Made by a program: the position numbers and the translations under genes. 64,000 bases of DNA, from NCBI GenBank assembly GCA_037128175.1, contig JBAXWY010000008.1, forward strand, positions 1 through 64,000, read 5' to 3'. Under the pieces are notes generated by a model. The model worked only from the letters and a program-made list of their open reading frames with translations, was not told the origin of the DNA and did no database searches. This document shows, piece by piece, positions 1 through 64,000 of the stretch. Numbering within the stretch: position 1 is the first letter of the stretch; every line of letters starts with the position of its first letter. Source of the DNA: Methanothrix sp. GTDB taxonomy: Archaea; Halobacteriota; Methanosarcinia; Methanotrichales; Methanotrichaceae.

Positions 1-87
1 AACGCAAGCATGGGAATCAGAACCCTCGGACTGAGGGGGATAGCCTGTGGAGAACCGACCTCCGGCTTTGGCCTATGTCCAAAGTAA
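1..87 (+). CDS. tnpB: 3' end of an IS200/IS605 TnpB (partial, runs off the window start)
   Basis: Frame 1 reads NASMGIRTLGLRGIACGEPTSGFGLCPK*, matching the C-terminus NASLNIRTLGLRGRAY of the complete TnpB at 62286-63413. Confidence 0.85.
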   Translation, partial: NASMGIRTLGLRGIACGEPTSGFGLCPK

Positions 88-141
88 GCGCCGGTTCGTC
101 GAAGCAGGAAGCCCCATCCTTTAGGGTGGGGAGGAAGTCAC
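1..141 (+). mobile_element. IS200/IS605 right end and omega-RNA scaffold (partial element)
   Basis: GAAG-CCCCATCC-TTTA-GGGTGGGG-AGGAAGTCAC subterminal hairpin ending in TCAC at 141, with the same layout as the right end at 63415-63452. Confidence 0.85.
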
Positions 142-183
142 ACCTGCAGAGATCAGAAGATGCACACAAGGATGACAAGATAA

Positions 184-1323
184 ATGAAGATATTAGTAAT
201 ACCCACCACCGACTGGATCAGGCATCCTGTTCCCAATCGGCTCAACTTCATCTTCGATTCATTGGCTGAGGAGCACGATGTGTATGTATTGCATTTCGGC
301 CTGAAGAGGTTTTCCAAGCTGCAGGCAAGGGAAACAAAATGCCGGCTAGTGGAAGCGAGCTGGATAAATGTCGAGGACCCTTCCCTCTATTACCTCTTGA
401 ATTTTCCATACCACTTGTGGAAGATCAGGAGCATTGTGAAGAAGCTGGACATAGACGTCATCCTCTCCACCAATATTTTGCCATCCTTTGCCGCAAACTT
501 CGCTTACTCGCCGGTCGTATTCGACTACCTGGATCACCTGGAGGAGTCGGCATCGATTTACTATCCCGGATCTGCCTTAGGTGAGATCGTCAAGCAGGTG
601 GTAAGCCTCATCACCAAATACAATCTTCGCACTGCCCATTCCGTAATTACAGTTACCCGTGAACTTTCGGAGTTTCTGCGGGACCTGGGTGTAAAAGACA
701 TAACTGTGGTCCCCAATGGCGTGGATACAAAACTTCTTTTGCCACTTTCCATGCAGGAAGCCAAGAAATCCCTGGGCCTGAAGGGTGTGGTTCTAGGCTA
801 CGTGGGCTCACTCGAGCACTGGGTGGATCTGGAGACGGTGGTGTCGGCCTTGCCAAGCATTGATGCCACTCTGCTCGTAGTGGGGCCGGGGCTTTTTACC
901 GATTATGGGGATGGGATAAAGAAGATGGCGAATGGCTTAGGCGTTCTGGATCGGATTGTTTTCACGGGCGCTGTCAAGTACGCGGAGCTCTCCCGCTACA
1001 TTTCAGCCATGGACATAGGTCTTAATCCCCTGAAGATGATGAAGAAGAACGAGTACGCCGCCGGAGGAAAGGTCTTCAATTATCTGGCCTGCGGCCGACC
1101 GGTGCTCTCCAGCCGCATGATCTCTCTGGAAAAGCTGTTGGGGGATGAGATATACTACTACGGTGATGTGGAGAGCTTCATTGTGCAGGTAAAGAACGTC
1201 TTGGCAGCAGGAAACGACGAGAAGAGATACAGATCCCTGGCCGAGAAGTATGATTGGCGTCTAATCTCGGACGATTACGAAAAGGTTCTGGAAAAAGCTG
1301 TGGAAAGGACGAGCTCAACCTGA
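184..1323 (+). CDS. GT4 family glycosyltransferase
   Basis: GT-B fold motifs (VVPNGVD, GYVGSL, GKVFNYLACGRPV). Confidence 0.9.
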   Translation: MKILVIPTTDWIRHPVPNRLNFIFDSLAEEHDVYVLHFGLKRFSKLQARETKCRLVEASWINVEDPSLYYLLNFPYHLWKIRSIVKKLDIDVILSTNILPSFAANFAYSPVVFDYLDHLEESASIYYPGSALGEIVKQVVSLITKYNLRTAHSVITVTRELSEFLRDLGVKDITVVPNGVDTKLLLPLSMQEAKKSLGLKGVVLGYVGSLEHWVDLETVVSALPSIDATLLVVGPGLFTDYGDGIKKMANGLGVLDRIVFTGAVKYAELSRYISAMDIGLNPLKMMKKNEYAAGGKVFNYLACGRPVLSSRMISLEKLLGDEIYYYGDVESFIVQVKNVLAAGNDEKRYRSLAEKYDWRLISDDYEKVLEKAVERTSST

Positions 1324-1376
1324 CTTAATCGGATAAGGTCTCCAGGCAACCAAAATGCAATCTTGGAAGATTTGAT

Positions 1377-2354
1377 ATGAAGATAGCGTTTATATACTAC
1401 GATCTTTCCTCCTTCGTAAAACAGGACTACGAGATCCTTTCGAGGCATTTTGATGTGGAAAAGGTCAACTACAGAACGCCTAAGGACATCCTCAAGATGG
1501 CAAGAGCCATATTTAATTCTGATCTCACCTATTCCTGGTTTGCCTCAGGACATTCATTTATTGCAGTGCTTCTATCAAAGGCGATGAAGAAGCGATCCAT
1601 AGTTGTAGCGGGGGGCTATGACGTGGCCTTCGTACCTGAGATGAATTACGGGCAATATACACAGGGAAAGGATAAACAGATATATGCAGACTACGCCTTG
1701 AAAAATGCGGATATCGTCTTGGCGGTGTCAGAATTCACAAAGAGAGAAGTACTTGCCCGGGCGCATCCCAGGGGTTTAAAAGTCATATATAATGGAATAA
1801 ATATTGATAAGTTCGTGCCGGGAAACGGGAAGGATAATCTGGTGATGACTGTGGCCTCCGGATCGACAAATGTGATAAAACTCAAAGGCATAGACACCTT
1901 CGCTAGAGCGGCTGCGCATATTCCTGGTGCCAGATTTTTGGTCTTGGGGCTGTCCGATCAAGATAAAGAGATTCTGAGGGCCAAATACCCTTCGTCAAAT
2001 CTCGAGCTGTGCGGATATGCGTCTGCAGAGACGTTGATAGAATGCTATCAGAAAACGAAGGTTTATTGTCAGTTATCTTACCGTGAGTCCTTCGGGGTTG
2101 CCCTGGCCGAAGCTATGGCTTGCGAATGCATCCCCGTAGCCACAAACAGCTCTGCGCTGCCAGAGGTGGTTGGAGATACTGGATTCTTTGTTTCTTATGG
2201 CAGTTTAGAGGAGACCGCAAGAACTATCATCAGAGCCCTTGAAATGCCGGTGGAATTTAAGAAAAAGGCAAGAGCAAGAGTGGAATCCCACTTCTCATCC
2301 AGAGACAGAGAAAGAGAGCTGGTCAAGACAATAGATCAATTCGTGACGAGATGA
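1377..2354 (+). CDS. GT4 family glycosyltransferase
   Basis: IYNGI, KG and ESFGVALAEAMAC motifs. Confidence 0.9.
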   Translation: MKIAFIYYDLSSFVKQDYEILSRHFDVEKVNYRTPKDILKMARAIFNSDLTYSWFASGHSFIAVLLSKAMKKRSIVVAGGYDVAFVPEMNYGQYTQGKDKQIYADYALKNADIVLAVSEFTKREVLARAHPRGLKVIYNGINIDKFVPGNGKDNLVMTVASGSTNVIKLKGIDTFARAAAHIPGARFLVLGLSDQDKEILRAKYPSSNLELCGYASAETLIECYQKTKVYCQLSYRESFGVALAEAMACECIPVATNSSALPEVVGDTGFFVSYGSLEETARTIIRALEMPVEFKKKARARVESHFSSRDRERELVKTIDQFVTR

Positions 2355-2402
2355 TGAATCAGAAACTCGATGCAAATGGAGAAACGTACGCATGAGACGC
2401 CT

Positions 2403-3485
2403 ATGAAAGTCTTGATGACTACCACATATTGGAAAGGGTGTCCGGGTGGAATTCGGGCATATTTAGAGAATTTGGTGCAGGAGCTTGAGACGAGAGGAAT
2501 TGATGTAAGGGTAGTTTTCCGAGAAGGATACGATCCAGATAATTATAAGATACATGAAGAGCCCCGATTCATTGATAAGCTAATATCGGCATTTCGTATA
2601 ATTATAGAGATACGGCCTCAAGTGATCCACTCAAATGGAGGAATGTATTATTACCTTTTGGCAGGATACCTCTATAAAAGGATCTTTGGAGCAAAGTTGA
2701 TCTACACATTCCATACTGAACCAGAGAATGAGAATAGGCTTTCCTTTATCCGGAGAGTGGCCCTACAAACACTTCTAAATCGATGCGATTGCGTCATATT
2801 TGTGTCAAAGAAATTGGAATCGAAGGTTCGAGATATATGGGGGATGAAGTTTAGGAATAGCAAGATAATATATGCAGGCGTGAGGCCACATGATATCTCC
2901 AAAAGCTCAAAGAGCGCCTTCCGTCAGAAATATGGCATAAATGATGATTCAATAGTATTGCTAACCCAAGGATTTTTTGCCATGAGCTGCAAATCCGAAG
3001 GCATAAAAATATTGATTGCATCGATTAAAAAGATAACGAAGATATACCCAAAGATCTTACTTATTGCTACAGGAAGTGGATGTCGCCTAGATGATGTAAA
3101 GAACTTCTCAAGCAGTCTTGGCATTGAGAGGAACATCATCTTTACAGGGAATATAGAAGATCCTTATGTAGCCGTTGCGGTCTGCGATATTTACGTGCAT
3201 ATAACTCTGGCAGAAGGCGGCTTATCTTTGGCCCTCCTGGAAGCGATGTCAATGGGTAAACCAATCATAGCTACTGGCGTAGGTGGAATACCGGAAGCAA
3301 TAGATGATGGCAGAAACGGACTTCTAACGGAGCCGGATGTGGATAAAATAGCTGATAAGATAGTTAATCTGCTTGAGAACTGGGATATGGCTGAAGAGCT
3401 TGGTAGAAATGCCAAAAGAACCTCAGAAGAGAGATTTACCTGGGAGAGTTCTGCAGATAGCATTATGGATATATACGTAGAGTGA
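2403..3485 (+). CDS. GT4 family glycosyltransferase
   Basis: EGGLSLALLEAMSMGKPIIATGVGGIPE motif. The ORF opens at 2370; MKVLMTT at 2403 is the likelier start. Confidence 0.9.
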   Translation: MKVLMTTTYWKGCPGGIRAYLENLVQELETRGIDVRVVFREGYDPDNYKIHEEPRFIDKLISAFRIIIEIRPQVIHSNGGMYYYLLAGYLYKRIFGAKLIYTFHTEPENENRLSFIRRVALQTLLNRCDCVIFVSKKLESKVRDIWGMKFRNSKIIYAGVRPHDISKSSKSAFRQKYGINDDSIVLLTQGFFAMSCKSEGIKILIASIKKITKIYPKILLIATGSGCRLDDVKNFSSSLGIERNIIFTGNIEDPYVAVAVCDIYVHITLAEGGLSLALLEAMSMGKPIIATGVGGIPEAIDDGRNGLLTEPDVDKIADKIVNLLENWDMAEELGRNAKRTSEERFTWESSADSIMDIYVE

Positions 3486-3513
3486 CCTCAAATATCAGTG
3501 CTATGGGAATAAT

Positions 3514-4692
3514 ATGAAGATAGATTATTATGCCGTAGGCGACCCATCCGATCCTCGAGCATGGAGCGGGACATATTTTGAGCTCACAAATGCCCTCAAT
3601 GACCTGGATGTATTACAGGGAGCATACGATATCAAGCCGCAGAGACTAACTTCGATAAATCCGGAAGATAAATTGATAGAAAAGATCACGTTTATCCTTA
3701 AGAACGTGAGGTATTTCAGGTATTACGAAGGAAAAATATATGTCTCATCCGAGTATTATCCCGACATCTTAGCGAAGACCAGGGAACTAGCTCGCCAGAT
3801 ATACAATACACATCCTAATCCTGATGCAATTATCGTGCATGGCGAATTTGCTATATTTGAGAAGACGCCGTTCTTCATATACCATGATTTGGATATGAGA
3901 ACGCTATTAGATTTGAGGCTGCGGGGAGAAAAAAATTATATGTGCGATCCACTGCCTACCACAATTCTTAAGAAACGAGTGGATGACCAGAAAGAGGCGT
4001 ATGCTAAAGCAAGTGGATTATTCGTAGCCAGCGAATGGATAGGGAACAGCATAAGATCCTATATTGAAAATCCGAAAAAAGTCTACACAGTCGGTATGGG
4101 GCATAGATATGAGCCAATTGAGCTAAAAGAATCTCAAATAGAGGAGAGATTTGAGAATCCACAGCTTTTATTTGTCGGTCGAAACGGATTCATCAAAGGC
4201 GTAGATATAGTTTTGTCTGCCTTTAATCTATTGAAGGAAGAAATGCCAGAGGCCAAATTGAAGATCATCACGGACATCAGAGGGTTACCCGGGGCAATTA
4301 AAAAAGAACTGGGCAAGAAGGATCAAGATATTGATGCATACGCGACAGGTGTTCCGTGGGAGATGCTTCATAAGTTATATTTAGAATCATCTATTTTTGT
4401 TATGCCATCTCGATTCGATGCCTGGGGCAAAGTCTTCTTCGAAGCTATGGCCTTCGGAATGCCTGTCATAGGCGCAAGGAATTGTGCTATGCCTGAATTT
4501 ATAAAAGATGATTATAATGGATATACAACAAATTACGATTCCGGAGAGGTTGCGGACAGGATAATATCTATCTTTAATTCCTTTGAGAAATATAAAAAAA
4601 TGTCAGAGAATGCGATAAAGGTAAGCGAGAGATATACATGGAATAAGGTTGCTAAGAATATGGTCGACATAATCAACAATATTATATCTTAA
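3514..4692 (+). CDS. GT4 family glycosyltransferase
   Basis: LLFVGR...KG and PSRFDAWGKVFFEAMAFGMPVI motifs. Confidence 0.9.
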   Translation: MKIDYYAVGDPSDPRAWSGTYFELTNALNDLDVLQGAYDIKPQRLTSINPEDKLIEKITFILKNVRYFRYYEGKIYVSSEYYPDILAKTRELARQIYNTHPNPDAIIVHGEFAIFEKTPFFIYHDLDMRTLLDLRLRGEKNYMCDPLPTTILKKRVDDQKEAYAKASGLFVASEWIGNSIRSYIENPKKVYTVGMGHRYEPIELKESQIEERFENPQLLFVGRNGFIKGVDIVLSAFNLLKEEMPEAKLKIITDIRGLPGAIKKELGKKDQDIDAYATGVPWEMLHKLYLESSIFVMPSRFDAWGKVFFEAMAFGMPVIGARNCAMPEFIKDDYNGYTTNYDSGEVADRIISIFNSFEKYKKMSENAIKVSERYTWNKVAKNMVDIINNIIS

Positions 4693-4738
4693 TTTATTTT
4701 TGTCAATTATCGCCGAGTCCATAGTTTACGTGATTTAG

Positions 4739-5770
4739 TTATCCCTTTGGCAGTACTCCCTGAAGCACACCCTTGAGAAAAATCAATATGCTCCCCGTAT
4801 CCCTCTGATATACATAATCTCTTAAAATAATCCAGAACTGGCGCATAAAAAAATAGGCTAGAAAAGAACGAAGTTCCTGTCTTGTAGCATGATCTTTTAC
4901 AAACCAAAGTCTATTTCTTGTCATGTAATACAGTTTAACGCCTTTAGGGGCAGATGATGAGACCTTATGCCAGATCTTTGCGGTCGGAACGCATATGCAT
5001 TTGTAACCGGATTCTCGCCCCCTGATGCAAAGGTCAGTTTCTTCCCAATAGGCAAAATATCTGGAATCAAGAAGACCTATTTTGTCTAATGCAGCCCGCC
5101 GAATCAATAAGCAGGACCCTTCTAAAAAATCCACGGCCATCACGGCTTTATATTGGCCCCGATCCGGCTCGATGCTGCCGATGCGCACAAACCATCCTTT
5201 TTCCATTACGAGATTTATGCCCACTGTACTGAAGATATCTGTCTTTCCTTTATAATTATAATAGTATATTGAAGGCCCTGCAAAGCCTGCCGTTTCATCG
5301 CTTTGGAGGGCTTTTACAAGCTCGTTTAGAAAATCACTCTTGACCACAGTATCGTTGTTTAAAAGCAATATGTAATCCGGATTTTGAGCTTTGAGAGCGT
5401 ATCTTATCCCTATATTATTTCCCTCAGCAAAACCATAATTCTTGTCATTTCTGATAAGCACGATCTTCCTGTTAGAAGGCAGATCGGCAATCTCTTTCTC
5501 CCTGCCGCCACCAGCTTCGGCCTCGCTATTTGTATATTCCAGTATCTTTATGGGTTTATTCTTATCGGTATATTCGAAGAAATCAGACTGGACGATCATA
5601 TGACCTGCTAAGTAGTCTTTTATTCTCGCCAAAGAATTGTCTTTTGATCCATTATCAAGGAGTATAACATCGTAAGGGGGAGAGGATATCCGATAGAGCG
5701 ATTCCAAACATTCGACCGTATCTTGCCAGCCGTTCCAATTAATGATAATGATTGAAATTCTAGGTGTCAT
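4739..5770 (-). CDS. GT2 family glycosyltransferase (rhamnosyltransferase-like)
   Basis: IIIINWNG, LLDNGSKD, NYGFAEGNN, LLLNND and YWEETDLC motifs. Confidence 0.9.
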   Translation of the reverse strand: MTPRISIIIINWNGWQDTVECLESLYRISSPPYDVILLDNGSKDNSLARIKDYLAGHMIVQSDFFEYTDKNKPIKILEYTNSEAEAGGGREKEIADLPSNRKIVLIRNDKNYGFAEGNNIGIRYALKAQNPDYILLLNNDTVVKSDFLNELVKALQSDETAGFAGPSIYYYNYKGKTDIFSTVGINLVMEKGWFVRIGSIEPDRGQYKAVMAVDFLEGSCLLIRRAALDKIGLLDSRYFAYWEETDLCIRGRESGYKCICVPTAKIWHKVSSSAPKGVKLYYMTRNRLWFVKDHATRQELRSFLAYFFMRQFWIILRDYVYQRDTGSILIFLKGVLQGVLPKG

Positions 5771-6542
5771 TCTTCACCATGCGGCAAACAAATCTTTTAA
5801 AAGATATTAATAAGCGAAAAGCGGTTTTATTAACAACCATATATTTCCTTTGTGCGGTCACAGAAATAAACGTACTCCAACTCCCCACCGTTGTATTAAC
5901 TCGTTTAAAATATTTTTTATGCTTCCTTAGCACTTTGCTCAAAACGACAAAATAATTCTCTGTTAAATGGCCCAGAGAACCATGATATATCTGCATTGGT
6001 ATCGCATAGGCTTGCAGACCAATACGTTTGACGCTCAAACAATAATCTACTGCATACAAATCCCAGCCATTGCATGCAATCTCATCAAATCCTTGTGCAT
6101 CAAATATCTCTTTCGGTATTATAATCAGGCACTCGTCGAGGGTTTGCACAACCTCCGGAATCGATATAGGATTTCCCCAGCTCCATATTTGCGGAGGGAT
6201 TCCATGTTTTATAATATTCCTGCCTCGTTCTCGATTGGTTTTTCCGTGCTCGCTCATGCCGGCGACACCTGCGATTCCGAGATCTGAAATCGCATCTAAC
6301 CAGCGCTCTGCATCCCCCAGCCATCTTGTTGAGGATAGGTCAACATCCTGATGTATGAACATTATATATTTCGAGCTTGCTTTTTTCCCTCCATGGTTGA
6401 GTGCTTGCGCCGCTGAAGAGAACCTGGATTTGGTATTGTCTTCTAAAATTAGCTCGTAGTTTGCCATCTGATCCTTCAGGCTTTTAAGCAAATAACTGTT
6501 CAGCAACGTCTCATCATTATAAACGCACACTATGGAGAACAT
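5760..6542 (-). CDS. GT2-like glycosyltransferase (Glyco_tranf_2_5 type)
   Basis: FSIVCVYND, FIHQDV, VQTLDEC, GFDE and LYAVDYCL motifs. Confidence 0.8.
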   Translation of the reverse strand: MFSIVCVYNDETLLNSYLLKSLKDQMANYELILEDNTKSRFSSAAQALNHGGKKASSKYIMFIHQDVDLSSTRWLGDAERWLDAISDLGIAGVAGMSEHGKTNRERGRNIIKHGIPPQIWSWGNPISIPEVVQTLDECLIIIPKEIFDAQGFDEIACNGWDLYAVDYCLSVKRIGLQAYAIPMQIYHGSLGHLTENYFVVLSKVLRKHKKYFKRVNTTVGSWSTFISVTAQRKYMVVNKTAFRLLISFKRFVCRMVKNDT

Positions 6543-7199
6543 TCAGATTACCCTGGCCACGGCATATAGTCTAAAATAGAAATCGGGGGACATTAACCGC
6601 AGCTTATAAATAAGGGATAAGAGGTACCTTGCAAGCCTTGGCAGACCTATATTGCCAAGAAAGATGGGCTCACCCTCCAGAACATTGCACTGCAGGAATT
6701 GCTTCGACAACAGACTCTCCAGATCTGACTTAGTAACGAAGTTAACATGGTACTTTTCAAGCATGTGATCATAGGTAAGCCCTACCTTTCTGAGCCGATG
6801 AAACTGAGTACAATTAGGCACAGTGATAAGCACGTTTTTTCTTGCCACCCGGCGAACCTCTTTCAGCACATCTTCCTGTTTGTCCACATGTTCCAGAACC
6901 TCAAAGAGAAGGACGGTATCATATGATTTGTCCGGAAACTTAAGATGCTTCGCATCCATGACCTGGGCATCGAGTCCCTTTTGCATTGCTATGTTGACAT
7001 ATTCGGAATTTATGTCCATGCCTGCGCAATGATAGCCCAACTTTCCCAATCTTTGCAGGTAATCACCTGTAGCACACCCGGCATCTAATATTTTATCGCC
7101 CGCATGCAAAACAGCAAAATCGACCAACTTTTGCGATGCGTAATTTGACCTGCATTTATACCAATTTTTGGTGTCTCTGAAGATCTCCTCATATTTCAT
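6543..7199 (-). CDS. Class I SAM-dependent methyltransferase
   Basis: ILDAGCATG, GMDIN, FEVLEHV and ITVPN motifs. Confidence 0.9.
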   Translation of the reverse strand: MKYEEIFRDTKNWYKCRSNYASQKLVDFAVLHAGDKILDAGCATGDYLQRLGKLGYHCAGMDINSEYVNIAMQKGLDAQVMDAKHLKFPDKSYDTVLLFEVLEHVDKQEDVLKEVRRVARKNVLITVPNCTQFHRLRKVGLTYDHMLEKYHVNFVTKSDLESLLSKQFLQCNVLEGEPIFLGNIGLPRLARYLLSLIYKLRLMSPDFYFRLYAVARVI

Positions 7200-7252
7200 C
7201 TGTGTATTATGTCTGGTTAGTCGATGTATAAAATCGTTCTCATATGTGCAAA

Positions 7253-8695
7253 TTATCTATGTATCGCCTGTCGCAAGAGCATCATATCCTCATTATCTAT
7301 GCCACGGACTAAATATAAAGTCATAAAATATACAAATCCGGCAGACATAATAAGAACTATTAAATGTATATTTTGGAAATACAACACAAAGACGGACATG
7401 ATTAGGGATGAAAATAGAATTCTAAGCAGATAATCCTTAATAATCGAAAGAGGAATCCCGCAGCTTAGCCTGTAGGTGAGGAAGACAATGCTGCCGACGA
7501 GAACAAATTCTGTGACTACGGTAGCAAAGCTTGAGCCGACATAACTGAATTTCGGTATTAACAATACGTTTAGCAATATATTTACTACAACGCATATTAG
7601 TGATATCTTGGTGATGATCCTTTGCCTGTTTGTAGACTCCAAAAGCTTAACAAATGCTGCGCCGGCAAACGTGAGCACTATGGTCCATATGAGTATCTGA
7701 AGAGCAATTATGGATTTTGCGAACGCGGCGCCAAATACAAACAGAATTATTTTATCGGCAATGAGGGTAGTGCCAATGCCGATGGGAATGCAGAGAATAA
7801 CCATAAATTTGAGGTACTTCGCATAAAGCAGTTTCAAGAAAGAAGGTGAAGAGGTAAAATACCTGGACATGACGGGAAAAATCACAATATTAATCACATT
7901 TGGTATGAATAGCAGCATAAGTACTAGCCGATAAGATGCATTATACCAGCCCACTACCTCATTGCCCTGAATAGAGGAGAGCATTATGGAATCCGTGTAG
8001 GTGTAAATCATTCCAGATAACGAAGTTAGCCCAAAGGGCAAAGCCTCTATCATCGTAGGCCAGATCATTCCCCGATCAATCTGCAGCGCATGCGTCAATA
8101 GCCTGCGTTTAGAGATGAATAAACTATAAGCTAAAACCATAATACTGCTGAATATATAGATACATGCAAAGCCCAATACGCCAAAGCCTTGGTTTATGGC
8201 ATAGACGGCACCCAGAAGCATGAAAACGCTGCTTAAAAGGCTGCCGATCGCCACATACTCAATTCGCTCAAATGCTTGAAAAAGCGAGTAGAAGACGCCA
8301 GTAAACGCGGCTACTACTATGCTTAAAGAGATTAGATAGACGACCTCAATAGTGCTCTTTTCGTGACCAATCAGGTTTATCGCCACAACGATAACGAACA
8401 CTGCGAGTATAACCAAGATCGACTTCAAGAGCAGAAGATTTCCAAAGTATTTCTCTGCAAGATTCTTATTCCGAGCAACCTCGCGTACGGTTAAAGTATT
8501 TAAACCGAGATCGGTAAAAACCCCGAAGATGCTGGTGAAGGCCAGTGCAAAGGAGATAATGCCATAGCGCTCCGGCCCGAGGTAGCGAGCAGTATAAATC
8601 GAATACATTAAACCCATTATCAGAACAACTACGTTGGAAATGGACAAAATAGCTGTGTTCTTCGCAAGCCTTTGTGAAGTGCTCAAGAATATCAC
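7253..8695 (-). CDS. Wzx/MOP-family oligosaccharide flippase
   Basis: ARYLGPERYG, DLGL and VGWYNASYRL motifs; many hydrophobic segments. Confidence 0.9.
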   Translation of the reverse strand: MIFLSTSQRLAKNTAILSISNVVVLIMGLMYSIYTARYLGPERYGIISFALAFTSIFGVFTDLGLNTLTVREVARNKNLAEKYFGNLLLLKSILVILAVFVIVVAINLIGHEKSTIEVVYLISLSIVVAAFTGVFYSLFQAFERIEYVAIGSLLSSVFMLLGAVYAINQGFGVLGFACIYIFSSIMVLAYSLFISKRRLLTHALQIDRGMIWPTMIEALPFGLTSLSGMIYTYTDSIMLSSIQGNEVVGWYNASYRLVLMLLFIPNVINIVIFPVMSRYFTSSPSFLKLLYAKYLKFMVILCIPIGIGTTLIADKIILFVFGAAFAKSIIALQILIWTIVLTFAGAAFVKLLESTNRQRIITKISLICVVVNILLNVLLIPKFSYVGSSFATVVTEFVLVGSIVFLTYRLSCGIPLSIIKDYLLRILFSSLIMSVFVLYFQNIHLIVLIMSAGFVYFMTLYLVRGIDNEDMMLLRQAIHR

Positions 8696-8744
8696 TTATA
8701 CGCATAGACGATAACAATATAATCGCGATATAAGTTATCCATCA

Positions 8745-9242
8745 TCACTTAAACGGAGTACTAAACCAGTCCCAGGGCTTGCAGCAGCGATCGTCCTTCT
8801 TGCCATTGATCGTGGCCGGAACAACCGTCGGATCATCCCATGGCCGCCGGGTCTCATCGGGACTCGAATAATCATACAGCCTGTTCACGAAATAGACAAG
8901 CGTCGCGGGCTCATTGCCCACAACCCGAAATCCATGCCAGTAGTGCCCCGGCATCCTGACGATCTGGGGATTATCTCCCGTGGAGATGATCTCGTCCAGC
9001 TCTTCGGTTTCATCATCATAGGCGCAGATCTTCATCGCGCCCCTAACAGCCAGAAAATGATCCACCTGCCCGCGCTCATGCCGGTGCCAGGCCCGCACCA
9101 TTCCCGGATAGCTTACGGACATATTTACCTGCACGATCTCATCCTGGATCACATCCTTCCAGTCCGCCCTCATGATCTCGGTGAAGAATCCGCGCTCATC
9201 CGCAAATCGCTTTAAAGGCTTTATCACAATTCCTGGCCGCAT
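8745..9242 (-). CDS. rmlC: dTDP-4-dehydrorhamnose 3,5-epimerase
   Basis: DERGFFTE, VRAWHRH and WHGF cupin motifs; lies in the rml cluster. Confidence 0.9.
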   Translation of the reverse strand: MRPGIVIKPLKRFADERGFFTEIMRADWKDVIQDEIVQVNMSVSYPGMVRAWHRHERGQVDHFLAVRGAMKICAYDDETEELDEIISTGDNPQIVRMPGHYWHGFRVVGNEPATLVYFVNRLYDYSSPDETRRPWDDPTVVPATINGKKDDRCCKPWDWFSTPFK

Positions 9243-9274
9243 CGGTCCTAATCAGCAACTCTGAGTTCTTATAG

Positions 9275-10093
9275 TTACCTCAATCGACGTGAATGTTTTT
9301 CGGCAAATACAATGATATGATAGGGAGGTGCAAAACAGGTTGATATTATATCCAAGTTCTGAAACTCCAATAGTTTTGAGATATTTTCGACATCGAACAC
9401 ATGATGATGCAAGCACCGATTCCTGTAATTACAAAGAGATCTCTCCATAAAAAAAGCTGCGTTTCCTGCCGGAGCATCCATTTTTAGGTCGTGAAGTTTC
9501 AGGATCTCAGGCAAATGAGTCAGATCGTCTTCTTTGACATCTCTCTCGTAATCATCTATCAGGTGCTGCAAGAGCGTGACAGGACGATTGTGGTCAAAGG
9601 TCTTATCTTTAAGGGGAACTACTAACAGAATATAGCCACCATCTTTGAGAACCCTTGTCCACTCACGTATCGCTTTTAACGGATTTGCGGTATGCTCTAG
9701 GATATGGGAGGCAAGAACAAAATCATAAACATTATTATTTATCTTACTCAGATCAGTAGCTTCGCAAATATACTGATAACCTTGTTTTTTATTTTTATGA
9801 TAGCGATAGTTAAGGCCCTCATTCAAACATCCCTCCCAGATTGTAGTCTCGCTGAAATTGCACCCATCTAATTCACCAATGACCGAATAGATCGGCATGA
9901 TACTTGAATCATTGAAAATTCGGCTAGGTCCACCCACCTCTAGACCTCTTTTACCACTAAGGCGATCAATGTAAATATGGACGTCGATTTGACTAGCAAA
10001 AAACGTCTCCCTAAAAGAGTTTAAGAATCGTCCGAATCTTCCTTTCATCCATTTGTTGCCCCGTATCATTAATTTCCTCTTTAATCTCGCCAC
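9275..10093 (-). CDS. Class I SAM-dependent methyltransferase
   Basis: GLEVGG and YDFVLASHILEHTANPLKAIREWTRVLKDGG motifs. The true start may be a downstream Met. Confidence 0.85.
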   Translation of the reverse strand: MARLKRKLMIRGNKWMKGRFGRFLNSFRETFFASQIDVHIYIDRLSGKRGLEVGGPSRIFNDSSIMPIYSVIGELDGCNFSETTIWEGCLNEGLNYRYHKNKKQGYQYICEATDLSKINNNVYDFVLASHILEHTANPLKAIREWTRVLKDGGYILLVVPLKDKTFDHNRPVTLLQHLIDDYERDVKEDDLTHLPEILKLHDLKMDAPAGNAAFFMERSLCNYRNRCLHHHVFDVENISKLLEFQNLDIISTCFAPPYHIIVFAEKHSRRLR

Positions 10094-10965
10094 AATTGAT
10101 GTTCTATTTCCGCCCTTAAATTCTTTAGTGACACTTCTATCCCATCAGGCGACTCCTTGAGATCACTCTTTGCCTTTGAAGTATCCAGTGATGAATCGAT
10201 CGGCCGCCTGGCAGCCCATTGCAATTCCTCCATCCTGGAAGGAATGATAAGGCTCGCATCCAGATCGAATTCCCTGGCAAGCTCCAGAGCATAGTCATAC
10301 CGGGATATCCTGGTGGCACCTGCCAGATTGTAGACCCCGCATAGCCTTCGGTCTGCCGCCTCCAGGACCATTTTGGCCAGATTGGTGTTCAATGTGGGAG
10401 TGATAAACTGATCCGTGACCACGCGAACCTCCTTGCCGGATTTGAGGCTATTGAGCAACCAGAGAGCAAAATTGACCTTGCCGCTGGCTGGTCGTGAGCC
10501 ATAAATCACACAGGTCCTGGCGATGCACCCACGGCAAAACTGTTCGCCCAGGAGCTTACTGTAGCCGTAATAGCTTACCGGATTAGTGCAGTCGTCTTCA
10601 CGATACATGCCGCGGTTTCCGTCGAAGACATAATCCGTGGAGATGTAGATCAGAAAAGAACCGGCATTTTCCGCCGCCGTGGCTATGGCTCGCGTGCCCT
10701 CTACATTCATCTGATAGGCAAGCTCCTTCTCGCGTTCGCATCTATCCACATCGGTTAGGGCTGCACTGTGAATAATAACCTCGGGTTCAATCTTCCCAAC
10801 CAGTTCATACATGCTCATTTCATCCCTAAGATCAAACTTTACAGCCCTTCCGTACTCTGGCAGATTATGGGCATATCCGGAAAAGACCTCATCACCTCTG
10901 GCTTGGGCTATCTCCGCGACCTTGCTTCCCAAGAGCCCACTACCACCTGTTATGAAAATCTTCAT
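10081..10965 (-). CDS. rmlD: dTDP-4-dehydrorhamnose reductase
   Basis: GGSGLLG, ISTDYVFDG and YGYSK motifs. Confidence 0.93.
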   Translation of the reverse strand: MKIFITGGSGLLGSKVAEIAQARGDEVFSGYAHNLPEYGRAVKFDLRDEMSMYELVGKIEPEVIIHSAALTDVDRCEREKELAYQMNVEGTRAIATAAENAGSFLIYISTDYVFDGNRGMYREDDCTNPVSYYGYSKLLGEQFCRGCIARTCVIYGSRPASGKVNFALWLLNSLKSGKEVRVVTDQFITPTLNTNLAKMVLEAADRRLCGVYNLAGATRISRYDYALELAREFDLDASLIIPSRMEELQWAARRPIDSSLDTSKAKSDLKESPDGIEVSLKNLRAEIEHQLWRD

Positions 10966-10972
10966 AGATAAA

Positions 10973-11974
10973 TTACCATTTCAGCTTCCATGGGGTGGGA
11001 TGCAGCACCTTTTCGTCCATGAGATGCCTCCACCATGCTTCATTTTGCATATACCATTGCACAGTTTTCTCTATTCCATCAGCAAAGCTCTGCCGGGGGT
11101 GCCATCCCAGTTCCCCTCTGAGCTTCGAGCTGTCCAAGCTGTACCTAAGATCATGTCCTGGTCGATCTTCCACAAACTCCATCAGATTCTCGTCTTTGCC
11201 CAAAATGTGGAGAATGGTCTTTATGACTTCCAGATTGGTCTTCTCCTCTGCTCCGGAGATGTTATAGATCTCGCCTTTGCGGCCTTGGAAGAGGACATTT
11301 TCTACCGCACGGCAGTGATCCAGAACATAAATCCAATCCCTCACATTTATTCCTGTGCCGTAGACGGGGATCTTCAATCCGGCCCTGGCCCTCAAGATCG
11401 TCTTTGGTATCAGCTTTTCCGGGAATTGATAGGGACCATAATTGTTAGTGCATCTGGTTATCATAGCCTCCAAGCCATAAGTTCGGGCGTAGGCCAGGAC
11501 AAAGACGTCACCAGCCGCTTTGCTGGCGGAGTAGGGTGATGAGGGAGATAGAGTGCTCTCTTCCGTAAAAGAGCCATCGAGAATATCTCCATAAACCTCG
11601 TCCGTAGAAATTTGCACAAATCGGGCCTTTGGATTATGATTTCTCAGGGCTTCCAGCAGACTGAAGACACCTAAGACATTGCTATGCAGGAAGGAGTCGG
11701 GACTGGAGATAGATCTATCCACATGAGTTTCCGCAGCAAAGCTCACCACTGCATCCACATTTACAATCAAGCTGGATATAAAAGCCCTGTCGGCGATATC
11801 CCCTTGGCAAAAGGAGTATCTACCATTCTCTTTCAGATCCAGCAGGCCATTTACATTGGAGCCATACCCAAGGGAATCCACATTTATTATTCTGCAATCT
11901 TCGTGCTCATCCAGCATGAACCTTATGAAGTTGCTTCCAATGAAACCCTGGCCACCCGTAACAAGAAGCTTCAT
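10973..11974 (-). CDS. rmlB: dTDP-glucose 4,6-dehydratase
   Basis: GGQGFIG, AAETHVDRSI, STDEVYG, YSASK and DRPGHDLRY motifs. Confidence 0.95.
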   Translation of the reverse strand: MKLLVTGGQGFIGSNFIRFMLDEHEDCRIINVDSLGYGSNVNGLLDLKENGRYSFCQGDIADRAFISSLIVNVDAVVSFAAETHVDRSISSPDSFLHSNVLGVFSLLEALRNHNPKARFVQISTDEVYGDILDGSFTEESTLSPSSPYSASKAAGDVFVLAYARTYGLEAMITRCTNNYGPYQFPEKLIPKTILRARAGLKIPVYGTGINVRDWIYVLDHCRAVENVLFQGRKGEIYNISGAEEKTNLEVIKTILHILGKDENLMEFVEDRPGHDLRYSLDSSKLRGELGWHPRQSFADGIEKTVQWYMQNEAWWRHLMDEKVLHPTPWKLKW

Positions 11975-11979
11975 CTAAA

Positions 11980-13032
11980 TCACAGCGATATCTCGGAGTT
12001 GTCGCCGACAATGAGCCTGTTTCCCTTAGGCAGGGCGACGCCCTCTTGGATGCGGACATTTCTGCCGATGAGACTCTCTACGATCTTTCCGGCATTAATT
12101 ATCCTGCTATCATCCATGATTATGGAATCCTCGATCTCCGTCCCACTGATGTTGCATCCATATCCCACCGAGGTATAGGGGCCTATATATGAATCGGATA
12201 TGACGCTGCCTTTTCCTATTATACAGGGCCCCTTTATCACCGATCTCTCGATCCTTGTCTCCTTTTCAATTACGACCCTGCCCATCACTCGCGACCCCTC
12301 CATCTGGCCCTCATTTTTAGTGGTGATATCATCCAGGATGAGGCGATTAGCCTCAAAGATATCCTCAGGTTTTCCCGTATCCTTCCACCATCCTTCCACA
12401 AAAGATGCATCGACTTTGTAGCCATTTTCGATGAGCCATTGAATGGCATCGGTGATCTCCAGTTCATTTCTCCAAGAGGGCTTGATGGCTTTGCAGGCGT
12501 CAATTATCACCGGCTTGAAGAAGTAAACGCCTACCAACGCATAATTGGATGGAGGAACTTTGGGCTTTTCCACCAGACGTCTTATACTTCCATCCTGGTT
12601 TAAGTCGGCAACTCCAAAGCGTTGCGGATCATTAACCTCTGTGAGAAGCACACTGGCATCGCTCTTGAGGTTATTGAACCGCTCTTTATGTCGTACTATG
12701 CCGTCTCGGAGGATGTTATCTCCCAGATACATCACAAAATCTTCATCCAGAAATTTTTCTGCCACCAATATGGTATGGGCAAGGCCCTTGGGCTCCCCCT
12801 GGTAGATGAACTCTATTGGAACATCCCAGGGCCCGGACCTCACAGTATCTATTACTTGATCCTTATTCGGACCCAGGATTATGCCGATCTCATCGGCTCC
12901 GGCTTCAATGACATCTTCAATGGCATAGAAGAGTACCGGCTTATTGGCCACCGGTATGAGCTGTTTTTGCTGAGAATAAGTAAGAGGACGAAGCCTGGTT
13001 CCAGACCCGCCGGATAGTATGAGAGCTTTCAC
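11980..13032 (-). CDS. rmlA: Glucose-1-phosphate thymidylyltransferase (long form)
   Basis: GGSGTRLRPLT, YLGDN, VEKP and RNELEITDA motifs, with a C-terminal hexapeptide region. Confidence 0.93.
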   Translation of the reverse strand: MKALILSGGSGTRLRPLTYSQQKQLIPVANKPVLFYAIEDVIEAGADEIGIILGPNKDQVIDTVRSGPWDVPIEFIYQGEPKGLAHTILVAEKFLDEDFVMYLGDNILRDGIVRHKERFNNLKSDASVLLTEVNDPQRFGVADLNQDGSIRRLVEKPKVPPSNYALVGVYFFKPVIIDACKAIKPSWRNELEITDAIQWLIENGYKVDASFVEGWWKDTGKPEDIFEANRLILDDITTKNEGQMEGSRVMGRVVIEKETRIERSVIKGPCIIGKGSVISDSYIGPYTSVGYGCNISGTEIEDSIIMDDSRIINAGKIVESLIGRNVRIQEGVALPKGNRLIVGDNSEISL

Positions 13033-13096
13033 GAATAAACCTCAACGCAGCATCTTGATCGCTCAGGATTGGCATTGGCCAAGATATACCCTTCGA

Positions 13097-14281
13097 TTAA
13101 GGCCCCGGATAAATAACCTCGATATTCTCCATGTTCAATATCAACTTCCGGAGCTCCTCGCAGTTTATGGGATGCTTGAACTCGCTGCACAGCTTCACCC
13201 GTTCCGATAGGTCACCCAGCTCCTTGTCCTTTAAGTAGTAGCCCATTCTCTGGGTGATGTATTTGAGTGCCTTGGCTCCGGTGTGCTTGCCTATGATGAT
13301 ATGCCGGGCGGCGCCCACCATTTCCGGAGAGTAGAGCTCATAGGTTCTGGGCTCTTCCAAGACGGCCGCCACATGGATTCCCGACTCATGGGCAAAGGCA
13401 TTGCTGCCCACTACAGCCTTATTTCTGGCCACGGGAACCTCTGAGTAGGTCTCCACCAGCTTGGATAGGTCCTTTACCTTGGTCAGATCGTAACCCCCCA
13501 GGTCGTAATGCAGCCGTAAAGTTACCAGCAGCTCTTCTAAAGGCGTATTGCCGCTCCGCTCTCCAATGCCGTTTACCGTAGTGTGCAGCTGCTTTGCCCC
13601 CGCTTCCGCTCCGGCCAGGGTATTGGCCAGGGCCATTCCCAGGTCGTCATGGCAGTGCATGCAGATAGGGACCTTGACAACTTTTTTCAGCTCGCTTATC
13701 ATGTAATATGTCGTGCGCGGATTCATGATCCCCACGGTGTCAGCAACGCTGATGTAATCGGCATGGTACTCCTCTGCCTTCTTGTAAAGCTTCTTCAAAA
13801 TCTCAAAGTCGGTGCGTGTGGCATCTTCGGCTGAGAAGCGCACAATCAGGCCATGGTCCTTGGCGTACTCCACAGTCTGCAGCGCGCAGGAAATCGCCTC
13901 GGGACAGCTCATATGCAGTTTGTACTTGAGATGAAGATCAGAGGTAGCGATGAAGACGCTGACCATGTCGGCGCCGCATTCAATGGCTGCGTCGACATCC
14001 TTCTTGACGGACCGGCAGAGCGCTGAGATCTTGGCATCAAGTCCCAGATTGCAGACCTCTTTTACGGCATTCATCTCGGCCGCGGAGACGACAGGAAAAC
14101 CGGCTTCTATAACCTCGACGCCGATCTCGTCCAGCCGCAGAGCTATATCCAATTTTTCATCGGCGCGAAAGACTACTCCCGGCATCTGCTCACCGTCGCG
14201 AAGGGTTACATCGCAGATCTCGATGTCCAGGGGTGGTGTCTTGGATAGGGCCAAGAATTGATTGAGGGAGTAGTCTTGCAT
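13097..14281 (-). CDS. aksA: Homocitrate synthase AksA-like (LeuA/CimA/NifV superfamily)
   Basis: DVTLRDGEQ, HCHDDLG, GIGERSGN and FAHESGIH motifs; no LeuA regulatory domain. Confidence 0.75.
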   Translation of the reverse strand: MQDYSLNQFLALSKTPPLDIEICDVTLRDGEQMPGVVFRADEKLDIALRLDEIGVEVIEAGFPVVSAAEMNAVKEVCNLGLDAKISALCRSVKKDVDAAIECGADMVSVFIATSDLHLKYKLHMSCPEAISCALQTVEYAKDHGLIVRFSAEDATRTDFEILKKLYKKAEEYHADYISVADTVGIMNPRTTYYMISELKKVVKVPICMHCHDDLGMALANTLAGAEAGAKQLHTTVNGIGERSGNTPLEELLVTLRLHYDLGGYDLTKVKDLSKLVETYSEVPVARNKAVVGSNAFAHESGIHVAAVLEEPRTYELYSPEMVGAARHIIIGKHTGAKALKYITQRMGYYLKDKELGDLSERVKLCSEFKHPINCEELRKLILNMENIEVIYPGP

Positions 14282-14345
14282 AGCGCGCTAATAGTGATAA
14301 TTCATTACATAAATCGGTTTCGAAGGAAAGGGGTTTCCGGCAATT

Positions 14346-14450
14346 GTGACTACTCCCACGACTGAAGTCGCGGGCATCTAGGCTTTCGCCACAGGCTGTA
14401 GTCCCAGTATGAGAATATTCCTATGCAACCAAACCTTTAGATCTCCGATC
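14346..14450 (-). mobile_element. Orphan IS200/IS605 right end / omega-RNA relic
   Basis: The minus strand reads GATG-CCCGCGAC-TTCA-GTCGTGGG-AGTAGTCAC, preceded by AGCCTGTGG (shared with the element at 1-141) and an RNILILGL tnpB-like tail. Confidence 0.7.
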
Positions 14451-15764
14451 TTGGAAAGATGCAAAACGCTCCAATATCCAGCGGCTTCGCACTTCAGGAT
14501 GAAATATGATGCCGTAAGTGGGATGAGTGCAGTGCCTGAAAGCCTCTACTGCACCAATTCTTCTGGCCAGCTGCAGGAATCCCTCCGGCAATGTCACTGC
14601 ATAGTTATGAAGATGATAGCCTTCTATCTGTCGCGTCTCGCCCAGCAGCGATGAATCCCTGACGACCTCTATCTCTTCCAGGCCGATTGCCCGATTTGGC
14701 ACTATCGATCCGCCATAAACGGCGCTGATGACCTGCATGCCTGCGCAGATTCCTAAAATGGGCTTTTTGAAATCCTTTATCCAGGAGAAGAGCTCTAAAT
14801 GCTCGGCATAAACATTGTCCATCAGGGCCGTTCCGCAAAGGATAATTTTATCGTGGTTGGCGAGATGCGGCGGCTTGACCTCGGTATAATGCATAATGTT
14901 GCAAAGAAAGCCCAATTTTTGCAGCGTATCTCTAATGGGGTGGACAAATTCGTACCGGGATAAGGAGTCTTTTTCAAAGCACAGGTCAACCAGAAGGATG
15001 CACGACCTCTTATGCATCATCTCCGTTGGATTTTGTCCTTCGTACGGATTTTTCCCATCCATTTCCGGACTCATTGCCTTCACAGGTTTCACCACCAGTT
15101 GTATCTCTTCTATGACAAACTGTCCACGATAGTTGGCATATCTCTGGGATGCCTTCATGATCTCGATTCTCTTCAGGAAAAGGGGGCCGTCCAGGACGAA
15201 GGTCTCCAGCTCTCCGCCCTCACCAGAGGGATTTATCTTGTATTTTTTCTGGAGCCGTTCCAGCATTTGGATGCGCTCTTCCGTCAATCGCGCGCCCAGC
15301 CAGGAGGCATCGAAGGGATAAGCATAGACCCCGGAGATGATGATGGAAAAGTTTTCCTTTAAAAGTCTGCGGAGGTAATCGATCTGATTTGTCTGCCAGA
15401 GGGGATTATAGCACCATATATTCTGGTCGCGACAGATTCTCTGCACACGCGCTGCCTGGTAGACGGACTCAATGGCTCCTGTGACTATTCCCTTGACGGC
15501 GTATCTCTCCCGGGCGGCGGCAATGGCCGCCGACAGGTCCGCCAGCTCCTCCTCTTTGACGCCGTTCGTGGGCCAGGTGAGCAGGGGAATGCCCATGGCC
15601 TTCGCTTGCCGGTCGGTGTGGCGAATGTTGGGCGTGTGGAACATGTAGCTGTCCGGGTTCTCCGAGACCAGAGTTATCAAGCAGGCTACCTGGTTCTTTT
15701 CCATGGCCAGGCGGCAGGCAAAGACCGAGTCCTTGCCGCCTGAGAAGAGCACGCCCAGTTTCAT
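14421..15764 (-). CDS. dph6: Diphthine--ammonia ligase (Dph6) fused to a class I glutamine amidotransferase domain
   Basis: N-terminus has LFSGGKDS, SYMFH, GAIESVYQ, PLWQ and GEGGELET; C-terminus has ILGICAGMQ and FHPE. Confidence 0.85.
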   Translation of the reverse strand: MKLGVLFSGGKDSVFACRLAMEKNQVACLITLVSENPDSYMFHTPNIRHTDRQAKAMGIPLLTWPTNGVKEEELADLSAAIAAARERYAVKGIVTGAIESVYQAARVQRICRDQNIWCYNPLWQTNQIDYLRRLLKENFSIIISGVYAYPFDASWLGARLTEERIQMLERLQKKYKINPSGEGGELETFVLDGPLFLKRIEIMKASQRYANYRGQFVIEEIQLVVKPVKAMSPEMDGKNPYEGQNPTEMMHKRSCILLVDLCFEKDSLSRYEFVHPIRDTLQKLGFLCNIMHYTEVKPPHLANHDKIILCGTALMDNVYAEHLELFSWIKDFKKPILGICAGMQVISAVYGGSIVPNRAIGLEEIEVVRDSSLLGETRQIEGYHLHNYAVTLPEGFLQLARRIGAVEAFRHCTHPTYGIIFHPEVRSRWILERFASFQDRRSKGLVA

Positions 15765-15814
15765 CCGGCTTAAGAAGAATACGGCAAGCTAATAAAAGAT
15801 ATTGGCGAGCGGGA

Positions 15815-15890
15815 TGGTTGAAACGTCGTTAGCCACTGTGGTTACGCACTTACAACCACAGAAGAGCGAGGGAGTACTCACAGAGCAAGC
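15815..15890. repeat. Intergenic ACCACAG-family repeat with a short inverted repeat
   Basis: 15815-15833 is the exact reverse complement of 25392-25410; CTGTGGTT...AACCACAG forms an inverted pair. Confidence 0.65.
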
Positions 15891-17356
15891 ATCCGCCAGA
15901 TCTTCGTCATATCCAAGTTTGCCTCTACAGCCGTGGCCAGCTCGGTGAAGCCATCTCCCTTCGCAGCCTTCGTCCCCATTCCGGTCTTGGGGGACAATTT
16001 TTGGTCCTGGCCGGGATTTTTGTGGTGGCGCAGGAAATCGAGAAAAGCATTGCGAAAGTTCTCATTCTCGAAGATGCCATGCAGGTAGGTGCCGATCACC
16101 ATTCCGCTTTCCGATACCGCGCCGTCGTCTCCGAAGGCTGTCTCCCCCTTGGGGCGGGTCACACCCATGTGAATCTCGTAGCCTGTGACGATTTGGCCGC
16201 GGATCGGCTCCAGGATGGGGCCGCCACCCGTGATTGTCTTTTTCACCTGCACCGTCCTCTTCTCATAAAGGTCGAAGCGGGTCACAGCATCCAACAGACC
16301 CAGGCCGGGGATTGTTCCCACAGTATCCTCAATGCCGCAGTCGATGATCTCCCGGCCCAGCATCTGGTAGCCTCCGCAGATGCCCAAGACCGGAGTGTCC
16401 GGCAGGGATTTTATCTGATCAGCCATGCCCTTTTCCTGCATCTCCAAGAGGTCGGAGACTGTGTTCTTGGTGCCGGGAATGATTATCGCATCCGGACAGC
16501 CCAGCTCTTCCGAGAGGCCAACGTAGCGAACGTGCGCCTGCCGTTCCAGGGGCTCGAAGTCGGTGAAGTTGCTGATGCGCGGCAGCCTGATCACCGCGAT
16601 ATCGACCTGCTCGCCCGCCGGACCGTTCTTTTTGTCGCCCAAAGAGACCGAGTCCTCAGATGGTATGTCCAGGTCCAGGTAGGGCAGGACGCCCAGCACG
16701 GGTACACCTGTGAGTTCTTCCAGCGTCTTCAGGCCGGACCCCAAAATGGCAGGATCGCCCCGGAATTTGTTGATAACCAGGCCCTTAACCAGTGGCCGAA
16801 CGTCCTCGGGCAAGAGCTGCACCGTGCCGAAAAGGCTGGCGAAGACGCCACCCCGCTCGATGTCCCCGACCAGGATTATAGGGGCTTGCAGGTAGCGGGC
16901 CACGTAGATATTGGCGAGATCCCGATCGAAGAGGTTGATCTCTGCCGCTCCGCCCGCTCCTTCTACTACTATATAGTCGTAGTCTTTCTCCAGCTCCAGC
17001 AAAGATCGATCCACTACCCCCTTGAGCCCGTCGATCTCTCGATAGTACTCTTCTGCCGATTTGTCGGCCACTGGTCTACCCAGGACGATGACCTGAGAGG
17101 TGCGGTCCCCTTTTGGCTTGAGCAGGATGGGATTCATGAACTCGCTGGGCTCCGCCCGGGCCGCCCAGGCCTGCGCCGCCTGAGCGATACCGATCTCCGA
17201 GCCGTTCTGGGTAACCCAGGAGTTGAGGCTCATGTTCTGGGACTTGAAGGGCGCGACCCTGAAGCCGCGATCGGAGAGCAGGCGGCAGAGGGCGGCGACA
17301 AGAGTGCTCTTGCCGGAATGGGAGGTAGTGCCGAGGACCACAAGAAAGCGGGACAT
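15878..17356 (-). CDS. cobQ: Cobyric acid synthase
   Basis: GTTSHSGKS, PFKSQNMSLNS, EGAGG, RISNFTDF, GICGGYQMLG and YEIH motifs. Start assigned to MSRFLVV. Confidence 0.95.
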   Translation of the reverse strand: MSRFLVVLGTTSHSGKSTLVAALCRLLSDRGFRVAPFKSQNMSLNSWVTQNGSEIGIAQAAQAWAARAEPSEFMNPILLKPKGDRTSQVIVLGRPVADKSAEEYYREIDGLKGVVDRSLLELEKDYDYIVVEGAGGAAEINLFDRDLANIYVARYLQAPIILVGDIERGGVFASLFGTVQLLPEDVRPLVKGLVINKFRGDPAILGSGLKTLEELTGVPVLGVLPYLDLDIPSEDSVSLGDKKNGPAGEQVDIAVIRLPRISNFTDFEPLERQAHVRYVGLSEELGCPDAIIIPGTKNTVSDLLEMQEKGMADQIKSLPDTPVLGICGGYQMLGREIIDCGIEDTVGTIPGLGLLDAVTRFDLYEKRTVQVKKTITGGGPILEPIRGQIVTGYEIHMGVTRPKGETAFGDDGAVSESGMVIGTYLHGIFENENFRNAFLDFLRHHKNPGQDQKLSPKTGMGTKAAKGDGFTELATAVEANLDMTKIWRMLAL

Positions 17357-17554
17357 GGGAATGGCGAAGCCGTGCAAGCTTATTTGCCTTTTGGAAGGTG
17401 GGATTTTGCAGCGAAAACACATCGGTGATTGAGATGAGCGAAGTCGGGCAAGGTGATAAAAGTATCATGCAGTAGTCACTCATTTAAACGTATAATAAAC
17501 TATAAAATGTATATCGTTCGCAATCTTTAATTATTTAGAAGTAAGCGAGTAGAA

Positions 17555-18916
17555 ATGGAGTGGATTATGAAAATGAGACCTACAATTGGATTTATGATAT
17601 TCATAATAATGTTGACCTCTTTATCGGATGCATATGACTTTACCGAGAAGATACATGTTTATGGTTCAGGCAGTATGCTCGCCCAAACAAATGCCAAGCA
17701 AGCAGGCGATCTGGCCCAGGGAAGTGGTGAACAATATTATTATAGGCAACTAATATCAAAACCTAATCAATTAAGTTTGACCTCGGAATATGATCTAAAA
17801 GGCGATGATGCTGAAAAGAGATTTTATTTAAAAAATTCGGAAGGGCTCAATACAAGCATCTATCAAACTTATATCCCTAATCGCTATTCAATAAATATGC
17901 TAAGTTCTGGTGGACTGCAACACACTGTATCAGTCAATGGTTTTTCCTCGCCAAATACCACTAATCTGACCTCCAAGAGCCAAATCATATTTAATATGCC
18001 GACGTCCGACATCTCTTCATCCGAATCGGGTGTTGTTACAAATTACAATATTGAGGGTGCAGGAAGACTGTCCGAAGTGCTATTGGACTATAATTTTGGA
18101 AGACATCCCTGGAGAGTTGCAGAGACCTCGATAACTGGCCCTCATTTCAAGATCCAATCAGGTATAACCGATGACAAAGGTATGCAGGGAAGCGATACAT
18201 CCTCACTTCTGGATAGCTTCAACCGCATGTCTTCGTCTACAGAAACCGGGAAACCTAATACCAAGGAATTAGATGAATTAAATAGCAAATTTGATCAAGG
18301 CATAATTGATGCAACGATGTACCTCAGCGGCCTGGTGGAAAAATGGATGGGGGGCAAAATTGATAGCGTTTCTCTGCAGGAAGAATTGAAGTTGAGGGTG
18401 AATAAATACCAGATCAAACAAAGTGAATATGATGAAATCAGCAAGATCATGCAGGACAACGAGATAAAAGTAACCAGTGGTGCTAAAATCCTCGCATTGG
18501 TTGATGCGAAATTTAAAAACAAGCTGATCACCGCACAGGAATATCTGGAATTGATAACGGGGATGTGGAGAGGGCAGGAGATAACAGACACGATTTATCT
18601 TGAGAGATTGCGGACACTCCGAGAAAATAACGACATTGACGGGGCTAAATACACAATATTGAAGGCAGAAGTATTTGAAATATCGGATGCAAGAATCAAT
18701 GTCGATCTCCGGCTAAATAAAATCGAGGGGGATTTCGATAAAAATATCACAACCAAAGAAAAATATCTTGGCGACATTCATGATTTATGGGATAAGTTTC
18801 TAATCAGTAGCACAAAGTATATGGAGATATTGAAGGCGAGACTGGACAATAAGAATATCAATGACGAAGATTACACCAAAGCCAAGGAAGAGATTTTTGC
18901 ACGAGAGATGCAATAA
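17555..18916 (+). CDS. Secreted hypothetical protein with three C-terminal SHOCT-like helical repeat blocks
   Basis: Signal peptide; repeats begin FDQGIIDATMYL / FKNKLITAQEYL / FDKNITTKEKYL. Confidence 0.7.
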   Translation: MEWIMKMRPTIGFMIFIIMLTSLSDAYDFTEKIHVYGSGSMLAQTNAKQAGDLAQGSGEQYYYRQLISKPNQLSLTSEYDLKGDDAEKRFYLKNSEGLNTSIYQTYIPNRYSINMLSSGGLQHTVSVNGFSSPNTTNLTSKSQIIFNMPTSDISSSESGVVTNYNIEGAGRLSEVLLDYNFGRHPWRVAETSITGPHFKIQSGITDDKGMQGSDTSSLLDSFNRMSSSTETGKPNTKELDELNSKFDQGIIDATMYLSGLVEKWMGGKIDSVSLQEELKLRVNKYQIKQSEYDEISKIMQDNEIKVTSGAKILALVDAKFKNKLITAQEYLELITGMWRGQEITDTIYLERLRTLRENNDIDGAKYTILKAEVFEISDARINVDLRLNKIEGDFDKNITTKEKYLGDIHDLWDKFLISSTKYMEILKARLDNKNINDEDYTKAKEEIFAREMQ

Positions 18917-18961
18917 ATTTTATTTCAATTTTTTTAAGTTAAAAAATGTGGAGATGGATAT

Positions 18962-19564
18962 ATGGCAAGAAAAATCTTGAAGTGGAGATGCAGGTTTCTG
19001 AAATGCGGATTCGACAAGAATTGGGTATATGCAGATGACGTTGAGGCCAAAAAATTATTGATCTGCATGAATTGCGGCATAGGGACCGTACCAAAGGAAC
19101 CTGTGAGTAAATCCGGAAGCTGGCTACCGTGCATTGACTTAAAAGGATTGAATTTGCGTCTGCCAAACGGCTCGCCCGGCCAGGACTGGGTCGACGGAAA
19201 TGGGAAGACGTTTTCGCTTGAGGACTATATTAGGGTGCACCAGGTGCACCCCGAAAGATTCTATTACTTCTCGCACTCCAGCTACAAGAGGCCTGAGGAT
19301 CTTATCCCGGAACCAATTCCTCAAGATGCACAAGTAGGGGACGATCCAGCCCCTCAAGAAACCATCACCTCTGCAGATCTGAAAGTCCAAGATGCCCAGA
19401 AAAAAGTTGAAGGATTCAGAGACGGAAAAAAGATTAATGAGATGGATTACATTAAAAAGTTACGGTATTTAGAAAAACTGCGGGAGTGGAAAAACAGTGG
19501 CCTTATCAACGATGAGGATTTAGATGCGCAGATTAATAAGACATTGAATATTGGTGGAAAGTAG
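18962..19564 (+). CDS. Hypothetical Cys-rich protein with a C-terminal SHOCT-like helix pair
   Basis: CRFLKC, CMNC and LPC motifs; C-terminus LEKLREWKNSGLINDEDLDAQI. Confidence 0.7.
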   Translation: MARKILKWRCRFLKCGFDKNWVYADDVEAKKLLICMNCGIGTVPKEPVSKSGSWLPCIDLKGLNLRLPNGSPGQDWVDGNGKTFSLEDYIRVHQVHPERFYYFSHSSYKRPEDLIPEPIPQDAQVGDDPAPQETITSADLKVQDAQKKVEGFRDGKKINEMDYIKKLRYLEKLREWKNSGLINDEDLDAQINKTLNIGGK

Positions 19565-19575
19565 GTATGTAAGGC

Positions 19576-19602
19576 GATATCTTTGCGGAGCGCAAAGATA
19601 TC
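19576..19602. terminator. Perfect 12-bp hairpin between convergent genes
   Basis: GATATCTTTGCG-GAG-CGCAAAGATATC. Confidence 0.55.
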
Positions 19603-19633
19603 TTTACAAATTAAATGAGCCAAAAGATTCGGA

Positions 19634-20494
19634 TCACACCGTCGCCCTTTGGCTATAATCGACAAGTGCCATCAGGATGTCCTTGTCCTTGAGCATCCCC
19701 ATCAGCCTTCCGCTGGATGTGACCACTGGCATCTGGTCGATTCTATTCTTGTGCATTATCGCCGCGCATTTGCCGACCTCATCTTTTTTATAAGCCGTGA
19801 TGGGCGGCACCATAGCCTCGGAGACAAGAATATTTTTCAGCTTGATACGCGAAACAGTGTAATACTTGCTGATGGTCTGCATCACCCGGTCCCACATCCA
19901 GGTGTCCTCTCCATCATTGGCAGACATATCCGTCTTCTCGACCGTATCCTCGATGACACTGGTCTTGATGAGATCGCGGTCCGAGATCATGCCCACCAGC
20001 TTGAGGCTTCTATCGATGACGGGGCAGGCCTCCACTACGGCAAACTCCATAATCGATCCGGCTACCGCCAGGGGCATCTCGCTCCAGAGAACTACGGTCT
20101 CTTTCTCTAAATAGGGCTCAATGCTCTCTTTTATTCCCAGGTCCGCGGCCACCCGGACGATATCGGCAACGGTGATGATTCCCACCAGCTTAATGCCCTC
20201 CACTACAGGGAGCCGCCGGATGTCGTGCTTGATCAGCAGCCTTGAGGCTTCGACTATGCTCTTGTCCGGGCTTATCACAACAGGATCACGAGTCATGAGC
20301 AGGGCCGTTTGGTCCTCATCGCGATTGCGGAGCAGGTCGGTCCTGGTTATCATGCCTACGACCTCGCCCTTCTTTATTACAGGAACGCCGGAGACCTTGT
20401 GGTCCTGCAGCGTCTTCAAAACATCGTCCCTGCTGCCGGGGATGGCGACATGAGCCACATCCCGGACCATTACGTCCCTGACGAGAATGCTCAC
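19634..20494 (-). CDS. CBS domain protein (4 CBS)
   Basis: VRDVM, SGVPV, IRRLPVV...VGIITVADI and QMPVV motifs. Confidence 0.9.
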   Translation of the reverse strand: MSILVRDVMVRDVAHVAIPGSRDDVLKTLQDHKVSGVPVIKKGEVVGMITRTDLLRNRDEDQTALLMTRDPVVISPDKSIVEASRLLIKHDIRRLPVVEGIKLVGIITVADIVRVAADLGIKESIEPYLEKETVVLWSEMPLAVAGSIMEFAVVEACPVIDRSLKLVGMISDRDLIKTSVIEDTVEKTDMSANDGEDTWMWDRVMQTISKYYTVSRIKLKNILVSEAMVPPITAYKKDEVGKCAAIMHKNRIDQMPVVTSSGRLMGMLKDKDILMALVDYSQRATV

Positions 20495-20928
20495 GTCTTT
20501 TCCCTCGGAATGGTCAGTACAGGAATCTTGGAGCTTCTTACCACCTTCTCTGCCACACTGCCCAGCAGGAACTTATCAAGACCGGTACGCCCCACAGCTC
20601 CCAGGATGATAATATCCATGCCTTTTGACTCTGCATAGCTGATGATCTCGCTGCCTGGATTGCCCTCAGCCACAACACTCGCAAAGGCAACACCCATATC
20701 CTTGGCCAGCGTTTCTACCTGTTTCAAGGCCTCTTTTCCTTCTTTGAGCAGAAGCTCTCGGATGCTGAATAGTAGCATATCATCCGGCAGATGGCTCGTC
20801 CTGTTGGTGTCGGCCACATAGATCGCATTGACCTTTCCACCAGATATCTTTCCCAGCTCCAATGCCACCTTGGCCGCATTGTATCCGTGCTCTGATCCGT
20901 CGGTTGCAACTAGAATCTTCTCAAACAT
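20491..20928 (-). CDS. Universal stress protein
   Basis: KILVATDGS and GRTGLDKFLLGSVAEKVVR motifs. Confidence 0.93.
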   Translation of the reverse strand: MFEKILVATDGSEHGYNAAKVALELGKISGGKVNAIYVADTNRTSHLPDDMLLFSIRELLLKEGKEALKQVETLAKDMGVAFASVVAEGNPGSEIISYAESKGMDIIILGAVGRTGLDKFLLGSVAEKVVRSSKIPVLTIPREKT

Positions 20929-20937
20929 GATTAACCT

Positions 20938-21993
20938 CTAAAAGATAGCTATTATGTCAGACTGCCTGGCCCTTCTCACAATGCTGGAAATAGGGGCCAT
21001 CGACCCCCACATATTATCCGATTTTTTATCAATAACCATCACTCTTGCCTCTTTTCCTTCCAGAATGGACCCCAGCCTCTGATCAAGCCCGGTTATTTTA
21101 GCACCATTTAGCGTGCACATCTTAAATACCTGTCTATCGTCATGCAGCAGAGCCTTGACAAGGAAATGCATCTCATCAAAGATGTCCGGCGAGTTCATCA
21201 TAACGTTATCTGTTCCAACGGCAATTGTAATGCCAAGCTCCGCCATTCTTTTCACATTGGGCAGACCAACGTTCGTCACCAGGTTGGATCTGGGACAGAC
21301 CACCACGGGAAGGCCGGAGTGGGCCACATCCCTCAGATCCGTCTCCCCTGCCCGGTTCATGTGCACCAGGAAATCAGGATGAAGGGCAAGAGCATCGCCG
21401 ATATCGTCATTACCGGCTTCGCCGGCGTGCACTCCCACCGCCTGGCCCCCCTTTCTGGCTGCCGCCACTGCCGCATGGATTTGGTCCCGATCATGGTCTC
21501 GGGTACTGCTTATCCCCAGGCCCCAGCAGCTCTCTGGGATATCTATCCGGCCTGGGCTTGGCCGTCCCAGGATTCTGGCAAGAAGGGGCAAACCGCGCAC
21601 GGCATCTTCCAGCATGCTTACACCATCTGCCCCTCCCTCCCGAAAATCGGCAAAAGCACAAGTACCCGATGCCGCCATCTGTTGCAGGCTCCTTCTCATG
21701 CCTCCTACGAGAACAGCACGCGGCATTTGTGCCAGCATTCGTGCCTTCAGTCCATCCGGGCCGACCAGCAGAGAGAGCGGCAAAAAGGGTGGGTCCTTAA
21801 AGGCAGAGTCGCCCACATGGACGTGTGCGTTCACGAAGCACGGGCAGATAATGCCCTCATAGTCGGCGTCTACATGTTCAAATCCAAACTCCCGGATAAT
21901 GCCGTCTCGGATGCTGATGTAGCCATCTTCTGCCTGGAAATCATCTCCATAGATTATGGTTCCTTGCAGCAGAATCTCGCGTGCTTGAGGCAT
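20938..21993 (-). CDS. Amidohydrolase family (deaminase-like)
   Basis: FVNAHVH, HAGE, VCPRSN and GTDN motifs. Confidence 0.88.
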   Translation of the reverse strand: MPQAREILLQGTIIYGDDFQAEDGYISIRDGIIREFGFEHVDADYEGIICPCFVNAHVHVGDSAFKDPPFLPLSLLVGPDGLKARMLAQMPRAVLVGGMRRSLQQMAASGTCAFADFREGGADGVSMLEDAVRGLPLLARILGRPSPGRIDIPESCWGLGISSTRDHDRDQIHAAVAAARKGGQAVGVHAGEAGNDDIGDALALHPDFLVHMNRAGETDLRDVAHSGLPVVVCPRSNLVTNVGLPNVKRMAELGITIAVGTDNVMMNSPDIFDEMHFLVKALLHDDRQVFKMCTLNGAKITGLDQRLGSILEGKEARVMVIDKKSDNMWGSMAPISSIVRRARQSDIIAIF

Positions 21994-22046
21994 GTCATGA
22001 AATGGGCAGGCAAGCTATTTAGTATCTCTTTGTCTAATTAGAAGCA

Positions 22047-22757
22047 TTGACCCGGCCCTTCGTATTCATCAATAGCGCCATGAGCGCTGACGGCAAGATC
22101 AGCTCTTTTGAGCGCTGCCAGGTGAGCATCTCCGGTCAAATGGACAGATCCAGGGTTGACCTTCTCCGGGCGGAGAGCGACGCTATCATGGTAGGAGTGG
22201 GAACGGTGCTGGCAGACGATCCCAGCCTGAGGGTGAAGTCGTTAAGCTCTCGCGAGGCCCGGCGAAAGAGAGGGCAGCCGGAAGACCCGCTTCGCATTAT
22301 TGCCGACAGCCGGGCAAGAACGCCTCCCTCTGCAGGGGTCCTGGGACCAGGGTGCATCGTGGCCGTCACCGGCTCTGCGCCGCAGGAACGGCTGGATAGG
22401 CTCTCCTCAAATTGTGAGATAATAGTATGCGGAAAAGAGCGGGTCGATCTGACGGAGCTGTTTTCCCGGCTTTTTGATAGGGGCGTCAAGCGCCTCATGG
22501 TGGAGGGCGGGGCTACGCTCAACTGGTCGCTTCTCAAGCTCGGCCTGGTGGATGAACTTTATGTCTACATGGGGGCGATGCTCATCGGCGGAGAGAATGC
22601 ACCCACCCTGGTGGACGGGTCGGGATTCAAAGAACATTTCCCCCGGCTGACCCTTCGCGACGTGCAGCGGTTAGACGAGGGAGTGCTTATCAAGTGGAGC
22701 CTGCCAAGCGAATCTACTCCTTTCTCACCACCAGCACGGGAATATTGGAGCTTCTGA
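22047..22757 (+). CDS. 2,5-diamino-6-(ribosylamino)-4(3H)-pyrimidinone 5'-phosphate reductase (RibD C-terminal type)
   Basis: AMSADGKI, VGVGTVLADDPSL and LMVEGGATLN motifs; TTG start. Confidence 0.9.
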   Translation: MTRPFVFINSAMSADGKISSFERCQVSISGQMDRSRVDLLRAESDAIMVGVGTVLADDPSLRVKSLSSREARRKRGQPEDPLRIIADSRARTPPSAGVLGPGCIVAVTGSAPQERLDRLSSNCEIIVCGKERVDLTELFSRLFDRGVKRLMVEGGATLNWSLLKLGLVDELYVYMGAMLIGGENAPTLVDGSGFKEHFPRLTLRDVQRLDEGVLIKWSLPSESTPFSPPAREYWSF

Positions 22758-23166
22758 CCACTTTATCGGCCACGCTGCCCAGGAGGAACCTTTCCAGGCC
22801 AGTGACTCCGATTCCGCCCATGACGATGAGGTTCATATCGCCTTCTTTTGCGATTGCAATGATGTCCTCAGCAGGATAGCCTTCCGTGATCTTTCTGGTC
22901 ACGGCAATGCCCGCTTTCTCTGCCATCACTTCTACTCTTTTGGTGGCTTCATCGCCCTGATTTTGCAGATTGCTTCTTATGCCTGCGATCAGGTCGTCGG
23001 CAACCTTTGAGATCAGGTCCCCCAGGGGGCCATACTCTTTGCCGATATCGACAACAAAAAGAGCGGTGACGGCTGAGCCGTAGAGCCTGGCCATTTCTAT
23101 TCCTGCTTCTGCGGCCCTCTCGCTATGCTGGGAGCCGTCGGTTGCAATCAAGATCCTTTCAAACAT
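22714..23166 (-). CDS. Universal stress protein
   Basis: RILIATDGS and GLERFLLGSVADKVVR motifs; paralog of 20491-20928. Confidence 0.93.
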   Translation of the reverse strand: MFERILIATDGSQHSERAAEAGIEMARLYGSAVTALFVVDIGKEYGPLGDLISKVADDLIAGIRSNLQNQGDEATKRVEVMAEKAGIAVTRKITEGYPAEDIIAIAKEGDMNLIVMGGIGVTGLERFLLGSVADKVVRSSNIPVLVVRKE

Positions 23167-23171
23167 GATTC

Positions 23172-23873
23172 CTAGCCTCTCATGAACTTATCCCAGCCCT
23201 GGTATTGCGTCTTGAGGACGGTGCAGATACTCTCCATCATCGCATAGGGTATGCCCACCACGACATCCTCATCTTTCAGGCCGGAGTTTTTCGCAGATCC
23301 ATCGCAGCCTAAAGAGATGTTCACCTCTCCTTTGAGGTAGGGCGAGGCTGTGGCATCCACGCAAAAAGACTGGATTCCCGCCGTGTTGAAGCCGGCCCTG
23401 CCTCCATCTTTGAACATGACCGCCTGCACAATGCGCCGGGCGTTAAGCGGACTGCCTACAAATATCACCACATCGGGGTTCATGATCATCTTGTCCAAGG
23501 GGGCCACGTAGGTAGCTACCGTGCTGCCGGGAAGGAGGCGCGGCATATTGGAAGCGATGCTGGTGCCGATCGCCGGGGTCTCGCACTTATGCAGCTTGTC
23601 GAAGTACAAAGATCCTGAGGCGATGTTCTCCGGGCACTGCACAATCCCCAGACCCGAGGCTCCGCCCTTGCATCCGTGATAGTCGGCCCGCGCCAGGAAG
23701 CTTTTCCCCTCTTGTCGCGCCCCCTGAATCATGCCGCAGTAATGGAAGGGCTTCTCCACGGATTTGAGATCGTTGGGAATTTCCGCTTCGCTCTTGAACA
23801 GTCTTACGCCAACGATATTGTCGCGAATTCCTAAGGAGGACTTCAATATATCTGACATTTCTTCAAGATTCAT
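23172..23873 (-). CDS. DUF169 family protein
   Basis: VGVRL, YCGM, CKGGASGLG, PDVVIF and SLGCDGS motifs. Start set at MNLEEM. Confidence 0.8.
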   Translation of the reverse strand: MNLEEMSDILKSSLGIRDNIVGVRLFKSEAEIPNDLKSVEKPFHYCGMIQGARQEGKSFLARADYHGCKGGASGLGIVQCPENIASGSLYFDKLHKCETPAIGTSIASNMPRLLPGSTVATYVAPLDKMIMNPDVVIFVGSPLNARRIVQAVMFKDGGRAGFNTAGIQSFCVDATASPYLKGEVNISLGCDGSAKNSGLKDEDVVVGIPYAMMESICTVLKTQYQGWDKFMRG

Positions 23874-24004
23874 CTCAATACACCGCATAACAGGAGGCAG
23901 GAATGGCATTTCACACTTGCGCTCTGCGGCAAGGGCGGGAGAACCGGGAGCGGTTTCAATTTGAAGATATTTGAAAATTGATGGAAAAAAAGAAAAAATG
24001 ATAT

Positions 24005-24430
24005 TTAAGCTGCCTTTGCCTCCTCAGGATAGCGAGAGACCATATTGCCAGAAGCATCCGTTAAGGTAGCCACATCGCCATCATTGTTCCAGATGGATGA
24101 GCTGCGGTTCCAGAAGAGATCAACGGACGTGTCATTTCCCATTCCCGTGCGAATCTTGACGACACCACTGGCCTTCAGGCTGAAATCCGGGAACTTGTAG
24201 GTGTGATTCTGCGCATCCTCCAGCGTCCAGCCGGCCAGGCTGACATCCGCGGTGCCCAGATTGGATATCTCCACCCATTCCTCATCCAAGTTCTCTTTCT
24301 CCGGGCTTGGAGCCGCAAAATTGGCATTTGTTATGGCGATACCGTTCTCTGCTGCGCCCTGCACCAATGCCGCCCCCAGAATCAGGACGGCAAGGGAGAT
24401 TAGCGCCCCTACAAATATTCGGTTATTCAT
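24005..24430 (-). CDS. Secreted lamin-tail-domain protein
   Basis: Signal peptide; EWVEISN...LAGWTLED and IWNNDGDVATL motifs. Confidence 0.85.
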   Translation of the reverse strand: MNNRIFVGALISLAVLILGAALVQGAAENGIAITNANFAAPSPEKENLDEEWVEISNLGTADVSLAGWTLEDAQNHTYKFPDFSLKASGVVKIRTGMGNDTSVDLFWNRSSSIWNNDGDVATLTDASGNMVSRYPEEAKAA

Positions 24431-24763
24431 CTTTATTTCTCCAGATTTACTTTTCCGCAATTTAGTATTTTTAGTACTGATCACACTTCAGTAATATAAA
24501 TTTTTCTAAAGAGTTTGGCTGCTGATGTAGTGGTATATAATAATTAATTGCTAATTAAATTTCTATTTAAATAATTAATAACCATAAACTGTGCACTTGA
24601 TTATAATCGCTCATCTCGCCACCTGTCGAATCCGCGGACCCGTGCCAACGAAGGCGGAGAAGGTCGCAAAATGACGGGCCGGGGCGAAAAGCGGACCCCA
24701 GCTTAGCCAGCTCAGGCTCCGGTGCGCCACTTCAATATATCAGTTGCAACAAATACATAAATC

Positions 24764-25315
24764 ATGGAAGACGATATAATTTATGAGAAGGCAGTCGAAA
24801 TACTCAATCCCGGCCGGCTCTATTTTGCCCTCAAAGCCATGAGGAACTCGCCGGTTAAGATATCGTTTGACATGGGCGATCTGAATCTAACATCGGGGGC
24901 CGTCTCTTCCCTGGTAAGCATCGAAGGGAAATTGCCGGAAGAAGTACAGGCGAGAGAGTGGCTTGTGCCCCTGGAGGATCTGAAGATATTGCAGGATTTG
25001 ATCCCGCCGGATACATATTACTGGGAGAACCGGGCCCTGGTATTGGAGTGGCAGTGCGATCTGGTTGTTGACAGCACGATTGACGAAAAGAACCCCCTGG
25101 AGTCGCTCGACCAGGAAGAAGAGTATCGCGATCAGCTCCTGGTCACCAATCGCGAGTATCGTGAACTGCAGATGGCATTGGATGACTGCAACTCCCACAT
25201 CCCGCAGGTTCTCTTCTCCATCTATCCCGACCGATTGAATTTCGCGGTCAATTGTTCAGAGCATGATGAAATTGTGGGAACGATGATTCAACTGAAGGGG
25301 CAGAAAGAGGCGTGA
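24764..25315 (+). CDS. Hypothetical acidic protein
   Basis: 183-aa ORF with an AT-rich upstream region; no family recognised. Confidence 0.65.
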   Translation: MEDDIIYEKAVEILNPGRLYFALKAMRNSPVKISFDMGDLNLTSGAVSSLVSIEGKLPEEVQAREWLVPLEDLKILQDLIPPDTYYWENRALVLEWQCDLVVDSTIDEKNPLESLDQEEEYRDQLLVTNREYRELQMALDDCNSHIPQVLFSIYPDRLNFAVNCSEHDEIVGTMIQLKGQKEA

Positions 25316-25335
25316 GAAAATAGAGTAATATAGTC

Positions 25336-25475
25336 CTTTGTGCGCTCTGTGCCTGTGGTGGTAGTCTGTAACCACTCGATGATAACCAGCAGCTAACGAC
25401 GTTTCAACCACAGAGACACAGAGCTCACAGAGAACGCACAGAGCGACTAACTAACAACTTAAAAACCACAGTAAC
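25336..25475. repeat. ACCACAGAG(ACACAGAG)n repeat cluster
   Basis: CTTTGTGCGCTCTGTGCCTGTGGT faces ACCACAGAGACACAGAGCTCACAGAG. Confidence 0.75.
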
Positions 25476-25512
25476 CTGAGGTTAGCCACCTGAAATTGCG
25501 AAGAGTTGAACT

Positions 25513-26847
25513 TCAGTCTCCTTTTCTCCAAATCCTGATGATAAGTGCAATTCCTGCCAGGTTAATGACCAGGATAAGTATGATTCCGATTATTCTCTTC
25601 CAATCTCCCTCGGGCGCTGCCTTCCCCGTCAGATCTATCGCCGCGTCCCCGTTCACCATCACCGTCCACTCCTTTCCGCCTGCCTTGAGGCTGTACAGCC
25701 CGCGCGGCAGGCCCCGGAAGCGGCACTCTCCCGCGCTGCCATTCGCCAGCCACGCTCCACCGCGCCACAGCTCCAGGCCCGCGGGCGCGCCCGTGACCCG
25801 CAGGTCGAACCCCGCGCGGATGGGCAGGCTCTTGCCTTCTGAGCTGAGGTTGCCGGAGATATTCAAAATGCCGAGCACCGTGGGAGCGATATCCGTCTCC
25901 GACCAGCGGCCACCCAGGTTCAGCTCCTCCACACCCGGTCCCAGAAAAACGAGGGGGACGCGCAGTGCCTCCGGGTGGGCGGCGTATTTTTCTGCGGAGT
26001 GCCCGCCCTTGCCCACCCTGGAAGGAAAGACCATGCCGTGGTCGGCGGTGACGGCCAGCAGCACGTTATTTTGGCGGCAGGCTTCGGCCAGGCGGCCCAG
26101 CGGCACGTCCAGAGCCTGCACCGTCTGGCGGTAGCCGTCCGCGCCCAGGTTCTGCCCGGCGCTGTCCACTGCGCCCACATTCACCAGCATGAGAAAACGC
26201 TGTCCGGAGAGGTTCTGAACGGTGTCTGCCGCGACGTCCAGCGCCCAGGCATTGTATCCCGCGTAGCCCGCGGGGCCCTGCAGGGCAGTGTAGCTGGCAA
26301 ACCTGTCCCGCCACACCTGAAATCGGTACTTCAGGCCCGCAGGCGCGCCGGCCCGAAAGCCCGGTATCGGCTCGGCCCCGTGCAGGGCGTTGTCGCCCAG
26401 ATAGAGAACGCCGTCCATCTCCTGCAAGACGGGCATGGCGTCGCCCCGTTCCAGCACGGCCAGACAGAGGTAGCCATTGGCGTGAGCCGCATCGAAGACT
26501 GTGGGGCCGAGATGGTCCGGATTAGTTCCTGAATTTCCGGTGATGAGAATGCTGTGGCTCTGGGTGGTCTCAGGCACGGGTACCCGCACGTCCACCGCCC
26601 GCGCCCCGCCGCCCGTCAAATTGAAGAGAATGGCGCCTTCCAGCGCCGTGCCGTCCAGGGCATAGGCGCGATGCTCCGGATAAACGTAAGACGACCCCAG
26701 ACCATCCACCACCAGGATGATTGCCCCGTCTGGCTCTGCCACGGGCCCCACCTGCACATCAATGGCCCCCGCGACGGGAAATAGTGATAATAATAGTAAT
26801 AATTGTAATAATAAAAATGAATGTTGTTTAGGATGGCGCGAGAGCAT
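25513..26847 (-). CDS. Secreted, C-terminally membrane-anchored alkaline-phosphatase-superfamily protein
   Basis: LVVDGLG, VDSAGQ, VTADHG, GGH and DIAPT motifs; Leu-rich signal peptide and C-terminal TM. The ORF extension to 27078 is repeat-derived. Confidence 0.8.
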   Translation of the reverse strand: MLSRHPKQHSFLLLQLLLLLSLFPVAGAIDVQVGPVAEPDGAIILVVDGLGSSYVYPEHRAYALDGTALEGAILFNLTGGGARAVDVRVPVPETTQSHSILITGNSGTNPDHLGPTVFDAAHANGYLCLAVLERGDAMPVLQEMDGVLYLGDNALHGAEPIPGFRAGAPAGLKYRFQVWRDRFASYTALQGPAGYAGYNAWALDVAADTVQNLSGQRFLMLVNVGAVDSAGQNLGADGYRQTVQALDVPLGRLAEACRQNNVLLAVTADHGMVFPSRVGKGGHSAEKYAAHPEALRVPLVFLGPGVEELNLGGRWSETDIAPTVLGILNISGNLSSEGKSLPIRAGFDLRVTGAPAGLELWRGGAWLANGSAGECRFRGLPRGLYSLKAGGKEWTVMVNGDAAIDLTGKAAPEGDWKRIIGIILILVINLAGIALIIRIWRKGD

Positions 26848-26869
26848 AAAACACGAACTAAAATAAAAT

Positions 26870-27045
26870 CGCTCTGTAGGTCCTCTGTGCGCTCTGTGTC
26901 TCTGTGGTGGCCGTCCGTTCGCTGTGTTTTGTTGTTGTTCTTTGTGCCTTTGTGCCTTTGTGGTGAAAAGTCGTCGCCCGTTGCAGCTAAAGCACCGATC
27001 GCGACCATCAACCAAAAAGACACAACGCTCACAAAGTACGCACAA
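26870..27045. repeat. CTCTGTG/CTTTGTG repeat cluster
   Basis: CTCTGTGCGCTCTGTGTCTCTGTGGT at 26883-26908 and CTTTGTGCCTTTGTGCCTTTGTGGTG at 26940-26965. Confidence 0.75.
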
Positions 27046-27094
27046 TATTCTCAACAAAAAGAAAAAAGGGCGGATCATCCAAGATCTGCTATCT

Positions 27095-28282
27095 TCAGAA
27101 GTCCGTCATGACCCGGTACTGGTCAATCTCTGTCTGCTTGAGGCCCGTCAGGAACTGCTCGGCCATGTCGCGAATATCCTTGGAACGGGTGATAGCTCTG
27201 CCCACTACCAGGATGTTCGCGCCTGCCGCCAGAGCCGCGCCCTCGGTATCCACGCGAATGCCGCCCGCTACAGCCACCAGCAGCCTTCTTCCATCTTTGG
27301 CAAGGGCCTGAATATCACGAATGTTATTCCAGGCGTGCGCGCTCAACTCATTGTCGATGGCCCGGTGCAGCTCGACCACGTCCGGTAAAACTTCGAGCCC
27401 CTTCAGGACTGTCAGCGGATCGGGCACATTGAGCATGTCGATGATGGAGTAGATGCCGGTCTTTCTGGCCTCTCGAATGGACAGCTCCAGCGTCTTCTTA
27501 GGGGCGAGGCCGGATATGACCACGGCGTCAGCTGTGGAGTCCGCTGCCAGGCGCACCTCCAGGTTACCGGTGTCCAGAGTCTTCAGATCCAGGATGACAA
27601 AGGCGCCCGGCCGAATGGCACGAATCTCCTTGACCACACTGATGCCCAGCATCTTGACCAGGGGCGTACCCACCTCAATGAGAATGTGATCGCTATCAGG
27701 TAGGGCCGTTAGCACGCGGCGCACCTCGGCCACATCCACCAGATCGAAGGCCACCTGCAAGTATGGTGGGTCCCAGAGCCGGGTGACCCGGAAGCCCATG
27801 ATGGGATGAGTAGAGCGGTCCTTCTCGTAGAGCACCAGATCTACATCCGGGAATCCGGTCATGGCTCTTTCCAGGGCCAGCTTGGTCGCACCGTAATTGT
27901 AGCGATAGATGGCGTCGTAGTCTTTGGCCTGGGGATGAATGAACACGGATACTATTATCAGCAGCTCTTCAGCCTTGTCCTTGGGAATGATGCCCTCTGC
28001 TACCGCATCCGCCACGGCCTTGGCCACGGCCATCTGGGCCGGGCCGAAGATCTGGGCGACTTGATCCATATTCTTCACAGTAACTTTGGGTACTATGAGA
28101 GTGGACGGCTTGGCCGGCAAATTGGGCCGGATAACACCTAAAAGGGGCGTGTGCCCTGCCGAAAGCTGCGAAAGCGCGGAGGCAAAAGCCGTGGCTACCG
28201 GCCCCTCCTTATCTCCGATGATCAGATCGATATGAGCAATCTCAGGCTCCTTTCCTATAAGAGCCTCTCCAACTAAAAACAA
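27095..28282 (-). CDS. fae-hps: Bifunctional formaldehyde-activating enzyme / 3-hexulose-6-phosphate synthase
   Basis: [15 protein letters not shown] (Fae) plus [20 protein letters not shown] and VELHRAID (Hps). Confidence 0.95.
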
Positions 28283-28350
28283 AAAGATTCACCTCGAAAT
28301 GGAGGTTGAGCAATCTCTCTATTTTAATCCTTTCTCACGAGGCGCGCACA

Positions 28351-29508
28351 CTAGATCAGTTGCCAGTAGATAAGAGGGGCCAGCGCCAGCAGGGCCAGGC
28401 CCGTGGCCAGCCTCATTCCTACTCTATGATCCTTGCGAAAAGCGTCCACCTGCCCCGGGCTCATGCCTAGAGCAATGGCCCCGCCCAGGATAATGATGGG
28501 CAAAATTACTCCCAGGTTGAAGAAAAACAGATAGGTAGCCCCCTCAAAGTAGCTTCTGGCCGAGAGAAGATCCAGTATCGCGAGGTAGATGGCACCCACA
28601 CAGGGGGCTTTGACCAGGGAGAAGAGCGCCCCTATGAGGAAGTACGAGCTGAAGCGGCCCTTGTCAACCCCGGCCTGGAAGTACTTGAGAGCCCAATCCG
28701 TACGAAAGAGGGATGGCCGTCCCTGATGGAGCCGCAGCGCATCCCAGACCTGAGAGAGGCCGGCCAACAGGAGAAAGGCAGTCAGGATATAGCGGAAGGC
28801 ACTGGCTATCGCTTCTGTCTGGAGCAGTTGCTGCATGCCCAGGCCGAAGAGAAAGTACATGGTAAAGATGCCCAAGGAAAAGAACACCACCATCGTAACC
28901 ATCTCCCGCCTCTTCCCCTTAGAGGAGAGAACGGATGCCGCCAGGAAGACCAGGATGCCAAGCAAGCAGGGATTGAAGCCCGCCACCAGGCCCGCACCTA
29001 AAACGGCAGAAATGGTGTAAAGAGATATCTCCTGCAAATTCAGACCCTGGCCACTGGCTGCGCTCAGGTTCTGCTTGGTGCTCTCATTGCCGGGCAGGGT
29101 GAAAGCAGCCGGAAGATTAGGAGTCTGGTTGGCCAGGGCGCCTTTGATGAGCTTTTCCAGCAAGGCGTTGTCTCCCTCATAATCCCTATAATTTATGACC
29201 TGCACGCCGATTATGATGGCAGGAACATCCTTGGCTCGATACTGCTTGATGATACGGTGCCCCTCATCGGAATAATAGTAATGCGTGCTGACATTGATGG
29301 GCACCTCTTGCTCGATCTTCTCAAGAGTTCTCTCCGCCGCGGCACATTTCGTGCATCCTGGGGACTTGATGAAGATGACCTCGGCGGCACCCGTGGCATT
29401 TTTCCCGGAAGCGGCAACGCTGTTTTGGAATAGCAGAGCTGCGCTTAAGAGCATGACAAGCACGATGAAGAGAGCAGTGACCGCAATGCGAGGCATGATT
29501 GTGCGCAT
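28351..29508 (-). CDS. Thioredoxin-like CxxC domain fused to a CcdA/DsbD transmembrane domain
   Basis: SPGCTKC; GFNPC and APCVGAIY in TM helices. Confidence 0.85.
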   Translation of the reverse strand: MRTIMPRIAVTALFIVLVMLLSAALLFQNSVAASGKNATGAAEVIFIKSPGCTKCAAAERTLEKIEQEVPINVSTHYYYSDEGHRIIKQYRAKDVPAIIIGVQVINYRDYEGDNALLEKLIKGALANQTPNLPAAFTLPGNESTKQNLSAASGQGLNLQEISLYTISAVLGAGLVAGFNPCLLGILVFLAASVLSSKGKRREMVTMVVFFSLGIFTMYFLFGLGMQQLLQTEAIASAFRYILTAFLLLAGLSQVWDALRLHQGRPSLFRTDWALKYFQAGVDKGRFSSYFLIGALFSLVKAPCVGAIYLAILDLLSARSYFEGATYLFFFNLGVILPIIILGGAIALGMSPGQVDAFRKDHRVGMRLATGLALLALAPLIYWQLI

Positions 29509-29600
29509 CAGCTACCTAAGGTACACAAGAGGTATAAAATCCCCCTGATCCGGGGGATTGAGTCCTAAATCCCCCGTCCCATCAAATTCACCCTTTAGAT

Positions 29601-30176
29601 TCACTCTTCGGTGACATAATTAAGGGTCGGCTTATTCTCTTTTGAGGCCTCGCTGGAAGTGAATGCCACAGAAGCGTCATCTTCTGCTACCATTATTATA
29701 GAGTAACCGCACCCATCCACGCAGGTCTGCACCGCCTTCTTGATGATATCAGTCACGTCCCAGGTGTAGCTTCCCGCTTTATCGATATTCACGGGGGAAG
29801 AGTAAACCGTGGCATTGTAATCCTTTTTGTCATACCAGGTCGTTTCTAAAGTCGGTCCCTGCAAGAAGTAAGCCTTGACATTGCCGGGCTTGTCCACCTT
29901 TGTAGCATCAAGGGTCAAGGTCGCGGATGCAATCTGCTCCGGCTTGAAGATTCCCTGTGCGCCGAACATATTGATAACGCTCAAGTAGACCTGTTTTGTG
30001 GGCTCTGCTCCCGCTGATGCGGCCCAGAGTAGATCGTTATCTGTAAAGCTCTGGTTGGCTTGATCCGCATCCACATAGGTATCGACGTCCATCTCGGCTG
30101 TAAAGCTCCCGGCGGCGGCAGTGGCAGCCAGAAGCAGGAATATGCCCATAAGTGCATACAAATATCTCAAATTCAT
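29601..30176 (-). CDS. Secreted DNRLRE/CBM96-like domain protein
   Basis: Signal peptide; DTYV, IASATLTL, YTWDVT and FTSSEA..NKPTL motifs. Confidence 0.7.
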   Translation of the reverse strand: MNLRYLYALMGIFLLLAATAAAGSFTAEMDVDTYVDADQANQSFTDNDLLWAASAGAEPTKQVYLSVINMFGAQGIFKPEQIASATLTLDATKVDKPGNVKAYFLQGPTLETTWYDKKDYNATVYSSPVNIDKAGSYTWDVTDIIKKAVQTCVDGCGYSIIMVAEDDASVAFTSSEASKENKPTLNYVTEE

Positions 30177-30236
30177 TTCCTCCACTAGAGAGTACCTGTA
30201 ATCAAACAAATAAAAAGACGTACGTTCATGTGGAAC

Positions 30237-31145
30237 TTATGTAGGCAATATCCGAAACGTATATTCTCCTTGCAGCGTTACCTTCTTTGCCATTCCTCCA
30301 AACCTCGCCCCCAGGATCAGCTCCCCTATCTCCTCCTTCATCACTCTGGCAATGCCGACGATGGATGTGGTTGGCCGGGCGTTCACATCCACGACCCTGG
30401 GCCGTTCCCCCAACACAAAGTCGATTCCCGCATAGCCGGAGAGGCCCAGCGCCACAGCCGCCCTTCTCGCTTCAGCCCAAATTTCATCAGCGCGGGGCGT
30501 GTTGTAGGGCACCTGGCTTCCCTGGTAGCTCATGCCCTCGCCCCGAAAGTCGATGAGCTGGCGATTGATGGTGAGCGGCAAAAAGCTCCCATCGCCCACG
30601 ATGAAGCTGGCGGACAGGTGCAGCCCCTCATGGTAGCGGGTGACGATCTCCCCGAAACCCGCCCGGGCAAAAGAGGTGACGCGCACGCCCTCTGAGCCAC
30701 AACCCGTGCGCGGCTTAACCACATAACGGTGGCAGCCCTGCTCCACTGGATCGGGCCTATCCACGATCTCAGCCACGGGAACTCCCGCTCGCGCCAGTGC
30801 CTGGGTGCAGAGCAGCTTGTCGGCGCATAGCCGCGCCGCGTCGGGACTTGCCCCCAGGTTCACCGTGTTTTTCTCCAGGATCTCCAGAAGGTGCGGCTGC
30901 AGGTCGTCTGGGGCAATCAGGAGCCCGGCATCCGCTTTGCAGTCCAGGACGCCTTCAAACTCCTCTTCTCCCTTCATGAGAATGGGCCGGCCCGCCTCTA
31001 CAACAGGCCCAAATGTGGGATAAAGCACCTCATGCCCGGCCCTCTCGAAGCTGGTCGCCAGAGTTGCCAGCATGGCTCGCCCCTCCCGCTCGCATGTCCC
31101 GCAAAGGCCAAGGGCGGAGGCGTACTCGGCAATAAGAATCTTCAT
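30237..31145 (-). CDS. ATP-grasp ligase, tyramine--L-glutamate ligase (MfnD)-like
   Basis: ILIAEYA, EGRAML, CADK, KPRTGCGS, TINRQ and DVNARPTTS motifs. Confidence 0.75.
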   Translation of the reverse strand: MKILIAEYASALGLCGTCEREGRAMLATLATSFERAGHEVLYPTFGPVVEAGRPILMKGEEEFEGVLDCKADAGLLIAPDDLQPHLLEILEKNTVNLGASPDAARLCADKLLCTQALARAGVPVAEIVDRPDPVEQGCHRYVVKPRTGCGSEGVRVTSFARAGFGEIVTRYHEGLHLSASFIVGDGSFLPLTINRQLIDFRGEGMSYQGSQVPYNTPRADEIWAEARRAAVALGLSGYAGIDFVLGERPRVVDVNARPTTSIVGIARVMKEEIGELILGARFGGMAKKVTLQGEYTFRILPT

Positions 31146-31217
31146 GGATACAATTGCGGCCCAAACGTACTTAATCCTAGGCTTTATATGCGCGGGTAAA
31201 AAAATGCAATTTCACGA

Positions 31218-31625
31218 TCATTTTTCGAGAGATCCGCTTCTCTTGATTAAATAGTACCCCAAAGACAGCGATATTATGATAGCTGAAAGCCCGAGCAGTC
31301 CCATATCATCCGTACCGTCGTTTATCTCCATGATGATGACTTTTCTGGCCATAACGATCAAGGCCACCAGCAATACACTCAGGACGTTAACCGTCTTATC
31401 CCGTTGAAAGGTCTTGAAGGTCTCCAGAAGCTCCACTCCGATGAGCACTAATAGGATGCTTCCGAAAAAGCTCAATAGCTCGGCAGTCTGCAGGCTTAAA
31501 GGAGGGAATATTAGGTATTTGGCCAGGGTGTAGATCACATCTAAAGTGGCCACAAGCGTTACAATTGCCATTGTCCAAATTAATAATGTAAATATTATAT
31601 TCTGAAAACGTTCAAGGTATTTCAT
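31218..31625 (-). CDS. PsiE family membrane protein
   Basis: LLVLIGVELLET and VALIVMARKVII motifs. Confidence 0.85.
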   Translation of the reverse strand: MKYLERFQNIIFTLLIWTMAIVTLVATLDVIYTLAKYLIFPPLSLQTAELLSFFGSILLVLIGVELLETFKTFQRDKTVNVLSVLLVALIVMARKVIIMEINDGTDDMGLLGLSAIIISLSLGYYLIKRSGSLEK

Positions 31626-31920
31626 AAATCTGAGCCCATCACCTCAATCTCGCTTCACTCGCTTCACGCACCATGTGGTAAAATGTTAGATGTTAAATAT
31701 AAAGTTATTTCTTTTTTGGAGGGCCATAATCAAATGCATCGCTCTCGGAGCCCTCGAAAAAAGCACCGAAGCCAAAGCCGCTTTCGCCAGAGCCATGAGC
31801 TGGGCTATGCGAGCCAATACTCGCTTTCGAGTAGTGCGGGTGACCTGTAATCCATCACTCTTTTTTTGATATGCTTTGAACTGCTGGAGTACTATGTCGG
31901 GCTCTCGACCGCCAACTACA

Positions 31921-31932
31921 AATATTTATAAC
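31921..31932 (+). promoter_or_regulatory. Candidate TATA box for the downstream structured RNA
   Basis: TTTATAA at 31925-31931, about 25 nt upstream of the GC-rich structured segment. Confidence 0.45.
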
Positions 31933-31954
31933 GATTATACAAGTAATTAGTCAC

Positions 31955-32410
31955 TTCATGCCATGATAGGGTGGCGGGCGTGCCGTGGGCTTAACGTATC
32001 CGATAATGCTCTGATGACAAGGAAGCTTTTTCCTTGGTACAGGAGATGCATGCCTTCGTGGCACTGCATTTGGCTACGGGCCTGTGGGGCTGAAACTCCG
32101 GCTGGCTGAAAAAGTTGCGCGCTGTAACTGGCGCAGTAATCTGCCGGGAGTCTCACGCTAATACACGGTCGGGGCATGTTGCGGCACAAGTAGAACGGAG
32201 TAGAAGGCGAGAGGGCGAGCATCATGGCCCCATGAGAAAAGGGTTCCGGTAATTCGGACGCTGTGTGAGATTCCAGCGCGCTGCCGCCTTCGAGCTGGTT
32301 TAATGTCGGGTTTCGGGCAGGTCCAGGCCATCACTTCGGTGAATGGCTCCAGCCTGTTGGGGCGTTGCGGATCGACGCTGGCCTGCCCAGAGACTTCGGT
32401 TATGCTATTT
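31955..32410 (+). ncRNA. Putative large structured non-coding RNA, family unassigned
   Basis: Multiple helices with G-U pairs on the + strand, two cUUCGg loops, a multiway junction closed by GGGCAGG/CCTGCCC, an upstream TATA box and a downstream T-rich tract. Confidence 0.6.
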
Positions 32411-32419
32411 TGTAAGTTT

Positions 32420-33256
32420 TTAAACCAATGGCCGGGGCTGCTTCTTCTCGGGCAAAACCGGCAGAGACATGGTATTTATCAGAAGCGGCTGTTCTACATC
32501 CTTGGCTCTCTCCACCAGCAGCTCCTTGCCCCAGCGTGTCAGGCCGAAGAGCGGCACGGCGGTTCCCACCTGCACCAGAGGCTTTACCTGCTCACGAATG
32601 TGCTTTGAGGCGCAGGCGGTAACAATATCGGCTACAGCCAAAAGCCTCGCCGCATCTTCTCTGCTTAGGGCGGTGAGATGAACACCCACAATCATTATCC
32701 GAACTCTCGTCGTCTTCTCCAGCTCTCGCAGCTTTTCCGCAGATGCTGCATCGGCTACCGTGACGGCAAATTTCTTGTACCCGGCCGCTGCCGCATAGGC
32801 CGCCCCTTCTATCTGGTCTATCTTGCCGTCCTGGGGGGAGAGCACATGCCCATCCCTGGCCCGGATGCCTTCGATTACCTCTGGTATGGGATCGGTCTTA
32901 ACAAGTCCAGATATGTAGCCGCCCATGCCCTGAACCAGATCGGCATTGGCTGTTATCACGCTGCCCGCTCCATCGCAAACGGTAACTGCTGCGTCGATAA
33001 TTCCTGTCTTTATGCCGGTCATCATGGACTCGGAGGCCCCAAAGCCCACGAAGATGCCCATCTGCAGCTTGCGCCGCGCCGAGAACATACCGTGATTTTT
33101 TATTCTAAACTCCATATTTGCAGCCGCCGATTCAGCAGTCACTTTTTTTATGCCCCTGATCTTGTCGAAGAGCGGACACCACTCAATCAAGGGCTCGCTC
33201 GCATCCAGAACCTTTTCGCCTTCCACTTTGACGCGAGATTTGCCTAATAGCTCCAT
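32420..33256 (-). CDS. DUF2099 family methanogenesis marker protein
   Basis: MELLGKSRV, CPLF, FGASE, VCDGAG, VQGMGG.ISGL and GVH motifs. The ORF can extend to 33265. Confidence 0.85.
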   Translation of the reverse strand: MELLGKSRVKVEGEKVLDASEPLIEWCPLFDKIRGIKKVTAESAAANMEFRIKNHGMFSARRKLQMGIFVGFGASESMMTGIKTGIIDAAVTVCDGAGSVITANADLVQGMGGYISGLVKTDPIPEVIEGIRARDGHVLSPQDGKIDQIEGAAYAAAAGYKKFAVTVADAASAEKLRELEKTTRVRIMIVGVHLTALSREDAARLLAVADIVTACASKHIREQVKPLVQVGTAVPLFGLTRWGKELLVERAKDVEQPLLINTMSLPVLPEKKQPRPLV

Positions 33257-33415
33257 TATGTGCATTTAGTCCACCAAAGAAATGTAAAAGCTACTCTCAC
33301 TTCAGCCTTGCGGGCAAAAATTCATACATATAAAAAAATAATTAATAAGATACGCAGGTTTTTCACCTCAATGGAATTATTTTCGACGAAACTTATATAT
33401 ATGTTATCACTCTTT

Positions 33416-33811
33416 ATGCGCCTGGTGACCGCTTTGAATACATCAACCGCCTCAGACCTGAAAGTAGAGCGCGATGAATTTGCATCCATACTCATGAAGG
33501 TAGGCCTGAAAAGGAACGTGGCCAAAGTTTTGACCTATCTGGCAGGGATGGCAGAGGCAACATCTCGCGAGATAGAGATTGGATCGGATCTTCGCCAACC
33601 GGAAGTGAGCATTGCCATGCGGGAGATTCGAAAACTGGACTGGATTGCAGAGAGGGACGAGAAAAATCCAGGAAAGGGACGACCATATCGCATTTACAAG
33701 TTAAATAGAAGCCTTCCTGAAATTGTCGATTACCTGGAGAATGAGAAGTCAAAGGAATCCGAGAAGATGATGAGGCAGATTGAAAAGCTCAAATCCTTGA
33801 GGGCCAATTGA
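33416..33811 (+). CDS. Winged-helix (ArsR/MarR-like) transcriptional regulator
   Basis: SREIEIGSDLRQPEVSIAM and GKGRP motifs. Start at ATG 33416 or TTG 33434. Confidence 0.85.
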   Translation: MRLVTALNTSTASDLKVERDEFASILMKVGLKRNVAKVLTYLAGMAEATSREIEIGSDLRQPEVSIAMREIRKLDWIAERDEKNPGKGRPYRIYKLNRSLPEIVDYLENEKSKESEKMMRQIEKLKSLRAN

Positions 33812-33893
33812 ACCGCACAACATTTTCTTTTCTATATGCCAAAAACTATATACTGATTGATCACTAGAATAAGGCAGAACAAAAGTAGAGGGG

Positions 33894-35012
33894 ATGGAGA
33901 TTAAGTACATCATCGACGAAGCCCTGGGCAGATCTGAGGCCGAGAGCAGGATCAAGCCTTCCAGCATGATCCAGAGCGATGAAGAGCTGGTTATGGTTTT
34001 AGAAGAGCTGACCACGGTTATCCGAGTTATAGGATGCGGTGGAGGCGGCTCGAATACTATCGACCGTCTGGCAGAGTGCGGCATCCAGGGTGCGGAGCTG
34101 TTTGCCATCAATACCGATGCCCAGCATCTTTTGCACATCAATGCCGACCGACGTTTCCTTATTGGCAGGCGCACCACACGCGGCCTGGGGGCAGGAAGCC
34201 TGCCCGCCATCGGAGAGGAGGCAGCCCAGGAGGATATCGATGAGATTAAAGCCTCCGTGGAAGGAGCAGATATGGTCTTCGTTACCTGTGGACTTGGCGG
34301 TGGCACGGGCACAGGGGCCTCTCCCGTAGTAGCGGAAGCCGCACGCGAGGCAGGGGCTCTCACCATTGCCATCGTCACTATCCCCTTCAGTGCAGAAGGC
34401 TCCATCAGAATGCAGAATGCCGAAGCCGGCCTGAAAAGACTGCGAGAGGTTTCGGACACAGTAATTGTGGTGCCCAATGACCGGCTCTTAGATGTGGTCC
34501 CCAACCTCCCCTTGCAGGCCGCGTTCAAAGTCGCCGATGAGGTGCTGATGCGCTCCGTCAAGGGCATCACTGAGCTGATCACCCGGCCCGGGCTAATCAA
34601 TCTGGACTTTGCCGATGTCAGAACTGTCATGACCAACGGCGGCGTGGCCATGATCGGCATGGGCGAGGCAGAAGGCGAGGAGAAGGCACGCGACTCCGTC
34701 ATGAAGGCTCTAAGAAGCCCTCTTCTGGATGTGGATGTATCGGGCGCGACCTCGGCCCTGGTAAACGTGGTGGGTGGCCCGGACATGACTATCACCGATG
34801 CCGAAACGGTGGTAGATGAGGTCTACCAGAAGATCAATCCCGATGCTCGCATAATCTGGGGCGCGCAGATAGACCCGAACCTGGAGCATACTCTGCGAAC
34901 CATGCTTGTGGTCACAGGTGTATCGTCCCCGCAAATACTGGGAAAGGACACAAACCGGCGTGTTACATCCAGGCATGGCATAGACTTTCTACCTCGCCGG
35001 GCACGCTACTGA
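33894..35012 (+). CDS. ftsZ: Cell division protein FtsZ
   Basis: [24 protein letters not shown] and NLDFADV motifs. Confidence 0.97.
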
Positions 35013-35020
35013 GAGCGGAT

Positions 35021-35329
35021 GTGATAGTAATTCTGACCGAGAAGGTGAGCGGTGAGCTTGAGATGCTGCAACGGCACCTGGTCATCCTCAAGCAAGTGGT
35101 GGAGAACGAGCCCATAGGTATCCTCAAACTGGCAGAGGAGACAAAGATACCCAGCCACAAGGTACGTTATTCCCTGCGGGTTTTAGAACAGGAAGGATTA
35201 ATCAAGGCTTCTGCTCCGGGAGCGGTGACCACGGAGGAAACCCAATCTTTTCTAAAAGAGCTGGATGGCATGATTGAGAATCTGGCCAAGCGGACAGAGG
35301 ATCTGTTAAAGGTCAAGATCGCGAGGTAA
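35021..35329 (+). CDS. Small winged-helix protein
   Basis: PIGILKLAEET...HKVRYSLRVLEQEGLI. Confidence 0.8.
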   Translation: MIVILTEKVSGELEMLQRHLVILKQVVENEPIGILKLAEETKIPSHKVRYSLRVLEQEGLIKASAPGAVTTEETQSFLKELDGMIENLAKRTEDLLKVKIAR

Positions 35330-36610
35330 ATGCGTTATTCTCGAATTGCACAGGCCTTGCAAGAGATCTCCCTGGCCCCGCGTAGCCTTAAAGTCAATCT
35401 GGCGGCGGGTCTTCTCTCTGAAATCGAGCCTACGCCAAAGATGCTCTGTCCAGTCGTGCGGTTGCTTTTAGGAGAATTGTGGCCACCCTGGGAAGGGAGG
35501 GATATGGGCATAGGCCCGGAGGCCCTCATGGCGGCATTGGCAGAGGTATCTGACCACGATCTACCTTCCCTGCGAGAGAGATATATTGATATGGGAATGG
35601 TGGCCGAGGCGGCGCTGGGGCAGAAAGGGCAGCATTCCCTTTTTCCGGGTCCTCTCGAAGCCATATCTGTTTATGAAAAGCTTCGGCACATCTCTGCCAT
35701 GCACGGCAAGGAATCGGAGCAGCGCAAGAATGCTTTGCTTAGAGGCCTATTTTTGGAAGCCACGCCCCTGGAAGGAAAGTACATTGCACGCACGGCTCTA
35801 CGAAACATGCAGGTTGGCATCGGGCATAAGACCATGATTGCCGCACTCTCTTCCTCACTGCACTGCGACCAGGAGAATATTCGCCATGCTTATGGCATCA
35901 TGCCGGATCTGGGCAGCATTGCCGCGATGGCCCAAAGCCAGAAGCTGGGAAGTATAGTAATTCAGCCCAGGGTTCCAATCCGATTCATGGCCATTCGCAC
36001 CGGCAAGATCGTGATTCCCGGTGCCTTTCTGCCCAAGTATCCTGGCTTGAGGGTGCAGGTCCATAAAATAAAAAATGAAGTTCTGATCTTCACATCACAA
36101 TTGCGAAATATCACCGTTGTTCTGAACGACATACCTCGGCTACTTGGGAAAATAGAATCGGATTTTGTTGCAGATGCCGACCTTATAGGCTTTCATGATA
36201 AGGATAAAGGGATTTGCAGCCAGGCAGAAATGCTAAGGTACATCAATCGCCGTCGCCTCTCTCGAAAAAGCAACATTCATCCAGCTCTCTTGGCCTATGA
36301 CCTCATCGCCCTGCAAGGAGAGGACATTTGCAGTATGCCTTATCAGGATCGACGAAAGAGGCTTTTATCAATACTTGGCGAGCCCAAAGCCATGCCCTTT
36401 CCGGGAATATCTCCGGCCTATGAAGAAGTCCTTATGGATAAAGGCGCAGTAGATGAATTTCGGAGCAAGGCAGAGATTGCCGGGGCCAGGGCATTGCTAG
36501 GGCGAGATCTTCAGGCCGCCTATCGCCTCGGCATAGTTGCCGAGCAGGATTTCATCATCAGAGAGGATGCGGATGATCTGGATCGGCTGGAGAAGATCTG
36601 CCGCGCATGA
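35330..36610 (+). CDS. ATP-dependent DNA ligase-like protein, degenerate and lacking the OB domain
   Basis: Ligase N-terminal domain (EGKYIAR...VGIG), KYPGLRVQVHK, AYDLI and RRKRL; the protein ends at about motif V. Confidence 0.75.
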   Translation: MRYSRIAQALQEISLAPRSLKVNLAAGLLSEIEPTPKMLCPVVRLLLGELWPPWEGRDMGIGPEALMAALAEVSDHDLPSLRERYIDMGMVAEAALGQKGQHSLFPGPLEAISVYEKLRHISAMHGKESEQRKNALLRGLFLEATPLEGKYIARTALRNMQVGIGHKTMIAALSSSLHCDQENIRHAYGIMPDLGSIAAMAQSQKLGSIVIQPRVPIRFMAIRTGKIVIPGAFLPKYPGLRVQVHKIKNEVLIFTSQLRNITVVLNDIPRLLGKIESDFVADADLIGFHDKDKGICSQAEMLRYINRRRLSRKSNIHPALLAYDLIALQGEDICSMPYQDRRKRLLSILGEPKAMPFPGISPAYEEVLMDKGAVDEFRSKAEIAGARALLGRDLQAAYRLGIVAEQDFIIREDADDLDRLEKICRA

Positions 36611-37533
36611 TCCTACGACCCTTTGACCCCTGGAAGAGCCCGCTATGCACCTGCCCGGCCAAGCTGAGTCTGAATCCCTACACAGGATGCCCGCATGGAT
36701 GCCTTTACTGCTATGCTTCATCCTATATCCCCCGTTTTGCAGAATGCCGCCCCAAGGTCGATCTCCTAAAACGCCTGGCCAGAGAGTCATCCAAGATCCC
36801 GCCCGGCACCATGGTGGCATTGTCCAATAGCTCCGATCCTTATCCTCCCCAGGAAAAGGAGCTGCGGCTCACGAGGGGATGTTTGCAGATCCTAAAAGAG
36901 CAGGGTCTCTGTGTTCAGGTGGTGACCAAGTCGCATCTGGTGGCCCAGGATGCAGATCTATTGGCCGAAATGGATGCCTGTGTGGCCATAACCGTCACTA
37001 CTTTGCAGGACTCAATCTGCCGCAGACTGGAGCCGGGTGCGCCACTGCCGGCAAAGCGCCTAGATGCCATGGCGAAGCTGGCGAAAAAGGGTGTTGCCGT
37101 CTCGGCCAGAATTGATCCCATCATCCCCGGCATCAACGATGAGGAGATCGATGATCTGGTACTTGCCGTCTCACGAGCCGGAGCCGGGCACATAACCTCA
37201 TCGACTTTTAAGGCCCGGTCAGGAAGCATGAAGACGATCATCTCCGCCTTTCCCCAAGAGGGGGCGGCAATAGATGGCCTGTTTAGGTGGGGCGGCAAAG
37301 TTGCCGGAAGCTGTTACCTTCCGGCAGGGATAAGAATCGATCTGATGCAGAGGGTAAAAGAGAATGCCGAGCGAGGGGGCGTGACGTTCTCTACTTGCCG
37401 GGAAGGATGGGCAAAAGTTCCGGGAATTAGCTGCGATGGGTCACATTTATTAGACCTACTAAAACACAAAAATAATACAGATCGCCAAAATGCCGGGATG
37501 GTTTTTGCCGCCGGCTCGCCAGAACAGCCCTGA
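36607..37533 (+). CDS. Radical SAM protein (SPL/Rv2578c-like)
   Basis: LNPYTGCPHGCLYCYA, SDPYP, VTKS and LEPGAP motifs. Confidence 0.88.
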   Translation: MILRPFDPWKSPLCTCPAKLSLNPYTGCPHGCLYCYASSYIPRFAECRPKVDLLKRLARESSKIPPGTMVALSNSSDPYPPQEKELRLTRGCLQILKEQGLCVQVVTKSHLVAQDADLLAEMDACVAITVTTLQDSICRRLEPGAPLPAKRLDAMAKLAKKGVAVSARIDPIIPGINDEEIDDLVLAVSRAGAGHITSSTFKARSGSMKTIISAFPQEGAAIDGLFRWGGKVAGSCYLPAGIRIDLMQRVKENAERGGVTFSTCREGWAKVPGISCDGSHLLDLLKHKNNTDRQNAGMVFAAGSPEQP

Positions 37534-37703
37534 CGAAGAGAACGAAGGCGTAAATGCGATGCCGTCCCTTAATTGTGGTCTTCGTCCATGAAAGTCTATT
37601 TATATGAAGAATAACTAGACTTGACGACAATTCTTCTCAAAGGGGAGGATGTTCAAGCTACAGTCATAAATGCTATGCGCTAGTGGAATAGGAGGTATTC
37701 AGT

Positions 37704-38522
37704 ATGAGGAAAATTTTGGCTATCACTGTGGCCCTCATGATCGCAGCCATCGTTTTAATGCCTGCTTTGGGGTACACTAATCAAGCTGCAGGAAATCAGT
37801 CTTACACTGCAAAATCAGGAAATCAAGTCGAACACAGCTTCAAAACATTGAATGTTCCCGCCCATAACCTGACTCCAGATATGGTGGCAAACAAGTATTC
37901 TTTCAAGTCCGCCGCAGTTCAGAGTACCAGGATGCCCTACTCGTTCCAGCTGGGAGCTGCCACACCCTACTCCCTTAAGCTGGTAGGTGTCGAGAATGCT
38001 GTTGCACAGGGAATGCAGACCGTGAAGCCTATAGCAAAGCTGGGCAGCATGAATAAGGTGGATGAAACACAGCCAGTTGCTGCGCCAGTGGTTGAACCTG
38101 TAGCTGAGCCCGTTGCAGCGCCAGAGGTTGCGTCCACATTCTCTATTGAGGGAATGGTCGTAGATAATAATCAAACTGGCTTGGCCGGTTGGACCATAAA
38201 CCTGACAAAGGATGAAGCAGTTATCAATAGCGTTCCCACAGCCGCGGACGGCAAGTTTGCCTTCCCAGACCTGGCTGCTGGTGAGTACACCGTCTCCGAG
38301 GTCCCCATGGAGGGCTGGAGCGTAATCACCCCGGCAGAGGGCAAGTCTGTATTGAACATCACCAATGCCAGCGTGACCGACCTGGTATTCGTCAATCAGC
38401 TTGTGCCAGTTGTTGTAGCTGTACCAGAGGCAGTCGTGCCCGTGGTTGCGGAGAACGTGACCGCTCTAGCCAATGGCACTACACTCATCAACGCTACTGA
38501 AACGATCAATGCCACTGTGTAG
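37704..38522 (+). CDS. Secreted protein with a SdrD-B/Cna-B-like domain
   Basis: Signal peptide, Pro/Ala/Val/Glu linker, GLAGWTINL and DGKFAFPDLAAGEYTVSE. Confidence 0.8.
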   Translation: MRKILAITVALMIAAIVLMPALGYTNQAAGNQSYTAKSGNQVEHSFKTLNVPAHNLTPDMVANKYSFKSAAVQSTRMPYSFQLGAATPYSLKLVGVENAVAQGMQTVKPIAKLGSMNKVDETQPVAAPVVEPVAEPVAAPEVASTFSIEGMVVDNNQTGLAGWTINLTKDEAVINSVPTAADGKFAFPDLAAGEYTVSEVPMEGWSVITPAEGKSVLNITNASVTDLVFVNQLVPVVVAVPEAVVPVVAENVTALANGTTLINATETINATV

Positions 38523-38552
38523 GATCGGAAAAAAACAATCTAATAAATCATG

Positions 38553-38590
38553 ACCCTGGTTCTCCAGGGCCCCTCTTTTCGTTTTTCTTT
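38553..38590 (+). terminator. Hairpin followed by a T-rich tract
   Basis: CCCTGG-TTCT-CCAGGG followed by CTCTTTTCGTTTTTCTTT. Confidence 0.45.
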
Positions 38591-38660
38591 CGCGCCATTC
38601 AACCAACAATCTTTCATAGGTTGAAGGATAAGAAGTTAATGATTATTTTGGGGGATATTT

Positions 38661-39029
38661 GTGAAAACAAGAAAATTATGGATGCTATCTGGCCTCCTTG
38701 TATTGATACTGGCAGCACCAGTCTATGCCCAAGGATTTTACGGGTCCGGCCCCTGCGAGGCGAGAAATGCCATCGAAGCCTACTGCGTGAATCATGGTGG
38801 ATGTCCTAAAGACGGATATTGCAATTTTCCGGACGGCAGCTTCTGTGAGCTTCGCTCCTTTTACAACGGAACCTGCCCGGGACGAGAATACTACGAGCAG
38901 GCCTTGTGGATGACAGAGGCCTACAACTTCCTTTACAGCGACTGGGGATACAGCCCAATGCCCAATATGTACCCTAATAATTACCCCTATTACTATCGGC
39001 CAACTTATGCACCGGGATATGGCATGTAG
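38661..39029 (+). CDS. Secreted DUF333-like Cys-rich protein
   Basis: Signal peptide; YCVNHGG and GYCNFPDGSFCE motifs. Confidence 0.7.
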   Translation: MKTRKLWMLSGLLVLILAAPVYAQGFYGSGPCEARNAIEAYCVNHGGCPKDGYCNFPDGSFCELRSFYNGTCPGREYYEQALWMTEAYNFLYSDWGYSPMPNMYPNNYPYYYRPTYAPGYGM

Positions 39030-39086
39030 TAATTGTAGGGATGAATTTCGCCGGAAAAGGCAAGATGCCTTTCCGGCCATTTTTGA

Positions 39087-39746
39087 TTAAACGAGGATGT
39101 CTTGCTTGAATTTTTCGAAGCCGATCTCTTCTATGAACTCGCCCAGACGCTGCTTTTTGGCGTGGTCCTTGTAGTAGTTGATTATCTTATCGATGAGCGA
39201 AAAGACCTCTTCATCGGAAAGATTCTCTGCCAGCATCACTCCCAGTCGAGGCTTGACTCCGCTGCTTCCTCCTACCAGAAGCCTCCATCCCTTGGACAAA
39301 CCGATCAAGCCGATATCTTTTACGGCCGGCTCGGCGCAGGAGTTAGCGCATCCGGATACGCCAATTTTGAATTTCCAGGGAAGCTGCATACCATGATATA
39401 GCTCATCCAGCTTCAATCCTACGCCCACGGAATCCTGCTGGCCGCGTTTGCAGAAGGTGGTACCGGGGCAGATCTTGATGCTTCGAACGCATAGACCAAT
39501 GGCTGCCCCTGCCTTCATTCCCAGATCCTTCCAGGCATTATCGATGTCTTTGGGATCAATTCCAACGATGGCGATTCTCTGTGCCGAGGTGATCTTGAGA
39601 ACTTTGGCGTTGTATTTTTCAGCCACATCGGCGATCCTGCGTAGACCAGCCGGGTCTATTATGCCGCCTGGGATATGTGGTGCTATGGCATAGGTCTCTT
39701 TGTCCCTCTGCACAATTGCGCCCTTTTCCAGAATATCTTTGGACAT
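39087..39746 (-). CDS. Small siroheme/4Fe-4S nitrite/sulfite reductase-domain protein
   Basis: KITSAQR, KICPGTTFC, KFKIGVSGCANSC and KDIGL motifs. Confidence 0.88.
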   Translation of the reverse strand: MSKDILEKGAIVQRDKETYAIAPHIPGGIIDPAGLRRIADVAEKYNAKVLKITSAQRIAIVGIDPKDIDNAWKDLGMKAGAAIGLCVRSIKICPGTTFCKRGQQDSVGVGLKLDELYHGMQLPWKFKIGVSGCANSCAEPAVKDIGLIGLSKGWRLLVGGSSGVKPRLGVMLAENLSDEEVFSLIDKIINYYKDHAKKQRLGEFIEEIGFEKFKQDILV

Positions 39747-39750
39747 GGTT

Positions 39751-40185
39751 TTAGTTCACCAGCCCCATAGCTACGGTTCTTCCCAGCAAGAAGCATTTCT
39801 CAATGTCCTCTTTGCTCGGAACCTGGACGGCTGTGGTCCCTGGCTCAATCACCAGCATGCCGAAAGACTTCATTCGAGCAATGATGGTGGGAACGCCTTC
39901 TCCGCTCCATCCGTGCGATCCGAAGGCCACCCCTACTCTTCCCTTTAAATCAAGCTTGGCAAGCTCCTTCAGGTAAGGGTCCATGGACTTAATAAGCTTG
40001 TAGTTGTAAGTTGAGCCGCCTAAAGCTATGGCTGCGGCATTTATTACATCATCGGGCGAGGCATCATAGGCGTCTTTAATTACCACCTCGATGCCTGGAA
40101 TGGTTAAGGCACCGTTAGCAATGGCCTCTGCCATCGTTTTGGTCCTTCCCATACCACTGGCATAAATTATCGCCATCTTAGGCAT
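39751..40185 (-). CDS. Flavodoxin-domain protein
   Basis: IYASGMGRTKTMA, GGSTY and AFGSHGWSGE motifs. Confidence 0.88.
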   Translation of the reverse strand: MPKMAIIYASGMGRTKTMAEAIANGALTIPGIEVVIKDAYDASPDDVINAAAIALGGSTYNYKLIKSMDPYLKELAKLDLKGRVGVAFGSHGWSGEGVPTIIARMKSFGMLVIEPGTTAVQVPSKEDIEKCFLLGRTVAMGLVN

Positions 40186-40396
40186 ACGAAATCCTCCATA
40201 TCAATCAGATTCGCATTTTATAACTAATTTATGGTGCGGTCACAACGCCTGGCAAAAGAATCAGATTATTTGCAGAACCAAATCAAAGAAGAATCGAATA
40301 AACAAGAGAATATGCGTCACGAGACTTGCTGATGAGGAGCCTATTTTTAAGTTTCGTATCGCGACTTAATTCCTCATCAGCATTGCTCTGAAGACA

Positions 40397-40702
40397 TCAT
40401 GCGTGTGCCTTTGCCTGCGAGGCAGCCCCACTGGGCCTGCTCTTGCGATGCCTTATGACATGACGCGAGCGTCTTCCTGCGACCTCTTCGCTTTTTACCC
40501 ACTCACCCGTCTCGTCGTCCTTTTCGTACTGCTCTTTCACGGCCGACCAGGCAGCTTCGTGAGATGCCTTCTCGCGATCTGCTTCCTCAGTACTCTCCAA
40601 ATCCTCCCAACAGCCATTATAAGCCTTCATGTAAAGGGCCTTGGCGCGGCTGGGTAAATTTCGCACGCTTTTGGGCAGCTCGCTTATGCTCTCGAATGTC
40701 AT
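40397..40702 (-). CDS. ChaB family protein
   Basis: LPKSVRNLP..A..LYMKAYN and AAWSAVKEQYEK motifs. Confidence 0.85.
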   Translation of the reverse strand: MTFESISELPKSVRNLPSRAKALYMKAYNGCWEDLESTEEADREKASHEAAWSAVKEQYEKDDETGEWVKSEEVAGRRSRHVIRHRKSRPSGAASQAKAHA

Positions 40703-40779
40703 CAAATACACCTCCTGTCAATGTTTGAGCTTTTTGATAACCAGCTTAATATGAAGATCCTGGTTAAAAGGTTTTGGGA

Positions 40780-42132
40780 TCAGGAAGGAATGAATATCAT
40801 CCCTTCCCGGTTCCACAACATTCTTCCATCGTCACCCTTTACGGCCAGTACCTCTGCGCTCTCAGATTCTCCCAGCTTGTAGACGATCAGGTCTCGCTGT
40901 CCTTCTCCAGTCAGGTCCGGGCCGGCCACGGCATAGGCCAGGCAGGAAAAGGATTGCTGCCAGAGCAACTTTCCATTCGTGCCCTGAAGAACGGCTATAT
41001 CGCTACTAATTGAACCGTTCTCTGCGTACTTCATGAGATAGACTACCAGCTCATCCCTTCCGTCGCCGGTCAGATCTATTACTGGCATAGCCAGGGCCGG
41101 GCCGGCAAAACTGTGGTTCCAGATCATTTTGTGCTCTTGGCCGTCTCTGGCCTCAAATATGGTAGCCGTGATGTTCAGAGGAGTCCCTTCACCAACGCCA
41201 TCGCTCGTCATCGATCCGTTCAATTTATAAATTGCGGCAATGCTGTCTTGCACAAGGTCGTTTGTGAGGTTGCCGGCCGGATATTCGATTGCTAGAGCAT
41301 CGGAAAAGATTCTCTCATCCAGATTTGTGCCATTGGAACCGCTTACCCGGGCAATGCTGGTGAATATACTATTGTTCATGCTGTCCAAGCCGAATACGTG
41401 CACCAGAAACTGTGTGGCGTTGTCTCCGCTGGTATCTTGTACGGGATAGGCAATCGTCATGGCCAGCAACTGGGGCCTGCTCCAAATTACAGTGCCGTTG
41501 CTGCCGTCAAGGACGGAAACGCTGCTGTAAGGAATGAAGCTCGCTGCAGACAGGATTTCATTTATCATGACATCCGTTTGGCCGTCGCCATTGAGGTCTC
41601 CTGCCGTTGTGGCAAATACCAGGGAGCCGGGATACTCTTTTTGCCATAATGTGCTGCCGTTTGCACCGCTAAAAGCCGATATTTCTGAATTAAAGGCCCC
41701 CGTGTCGGCATCACTGCTGATGTTCATGACCAGAAGGTCTGTGGCATTGTCCCCGTTGAGATCTGTTGCGGGAAATGCCATGCTGATAACTTCCGGCTCA
41801 CTTTGGATCTGGGAATAATCATAATAGTTGTCGGTAAAATCAAGATCTTTAAATGCGAATTCTGAAGAATTAAAGTCTGAGCCAAATTCCGATGAATTAA
41901 GCTCTGAGGAATTGGGTTCCAAAGAACTTATCTTTAATGGGCTGATTTCTGATGAATTAAATGCAGTGTAATTAAATACTGTGCGATTCAGTGTTGTTTG
42001 GTTACTTAAATTCATTGCCAGAAGATCATCAATTGATTCGGATTTGTTATCCATTGCTGCCCCCTGGGCCAGCAATAAAGAGCATGCAATCAGATAAAGA
42101 GCTATCAATTTTATGTTAAATCCCCCTGTCAT
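40780..42132 (-). CDS. Secreted FG-GAP/beta-propeller repeat protein
   Basis: Repeated DLNGD/DLTGD and G.NG..LW motifs; N-terminal NSSE low-complexity repeats. Confidence 0.8.
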   Translation of the reverse strand: MTGGFNIKLIALYLIACSLLLAQGAAMDNKSESIDDLLAMNLSNQTTLNRTVFNYTAFNSSEISPLKISSLEPNSSELNSSEFGSDFNSSEFAFKDLDFTDNYYDYSQIQSEPEVISMAFPATDLNGDNATDLLVMNISSDADTGAFNSEISAFSGANGSTLWQKEYPGSLVFATTAGDLNGDGQTDVMINEILSAASFIPYSSVSVLDGSNGTVIWSRPQLLAMTIAYPVQDTSGDNATQFLVHVFGLDSMNNSIFTSIARVSGSNGTNLDERIFSDALAIEYPAGNLTNDLVQDSIAAIYKLNGSMTSDGVGEGTPLNITATIFEARDGQEHKMIWNHSFAGPALAMPVIDLTGDGRDELVVYLMKYAENGSISSDIAVLQGTNGKLLWQQSFSCLAYAVAGPDLTGEGQRDLIVYKLGESESAEVLAVKGDDGRMLWNREGMIFIPS

Positions 42133-42270
42133 ATTTCATGAGCGAATTGGGATGCATGCATATGAACCTTCGCCTCTTTTCAAGAAAAATACACGCAAAA
42201 AGTTTAGCTTTGTCATGTTTAAAAAATTAGGTTATAATAAAAGCCACCGGTCAGGACGGCCCAGATGGAA

Positions 42271-43035
42271 TTATCTTCTCATACTCTCCCTTGTCGCCTT
42301 CATTTTTGCCAGGGCAGCCTCCCTATCCAAGGCCATCTTCTCTCTGCCGGTGGCAACATCCTCCTTTCCCGTCTTGGCCGGAGTTACCTCATTATCTGTA
42401 ACCAGACTGGGAGTTGTATCATTCTGGACCGCGGCCACGGCAGGAGCGACGGTTGTATCAGTGGTATCCGGACAATTGCTTGGTGGGGCCGCGCCCTCAT
42501 TCACAGCTATGCTCAAATTGCCCAGGAAGGCCGCCATCATATTCGCGCTCATGTTTATATCCGTTAATACCAGGGCAACGGTCAGGTTGTTCGGCTGGTA
42601 AGCGATGAGGTTCCGATTTCCTATCCGCCCCAAGAGAGCCGGTCCGATCTCCGATTCATTATACACGGTCTGGGCCAAGATGGGATCAAAAGCTTCCAGA
42701 TAAGGCTTCAACTTTGCGGGTTCCAGCTCTTCATAAGGCGCCTGGCAGGGGTAGAGAAGATGCAGTTCGACCCTGTTTCCGTCCAGCAGCATTGATGCCG
42801 CAACCTCTCTTCCGCCTGTATAATTTGCTTCTGCCATGGTTTCTGGCTCCACAACTACCTCGGGGGGAAGACAGAAGACAAGTTTGGCATAGCTACCCAT
42901 CTCCGCACCTGTGCAAACGTCTTTTTCCTGTGCAGCTGCCGCAGAAAACACAGTCATCAGTCCAAGCGTGATACAGCAAAAAAGCAGCATCTTTCCAAGA
43001 GGCACCGATCTATTCTCCAATTTCTTAAATTTCAT
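42271..43035 (-). CDS. Secreted hypothetical protein
   Basis: Signal-peptide-like N-terminus; GAGGTGG SD-like motif before ATG 43035. Confidence 0.65.
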   Translation of the reverse strand: MKFKKLENRSVPLGKMLLFCCITLGLMTVFSAAAAQEKDVCTGAEMGSYAKLVFCLPPEVVVEPETMAEANYTGGREVAASMLLDGNRVELHLLYPCQAPYEELEPAKLKPYLEAFDPILAQTVYNESEIGPALLGRIGNRNLIAYQPNNLTVALVLTDINMSANMMAAFLGNLSIAVNEGAAPPSNCPDTTDTTVAPAVAAVQNDTTPSLVTDNEVTPAKTGKEDVATGREKMALDREAALAKMKATRESMRR

Positions 43036-43280
43036 CCAATCCACCTCATTGCTAATCTGTTTTATCTCCCTTACAAATTCTAAATATCTGTTTGCGATTA
43101 TACCTCTCAAACTATTTAGCCGTTTTCCAGTCGGTTTTCCGGGAAGTCCGATCGTTTACTAAACGTCCCCCATTTCTATCCGGCGAAAAGCAGCTACAAT
43201 ATAGAAGCTCCGATATGATAATATACTTGAAATCTGAGTCACGGATGTTGTACAATAATGCATGAGTGGAGGAGACAGCA

Positions 43281-43748
43281 ATGAGATCAACTTCAAAAGC
43301 CTTCTATTTTGCGGCAGCGTTGATGATTTTAACCATAAGCTCTGCGGCATCGGTTGTTTTAAACGAAATGGAACTAAATCCCCCAGAAGGCGGGGCGGAT
43401 TGGGTTGAGATTTACAACCCTGATAACGAGAGCGTGGACATCAGTGGATGGATGGCCGAGATCACCGATGGAAGCTGGGTAGGAAAGCTCCCGGCCGTGC
43501 CCGCGGGAACCATACTGCCGGCCAAGGGCTTTTATGTCTTCAACGGCCAGTCTTCCTGGAATCATAATGATGGCGGATATGCCACACTCTACAGCGCATC
43601 TGGAGAGATAGTGGACAAAACGGCCAACCGACAGGACACCATGAACAACGACTTTACCTACGGCAGGCACCCGGATGGTCACGATACAAATACTGACGGC
43701 GACTGGGGCCTGGGCTCTGCCACCAAGGGTGAATCAAATATACGCTAA
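43281..43748 (+). CDS. Secreted lamin-tail-domain protein
   Basis: VVLNEME, DWVEIYN, VDISGW, YGRHPDG and ATKGESN motifs. Confidence 0.85.
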   Translation: MRSTSKAFYFAAALMILTISSAASVVLNEMELNPPEGGADWVEIYNPDNESVDISGWMAEITDGSWVGKLPAVPAGTILPAKGFYVFNGQSSWNHNDGGYATLYSASGEIVDKTANRQDTMNNDFTYGRHPDGHDTNTDGDWGLGSATKGESNIR

Positions 43749-43769
43749 TATGAAGGGAGTGAAAAGAAA

Positions 43770-44240
43770 ATGAAGATTAAATCAGGAATCGGCATCAAGG
43801 TGCTTTTGGCCTTTTCTGGCCTTATGGCCATCTGCGGCCTAGGCATGTGTGATGTAGTCATAAATGAGTTTGAACTAAGCCCGCCCGACAACGGCACCGT
43901 ATGGGTAGAGCTTTACAATACTGGGGACGCAGTCGTGGATCTGACCGGCTGGATGATCAATATCGTAGATAAACCCTGGAAGGGGCCAATTTCCCTGAAG
44001 GGCAGCATCGAGCCCAAGGGATTTCTGGCTTTTGACGGTCAGGATACCTGGACTGCTACAGGCAACGGAACCGTATTTCTCTATGACGCCTCTGGTGTTG
44101 AGGTAGACAAGACACCCCAAAAGAGCGACGACTCGCAAAGCGACTTCACCTACGGCCGCCTTCCGGACGGCAAGAAGGCCGGCACCAATGCCGACTTTGC
44201 CTTCATGATGGCCAGCAAAGGCAGGTCCAACGTCCGGTGA
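43770..44240 (+). CDS. Secreted lamin-tail-domain protein (tandem paralog)
   Basis: VVINEFE, WVELYN, VDLTGW and YGRLPDG motifs. Confidence 0.85.
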   Translation: MKIKSGIGIKVLLAFSGLMAICGLGMCDVVINEFELSPPDNGTVWVELYNTGDAVVDLTGWMINIVDKPWKGPISLKGSIEPKGFLAFDGQDTWTATGNGTVFLYDASGVEVDKTPQKSDDSQSDFTYGRLPDGKKAGTNADFAFMMASKGRSNVR

Positions 44241-44323
44241 GCCTTGGCCTGACAAAAGGGGAATCGACTATTTCCGGCCTCTTTCGCCAATTATCGGCTG
44301 AAGATGCCAATGATCATTTTTTT

Positions 44324-45169
44324 TTAATCCATCAGCAAGGTGTAAGCCGTCTCCCTTTTGAAGTTCTTCGTGTGCTCATTCTTGTTGATGATGCCGCCCA
44401 GGCCGTCTCTCTCTGATATGGTGATGGTGTGGGTCTTGTCTCCTCCGATTGTTAAGCTGGCGATTCCGTCCAGAGACCCATCGCTGTTATCGTTACAGTA
44501 AAAGACGCCGTCCACAAAGACATCGTAGCCTTTGGTTCTCTGGGATTTTATGGTAATAAAAGCGTCACCCATTAATATGGAATTCACGTCCAATGGCGAG
44601 AACGACGGCTCACTTTGCCTGGGCAGGACATCCAGAATAAGGGCATTGCCCAGCTCGCTTCCCTGGGCCAGCAGCATGAAGAGCCTGCCGCTCTCTTCCG
44701 GCCTCAGTTTGAGACGATAGTAGCCTTCCAGGAATTTGAAATTCCAGTGCTTGATGGTGCTATTGGCATAGGATACGAGATAGATATCGCCATTGCCGTC
44801 CTGGGGGGTATGGACGACCAGGTCGACATCTTCGCCGGCCGTGACCTGGCTAAACCGGCTCCAGACTGCACCCTTTCGGATCCACAGCTCTCCGGAAAGT
44901 GGCGCGCATGCGGCATTGGAAACGTAATCCGAGTAGTTTAATTGCCGCTCGCCAAGGTTGATGGACTGGGGCTCATTGCCGCTCAGGTTGAAGTATATGG
45001 GATCGGAGAGAGTTGAGGCTCGATTTTCCTGGGGCTCCTCGGTGGCTTTTGTCCAGGGCTCCTCGCTCCAGCTCGCACTTCCCTCGGGCATTGCAGAGAT
45101 CGACAGTGCCAATAGCATAAAAATTGTTGAGGCGAAAGCTGTGCCCCAAAAATAGTGGCGAAGACGCAT
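44324..45169 (-). CDS. Secreted hypothetical protein
   Basis: Signal peptide; C-terminal YDVFVDG (PEGA-like) segment. Confidence 0.65.
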   Translation of the reverse strand: MRLRHYFWGTAFASTIFMLLALSISAMPEGSASWSEEPWTKATEEPQENRASTLSDPIYFNLSGNEPQSINLGERQLNYSDYVSNAACAPLSGELWIRKGAVWSRFSQVTAGEDVDLVVHTPQDGNGDIYLVSYANSTIKHWNFKFLEGYYRLKLRPEESGRLFMLLAQGSELGNALILDVLPRQSEPSFSPLDVNSILMGDAFITIKSQRTKGYDVFVDGVFYCNDNSDGSLDGIASLTIGGDKTHTITISERDGLGGIINKNEHTKNFKRETAYTLLMD

Positions 45170-46867
45170 TTACATCGTCTCTAATGCGTCAATGCCCAGG
45201 GTCTCCAGGGTCGTTCGCAACGCATTTTTGGCAGCTCTTGCCAGGGCCATTCTTGCCTGCCTCAGCTTCGGCTCGGCATCCAGCACCGGGCTGAAGCGGT
45301 AGAAGTGGTTGAAGCTCTCCGCCAGCTCGCGGGCATAAGTGGCCAGTTGATGAGGCTTGAGCTCACGGGCGGCTTTGTCGATGACCAGATCAAACTCTGC
45401 GATCTTCTTGATGAGGGCGATCTCGTTTTCGCCAGTGAGCAGATCGGCCTGGACCGGCGAGGTCTGGCCCACCTGCCCTTCTTCTCCCTTGCGCAGAATG
45501 CTGCAGGCCCGGGCATGTGAGTACTGGATGAAGGGGGCAGAGAGCTTCTCAAAGTCCAGGGCCTGCTTCCAGTCAAAAGTGGTGGCCTTGTCCGGAGAGA
45601 CCTTGACCACGTCGTAGCGCACCGCACCTGCCGCCACCTGGGCCGCCACCTGTTTGAGGAAGGCATCGCTCTCTTCCGGCCGGCGCACCTTAACTTCCTC
45701 ATAAGCCTGTTTTTCCACCTCATCGAGCAGCTCATCGGCGGAGATGAACTTGCCTTTCCTGGTGCTCATGGAGCCCGTGGGAAGGGAGACGAACTCAAAA
45801 ATGACCACCTCAGGTTCGCGAATGCCCAAAAGGCGCAAGGCGGTGCGCAGTTGTCCAGAGACCAGCTTGTGGTCGGCCCCCAGGATATCCACGGAGCGGT
45901 CCGAGTTTTGGGACTTGTAGCGGTGGTAGGCCAGGTCGCGGGTGATGTAAAGCGAGGTTCCATTCGTCCTCTTGAGGACCATCTTCTTTTCAAAGCCGTA
46001 CTTTGTTAGGTCGAGCTGAAAAGCGCCCTCCTCGTATTCTGTGAGCCCTGTCTTCTCGAGCAAGCCCACAATCTCGGCCACATCGCCTTTTCGCACAAAC
46101 TCCGACTCCCAGTGGTAGCTGTCGTGGCGAATGTTCATGCGGTGCAGGGTGTCTTCGATGCCTCCAATGGCGTACTTGATGGCGCTGTGGATCTTGGCAA
46201 CGGTCTCATCGTCGCCCGCCTCGTAGCGCTGGATAACCTGATCTGCCTCGTCTCGGATCTCTGGATTGGTTTCCATGAGACGGTTGGCGGCGATGTAGAC
46301 CTTGGCTATGGCATGGTCGGCCTTGCTGCCATCCAGCTGGAAGTGATCGCAGCCGACGACCACCATTGCCTCCTGGCGGCCCATATCGTTGACGTAATAC
46401 TGGGCATCCACGGTGCAGCCCGCCCGGCGCATGATGCGCACCAGGGTATCGCCGATCACTGAATTGCGGATGTGGCCCACGTGCAGCGGCCCATCGGGAT
46501 TGGCGGAGGTGTGCTCCACAATGACCAACTCCCTCATGCGGCCCGTCCAGGCGTTGTCGGCCAGGGCCTGGCTCAGGACCGTGTCCAGGAACTTTTGGTT
46601 CATGAAGAAGTTGAGATAGGGGCCGGAAAGTTCCACCCGATCGACGTAACTGTAATTCTGGGTGATGGCCTGGTGGATCTCTTTGGCAATGGCCATCGGG
46701 CTTTTTTTCAGCAACGGGGCCAGCCGGAAGGCTACGGACGAGGCCAAATCAGCGTGAGGGCTCATATCCATGCCCAGATTGTTTACTCCTTCCTCTACCT
46801 TGTAGCCGCAGCGATCTAGGGCATCGCGAAGAAGGCCCTCGACCTCGCTCATAAAATCAAGAAACAT
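45170..46867 (-). CDS. argS: Arginine--tRNA ligase
   Basis: EHTSANPDGPLHVGHIRN, MSTRKG, IQYSHAR and C-terminal ETM motifs. Confidence 0.96.
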   Translation of the reverse strand: MFLDFMSEVEGLLRDALDRCGYKVEEGVNNLGMDMSPHADLASSVAFRLAPLLKKSPMAIAKEIHQAITQNYSYVDRVELSGPYLNFFMNQKFLDTVLSQALADNAWTGRMRELVIVEHTSANPDGPLHVGHIRNSVIGDTLVRIMRRAGCTVDAQYYVNDMGRQEAMVVVGCDHFQLDGSKADHAIAKVYIAANRLMETNPEIRDEADQVIQRYEAGDDETVAKIHSAIKYAIGGIEDTLHRMNIRHDSYHWESEFVRKGDVAEIVGLLEKTGLTEYEEGAFQLDLTKYGFEKKMVLKRTNGTSLYITRDLAYHRYKSQNSDRSVDILGADHKLVSGQLRTALRLLGIREPEVVIFEFVSLPTGSMSTRKGKFISADELLDEVEKQAYEEVKVRRPEESDAFLKQVAAQVAAGAVRYDVVKVSPDKATTFDWKQALDFEKLSAPFIQYSHARACSILRKGEEGQVGQTSPVQADLLTGENEIALIKKIAEFDLVIDKAARELKPHQLATYARELAESFNHFYRFSPVLDAEPKLRQARMALARAAKNALRTTLETLGIDALETM

Positions 46868-46996
46868 GGGAACACCAATTATGAATAGTATCTTCATCCA
46901 TCAATTAGATGGGGCGATATAAGCATTACGTCATGTACTGCCTTTTTGGGAAAGTATAAGATGTCCGGTGACTTACAATAGTGGTGAGGATTTACC

Positions 46997-48223
46997 ATGA
47001 AACTCTTTGCAGCTATTCTAATGCTGTTGTTATGCGCCCCAGCCCTTGCCCTCTCTGATGAGGCGAGCGCAGTTGAGGCCACCACAGCCATTACCCTGCC
47101 TGTAGACTCCGTCACCATCTATCCGGACGGCCTGATGGCAGTGAAACGAACAGGAAGCCTGGATGTGACCGAGGGCGTGCACAAGTTCGTGATCAATGTT
47201 CCTGAAAAAGCCGAGCAAAGCTCAGTGCTCCTTTCCGTCAGCAACGCGACCCAGGAGCGGGTGGTCTACGATGCCAATCCCGTTTACACTCTGAACATCT
47301 CCGCGCCTGGATCGCAGAGCTTTGACCTCTCCTATCTCATGTACAATGCCGCCGCCTGGAAGCCGGTGTACGACCTGCACCTTCTTCGCGACTCTGTACT
47401 GGTGAGGGCCAATGCCGTGCTCAGCAACCAGGGTGGAGAGGATCTCAAGAACGTGCGGCTCAAGCTGGTAGCAGGTCTGCCTCTGGCCGTGGAGCCTTTC
47501 TTTGCCAAAGCCGCGCCCCAGATAAATCAGAGATATGCGGAAGCGCGTCCCATGGCCGAGCCAGTGGCAGAAGCTATAACCGCATCTGCTTCTGGCGAGC
47601 TGGAGACGCTCTACATCTTCGAACTGGAAGGGCGAAAAGACCTGGTTATGGACAAGGAGATCGGCTTTCCCCTTTTCGAGGAAGAGTCGCCTCTGGTGAG
47701 AATCTACACCTGGGATGCCTCCAATCAAGCAGATGGCCCTGCCAAGGAGGAGATTCGGGCCAACAACACCCTGACCAATCCCTGGCCAACGGGAAAAGCT
47801 CTGCTTTACAGAAATGACGAGTACGTATCCACCATCGAGATGCCCTACACGCCCGCCGGCACCAATGCCTCCCTTGTGGTGGGTTCATCAGCCGATCTGA
47901 AGGTGGAACGCAAGCTCCTGGACTACAATATAACCGAGAATATCAGGGAGATAGGAACAGGTGCAAGAAATCACACTGTAAAAGAGACCACGAAGACCTG
48001 GACCTACTATCTGAAGATCAAGAGCAACCTGGACCGCGTAGCAGCGCTGGAGGTAACCGACACCGTCCCCCAGGAGGCAGTGATCCTCTCCGTCACGCCC
48101 AAGCCTGCCGAGAGCACAGCCACCAGCCTGAAATGGAAGCTGCAGCTCGCGCCGAGGCAGAAAGCGGCCATCAATTACACCTACCAGGTGATCACGACGG
48201 AGAGCCTGGACAGTGCATATTAA
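46997..48223 (+). CDS. DUF4140/DUF4139 domain secreted protein
   Basis: VDSVTIYPD, LSYL...AAWKPVYDL, NQGGEDL and EVTDTVP motifs. Confidence 0.8.
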   Translation: MKLFAAILMLLLCAPALALSDEASAVEATTAITLPVDSVTIYPDGLMAVKRTGSLDVTEGVHKFVINVPEKAEQSSVLLSVSNATQERVVYDANPVYTLNISAPGSQSFDLSYLMYNAAAWKPVYDLHLLRDSVLVRANAVLSNQGGEDLKNVRLKLVAGLPLAVEPFFAKAAPQINQRYAEARPMAEPVAEAITASASGELETLYIFELEGRKDLVMDKEIGFPLFEEESPLVRIYTWDASNQADGPAKEEIRANNTLTNPWPTGKALLYRNDEYVSTIEMPYTPAGTNASLVVGSSADLKVERKLLDYNITENIREIGTGARNHTVKETTKTWTYYLKIKSNLDRVAALEVTDTVPQEAVILSVTPKPAESTATSLKWKLQLAPRQKAAINYTYQVITTESLDSAY

Positions 48224-48433
48224 TTTCAAAATCTTTTCTTTTTTGTGTCCATTCCCCGGATAGCTTCGGACTGATTCTTTCATATCCCGGGCCCAGGCTT
48301 TTGTTCCCAGGTACCTGCGTCTTTTCCGTCAACCCTCATGCAGCAAATCGCGAATCACATAAATAGGATGATGGATGAGTTCAATTCTATCTTCGATAAT
48401 CAGCGGATTGTTACCACGGGGGCAGAAACGGAA

Positions 48434-48724
48434 ATGCAACTTACAGGGATAATAAAAAAATCTGGAGACTATTATGTGGCTTTATGCATTGAGATCAATG
48501 TATCCAGCCAGGGAGAGAGCATAGAAGAGGCGAGGAAAATGCTGCAAGAAGCTTGTGATGAGTATCTCTCCTATATGAAAGATGAAGGGCTGGAAGATGA
48601 AATAAAATCCGTTCCTATGGACATTCTACGCGAATTTCTCATGGATGACGTCGAGTGCGTAAGGCCGTCTTCGAGCTGGGTTTATTCAGAAAGTATAACC
48701 TTTGAGGTTTGTGCCAGTGTCTAA
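48434..48724 (+). CDS. hicB: HicB-family antitoxin
   Basis: YVALCIEINVSSQGESIEEARKMLQEA motif. Confidence 0.82.
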   Translation: MQLTGIIKKSGDYYVALCIEINVSSQGESIEEARKMLQEACDEYLSYMKDEGLEDEIKSVPMDILREFLMDDVECVRPSSSWVYSESITFEVCASV

Positions 48725-48953
48725 GAAAATCCCACCCATGTCGAGCCAGAAACTTGTCAAGCTTCTCAATCAAGGCAATGCCAGATTCGTCAGGCAGAGC
48801 GGAACCAGCCATGCCATCTTTGAGCGAGAGAGTGACGGAAGAATGTACAGAGCACCTGTGGTAATGGCCAAGAACGATCTCTCTTCTAAATATGTAAGGC
48901 TCGTTTTGCGTCAGTTGGGCTTTAAAGATGCAGAAGTAGATGCGCTTATTTGA
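48711..48953 (+). CDS. hicA: HicA-family toxin
   Basis: SQKLVKLL...FVRQSGTSHAIF and VLRQLG motifs; overlaps the hicB stop. Confidence 0.78.
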   Translation: MPVSKKIPPMSSQKLVKLLNQGNARFVRQSGTSHAIFERESDGRMYRAPVVMAKNDLSSKYVRLVLRQLGFKDAEVDALI

Positions 48954-49059
48954 AATAAAAAAAATAAAATATTACTTTAATAATTGTTGTAGTTATCTAC
49001 TTCTTTTAGCTCAAAATATTGCTACTTTAGTTCGCGCAAAAAAAAATGATAGGCATCGC

Positions 49060-49533
49060 CTAATCCACCTGCACCCTCTGTGCGTTTACGACCACGAGCT
49101 TGGGAAGGTGCACCTCTAATATGCCGTCCTTGAAGCTGGCTTTTACCTGTTCCTGCTTGACCTCAATGGGCAGCTTGATCTCTCGCTTGCGGCCCATTGT
49201 GCCCATCTCCCGGCGCAGATATTTTCCCTCCCTGGGAGTTGCCTTGGCTTCGACGTAGAGGCTGTCCTCCGTCACCCGCAGATCGATCTTCTCTTTGCTG
49301 GCACCCGGCAGAGCCACCAGGACGATCAGCTCATCTTCCGTCTCGATGAGGTCAATGGGGGCAAGATCACTGCTCTTGGCCTCGCCAATCTCGTTGATCT
49401 CGCTGCTCACATCTCCCAGAATCTTCTTGGCCGCCTGGCTGGCCTGGCTGGACATCCTGGCAGCCTCGACGGCCGCCCTGCCGATCACACGTTCCAGATC
49501 GCTGATCCCTGATGAATCTGATTTCATGCTCAA
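49060..49533 (-). CDS. Hsp20 small heat-shock protein
   Basis: PIDLIE, LPG and ASFKDGILEVHLPK motifs. Confidence 0.92.
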   Translation of the reverse strand: MSMKSDSSGISDLERVIGRAAVEAARMSSQASQAAKKILGDVSSEINEIGEAKSSDLAPIDLIETEDELIVLVALPGASKEKIDLRVTEDSLYVEAKATPREGKYLRREMGTMGRKREIKLPIEVKQEQVKASFKDGILEVHLPKLVVVNAQRVQVD

Positions 49534-49549
49534 AATAATGTCATTGCCA

Positions 49550-50851
49550 TCATAAAACCTTTTGCTTTATCTTCGGCTTTCCCAAAAAGCGGCCATAGCC
49601 CGGAGAAACCTGGAAATCTCCATCGTAGACTACATTGCCCCTAACTATTGTCATTTGAGGAAAGATGGCGTCTTTTCCCTGGAAGGGCGTCCACTCCGCC
49701 CGGCTGTGCAGCCGATCGGCATTTATTTGCGAGATTGACTTGGGATCGACAATCAAGAGATCTGCGTCCTTGCCCGTCTCGATGGAGCCCTTGCCGGCAA
49801 GGCCAAAGATGCGAGCCGGCCTAAAAGCCATTGCATCCACCAGCCTCTCCAGGCTGATCAGGTTTCTTTTCACAGCAAAGAGCATCAGAGGCAACATGGT
49901 CTCTACGCCCGGCACACCAGCCGGCGCCTCCCAGATGTCCTCTTCTTTCTCCTCGGGCAGGTGCGGCGCATGATCTGAGGCCAGAATATCGATCGTGCCG
50001 GAGCGCAGGCCCTGCCAGAGAGCGTCGTTGTCCGCCTGGCTTCTCAGGGGCGGATTCATCTTCAGGTAAGAGCCCTGTTTTTTGTAGTCCTTGGTGTTGA
50101 GCAAGAGATGGTGGGGTGTCACCTCGCTTGTCACCTTTCTTCCGCTCTTCCTGGCCTTTCTGACCCTTTCCAGCCCCTGAGCCGAGCTGAGGTGGCAAAT
50201 GTGCAGACGATTCGTCCAGGCCAGGGCCTTCTCGATAGACTCCGCCTCGGCTGCTGCTGGGCGCGCCTGCGAGTAAACCTCGGGATCATGCCGGCCCAAG
50301 AGTGGCGCGGTCTTTTCTTTTATGATCAATCCGTCCTCGGCATGAAGGCTGGCCAACATTCCTGCCTGCTCCACTTTGCTCAGGATTTTCTGAAGCGTTT
50401 CATCGCTGTGCTCATAGGAAAAAATCTCGCCTATAGATGCCGCCCCGGCTGCCGCCAGCTCATCGATATTTCCTGGCCCCCCATTAAGGCAAAAGTCCAC
50501 CAGGGAGCGATGGCGGGCAATATCCAGCTTCTCTGCAAAGGAACGGGCGTCGAGTGTGCGGGGAATTGTGTTGGGCTGGTCGATTACCGTGGTCACGCCC
50601 CCCGCGGCAGCCGCCGCCGAGCCGCTGGCCCAGTCCTCTTTATAATTGGGTCCCGGATCGCGGAAGTGCACATGAGCATCGACTGCACCGGGCAGAACCA
50701 GCATGCCTTTCGCGTCGATTCTCTCCTCGGCCCGGTGCGCTCCGCCAAGAGTTGCTATCTGTCCATCTTTGATCCAGATGTCTATGCTCATTTGCCCTTT
50801 AACCGTGAAAACCCGGCCGTTTTTTACCACCAAATCAAAGTTTATATCCAA
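49550..50851 (-). CDS. pyrC: Dihydroorotase
   Basis: DAHVHFRDPG, PNT, KMNPPLR, SDHAPH and GVPGVET motifs. Confidence 0.92.
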   Translation of the reverse strand: MDINFDLVVKNGRVFTVKGQMSIDIWIKDGQIATLGGAHRAEERIDAKGMLVLPGAVDAHVHFRDPGPNYKEDWASGSAAAAAGGVTTVIDQPNTIPRTLDARSFAEKLDIARHRSLVDFCLNGGPGNIDELAAAGAASIGEIFSYEHSDETLQKILSKVEQAGMLASLHAEDGLIIKEKTAPLLGRHDPEVYSQARPAAAEAESIEKALAWTNRLHICHLSSAQGLERVRKARKSGRKVTSEVTPHHLLLNTKDYKKQGSYLKMNPPLRSQADNDALWQGLRSGTIDILASDHAPHLPEEKEEDIWEAPAGVPGVETMLPLMLFAVKRNLISLERLVDAMAFRPARIFGLAGKGSIETGKDADLLIVDPKSISQINADRLHSRAEWTPFQGKDAIFPQMTIVRGNVVYDGDFQVSPGYGRFLGKPKIKQKVL

Positions 50852-51317
50852 ACCTCCGCAGCAACTTGCGCCTCTCCTCTACCTGGGGCTGTGTCTCCGC
50901 GCCACGGGGGGAAAAGCCATCGATGACGCCCATAATTCCCCGACCTTGCTCCGTCTCGGCCACGACCACCTGCAAGGGATTGGCTGTGGCGCAGAAGATG
51001 CCGCAAACCTCCTGCACTGCCTTGACGGCGTTCAAAACGTTGATAGGAAAAGCCCCTTTCATCAGCACCACAAAGGTATGGCCGCAGGCCAGGGCCAGAG
51101 AATTCTGTCTGGCTGCCTCGATGAGGCTTTCGTCATTGCCCTCTGTACGCACCAGGCAGTCGCCGCTGGCCTCGGAGAAAGCGATCGCGAACTTCGCGGC
51201 AGGGATGGTGCCCGCCATGACCTCATAGATATCTTCAGCCGTTTTGATAAAGTGGCTCTGCCCTAAAATCAGATTCGCTCCCTCAGGAATTTTTATATCT
51301 ACAGTCTTTAGCTCCAT
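50835..51317 (-). CDS. Adenosine-specific kinase family (DUF355)
   Basis: ILGQSHFIKTAED, AFSEASG, FCATANP and GVIDG motifs. Confidence 0.88.
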   Translation of the reverse strand: MELKTVDIKIPEGANLILGQSHFIKTAEDIYEVMAGTIPAAKFAIAFSEASGDCLVRTEGNDESLIEAARQNSLALACGHTFVVLMKGAFPINVLNAVKAVQEVCGIFCATANPLQVVVAETEQGRGIMGVIDGFSPRGAETQPQVEERRKLLRRFGYKL

Positions 51318-51477
51318 TCATCCATTCCTCGAAGGTGACTAATGTCCTGTGCAGACTTATACTTTAGGGAGATGAGAATTTTTAAGATGCAGGTTGAGGG
51401 GCAGGATCTAAAAGCATTTTAAAAAATGAGTGAAATGGGGTGCAGCTACGGCCCGTCTCGCTTGATATAAATGCGCC

Positions 51478-51762
51478 TCATTTATTGCGTAGTCCCTTCT
51501 TCGGCCCCACGGATTGCTTTGCCAACTGCTTGCTCTTCTTGGTCATAATTGATGATGTGATATAGTACACTACTATGAACAAGATGGCAGAATATATCGC
51601 CATGCTGATCGATTCTACGATGTTTAAATTCAGCAAAAAGTAGGAATATGGGATGTATACCAACAAAACCATAATACCGGCAATGACGGCCTGTTGCATC
51701 AGCGTATACTGCCGAAAGCGCAAAATAAGATCTGCATATTTCAAATTTGGAAAATTCACCAC
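51478..51762 (-). CDS. Small membrane protein
   Basis: Two TM segments; overlaps the upstream gene's stop. Confidence 0.65.
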   Translation of the reverse strand: MVNFPNLKYADLILRFRQYTLMQQAVIAGIMVLLVYIPYSYFLLNLNIVESISMAIYSAILFIVVYYITSSIMTKKSKQLAKQSVGPKKGLRNK

Positions 51763-52655
51763 GGATCCTTCACCTCATCGACTTTTAGCATCCCTTTTCT
51801 GTTCATATAAAGCCTTGTCCACCAGAGATTGGATAGTGGCGCCAAAACCAGTAGATTCACTATGCCAGTGATTGCGGAGATGGATTCCCCTCCTGCCCCT
51901 CCGCCCGTAGAAAATGCGCCGCCCATCATCTGCAGGCCCAAAGATAAAGCAGCTACTACCAGCCAGAGAATTACCACATCAAACTTGTTATACCGGAAAA
52001 AATTTAGGGATGCCAAAACGGCCTGCATGGGCCCTAGATCCTGCACTACCAGGGCATAAGGCATCGTTGCCAGGATCACCGACAGGACCAGGACATAAAG
52101 GATGAACAGGAGCAGGCCTACGGCCAGGAGGCCCATCGCCTGCGAATCCGCTTGCAAAGATGTCGCTCCACCAGCCAGGGCCGGCAGAAGAAAGATCAGG
52201 CCAACCAGTGTCAGGAGACCCATCAGCAGGGTTGCCAGGAACATATTAAAGAAATACTTCTTTCCGGCAGACCACATGGCGCCCGTATTTGATTTTCCTT
52301 CCTCCAGGGCCTGCCTGGCCATGCCGATGGCCCCGGCCGTGAAGAATGCATTTACCAGAGACAAGAGCACGACCAGCAACAGGAAGATTACTGCGATCTG
52401 CAGGATCTTGTCCATGGCAAGGCCACCCAAAGATCCTTGCATCTGAGCCATCAGCTCTTGCATATCCTCAACATTTTGCAGCAACAATGTCGCATTCATG
52501 CTCTCCATGGGCAGAGCGGTAATAAAGAAGGCTGCCAGGAAGGGCACTAAGATCAGCATGGAGACAAAGATGCTGAGCAGGAAGGGAATACATAGGTTTA
52601 AGTTGCTCCGCCAGACGCTAAAACCCTTGCCGATCATCTCACCAATTTCTTCCAT
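51756..52655 (-). CDS. Multi-pass membrane protein
   Basis: About 6 hydrophobic segments. Confidence 0.75.
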   Translation of the reverse strand: MEEIGEMIGKGFSVWRSNLNLCIPFLLSIFVSMLILVPFLAAFFITALPMESMNATLLLQNVEDMQELMAQMQGSLGGLAMDKILQIAVIFLLLVVLLSLVNAFFTAGAIGMARQALEEGKSNTGAMWSAGKKYFFNMFLATLLMGLLTLVGLIFLLPALAGGATSLQADSQAMGLLAVGLLLFILYVLVLSVILATMPYALVVQDLGPMQAVLASLNFFRYNKFDVVILWLVVAALSLGLQMMGGAFSTGGGAGGESISAITGIVNLLVLAPLSNLWWTRLYMNRKGMLKVDEVKDPW

Positions 52656-52658
52656 TCT

Positions 52659-53147
52659 TCATTCCACCAGCTCATTCCAGATCGCATCGCCCACGTGGTG
52701 CAGCGACTTGACCGCCTTTCCTTCACCCTTCATATCCGTTCCCGCTACCAGGGCCCGGCCTATGGCCAGAGGCTTTTGATGCCTCTCCTCTACGATTACC
52801 ACCAGGTCGCCTACAGCTATCTGTGGATCGGCAGAGACTATGCCAGGCTTCATGATGTCTGCCCCATTCACCACAAAACGTACCGCGCCCGCATCTACTA
52901 CTACCAGTCTCTTCTTCGGCATAAGTTCAATGGCTCCGAGCACGGTGAAGAAGGGCTGCTCTTCCACAATCATCATCAAAGGCCGACCATCTACGAAGAT
53001 GAGATCTACCCCCTCGTCGCTTATCGCCATCTCTAGCGATGATTGGTGCAGGCGAGATGGGTCGTCCAGTAAGGGCTCTATCTTAGCGATTACCTTCCGA
53101 GCGTCGCTCCCCTTGAGGTGATGCCTGGATTTTATCTTCATGCACAA
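52659..53147 (-). CDS. PUA-domain RNA-binding protein (DUF1947 + PUA)
   Basis: VVVDAGAVRFVVNGADIMKPGI and LHHVGDAIW motifs. Confidence 0.9.
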   Translation of the reverse strand: MCMKIKSRHHLKGSDARKVIAKIEPLLDDPSRLHQSSLEMAISDEGVDLIFVDGRPLMMIVEEQPFFTVLGAIELMPKKRLVVVDAGAVRFVVNGADIMKPGIVSADPQIAVGDLVVIVEERHQKPLAIGRALVAGTDMKGEGKAVKSLHHVGDAIWNELVE

Positions 53148-53232
53148 CAGAATATCCCGATAGGTTTAAATATGCAACGAGCACGTTTGGATTTTGAAGC
53201 CTTTTGCGGTTATCAATGCTGGAGAGAGGTTA

Positions 53233-53451
53233 ATGGGTCAGAGACCGCTTGATATTCTGAATGAATCACTGAATGGGCCTGTCATAGTTAAGCTAAAGGA
53301 CGGAAGGGTCTTTCGGGGAGAGCTACAGGGTTATGATATACACATGAACCTAGTGCTCGAAAAAACTGAAGAAGTGGCAGAAGGGGCGGTCGCACGCAAG
53401 ATTGGAACTGTGATCGTGCGAGGAGATAACGTAGTATATATTTCACCTTGA
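53233..53451 (+). CDS. Sm-like (Lsm/SmAP1) protein
   Basis: [16 protein letters not shown] and [11 protein letters not shown] motifs. Confidence 0.95.
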
Positions 53452-53461
53452 GGTGTTCTAG

Positions 53462-53638
53462 ATGACAAAAGGTACTCCTTCTATGGGCAAGCGCCACAAG
53501 AGTTCGCATATCCGATGCAGACGCTGTGGCAGCATATCGTTCAACTTCAAGAGAAAAGTATGTGTTCACTGCGGCTTTGGTAATTCAGCCAAGCTGCGAA
53601 TGGGAAGTCACAAGTGGATGAGAAAGGCTGATTACTAG
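53462..53638 (+). CDS. rpl37e: 50S ribosomal protein L37e (absent from the ORF track, 58 aa)
   Basis: Translated by hand: [40 protein letters not shown]...; typical Lsm-rpl37e linkage. Confidence 0.95.
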
Positions 53639-53648
53639 GGGTTTAAAG

Positions 53649-55055
<1,407 letters not shown>

Positions 55056-55140
55056 ATCAGACCGGGCTTAAGGGATCCGCTAAAAAAATCTTTTTAAACC
55101 ATTAGCTGAAATAAAAAAAATAAAAAATAAAGCAGTTTCT

Positions 55141-56466
55141 CTATGCGGTTTTCTTGACGGGGGGCTTCAATAGCATGAAGGCCACGACAAGTCCTATTGC
55201 AGCCAAGGCAGCTACAACCAGGAAAAACGGCCTATAAGCATCCAGGAATGTAGCGCCGGCTGCGACCTTAGTAGTGGCTGCGATCTCAGCCGCGATAATG
55301 CCTCCGACCACCGCTCCAACACCATAGGCTGTGAAGACCAGTCCGTAGTTCTTGGCGTTGTCTTTCATTCCAAAGAAGCTTGCTGTAGCTGTTGGCGCTA
55401 TAGCCAGCCAGGCACCAAGGCAACCCCAGAGTATGGCGAAGCTGACTATGAATGCCGTGATAGAGGAATAGCTCGCGTACATCAGCAAGCATGCTGCTAT
55501 TATGAGCACATACGTAATCATTGCCGCATTCTTGGGAGTTAGCTTATCCGTCAGAGTGCCAAAGATCGGTCTTCCCAGGCCATTAATAAGGGCGAAGGGA
55601 AGGATCAGTTGGAATACAAGAGCCGTCGACTCTGTCGCACTCATGCCTGCATTTGTCATTACTTCTTTGCCTACTGGCCCGACTATTCCTATGGCCGTCA
55701 GCCCGGCTAGAGCTCCGATGGTATAACATAGCCAGAGACCCTTGAAGGTTCCTGTCTTGGTCATCTCGCTTCGCATGAAGTCAACCTTCTGGGCGGCTCC
55801 GGCCACAGGAGTTGGTGGGGCCCAGCCGGCCGGTTTCCAGCCCGCCGGTGGGAACCTAAGAAACATAGATGCTACAACCGTAATGATGATGAACGCGATA
55901 CCATAGACCTGCAGGATGTTCATTATTTGGAGGCCAGCCGATTTCATGAATAGCGTGGCGTATGAGATCACGGCAGAAGAGAAGCCGAAGCCCAACACCG
56001 TAAGTCCCACGGCAAGGCCACGTTTATCAGGGAACCATTGCGCTGATACCGCGATTGGGACGCCATAAGCTATGCCTACTCCCAATCCGCCGATAACGCC
56101 ATACAATGGAATAAGCATTGAAGGCGAAGTAGCATATGAGGCAGCGAGCCACCCCAGGCCACAGAGTGCTCCGCCAATCATACTTACCTTCTTTGGGCCC
56201 ATCTTCTGTATGTATGGTCCAGCCAGCGGCATTGTTAAAGCAAACAATGCCAGAAATGTGATAAAAGGCCAGGTCATATCAAATGCACTTGGGCCTTTTG
56301 TGGCCGGGTCTGCTATGGCCATTATGGACTTGAAGTAACCTGATATGTCACCTCTCACTGCGCCGTAAGCATAAATGGCACCCAGACAAAGCTGAATTAT
56401 GATGCCTATTACTACCATCATCCATCGCCCACCGGGCGGTTCCTGTGATGCTGAATTTCCAGCCAT
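55141..56466 (-). CDS. OFA (oxalate/formate antiporter)-family MFS transporter, copy 1
   Basis: LCLGAIYA, WFPDKRGLAVG, NGLGRP.FG.LTD and FFG.K..AKNYG motifs. Confidence 0.88.
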   Translation of the reverse strand: MAGNSASQEPPGGRWMMVVIGIIIQLCLGAIYAYGAVRGDISGYFKSIMAIADPATKGPSAFDMTWPFITFLALFALTMPLAGPYIQKMGPKKVSMIGGALCGLGWLAASYATSPSMLIPLYGVIGGLGVGIAYGVPIAVSAQWFPDKRGLAVGLTVLGFGFSSAVISYATLFMKSAGLQIMNILQVYGIAFIIITVVASMFLRFPPAGWKPAGWAPPTPVAGAAQKVDFMRSEMTKTGTFKGLWLCYTIGALAGLTAIGIVGPVGKEVMTNAGMSATESTALVFQLILPFALINGLGRPIFGTLTDKLTPKNAAMITYVLIIAACLLMYASYSSITAFIVSFAILWGCLGAWLAIAPTATASFFGMKDNAKNYGLVFTAYGVGAVVGGIIAAEIAATTKVAAGATFLDAYRPFFLVVAALAAIGLVVAFMLLKPPVKKTA

Positions 56467-56901
56467 AAGTTTAACACCTTTCGATGATAACGATTTATTC
56501 TCATTCGATACATTCAATAAATATAATATGCAATAAGGATGAAAGTTTCCCTGAGTATATTTTTATTAAATCCCTCCTTATCCCCTCCCTCACCCTTGAG
56601 ATATTATTCAATGGCTTGGACCTAATTTCATCTCCCATATATTTAAATTTGGCGGCAAATATAGCGATTATAGATTATAATATTGCACATATCGCAAAAA
56701 TACCGGGGTCAATTTACATTAGTATTCGATGCACGCCCGGCCAAATCCAAAAAAGCAGCCTTGATCGAGCGAAATTATCTATCGCGATCGATAATAGTAC
56801 ATAAGTCCCTTTGCAAATCATCGTTAATGGCAATCTCTCTTAAGGTTAATGGCCAATAGTAGAGGGAGTATGATGCTAGTATGCTAAAAACCAACGGCTA
56901 G
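56462..56901. repeat. Diverged duplicate of the 58250-58690 intergenic/promoter region
   Basis: Shared blocks CCATAAGTTT.ACACCTTT, CATATATTTAAATTT.GCGGCAA, AATCCAAAAAAGCAGCCTTGAT, ATGGCAATCTCT.TTAAGGT and ATGCTAAAA.CCAAC. Confidence 0.85.
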
Positions 56902-56961
56902 ACAAAAATACAATCACCACACAGGACAATATTAAGCAAAAAAAAAGTTTTATTATTTTAT

Positions 56962-58254
56962 TTAAGCTTCGCTCGGTGGTTTTACCATTACATAGGCCAC
57001 GACAATGCCCAACGCTGCCAGTACGGCCACATATGGGAAGACGTTGACATAGCCGCCCAGCATGTCCTTGGCAGCTCCTGCCATTAAATTCCCAATGATG
57101 GCGCCGACACCATATGCGGTGTAGACCAGGCCGTAGTTTCGGGCGTAGTCCTTGGTGCCGAAGTAGCTCGCGGTTGTAGCCGGTGCGATGGCCAGCCAGC
57201 CGCCCAGGCAGAGCCAGAGCAGGGCGAAGGCAACCGTGTACATGGTGATTGATGCCGGATTAGTGTACATCAGCAGGGAAGCCGCGATGATGATCACGTA
57301 GGACAGAATAGCGGTCCTTGGTGGTGTGAGCTTATCGGTCAGAGTGCCGAATAGCGGCCTGCCTACGGCATTGCAGAGTGCGAAGATCAAAGTGAGGTCC
57401 GTTAGTTTCTGGGTTATGTCAGCTTCTGCAATCATGGCATTTGCTGCTACTTCCAGGCCAGCAGGCTTGGCAACTCCGATGGCCATCAGTCCGGCCAGTG
57501 CACCGATCACATAGCAGATCCATAGGCCATAGAACGCCCTATTCTTTGACATCTCATCTCTCATGTAATCTGTCTTCTTGCCTCCGGCAGCAGCTACTGG
57601 TGGTTTCCAGCCACGGGGGGTCCAGCCAGCGGGAGGGAAGACCAGGAACATGGAGAGGGCCACGATTATGATCAAAAATGCTATGCCTAAGATGCGCATA
57701 GAACCGAAAACTCCGCCGAAGCTGGCAGAGATTATCTCCGACATTTTGCCGGTGATATATGCGGAGAATCCGAACCCCAGAAGGGTCAATCCCACGGCCA
57801 GGCCGCGCTTGTCAGGGAACCATCTGGCTGCGGTGGTGATGGGACAGTTGTATGCGATGCCCACGCCAATACCGGCGATAACGCCGTACAGAATCATAAG
57901 CATCGTAGGGGATGTGGCTGTGGAACCCAAGATCCAGCCCAGGCCTACGATGACGCCGCCCAGCATTCCTACTTTTCGCGGCCCATATTTTTCAATGTAT
58001 TTGCCGACCAATGGCATGGTCAGGGCAAAGAACGCCAGGGATGCGATGTAAGGAAGCGACATCTGCATGGCGCTAACGGTTAATCCAAAGCCACCATCGG
58101 CGACGGGGGCAGTAAATACCTTTTTCAAAGGAACGCTAATTATACTATAAGCATACACTGCACCAAGACATAGCTCGATAATTGTTCCAATAATAATCAG
58201 CAGCCATCGCCCTGATTCTGGTGGCATGCCCAATATCTTTACATCATCTGCCAT
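56962..58254 (-). CDS. OFA-family MFS transporter, copy 2
   Basis: Same motifs as copy 1 (WFPDKRGLAVG, CLGGWLAIAPATTASYFG). Confidence 0.88.
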   Translation of the reverse strand: MADDVKILGMPPESGRWLLIIIGTIIELCLGAVYAYSIISVPLKKVFTAPVADGGFGLTVSAMQMSLPYIASLAFFALTMPLVGKYIEKYGPRKVGMLGGVIVGLGWILGSTATSPTMLMILYGVIAGIGVGIAYNCPITTAARWFPDKRGLAVGLTLLGFGFSAYITGKMSEIISASFGGVFGSMRILGIAFLIIIVALSMFLVFPPAGWTPRGWKPPVAAAGGKKTDYMRDEMSKNRAFYGLWICYVIGALAGLMAIGVAKPAGLEVAANAMIAEADITQKLTDLTLIFALCNAVGRPLFGTLTDKLTPPRTAILSYVIIIAASLLMYTNPASITMYTVAFALLWLCLGGWLAIAPATTASYFGTKDYARNYGLVYTAYGVGAIIGNLMAGAAKDMLGGYVNVFPYVAVLAALGIVVAYVMVKPPSEA

Positions 58255-58671
58255 AAGTTTTACACCTTTGTATATCTGAGTTTTTTGATCAATACCTAAA
58301 ATTAATATAATATACTGTCATAACTATAAATGTTAATAATCTTACTTCTATTAATCCCCCCGTATCCCATTCATCACCTTTAAAGAATTACCCAATGGCT
58401 GGGGCCAAATTTTGTCTCACATATATTTAAATTTAGCGGCAATTATAACAATTATAGTGAATATAGATTATACTCACATACATATCGCAAAAATTCTGTA
58501 GTTAATTTACAAATATGTTCGATGCTCATCCTGCCAATCCAAAAAAGCAGCCTTGATTAAGGGTGATTATCTATCGACCTTCGACAATAGCAAATAGGTC
58601 CCTTTGTAAACCATCGTTTATGGCAATCTCTTTTAAGGTGAATGGTTATTGCCAGGGGAGGTGGTGCTAAT

Positions 58672-59241
58672 ATGCTAAAAGCCAACCCCAAGACATCATG
58701 GAACCGCAATGAATGCATGCCAACGGTGGCAGCAACGGCTTACGTGGACGAATCAGCTATGGTTATCGGCGATGTTCGCATCGGAGAGGAGGTTTATGTG
58801 GGCCCGTGCGTATCCCTGCGGGCGGACGAGGCCAACCCCATCATCATCGGCGATAAGTGCAACATCCAGGACGGCGTTGTCTTCCACGGCCTGATGGGCA
58901 GCTCCATACAACTCGAAAAAAAGATCTCCATCGCCCATGGTGCCGTAATTCACGGGCCCATGAAGATCGAGGATGAGAGCTTTGTGGGCTTCAACTCTGT
59001 AGTTCATGCCTCAACTCTGGGCAAGAAGTGCTTTGTCGGCCACGCGGCGACGGTCATTGGTGTGAAGCTTGCCGACGGCAAGTTCGTGCCGCATGGCGCC
59101 CTGGTAGATACGCAGGAGAAGGCCGATGCGCTGGGACCCGTTCCTGAGAGCCTCAAGCACTTCAATGAGGAAGTGGTCGAGGTTAACCGCGAGTTTGCCA
59201 AAAGCTACGGAGTTAGGAAGAAATCCTGTGTAGGCGAGTAA
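58672..59241 (+). CDS. Gamma-class carbonic anhydrase
   Basis: Hexapeptide repeats, LRADE, NIQDGVVFH, IAHGAVIHGP and FNEEVVEVN; GGAGGTGG before ATG 58672; no signal peptide. Confidence 0.9.
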   Translation: MLKANPKTSWNRNECMPTVAATAYVDESAMVIGDVRIGEEVYVGPCVSLRADEANPIIIGDKCNIQDGVVFHGLMGSSIQLEKKISIAHGAVIHGPMKIEDESFVGFNSVVHASTLGKKCFVGHAATVIGVKLADGKFVPHGALVDTQEKADALGPVPESLKHFNEEVVEVNREFAKSYGVRKKSCVGE

Positions 59242-59396
59242 CAACCGAGTAATAATCAAAAATCTAAATCAATTTTTAATCTCGTTGACCCAAGAAGACC
59301 CCATCCTTCTGGGCGTGGTAGTTGACCGGCCCCCTTCGGACAAGAAATATATACATCCCTCGCTCTAAGCCCCACTCTAGCTTTAGGTGATTGATA

Positions 59397-60425
59397 ATGG
59401 CAAAGATCAAAGCTGGCGTCTTAGGTGCCACCGGTGCCGTGGGACAGCGCTTCATTGAAGGATTGAAGAACCATCCCTGGTTTGAACTGACGAGCCTCGC
59501 GGCTTCCGAGAGAAGTGCAGGCAAGAAGTACAAAGACGCTGCCAAGTGGCGCCTGGAGAGCGAGCTTCCCGATGATATCGCGGAGATGACCGTGGTCAAC
59601 GTCGATCCGCGAGAAGTCGATGCGGATATTGTATTTTCCGCGCTTCCCTCCGGTGACGCCATGACCGTTGAGCCGGCCTTCGCGGCGGCAGGCTTTGCGG
59701 TAGCCAGCAATACCAGCTCTTATCGTATGGTGGATGATGTGCCTCTGCTCATACCGGAGTGCAATTACGACCACCTGGATCTCATCAAAGTGCAGCGGGA
59801 AAAGCGGGGCTGGGATGGATATCTCACCACCAACCCCAACTGCACCACTGTCATGTTCACCCTGCCTCTCAAGCCGCTCATGAAGTTCGGCATCAAGAGC
59901 GTGCATGTGGCCTCCATGCAGGCCGTGTCCGGAGCCGGATATGAGGGTGTGCCCTCCATGGCCATCCTTGGCAACGTCATTCCCTACATCGGTGGAGAGG
60001 AAGAGAAGGTGGAGACTGAGCCGCAGAAGATCCTGGGCCGCTTTGATGGCGAAAAAATCGTGTATGCGGATTTCTCAGTGAGCGCCAGTTGCCATCGCGT
60101 GCCGGTCATGGACGGGCACACGGAAGCTGTCTGGGTGACCATGAGAGACAATCCCACACCAGAAGAGGTCAAGAAGGCCATGCAAAACTTCGATGCGGGC
60201 CTGGGAGATCTGCCCACCTCGCCCAAAAAAGCGATCATCGTCAAAGATGAGCCCGATCGACCTCAGCCCCGGCTCGATCGCGACAGGGGTAACGGCATGT
60301 CCGTATCCGTGGGACGGATCAGGTCGGGAATCAGGTTCATCTGCATGGGCCACAACACTGTACGTGGCGCAGCGGGTGCCAGCATTCTCAATGCCGAATT
60401 GCTGGTGAAAAAAGGCCTGCTTTGA
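59397..60425 (+). CDS. asd: Aspartate-semialdehyde dehydrogenase
   Basis: [28 protein letters not shown] and HNTVRGAAG motifs. Confidence 0.96.
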
Positions 60426-61387
60426 TGCTGATTGTTGCTTGGGAGGTGACGGCAGCCTGCAATCTGTCCTGCGGCTACTGCCGCGCCTCTGCCTCCTTTT
60501 TGCCCGATGCGGATGAGCTTTCCACAAAGGAGGCGCTTTCTTTTTTAGACAGCATTGCCTCCTTAGAGCCCATGCTTATCTTAAGCGGCGGCGAGCCCTT
60601 GCTGCGGCCCGATATCTTCCAAATAGCGCGTCACGGGGTAGCTTTGGGCATGCGTGTATCTTTGGCCAGCAACGGAACGCTGCTCACACCAAAGGTTGCA
60701 GACGAGATTGCGGCTTCCGGCATCTCGCGAGTCAGCATCAGCCTGGACGGCGCAACGCCTGAGAAGCATGATCTGATTCGCGGCAAGGGTTGCTTTCAAG
60801 CGGCCATGCGAGGAATAGACAACCTCTGCGGTAAGGTCGATTTTCAGATCAACAACACCCTCACCAGCAGAAATGAGTCTGATGTCTCGGCAATCTTCGA
60901 TCTGGCTCAAAGAGTGGGGGCTCGTGCCCTTCACTTCTTTTTCCTGGTGGCCACGGGCCGGGGCCGGGAGGCGGATCTCATCTCGCCACAGCGGCAGGAG
61001 CAGCTTCTCATCGAGATCGACCGGGAGCGAGAATTTCGTTCCCTGGAGGTGCAGGTCACCTGCGCACCCCAGTATGCTCGAATAGCCAGGCCCGGGAAGG
61101 GGCGCGCCGGCGGCTGCCTGGCGGGCAAAAGCTTCGTCTTTGTCTCCCGAAAGGGCGATGTCTATCCCTGCGGCTATTTTCCTCTGCGGGTCGGGAACAT
61201 CAGGGAAAAGAATTTTATAGAGATATGGGAGAATGCGACTGAGCTGCGGGCGCTGCGAGATAGGGTTCTTAAAGGAAAGTGCGGACGGTGCAGCTATTCC
61301 TCCATCTGCGGAGGCTGCCGGGCGCGGGCCTATGCAAAAACGGGTGATTTCCTGGGGCCGGACCCCGCCTGCCGCCTGGAGGTGTAG
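60425..61387 (+). CDS. ahbD: Radical SAM/SPASM protein, AhbD-like heme synthase
   Basis: WEVTAACNLSCGYCRA, TCAPQY, GCLAG and SPASM CGRC...CGGCRARA motifs; adjacent to ahbA. Confidence 0.75.
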   Translation: MLIVAWEVTAACNLSCGYCRASASFLPDADELSTKEALSFLDSIASLEPMLILSGGEPLLRPDIFQIARHGVALGMRVSLASNGTLLTPKVADEIAASGISRVSISLDGATPEKHDLIRGKGCFQAAMRGIDNLCGKVDFQINNTLTSRNESDVSAIFDLAQRVGARALHFFFLVATGRGREADLISPQRQEQLLIEIDREREFRSLEVQVTCAPQYARIARPGKGRAGGCLAGKSFVFVSRKGDVYPCGYFPLRVGNIREKNFIEIWENATELRALRDRVLKGKCGRCSYSSICGGCRARAYAKTGDFLGPDPACRLEV

Positions 61388-61389
61388 CC

Positions 61390-61839
61390 ATGGATGAGAT
61401 CGACTTAGAACTGCTTTCTGCCGTGCAAGACGGCTTTCCCATAACGTCTCGACCTTTCCGGGATTTAGGCCAGGCCCTGGGACTGGATGAAGAAGAGGTA
61501 ATAACCCGGCTCTCTTGTCTGCAGAAGGAAGGACTGGTGCGCAGGATCGGGCCGGTTCTTGATCTTCGTAAATTGGGCCGCAGCGGAATTTTGGCGGCTC
61601 TAGAAGTATCCTGGGAAGAGGCGGATAGGGCGGCAGAGGTCATTAATGAGTACACTGAGGTCTCGCACAACTATCTGCGTCCCGATGAGAGCGGCTACAA
61701 TCTCTGGTTCACGGTGTCGGCCACAGAGGAGCGAATCCAGGAAATATTGCAGGATATCAAGACTAAGACGGGACGAAAAATGCTGGTTTTGCCTACCCTC
61801 AGGATATTTAAGATCGGCGTTAAGTTCGACATAGTTTGA
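61390..61839 (+). CDS. ahbA: Siroheme decarboxylase alpha subunit
   Basis: Q.GFPI..RPF, RRIG, VSHNYLR, NLWFT and FKIGVKF motifs. Confidence 0.85.
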   Translation: MDEIDLELLSAVQDGFPITSRPFRDLGQALGLDEEEVITRLSCLQKEGLVRRIGPVLDLRKLGRSGILAALEVSWEEADRAAEVINEYTEVSHNYLRPDESGYNLWFTVSATEERIQEILQDIKTKTGRKMLVLPTLRIFKIGVKFDIV

Positions 61840-61908
61840 TAGAAAAATACAGGTCGCAAACTCCGGTCTTCCGGCCGGAGTATATAGTTTCAATGCCTAT
61901 AATCTGCT

Positions 61909-62289
61909 ATGGATGTGCGATCTACACGGCATAGTAAGTATAACCGAAACTATCATCTAGTTTGGATTCCTAAATATAGGCATCCTGTACTTGCCGGAGA
62001 GGTCGCCACTCACCTATCAGACATCTTGCATACAATTGCAGAAAAGAAGGATGTGGAGATACTCAGCTTAGAGATTATGCCGGATCATATACATCTCTTT
62101 GTGTCTTCGCCGCCGCAGAATGCACCGTCTTTGCTCGTTAATTGGTTCAAGGGTATCAGTGCAAGGATGTTCAATTACTGGTACAAAGATACTCATCTGA
62201 AATGGACTAATTCGTACTACGTCGGTACAGCAGGAACAGTTACGGCTGAGACCATCAAGCGATATATCGAGGAACAAAAATCAAAATGA
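61909..62289 (+). CDS. tnpA: IS200/IS605 Y1 HUH transposase
   Basis: YHLVWIPKYR, DHIHL and IKRYIEEQ motifs. Confidence 0.95.
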   Translation: MDVRSTRHSKYNRNYHLVWIPKYRHPVLAGEVATHLSDILHTIAEKKDVEILSLEIMPDHIHLFVSSPPQNAPSLLVNWFKGISARMFNYWYKDTHLKWTNSYYVGTAGTVTAETIKRYIEEQKSK

Positions 62290-63413
62290 AGACTGCCTAC
62301 AAGTTCAGGATGTATCCTAATAGGCAACAAGTAGCCCAATTGGAGCTAACCCTGGATACTTGCAGGTATCTCTATAATCTGGCATTGGCTGACCGGAAGA
62401 ATGTATATGAAACTGAAGGCATTCGCCAAAGCTACGAAGATCAGGCCGCAAAGCTCACAGTAGAAAGAAAGAACGGCAATTTCAACAGCATCTATGCTCA
62501 CTGCCTGCAAGATGTTCTTCGCAGGCTGGATAAGTCTTTCAAAGCGTTCTTCAGAAGGGTCAAGGTCGGAGAAGAACCCGGTTATCCGAGATTCAAGGGG
62601 GAAGGCTGGTACAAGTCTTTCACATACCCTGACTCCGAAACAGGCTACAAGCTTGACGGATCAAAGCTGACGCTCTCCAAGATAGGTTCTATCCGAATAT
62701 TCAAGCATAGGGAAGTTGAAGGCAAGATCAAGACCTGCACCATCAAAAAGGATAATCTAGGTCACTGGTATGCGATCTTGATATCAGAGGTTGAAGATGT
62801 ATCTCCGATTGAGCCAAAGACCGCTATTGGTGTAGATGTGGGCTTGAAGAGTCTGGTTGCTCTTTCCGGCGGTGAGACGGTTGAATATCCACGGTACTAC
62901 GTCATGGCAGAAAAGAAGCTTGCAGCAGCCCAAAGGAACCTCTCTCGAAAAAAGAAGGGTTCGGCCAATAGGCGGAAAGCCAAAGCGAAGGTCGCTAAGA
63001 TCAGTCAAGATGTTCAACACCATAGGGATGAGTTCTTGCATCAATTATCCAAGATGCTCGTAGATTTAGCCGACCTAATTGTATTTGAGAACCTTAATAT
63101 TTCCGGTATGCTCAAGAATCACCATCTAGCAAAGCATATTCAAGACCATGCTTGGGGCAAACTAATTCAGTTCACTCAGAGCAAAGCTGCAAAGGCTGGC
63201 AAAGTGGTAGAACTGGTAGATGCGAGATACACTTCGCAGAAATGCTCCCAATGCGGCATAATGGTTCCTAAGACGCTGGCAGAACGAGTCCATATTTGCC
63301 CTAATTGTGGGCTGGAGATGGACAGAGACATCAATGCCAGCCTGAACATTCGCACCCTCGGACTGAGGGGAAGAGCCTATCGAGATACGGCAAAAGAATC
63401 AGCCGGTCAATGA
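62286..63413 (+). CDS. tnpB: RNA-guided endonuclease TnpB
   Basis: AYKFRMYP, GYPRFK, RuvC GVDVG / FENL / DRDINA and zinc finger CSQC...CPNC. Confidence 0.95.
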   Translation: MKTAYKFRMYPNRQQVAQLELTLDTCRYLYNLALADRKNVYETEGIRQSYEDQAAKLTVERKNGNFNSIYAHCLQDVLRRLDKSFKAFFRRVKVGEEPGYPRFKGEGWYKSFTYPDSETGYKLDGSKLTLSKIGSIRIFKHREVEGKIKTCTIKKDNLGHWYAILISEVEDVSPIEPKTAIGVDVGLKSLVALSGGETVEYPRYYVMAEKKLAAAQRNLSRKKKGSANRRKAKAKVAKISQDVQHHRDEFLHQLSKMLVDLADLIVFENLNISGMLKNHHLAKHIQDHAWGKLIQFTQSKAAKAGKVVELVDARYTSQKCSQCGIMVPKTLAERVHICPNCGLEMDRDINASLNIRTLGLRGRAYRDTAKESAGQ

Positions 63414-63486
63414 AGTAGGAAGCCCTGGTCTTTAGGCCAGGGAGGAAGTCACAATTTGATATACCTGGAAGTGCATCGATTAGATT

Positions 63487-63759
63487 ATGGCTAAACTCAA
63501 ACTGATGGACTTTTATGCGGACTGGTGCGGACCATGCAAGATGCAGGGTCCCATCTTCGAGGATCTGGCCAAGGATTTCAGCGATAAGGTGGAATTTCAA
63601 AAGATCAATGTGGACAAGGAGGGCGACCTGGCTATCGAGAAGGGCATCATGGTTGTGCCCACCATCATCCTGGAGAAGGACGGCGTGGAAGTACAGAAGT
63701 GGATGGGCGTCACGTCCAAAGAAGAGCTGATAAAAGCCATCAACATAGCCCTGAAGTGA
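63487..63759 (+). CDS. Thioredoxin
   Basis: DFYADWCGPCK motif. Confidence 0.93.
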   Translation: MAKLKLMDFYADWCGPCKMQGPIFEDLAKDFSDKVEFQKINVDKEGDLAIEKGIMVVPTIILEKDGVEVQKWMGVTSKEELIKAINIALK

Positions 63760-63786
63760 GATAAAAAGCAAGGAGAGGAAAGAGGA

Positions 63787-64000
63787 GTGGGAGAGACAAC
63801 GGGCGGGGACGGTTGCCTGGAGGCGGTGCGAAGGATCAACAGCCGAGGAGGTTGTGCGCCTCATCTCGCCCTGCGCTTCGACTCTCACCTTTTTTCTATA
63901 GATACCAGCCGCGCTCTCAAAGCCAGCGTGCAGCCTGATGCCTATCTCATCACTCATGCCCATAGCGATCACTATGGCAAATCGGCCATGAACTCCCCGC
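63787..64000 (+). CDS. MBL-fold metallo-hydrolase (partial, runs off the window end)
   Basis: Open frame from GTG 63787 (AGAGGA upstream) encoding PDAYLITHAHSDHYGK (HxHxDH). Confidence 0.8.
   Translation, partial: MGETTGGDGCLEAVRRINSRGGCAPHLALRFDSHLFSIDTSRALKASVQPDAYLITHAHSDHYGKSAMNSP

What the first reader, a model, noticed from the sequence alone, without database searches (positions are those of the whole stretch)
31955..32410. Candidate unassigned ~450-nt structured RNA with its own promoter
Seen: within an ~800-bp gap lacking a credible CDS, TTTATAA (31925-31931) is followed by a G-rich segment dense in helices and ending in a T-rich tract. Helices: CAAGGAA/TTCCTTG (32018-32036); ATGCA-TGCC/GGCA-TGCAT (32046-32069); ACTCCGGC/GCCGGGAGT enclosing TGCGC/GCGCA; TCCG/CGGA and CGCTG/CAGCG (32245-32278); GGGCAGG/CCTGCCC (32315-32388) closing a junction of three hairpins, one with cUUCGg; a final GAC-UUCG-GUU. 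The 5' end has two crossing long-range pairings, GCCATGAT (31960-67) with ATCATGGC (32221-28) and AGGGTGGCGG (31968-77) with CTGCCGCCTT (32281-90), implying a pseudoknot or a switch. G-U pairs and UUCG loops favour the + strand, and T-loop-like (UGAAA, UGAGA) and AGUA/GAA motifs occur. Knowledge: I found no RNase P GAGGAAAGUC, SRP helix 8, group II domain V or complete riboswitch consensus. Inference: an independently transcribed large ncRNA or ribozyme, possibly undescribed.
Basis: partly seen in the sequence, partly recalled or inferred. Interest (0 to 1): 0.85.

Follow-up and report, generated by a model that had tools for sequence, protein, structure and literature searches.

The report
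New abundant multi-copy archaeal structured RNA
The gap holds a real gene for a roughly 470-base folded, non-coding RNA that occurs in several copies per genome in one family of acetate-using methanogens, is very abundant in environmental RNA samples, and matches no described RNA family.

Summary
Window 31905-32421 (+) is one of 7 loci in this Methanothrix genome of a conserved unit: a BRE/TATA promoter, a ~470-nt RNA and a T-rich tail. A model of its 3' domain finds 356 copies in 81 of 105 Methanotrichaceae genomes (11 of 16 genera), 0 of 76 genomes in other families of the class, and one weak hit in 146 further genomes of the phylum. No Rfam 15 family matches. RNase P and SRP RNAs lie elsewhere in the genome.

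The RNA has two parts. A variable 5' domain (three subtypes) is closed by a covarying helix between the 5' end and ~32173-32186. A conserved ~157-nt 3' domain is a three-way junction (92% of cells paired against 31-49% in slid controls; 36 of 51 pairs change on both sides).

In 4 metatranscriptomes, contig depth runs from hundreds to 2.7 million over 31972-32311 and is zero upstream. In three of the four runs it is 2-38 over the neighbouring gene. Contigs identical to this copy's own linker occur in all four. Back-joined contigs (two studies), absent as DNA from 59 genomes, place ends at ~31946 and ~32187 and suggest circularisation.

Function is unknown. The single-sequence folding energy is not significant.

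The parts
31905..31945 (+). Conserved promoter block (TCGACCGCCAACTAC-AAATATTTATAA-CGATTATACAAGTA): BRE-like CGCCAA, an A/T box around 31917-31931, and the spacer to the start site
   Evidence: Homology between copies begins sharply here. The same block precedes every subtype and genus examined. Six sites in the own genome match with <=6 substitutions. That it acts as a promoter is inferred from archaeal BRE/TATA spacing (recalled knowledge) and from where RNA cover begins.
31946..32421 (+). The RNA gene as a whole (about 465-476 nt)
   Evidence: The 5' end is inferred from the back-joint letters GTTTGCCGC... (table 5c) aligned to the window (A31946 corresponds to the family's G). The 3' end is inferred from the T runs at 32408-32411 and 32417-32421 and from T-rich tails in the family. 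RNA contigs cover 31938-32413.
31946..32188 (+). 5' domain, subtype A, closed by helix P1; the part seen back-joined (circular or end-to-end) in RNA libraries
   Evidence: (table 5c).
31949..31962 (+). P1, 5' strand (AGUCACUUCAUGCC; family consensus UGCCGCUUCAUGCC)
   Evidence: Pairs with 32173-32186. It is a 14-nt perfect inverted repeat in L002. The duplex is <= -15 kcal/mol in 60 of 60 copies, with different sequences in subtypes A, B and C. 6 of 14 pairs change on both sides. The window copy pairs at only 10 of 14 positions.
32173..32186 (+). P1, 3' strand (GGCAUGUUGCGGCA)
   Evidence: As above; followed by C32187, A32188, where the back-joints end.
31982..31990 (+). P2, 5' strand (GCCGUGGGC); pairs with 32157-32169 around the invariant CGCUAAUACACGG
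   Evidence: pair 42:316 is C-G in 25 copies and U-A in 10; helix 98.2% paired.
32018..32036 (+). P3a hairpin; in most other copies it is expanded by a 40-80-nt two-hairpin insertion
   Evidence: insertion present or absent; pair 87:165 is G-C in 17 copies and A-U in 8.
32046..32069 (+). P4 hairpin (AUGCAUGCC-UUCGU-GGCACUGCAU)
   Evidence: 98.2% paired. Subtype B has GCUGUC-UUCG-GGCAGC at the same place.
32084..32156 (+).
   Evidence: helices 10-12 are 97.3%, 90.7% and 97.8% paired. Pairs 265:280, 266:279, 267:278, 248:288 and 249:287 change on both sides.
32189..32237 (+). Variable linker, specific to each copy; includes GAGGGCGAGCA (32211-32221), a candidate partner of 32282-32291
   Evidence: Contigs identical to this copy-specific stretch occur in 4 runs (table 8).
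32238..32394 (+). Conserved 3' domain: two small hairpins (32245-32258, 32259-32278), hairpin 32294-32311, and a three-way junction closed by 32314-32326/32378-32389 with arms 32327-32348, 32349-32362 and 32363-32377
   Evidence: Model R1 scores 138.4 bits, E 1e-33 here. Covariation. Window coordinates.
32408..32421 (+). T-rich tail (TTTT...TTTTT), the likely archaeal termination signal; it abuts the stop codon of the convergent DUF2099 gene (32420-33265, minus strand)
   Evidence: Function inferred.

Best explanation
Window ~31905-32421 (+) is an independent gene for a large, stable, non-coding RNA. It belongs to a family that is undescribed in Rfam 15 and in the paper library searched, is restricted to Methanotrichaceae, and is present at 1-11 copies per genome.

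Shown:
- A conserved BRE/TATA promoter.
- An RNA of about 470 nt on the + strand.
- A two-domain fold. The first part is a 5' domain closed by helix P1 between the first ~17 nt and ~32173-32186; its interior differs between three subtypes and carries an optional expansion. Then comes a copy-specific linker. The second part is an invariant ~157-nt 3' domain built on a three-way junction.
- Very high steady-state level in environmental RNA.

Inferred:
- It acts in trans as a stable RNA, probably the core of a ribonucleoprotein or an RNA-only assembly.
- The invariant parts (the P1 base UUUGCCGC/GCGGCAC and the 3' domain) would be the common binding or processing platform. The variable 5' domain would be the part that differs in task between paralogues.
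- A fraction of the 5' domain (~31946 to 32187/8) is released and its ends are joined (circular RNA), most simply by a cellular RNA ligase acting on ends held together by P1.
- New copies arise by duplication or insertion of the promoter-to-terminator unit, often together with an upstream DUF1699 gene.
For: Family and range:
- 5 blastn matches in the own genome, 6 model matches, and a further contig-end start: 7 loci in all.
- 23 of 24 other genomes of the genus by blastn.
- Model R1: 81 of 105 family genomes, 11 of 16 genera, 356 matches. 0 of 76 genomes in four other families of the class. 1 weak row (E 0.0024, 23.8 bits) in 146 genomes of other families of the phylum.

Structure:
- 3' domain, 69 copies: 92.1% of 3467 cells paired against 31.4-49.3% when slid; 36 of 51 pairs change on both sides against 16.9 +/- 2.3; 0 of 500 shuffles reach any of the five measures.
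- Whole type-A RNA: (figures given in the observation check).
- P1: mean -23.8 kcal/mol cognate, -19.0 non-cognate, -16.0 shuffled, with compensated sequences such as UGUCGCCUCAUGC/GCAUGAGGCGACA and CUUGCCGCG/CGCGGCAAG.

Strand: 92.1% paired on the + strand against 75.2% if the minus strand were the RNA.

Expression:
- 24 metatranscriptome runs from 12 studies hold 16-37% of the words of a 1-kb stretch of which the RNA is about half.
- In 4 runs laid, depth is 0 over 31700-31937. Over 31972-32311 it reaches 2,708,854 (X2), 1,036,322 (X4), 66,880 (X3) and 425 (X1). Over 32414-32700 it is 28-38 (X2), 2-5 (X4) and 0-2.5 (X1).
- Contigs with 0 differences over the copy-specific linker: X1 32162-32258, X2 32166-32252, X3 32118-32220 and 32191-32270, X4 32162-32237 (table 8).

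Ends: back-joints ...GCGGCAC|GTTTGCCGC... (X2, depth 658) and ...CACA|GTTTGCC... (X4, depth 112) (table 5c). The joined form is absent as DNA from 59 of 59 genomes of the genus.

Not a known RNA. RNase P RNA is at contig C37 and SRP RNA at C82.

Not coding.

No fixed neighbour gene. The window's downstream gene is convergent.
Against: - The single-sequence fold is not better than shuffles (z -1.36).
- The window copy departs from the family at conserved places: 3 substitutions in the 29-nt promoter motif, AUUAGUCAC for GUUUGCCGC, and P1 paired at 10 of 14 positions with one of the weakest duplexes (-16.7). It could be a weakened copy, although it is expressed.
- The RNA evidence is contigs only. 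There is no strand, no true ends and no per-gene ranking. Depth sums relatives at >=90% likeness. In X3 one contig of depth 407 runs from 32241 into the neighbouring gene, so the contrast there is only about tenfold.
- Depth falls more than 100-fold after 32311. I attribute this to the window's 3' domain differing by more than 10% from most relatives (loose ends at 32279 and 32295 continue with the family's 3'-domain letters), but a shorter main RNA species is not excluded.
- The back-joints are about 0.1% of depth. Reverse-transcriptase template switching between abundant molecules could produce them instead of circles.
- The alignment used was fitted to the model, which favours pairing.
- Some genera of the family lack the RNA: g22 0 of 7 at 91-99% completeness, and no promoter motif in the 4 g22 genomes and 1 g12 genome tested. 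So it is not essential.
- No partner, target or activity was found: no antisense target. DUF1699 is present in 105 of 105 family genomes, including the genera without the RNA.
Confidence: 0.72

Rival explanations
1. It is above all a mobile or duplicative DNA repeat (a MITE-like, non-autonomous element, perhaps moved together with DUF1699). The transcript and its folds would be by-products of a strong outward promoter.
For: - Copy number varies from 1 to 11.
- Homology boundaries are sharp at 31905 and after the T tail.
- The unit is present in the window and in G012 but absent next to the orthologous DUF2099 gene in 5 of 5 other genomes of the genus.
- Degraded copies exist (L011 deletion fusion, L052 truncated).
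- A DUF1699 gene or remnant lies directly upstream, on the same strand, in about 21 of about 95 loci, including a second genus.
- DUF1699 is itself multi-copy: 8 in this genome.
- Tandem copies occur (L029).
Against: - No terminal inverted or flanking direct repeats.
- No transposase in the unit.
- Not found in viral contigs (2 patterns) or plasmids.
- Helices are kept by compensating changes, and G.U pairs favour one strand. That is selection on the RNA, not on DNA ends.
- Three deeply diverged subtypes keep the same promoter, P1 base and 3' domain across 11 genera.
- Being mobile and being a functional RNA are not mutually exclusive.
Confidence: 0.08
2. The conserved 3' domain together with the P1 base is a self-processing ribozyme. 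It would cut after ...GCGGCAC(A) and/or join that end to the 5' end, so the unit would be a cassette that makes circular RNAs out of variable 5' domains.
For: - The invariant parts are exactly the P1 base and the 3' domain, while the enclosed 5' domain varies.
- Back-joints lie at the P1 base in two studies and are absent as DNA.
- No bulge-helix-bulge motif could be drawn at the junction from the sequences (my reading; the definition of the motif is recalled). So the usual archaeal route to circles is not evident.
Against: - No self-cleaving ribozyme family matches at E<=10.
- Junction contigs are about 0.1% of depth, and contigs also run on linearly across 32188 (loose ends and records 6, 12, 22, 28).
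- The 5' end coincides with the predicted transcription start, which would carry a triphosphate.
- Template switching or a protein ligase explains the joints more simply.
- No activity was tested.
Confidence: 0.07
3. It is a cis-acting leader, riboswitch or 3' UTR element of a neighbouring gene.
For: In some subtype-B loci a + strand ORF starts 100-300 nt downstream. 13 of 22 copies are followed by a conserved module with its own promoter.
Against: Neighbours differ from copy to copy and lie on either strand: PsiE/DUF2099, MoaA, ATP-grasp, EF-1-alpha region and others. The window's downstream gene converges on the RNA. The unit has its own promoter and T-rich tail. RNA depth exceeds that of the neighbour gene by two to five orders of magnitude in 3 of 4 runs.
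Confidence: 0.02
4. It encodes one or more small proteins (for example the 89-codon minus-strand frame 31956-32225), or it is a decayed gene.
For: ORFs of 45-101 codons overlap the region.
Against: No Pfam match for the 89-aa or the 55-aa frame. Open frames are no longer than in shuffles, and 191 of 245 indel runs break the frame. Conservation follows helices, not codons.
Confidence: 0.01

Closest known systems
OLE RNA (Rfam RF01071; large, ornate, abundant bacterial RNA)
   Same: A large (~500-600 nt), multi-helix, very highly expressed non-coding RNA of narrow taxonomic range, found by sequence before its function was known. (OLE's high expression: abstract start of PMC3413148, seen in the listing; the rest is recalled.)
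   Different: OLE is bacterial and sits in a conserved gene neighbourhood with a partner protein (its being one copy per genome is recalled). This RNA is archaeal, has 1-11 dispersed copies, has no fixed neighbour, and gives no match to any Rfam model.
ROOL and GOLLD RNAs (large bacterial/phage RNAs that form RNA-only multimers)
   Same: Size class, ornate multi-domain folds, unknown function, sometimes several copies. (RNA-only complexes by cryo-EM: abstract start of bioRxiv 10.1101/2024.12.08.627333, listing.)
   Different: Those are bacterial and often in prophages near tRNA genes (recalled). Here there are no viral or plasmid matches, no tRNA at the window locus, and no Rfam match. Multimerisation was not tested.
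Archaeal circular RNAs (excised tRNA introns, rRNA processing intermediates, circular C/D box and other stable RNAs)
   Same: A back-joined RNA species whose ends sit at the base of a helix formed by the 5' and 3' ends. Circular forms of stable archaeal RNAs are known (recalled; no paper read here).
   Different: No bulge-helix-bulge motif could be drawn at the junction (my reading). The 5' end coincides with the predicted transcription start. Circles would be a minor fraction, and a reverse-transcriptase artefact is not excluded.
Archaeal RNase P RNA and SRP (7S) RNA
   Same: Abundant, 300-nt-class stable RNAs with paired 5' and 3' ends and their own promoters.
   Different: Both are found elsewhere in this genome with strong scores: RF00373 220.9 bits at C37, RF01857 187.7 bits at C82. 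Each gives a single match in this genome. The element matches neither.
ORF-less group II introns / ncRNAs associated with mobile elements
   Same: Multi-copy, structured, about 500 nt, with presence/absence polymorphism.
   Different: No match to the group II models at E<=10. The 5' end is GUUUG, not GUGYG. There is no domain-V-like hairpin (my reading) and no adjacent reverse transcriptase, TnpB, IscB or recombinase. It has its own promoter.

Membership tests
Any Rfam 15 family (4227 models) | Covariance-model match at the family's gathering score | tested here: not met
   0 matches in the whole 64-kb window. At E<=10 in 31600-32700 there are only L20_leader (17.2 bits against 58.7; outside the RNA) and mir-1842 (16.7 against 81). 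In 12 other copies at E<=0.1 there is only a flanking tRNA and a sub-threshold FdoG thermometer row outside the element.
Archaeal RNase P RNA (RF00373) | Match to the model | tested here: not met
   The genome's only match is C37:17303-17606 (220.9 bits). Nothing in the window.
Archaeal SRP RNA (RF01857) | Match to the model | tested here: not met
   The only match is C82:2856-3170 (187.7 bits). Nothing in the window.
Group II intron | Domain V / D1-D4 model match; 5' GUGYG; intron-encoded protein in autonomous copies | tested here: not met
   No row at E<=10. The 5' end reads A/GUUUG. No RT ORF in the flanks.
tRNA / tmRNA or tRNA-derived element | Cloverleaf detected by ARAGORN | tested here: not met
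   0 genes in 31000-33500.
Riboswitch / cis-regulatory leader | Constant position upstream of one class of genes, on their strand | tested here: not met
   Neighbours and their strands differ between copies. The window's downstream gene is convergent.
MITE / IS-derived repeat | Terminal inverted repeats and target-site duplication | tested here: not met
   No inverted repeat joining the two ends and no flanking direct repeat in window 31850-32480 or in L002. No clean empty site was found, so duplications could not be judged finally.
Archaeal BHB-processed circular RNA | Bulge-helix-bulge (3-nt bulge, 4-bp helix, 3-nt bulge) at the two cut sites | tested here: inconclusive
   By eye, the 4 nt upstream of the UUU at the 5' end (AUAG) do not pair with the ACAA after GCGGC (sequences). 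No program was run, and the true transcription start is unknown.
Self-cleaving ribozyme classes (hammerhead, twister, pistol, hatchet, HDV-like and others) | Model match; cleavage activity | tested here: not met
   No row at E<=10. Activity cannot be tested with these tools.
New family proposed here (Methanotrichaceae two-domain RNA) | Promoter block, P1 between the 5' end and the GCGGCA(C) strand, and a 3' domain matching model R1 | tested here: met
   Window: promoter motif with 3 substitutions; P1 -16.7 kcal/mol, 10 of 14 pairs; R1 138.4 bits.

The most novel reading that the evidence does not exclude
The unit is a genome-encoded cassette that makes circular RNA. In this reading the invariant 3' domain and P1 base form a natural RNA catalyst (or the dedicated handle of one enzyme) that releases the variable 5' domain at ...GCGGCAC(A) and joins it to its own 5' end. 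Methanotrichaceae would then maintain families of abundant circular structured RNAs with interchangeable 'cargo' domains.
Probability: 0.07. Interest if true: 0.95.

Novelty: categorically new. Interest (0 to 1): 0.85.

Why it matters
Methanothrix and its relatives are acetate-using methanogens and are regarded as major contributors to biogenic methane (recalled). An RNA of this size that is kept in most of the family in several diverged copies, driven by one of the most conserved promoters seen in these loci, and that reaches very high summed contig depth in environmental RNA from sediments, wetlands and soils, is likely to do something that matters to these cells.

Large structured RNAs of unknown function are rare, and few are known from archaea (recalled). 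Each earlier one (OLE, ROOL, GOLLD) opened new biochemistry.

Practical points:
- The family would soak up reads in rRNA-depleted metatranscriptomes and is currently unannotated.
- Model R1 gives a way to annotate it.
- The three interchangeable 5' domains, the optional expansion segment and the possible circular form give direct handles for experiments.

Tried and rejected
- Known-family searches: searches found nothing on the element. ARAGORN and the bacterial-type promoter/terminator scan were uninformative (the scan does not cover archaeal promoters).
- Long-range pairings. RNAalifold's pairing of GGCGGGC (31972-31978) with GCCUGCC (32382-32388) is 98% paired but invariant. It cannot exist in subtypes B and C, which lack the 5' G-rich block, so I do not adopt it. 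For the segment UGCCGCCUUC (32282-32291) four partners are compatible: the 5' G-rich block, GGGU at 32241-32244, the linker AAGGCG register, and the linker GAGGGCGAGCA. Only the linker pairing can be formed in all three subtypes (-19.7 against -14.8 with shuffled J). Within type A it shows no covariation. This remains unresolved.
- DUF1699 as a partner protein. It is adjacent in about 21 of about 95 loci, but it is present in 105 of 105 family genomes including the RNA-less genera, and in the Methanosarcina acetivorans control. Only 2 of its 8 copies in this genome are adjacent to the RNA. The AlphaFold model is confident (pLDDT 92.3), but Foldseek against the PDB gave no row at E<=0.001, only weak integrase-core rows (TM 0.25-0.30, rmsd 9-15 A). 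The profile search of PDB sequences gave nothing below E 0.16, and the Atlas gave no usable hit. I draw no function from this.
- Antisense targets: no complementarity beyond chance in the own genome.
- Empty-site analysis: the orthologous DUF2099 loci lack the element, but their left flanks are rearranged, and one holds a masked N run, so no exact insertion boundary could be read.
- Viral contigs (2 patterns) and plasmids: nothing.
- Literature. Searches (a badly framed query with useless results), 57, 58 and 60, and a term search inside PMC5737381 (0 mentions of Methanosaeta or Methanothrix), found nothing on this RNA. Only listings, abstract starts and the passages were seen. That paper's supplementary motif lists could not be read and might bear on novelty.
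- The parts of the laid stretch without cover (31700-31937) and the small word shares of runs X16-X24 are not used as evidence of habitat or absence.
The VIA-align libraries were not installed.
Full report
WHAT IS THERE. The 800-bp gap lies between a minus-strand PsiE-family gene (31218-31625) and a minus-strand DUF2099 gene (32420-33265). Taken alone, the sequence does not fold better than chance: -184 kcal/mol, z = -1.36, with 8 of 100 shuffles as good, and the opposite strand gives z = -1.35. No Rfam 15 family matches the window at gathering score. At E<=10 only two chance rows appear in 31600-32700.

A REPEATED, BOUNDED UNIT. The stretch 31940-32420 has four further matches in the same genome at 72-91% identity. 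By blastn it matches in 23 of 24 other genomes of the genus and in 0 of 16 genomes of two other families. The source names on homologues of a flanking protein identify the genus as Methanothrix.

Aligning 22 copies shows that homology starts sharply at window 31905 and ends after a T-rich tail. The conserved block at the start reads TCGACCGCCAACTACAAATAT(C/T)TATAACGATTATA...; I read it as BRE plus an A/T box plus the spacer to the start site. In 13 of 22 copies, but not in the window, a further ~170-nt module follows, with a second BRE/TATA-like promoter.

A profile search raised the number of copies in the fetched loci to about 60. It also showed that matches which had looked like '3' half only' are full-length copies with a very different 5' half.

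Across the family there are three 5'-domain subtypes:
- Subtype A, as in the window.
- Subtype B.
- Subtype C, which is short; the own genome has it on contigs C31 and C4.

All three share the promoter block, the first bases (G)UUUGCCGC, a GCGGCA(C) strand 35-51 nt before the 3' domain, and the 3' domain itself. The own genome has 7 loci: C8 (the window), C28, C6, C31, C4, C55 (cut by a contig end) and C33 (only the start, at a contig end).

RANGE. A covariance model of the 3' domain (R1: 157 positions, 51 pairs) gave these results:
- 356 matches in 81 of 105 genomes of the family, in 11 of 16 genera, at 1-11 per genome.
- 52 of 74 family genomes and 0 of 76 genomes of four other families in a class-wide draw.
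- One weak row (E 0.0024) among 146 genomes of other families of the phylum.

One genus (g22) has no match in 7 of 7 genomes at 91-99% completeness. Four of its genomes and one g12 genome also lack the promoter motif. The RNA is therefore widespread but not universal in the family. It was not found in viral contigs (two patterns) or in plasmids.

STRUCTURE. For the 3' domain, 69 copies from 9 or more genera were aligned to R1. Of their cells, 92.1% form standard pairs, against 31.4-49.3% when partners are slid by 1-3 columns. Thirty-six of 51 pairs show changes on both sides (shuffles 16.9 +/- 2.3). None of 500 shuffles reaches the observed value on any of the five measures. The alignment was fitted to the model, which favours pairing, but the slid controls use the same alignment.

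For the whole type-A RNA (37 copies, MAFFT alignment not fitted to a structure), a curated structure of 122 pairs in 20 helices is 92.4% paired against 37.6-41.6% slid. Twenty-seven pairs change on both sides, against 13.0 +/- 2.3 in shuffles (0 of 500).

The clearest new element is helix P1, between the 5' end and a strand about 230-300 nt downstream:
- It is a perfect 14-nt inverted repeat in L002.
- It forms at <= -15 kcal/mol in 60 of 60 copies.
- Its sequence is compensated between lineages, for example UGCCGCUUCAUGCC/GGCAUGAAGCGGCA, UGUCGCCUCAUGC/GCAUGAGGCGACA, UGCCGCAUCCCG/CGGGAAUGCGGCA and CUUGCCGCG/CGCGGCAAG.
- Cognate duplexes average -23.8 kcal/mol, against -19.0 for non-cognate and -16.0 for shuffled strands.

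G.U pairs outnumber A.C by 674 to 90 in the 3' domain. The + strand is therefore the RNA: 92.1% paired, against 75.2% if the minus strand were the RNA.

The pseudoknot question is open. The segment UGCCGCCUUC (32282-32291) can pair with four G-rich partners. Only the linker partner can be formed in all three subtypes, and it shows no covariation within type A.

The window copy is somewhat degenerate. It has 3 substitutions in the promoter motif, AUUAGUCAC in place of GUUUGCCGC, and P1 paired at 10 of 14 positions.

NOT CODING, NOT CIS-ACTING, NOT A PLAIN TRANSPOSON. Open frames are no longer than in shuffles, and 191 of 245 indel runs break the frame. The two local frames have no Pfam match. 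Flanking genes differ from copy to copy and lie on either strand. No terminal inverted or flanking direct repeats were found.

The unit is nonetheless dynamic. It is absent next to the orthologous DUF2099 gene in 5 of 5 other genomes of the genus. Truncated and fused copies exist. A DUF1699 gene or remnant lies directly upstream on the same strand in about 21 of about 95 loci, including another genus. However, DUF1699 is in all 105 family genomes, including the RNA-less genera, and in the Methanosarcina acetivorans control. Only 2 of its 8 copies here are adjacent to the RNA. Its confident model found no convincing structural relative. I therefore treat the link as a recurrent duplication unit or insertion site, not as a demonstrated partnership.

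EXPRESSION. Twenty-four metatranscriptome runs from 12 studies (freshwater, sediment, wetland, soil and others) hold 16-37% of the sampled words of window 31700-32700, of which the RNA is about half. Four runs from four studies were laid, as contigs at >=90% likeness:
- Depth is zero in all four over 31700-31937 and begins in the bin 31938-31971.
- Over 31972-32311 it reaches 2.7 million (X2), 1.0 million (X4), 67 thousand (X3) and 425 (X1).
- Over the DUF2099 gene it is 28-38 (X2), 2-5 (X4) and 0-2.5 (X1). In X3 a single contig of depth 407 spans 32241-32700.

These depths sum contigs of related organisms and cannot rank genes. But contigs with no difference over this copy's own linker occur in all four runs (for example X3 32118-32220 at depth 5000 and X4 32162-32237 at depth 8543). 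So this very copy, or a near-identical one, is represented in the RNA.

Depth falls more than 100-fold after 32311. Loose ends at 32279 and 32295 continue with the family's consensus 3'-domain letters. I therefore read the fall mainly as relatives' contigs ceasing to align to the window's divergent 3' domain. A shorter main species is not excluded.

ENDS AND A POSSIBLE CIRCLE. Two runs from two studies contain contigs in which ...GCGGCAC or ...GCGGCACA is followed directly by GTTTGCCGCTTCATGCC... (depths 658 and 112, table 5c). That is the 3' strand of P1 joined to the first bases of the RNA. The joined form is absent as DNA from all 59 genomes of the genus held.

The 5' partner of the joint coincides with the start site expected about 23 nt after the A/T box (my reading; the spacing is recalled knowledge). 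Either the 5' domain (window ~31946-32187/8) is partly circularised, or reverse transcriptase switched from the 5' end of one molecule to the 3' end of another. In both cases an RNA species ends at the base of P1. I could not draw a bulge-helix-bulge motif there.

WHAT IT MOST LIKELY IS AND DOES. Shown: an independently promoted, + strand, ~470-nt, two-domain structured RNA gene family that is family-restricted, multi-copy and very abundant in nature.

Inferred: a trans-acting stable RNA, either a ribonucleoprotein core or an RNA-only assembly. Its invariant P1 base and 3' domain would serve as a common platform, and its variable 5' domain would carry paralogue-specific function, with partial release or circularisation of the 5' domain. 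I hold the first part at about 0.9 and the whole statement, with its mechanism, at about 0.72.

Rivals:
- A mobile repeat whose RNA is incidental (0.08).
- A self-processing circular-RNA cassette (0.07).
- A cis-acting element (0.02).
- A coding region (0.01).

COMPARISON AND NOVELTY. The RNA works most like the large orphan RNAs OLE, ROOL and GOLLD in size, ornateness and abundance, and like archaeal stable RNAs that occur as circles. It fails every membership test I could run for known families (see the table). RNase P and SRP RNAs are found elsewhere in the genome.

Five literature searches and one in-paper term search found nothing on it. Supplementary lists were closed, and subscription journals are not covered. 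I rate it categorically new as an RNA class, with function unknown.

Not done: raw-read strand and end mapping, R-scape, a full-length covariance model, and any test of activity or binding.

Noticed in passing
L002:1311-1480 (minus strand of the locus; directly 3' of the RNA copy on own-genome contig C28); the same in 13 of 22 copies; absent from the window: A conserved ~170-nt module follows the RNA. It has a second BRE/TATA-like promoter (CGAAAGCCTTTTATCTCGG) and a hairpin with G.U pairs on the same strand. It also has a possible 21-codon hydrophobic ORF (MAIFPSYIKLTFASLPLIHIS) flanked by CCCUCC motifs. It could be a second small RNA or a small-protein gene.
   Followed up: partly
Own genome: C15:38424-38813, C6:17201-17590, C28:16918-17307, C28:13847-14236, C55:567-956, C13:7060-7449, C4:92628-93017, C39:18557-18943: DUF1699 (PF08004) is an 8-copy gene family here and has 1-20 copies in all 105 family genomes. 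Each copy ends with the same stop-plus-hairpin terminator. The predicted fold is confident (pLDDT 92.3) but has no clear structural relative. Its function is unknown and it looks like a gene family that duplicates readily.
   Followed up: partly
window 31683-31872: Between PsiE and the RNA promoter lie a 55-59-codon + strand frame without a Pfam match and a T7 run (31862-31868). The weak L20_leader row (E = 2) there is chance.
   Followed up: no
L029:1249-1815 and 2692-3254 (G012 contig C5); G009 contig C30 12842-13323 and 15687-16157: Pairs of RNA copies lie in tandem 1.4-2.8 kb apart in the same orientation.
   Followed up: no
L011:1431-1505 joined to the RNA at about RNA position 40: A DUF1699 reading frame runs straight into the RNA at ...CCGTGGGCTTAA. 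This is a deletion that removed the gene's end, the promoter and the RNA's first ~40 nt, leaving a dead copy.
   Followed up: no
L108:576-648 (own-genome contig C4, about 550 nt upstream of that copy's promoter): A tRNA gene (RF00005, 53.1 bits) lies near the subtype-C copy on C4. No tRNA lies near the window copy.
   Followed up: no
L101:1155-1164 (G015, the locus orthologous to the window): The intergenic stretch that replaces PsiE plus the RNA in this relative holds a different small minus-strand gene and a masked run of N.
   Followed up: no
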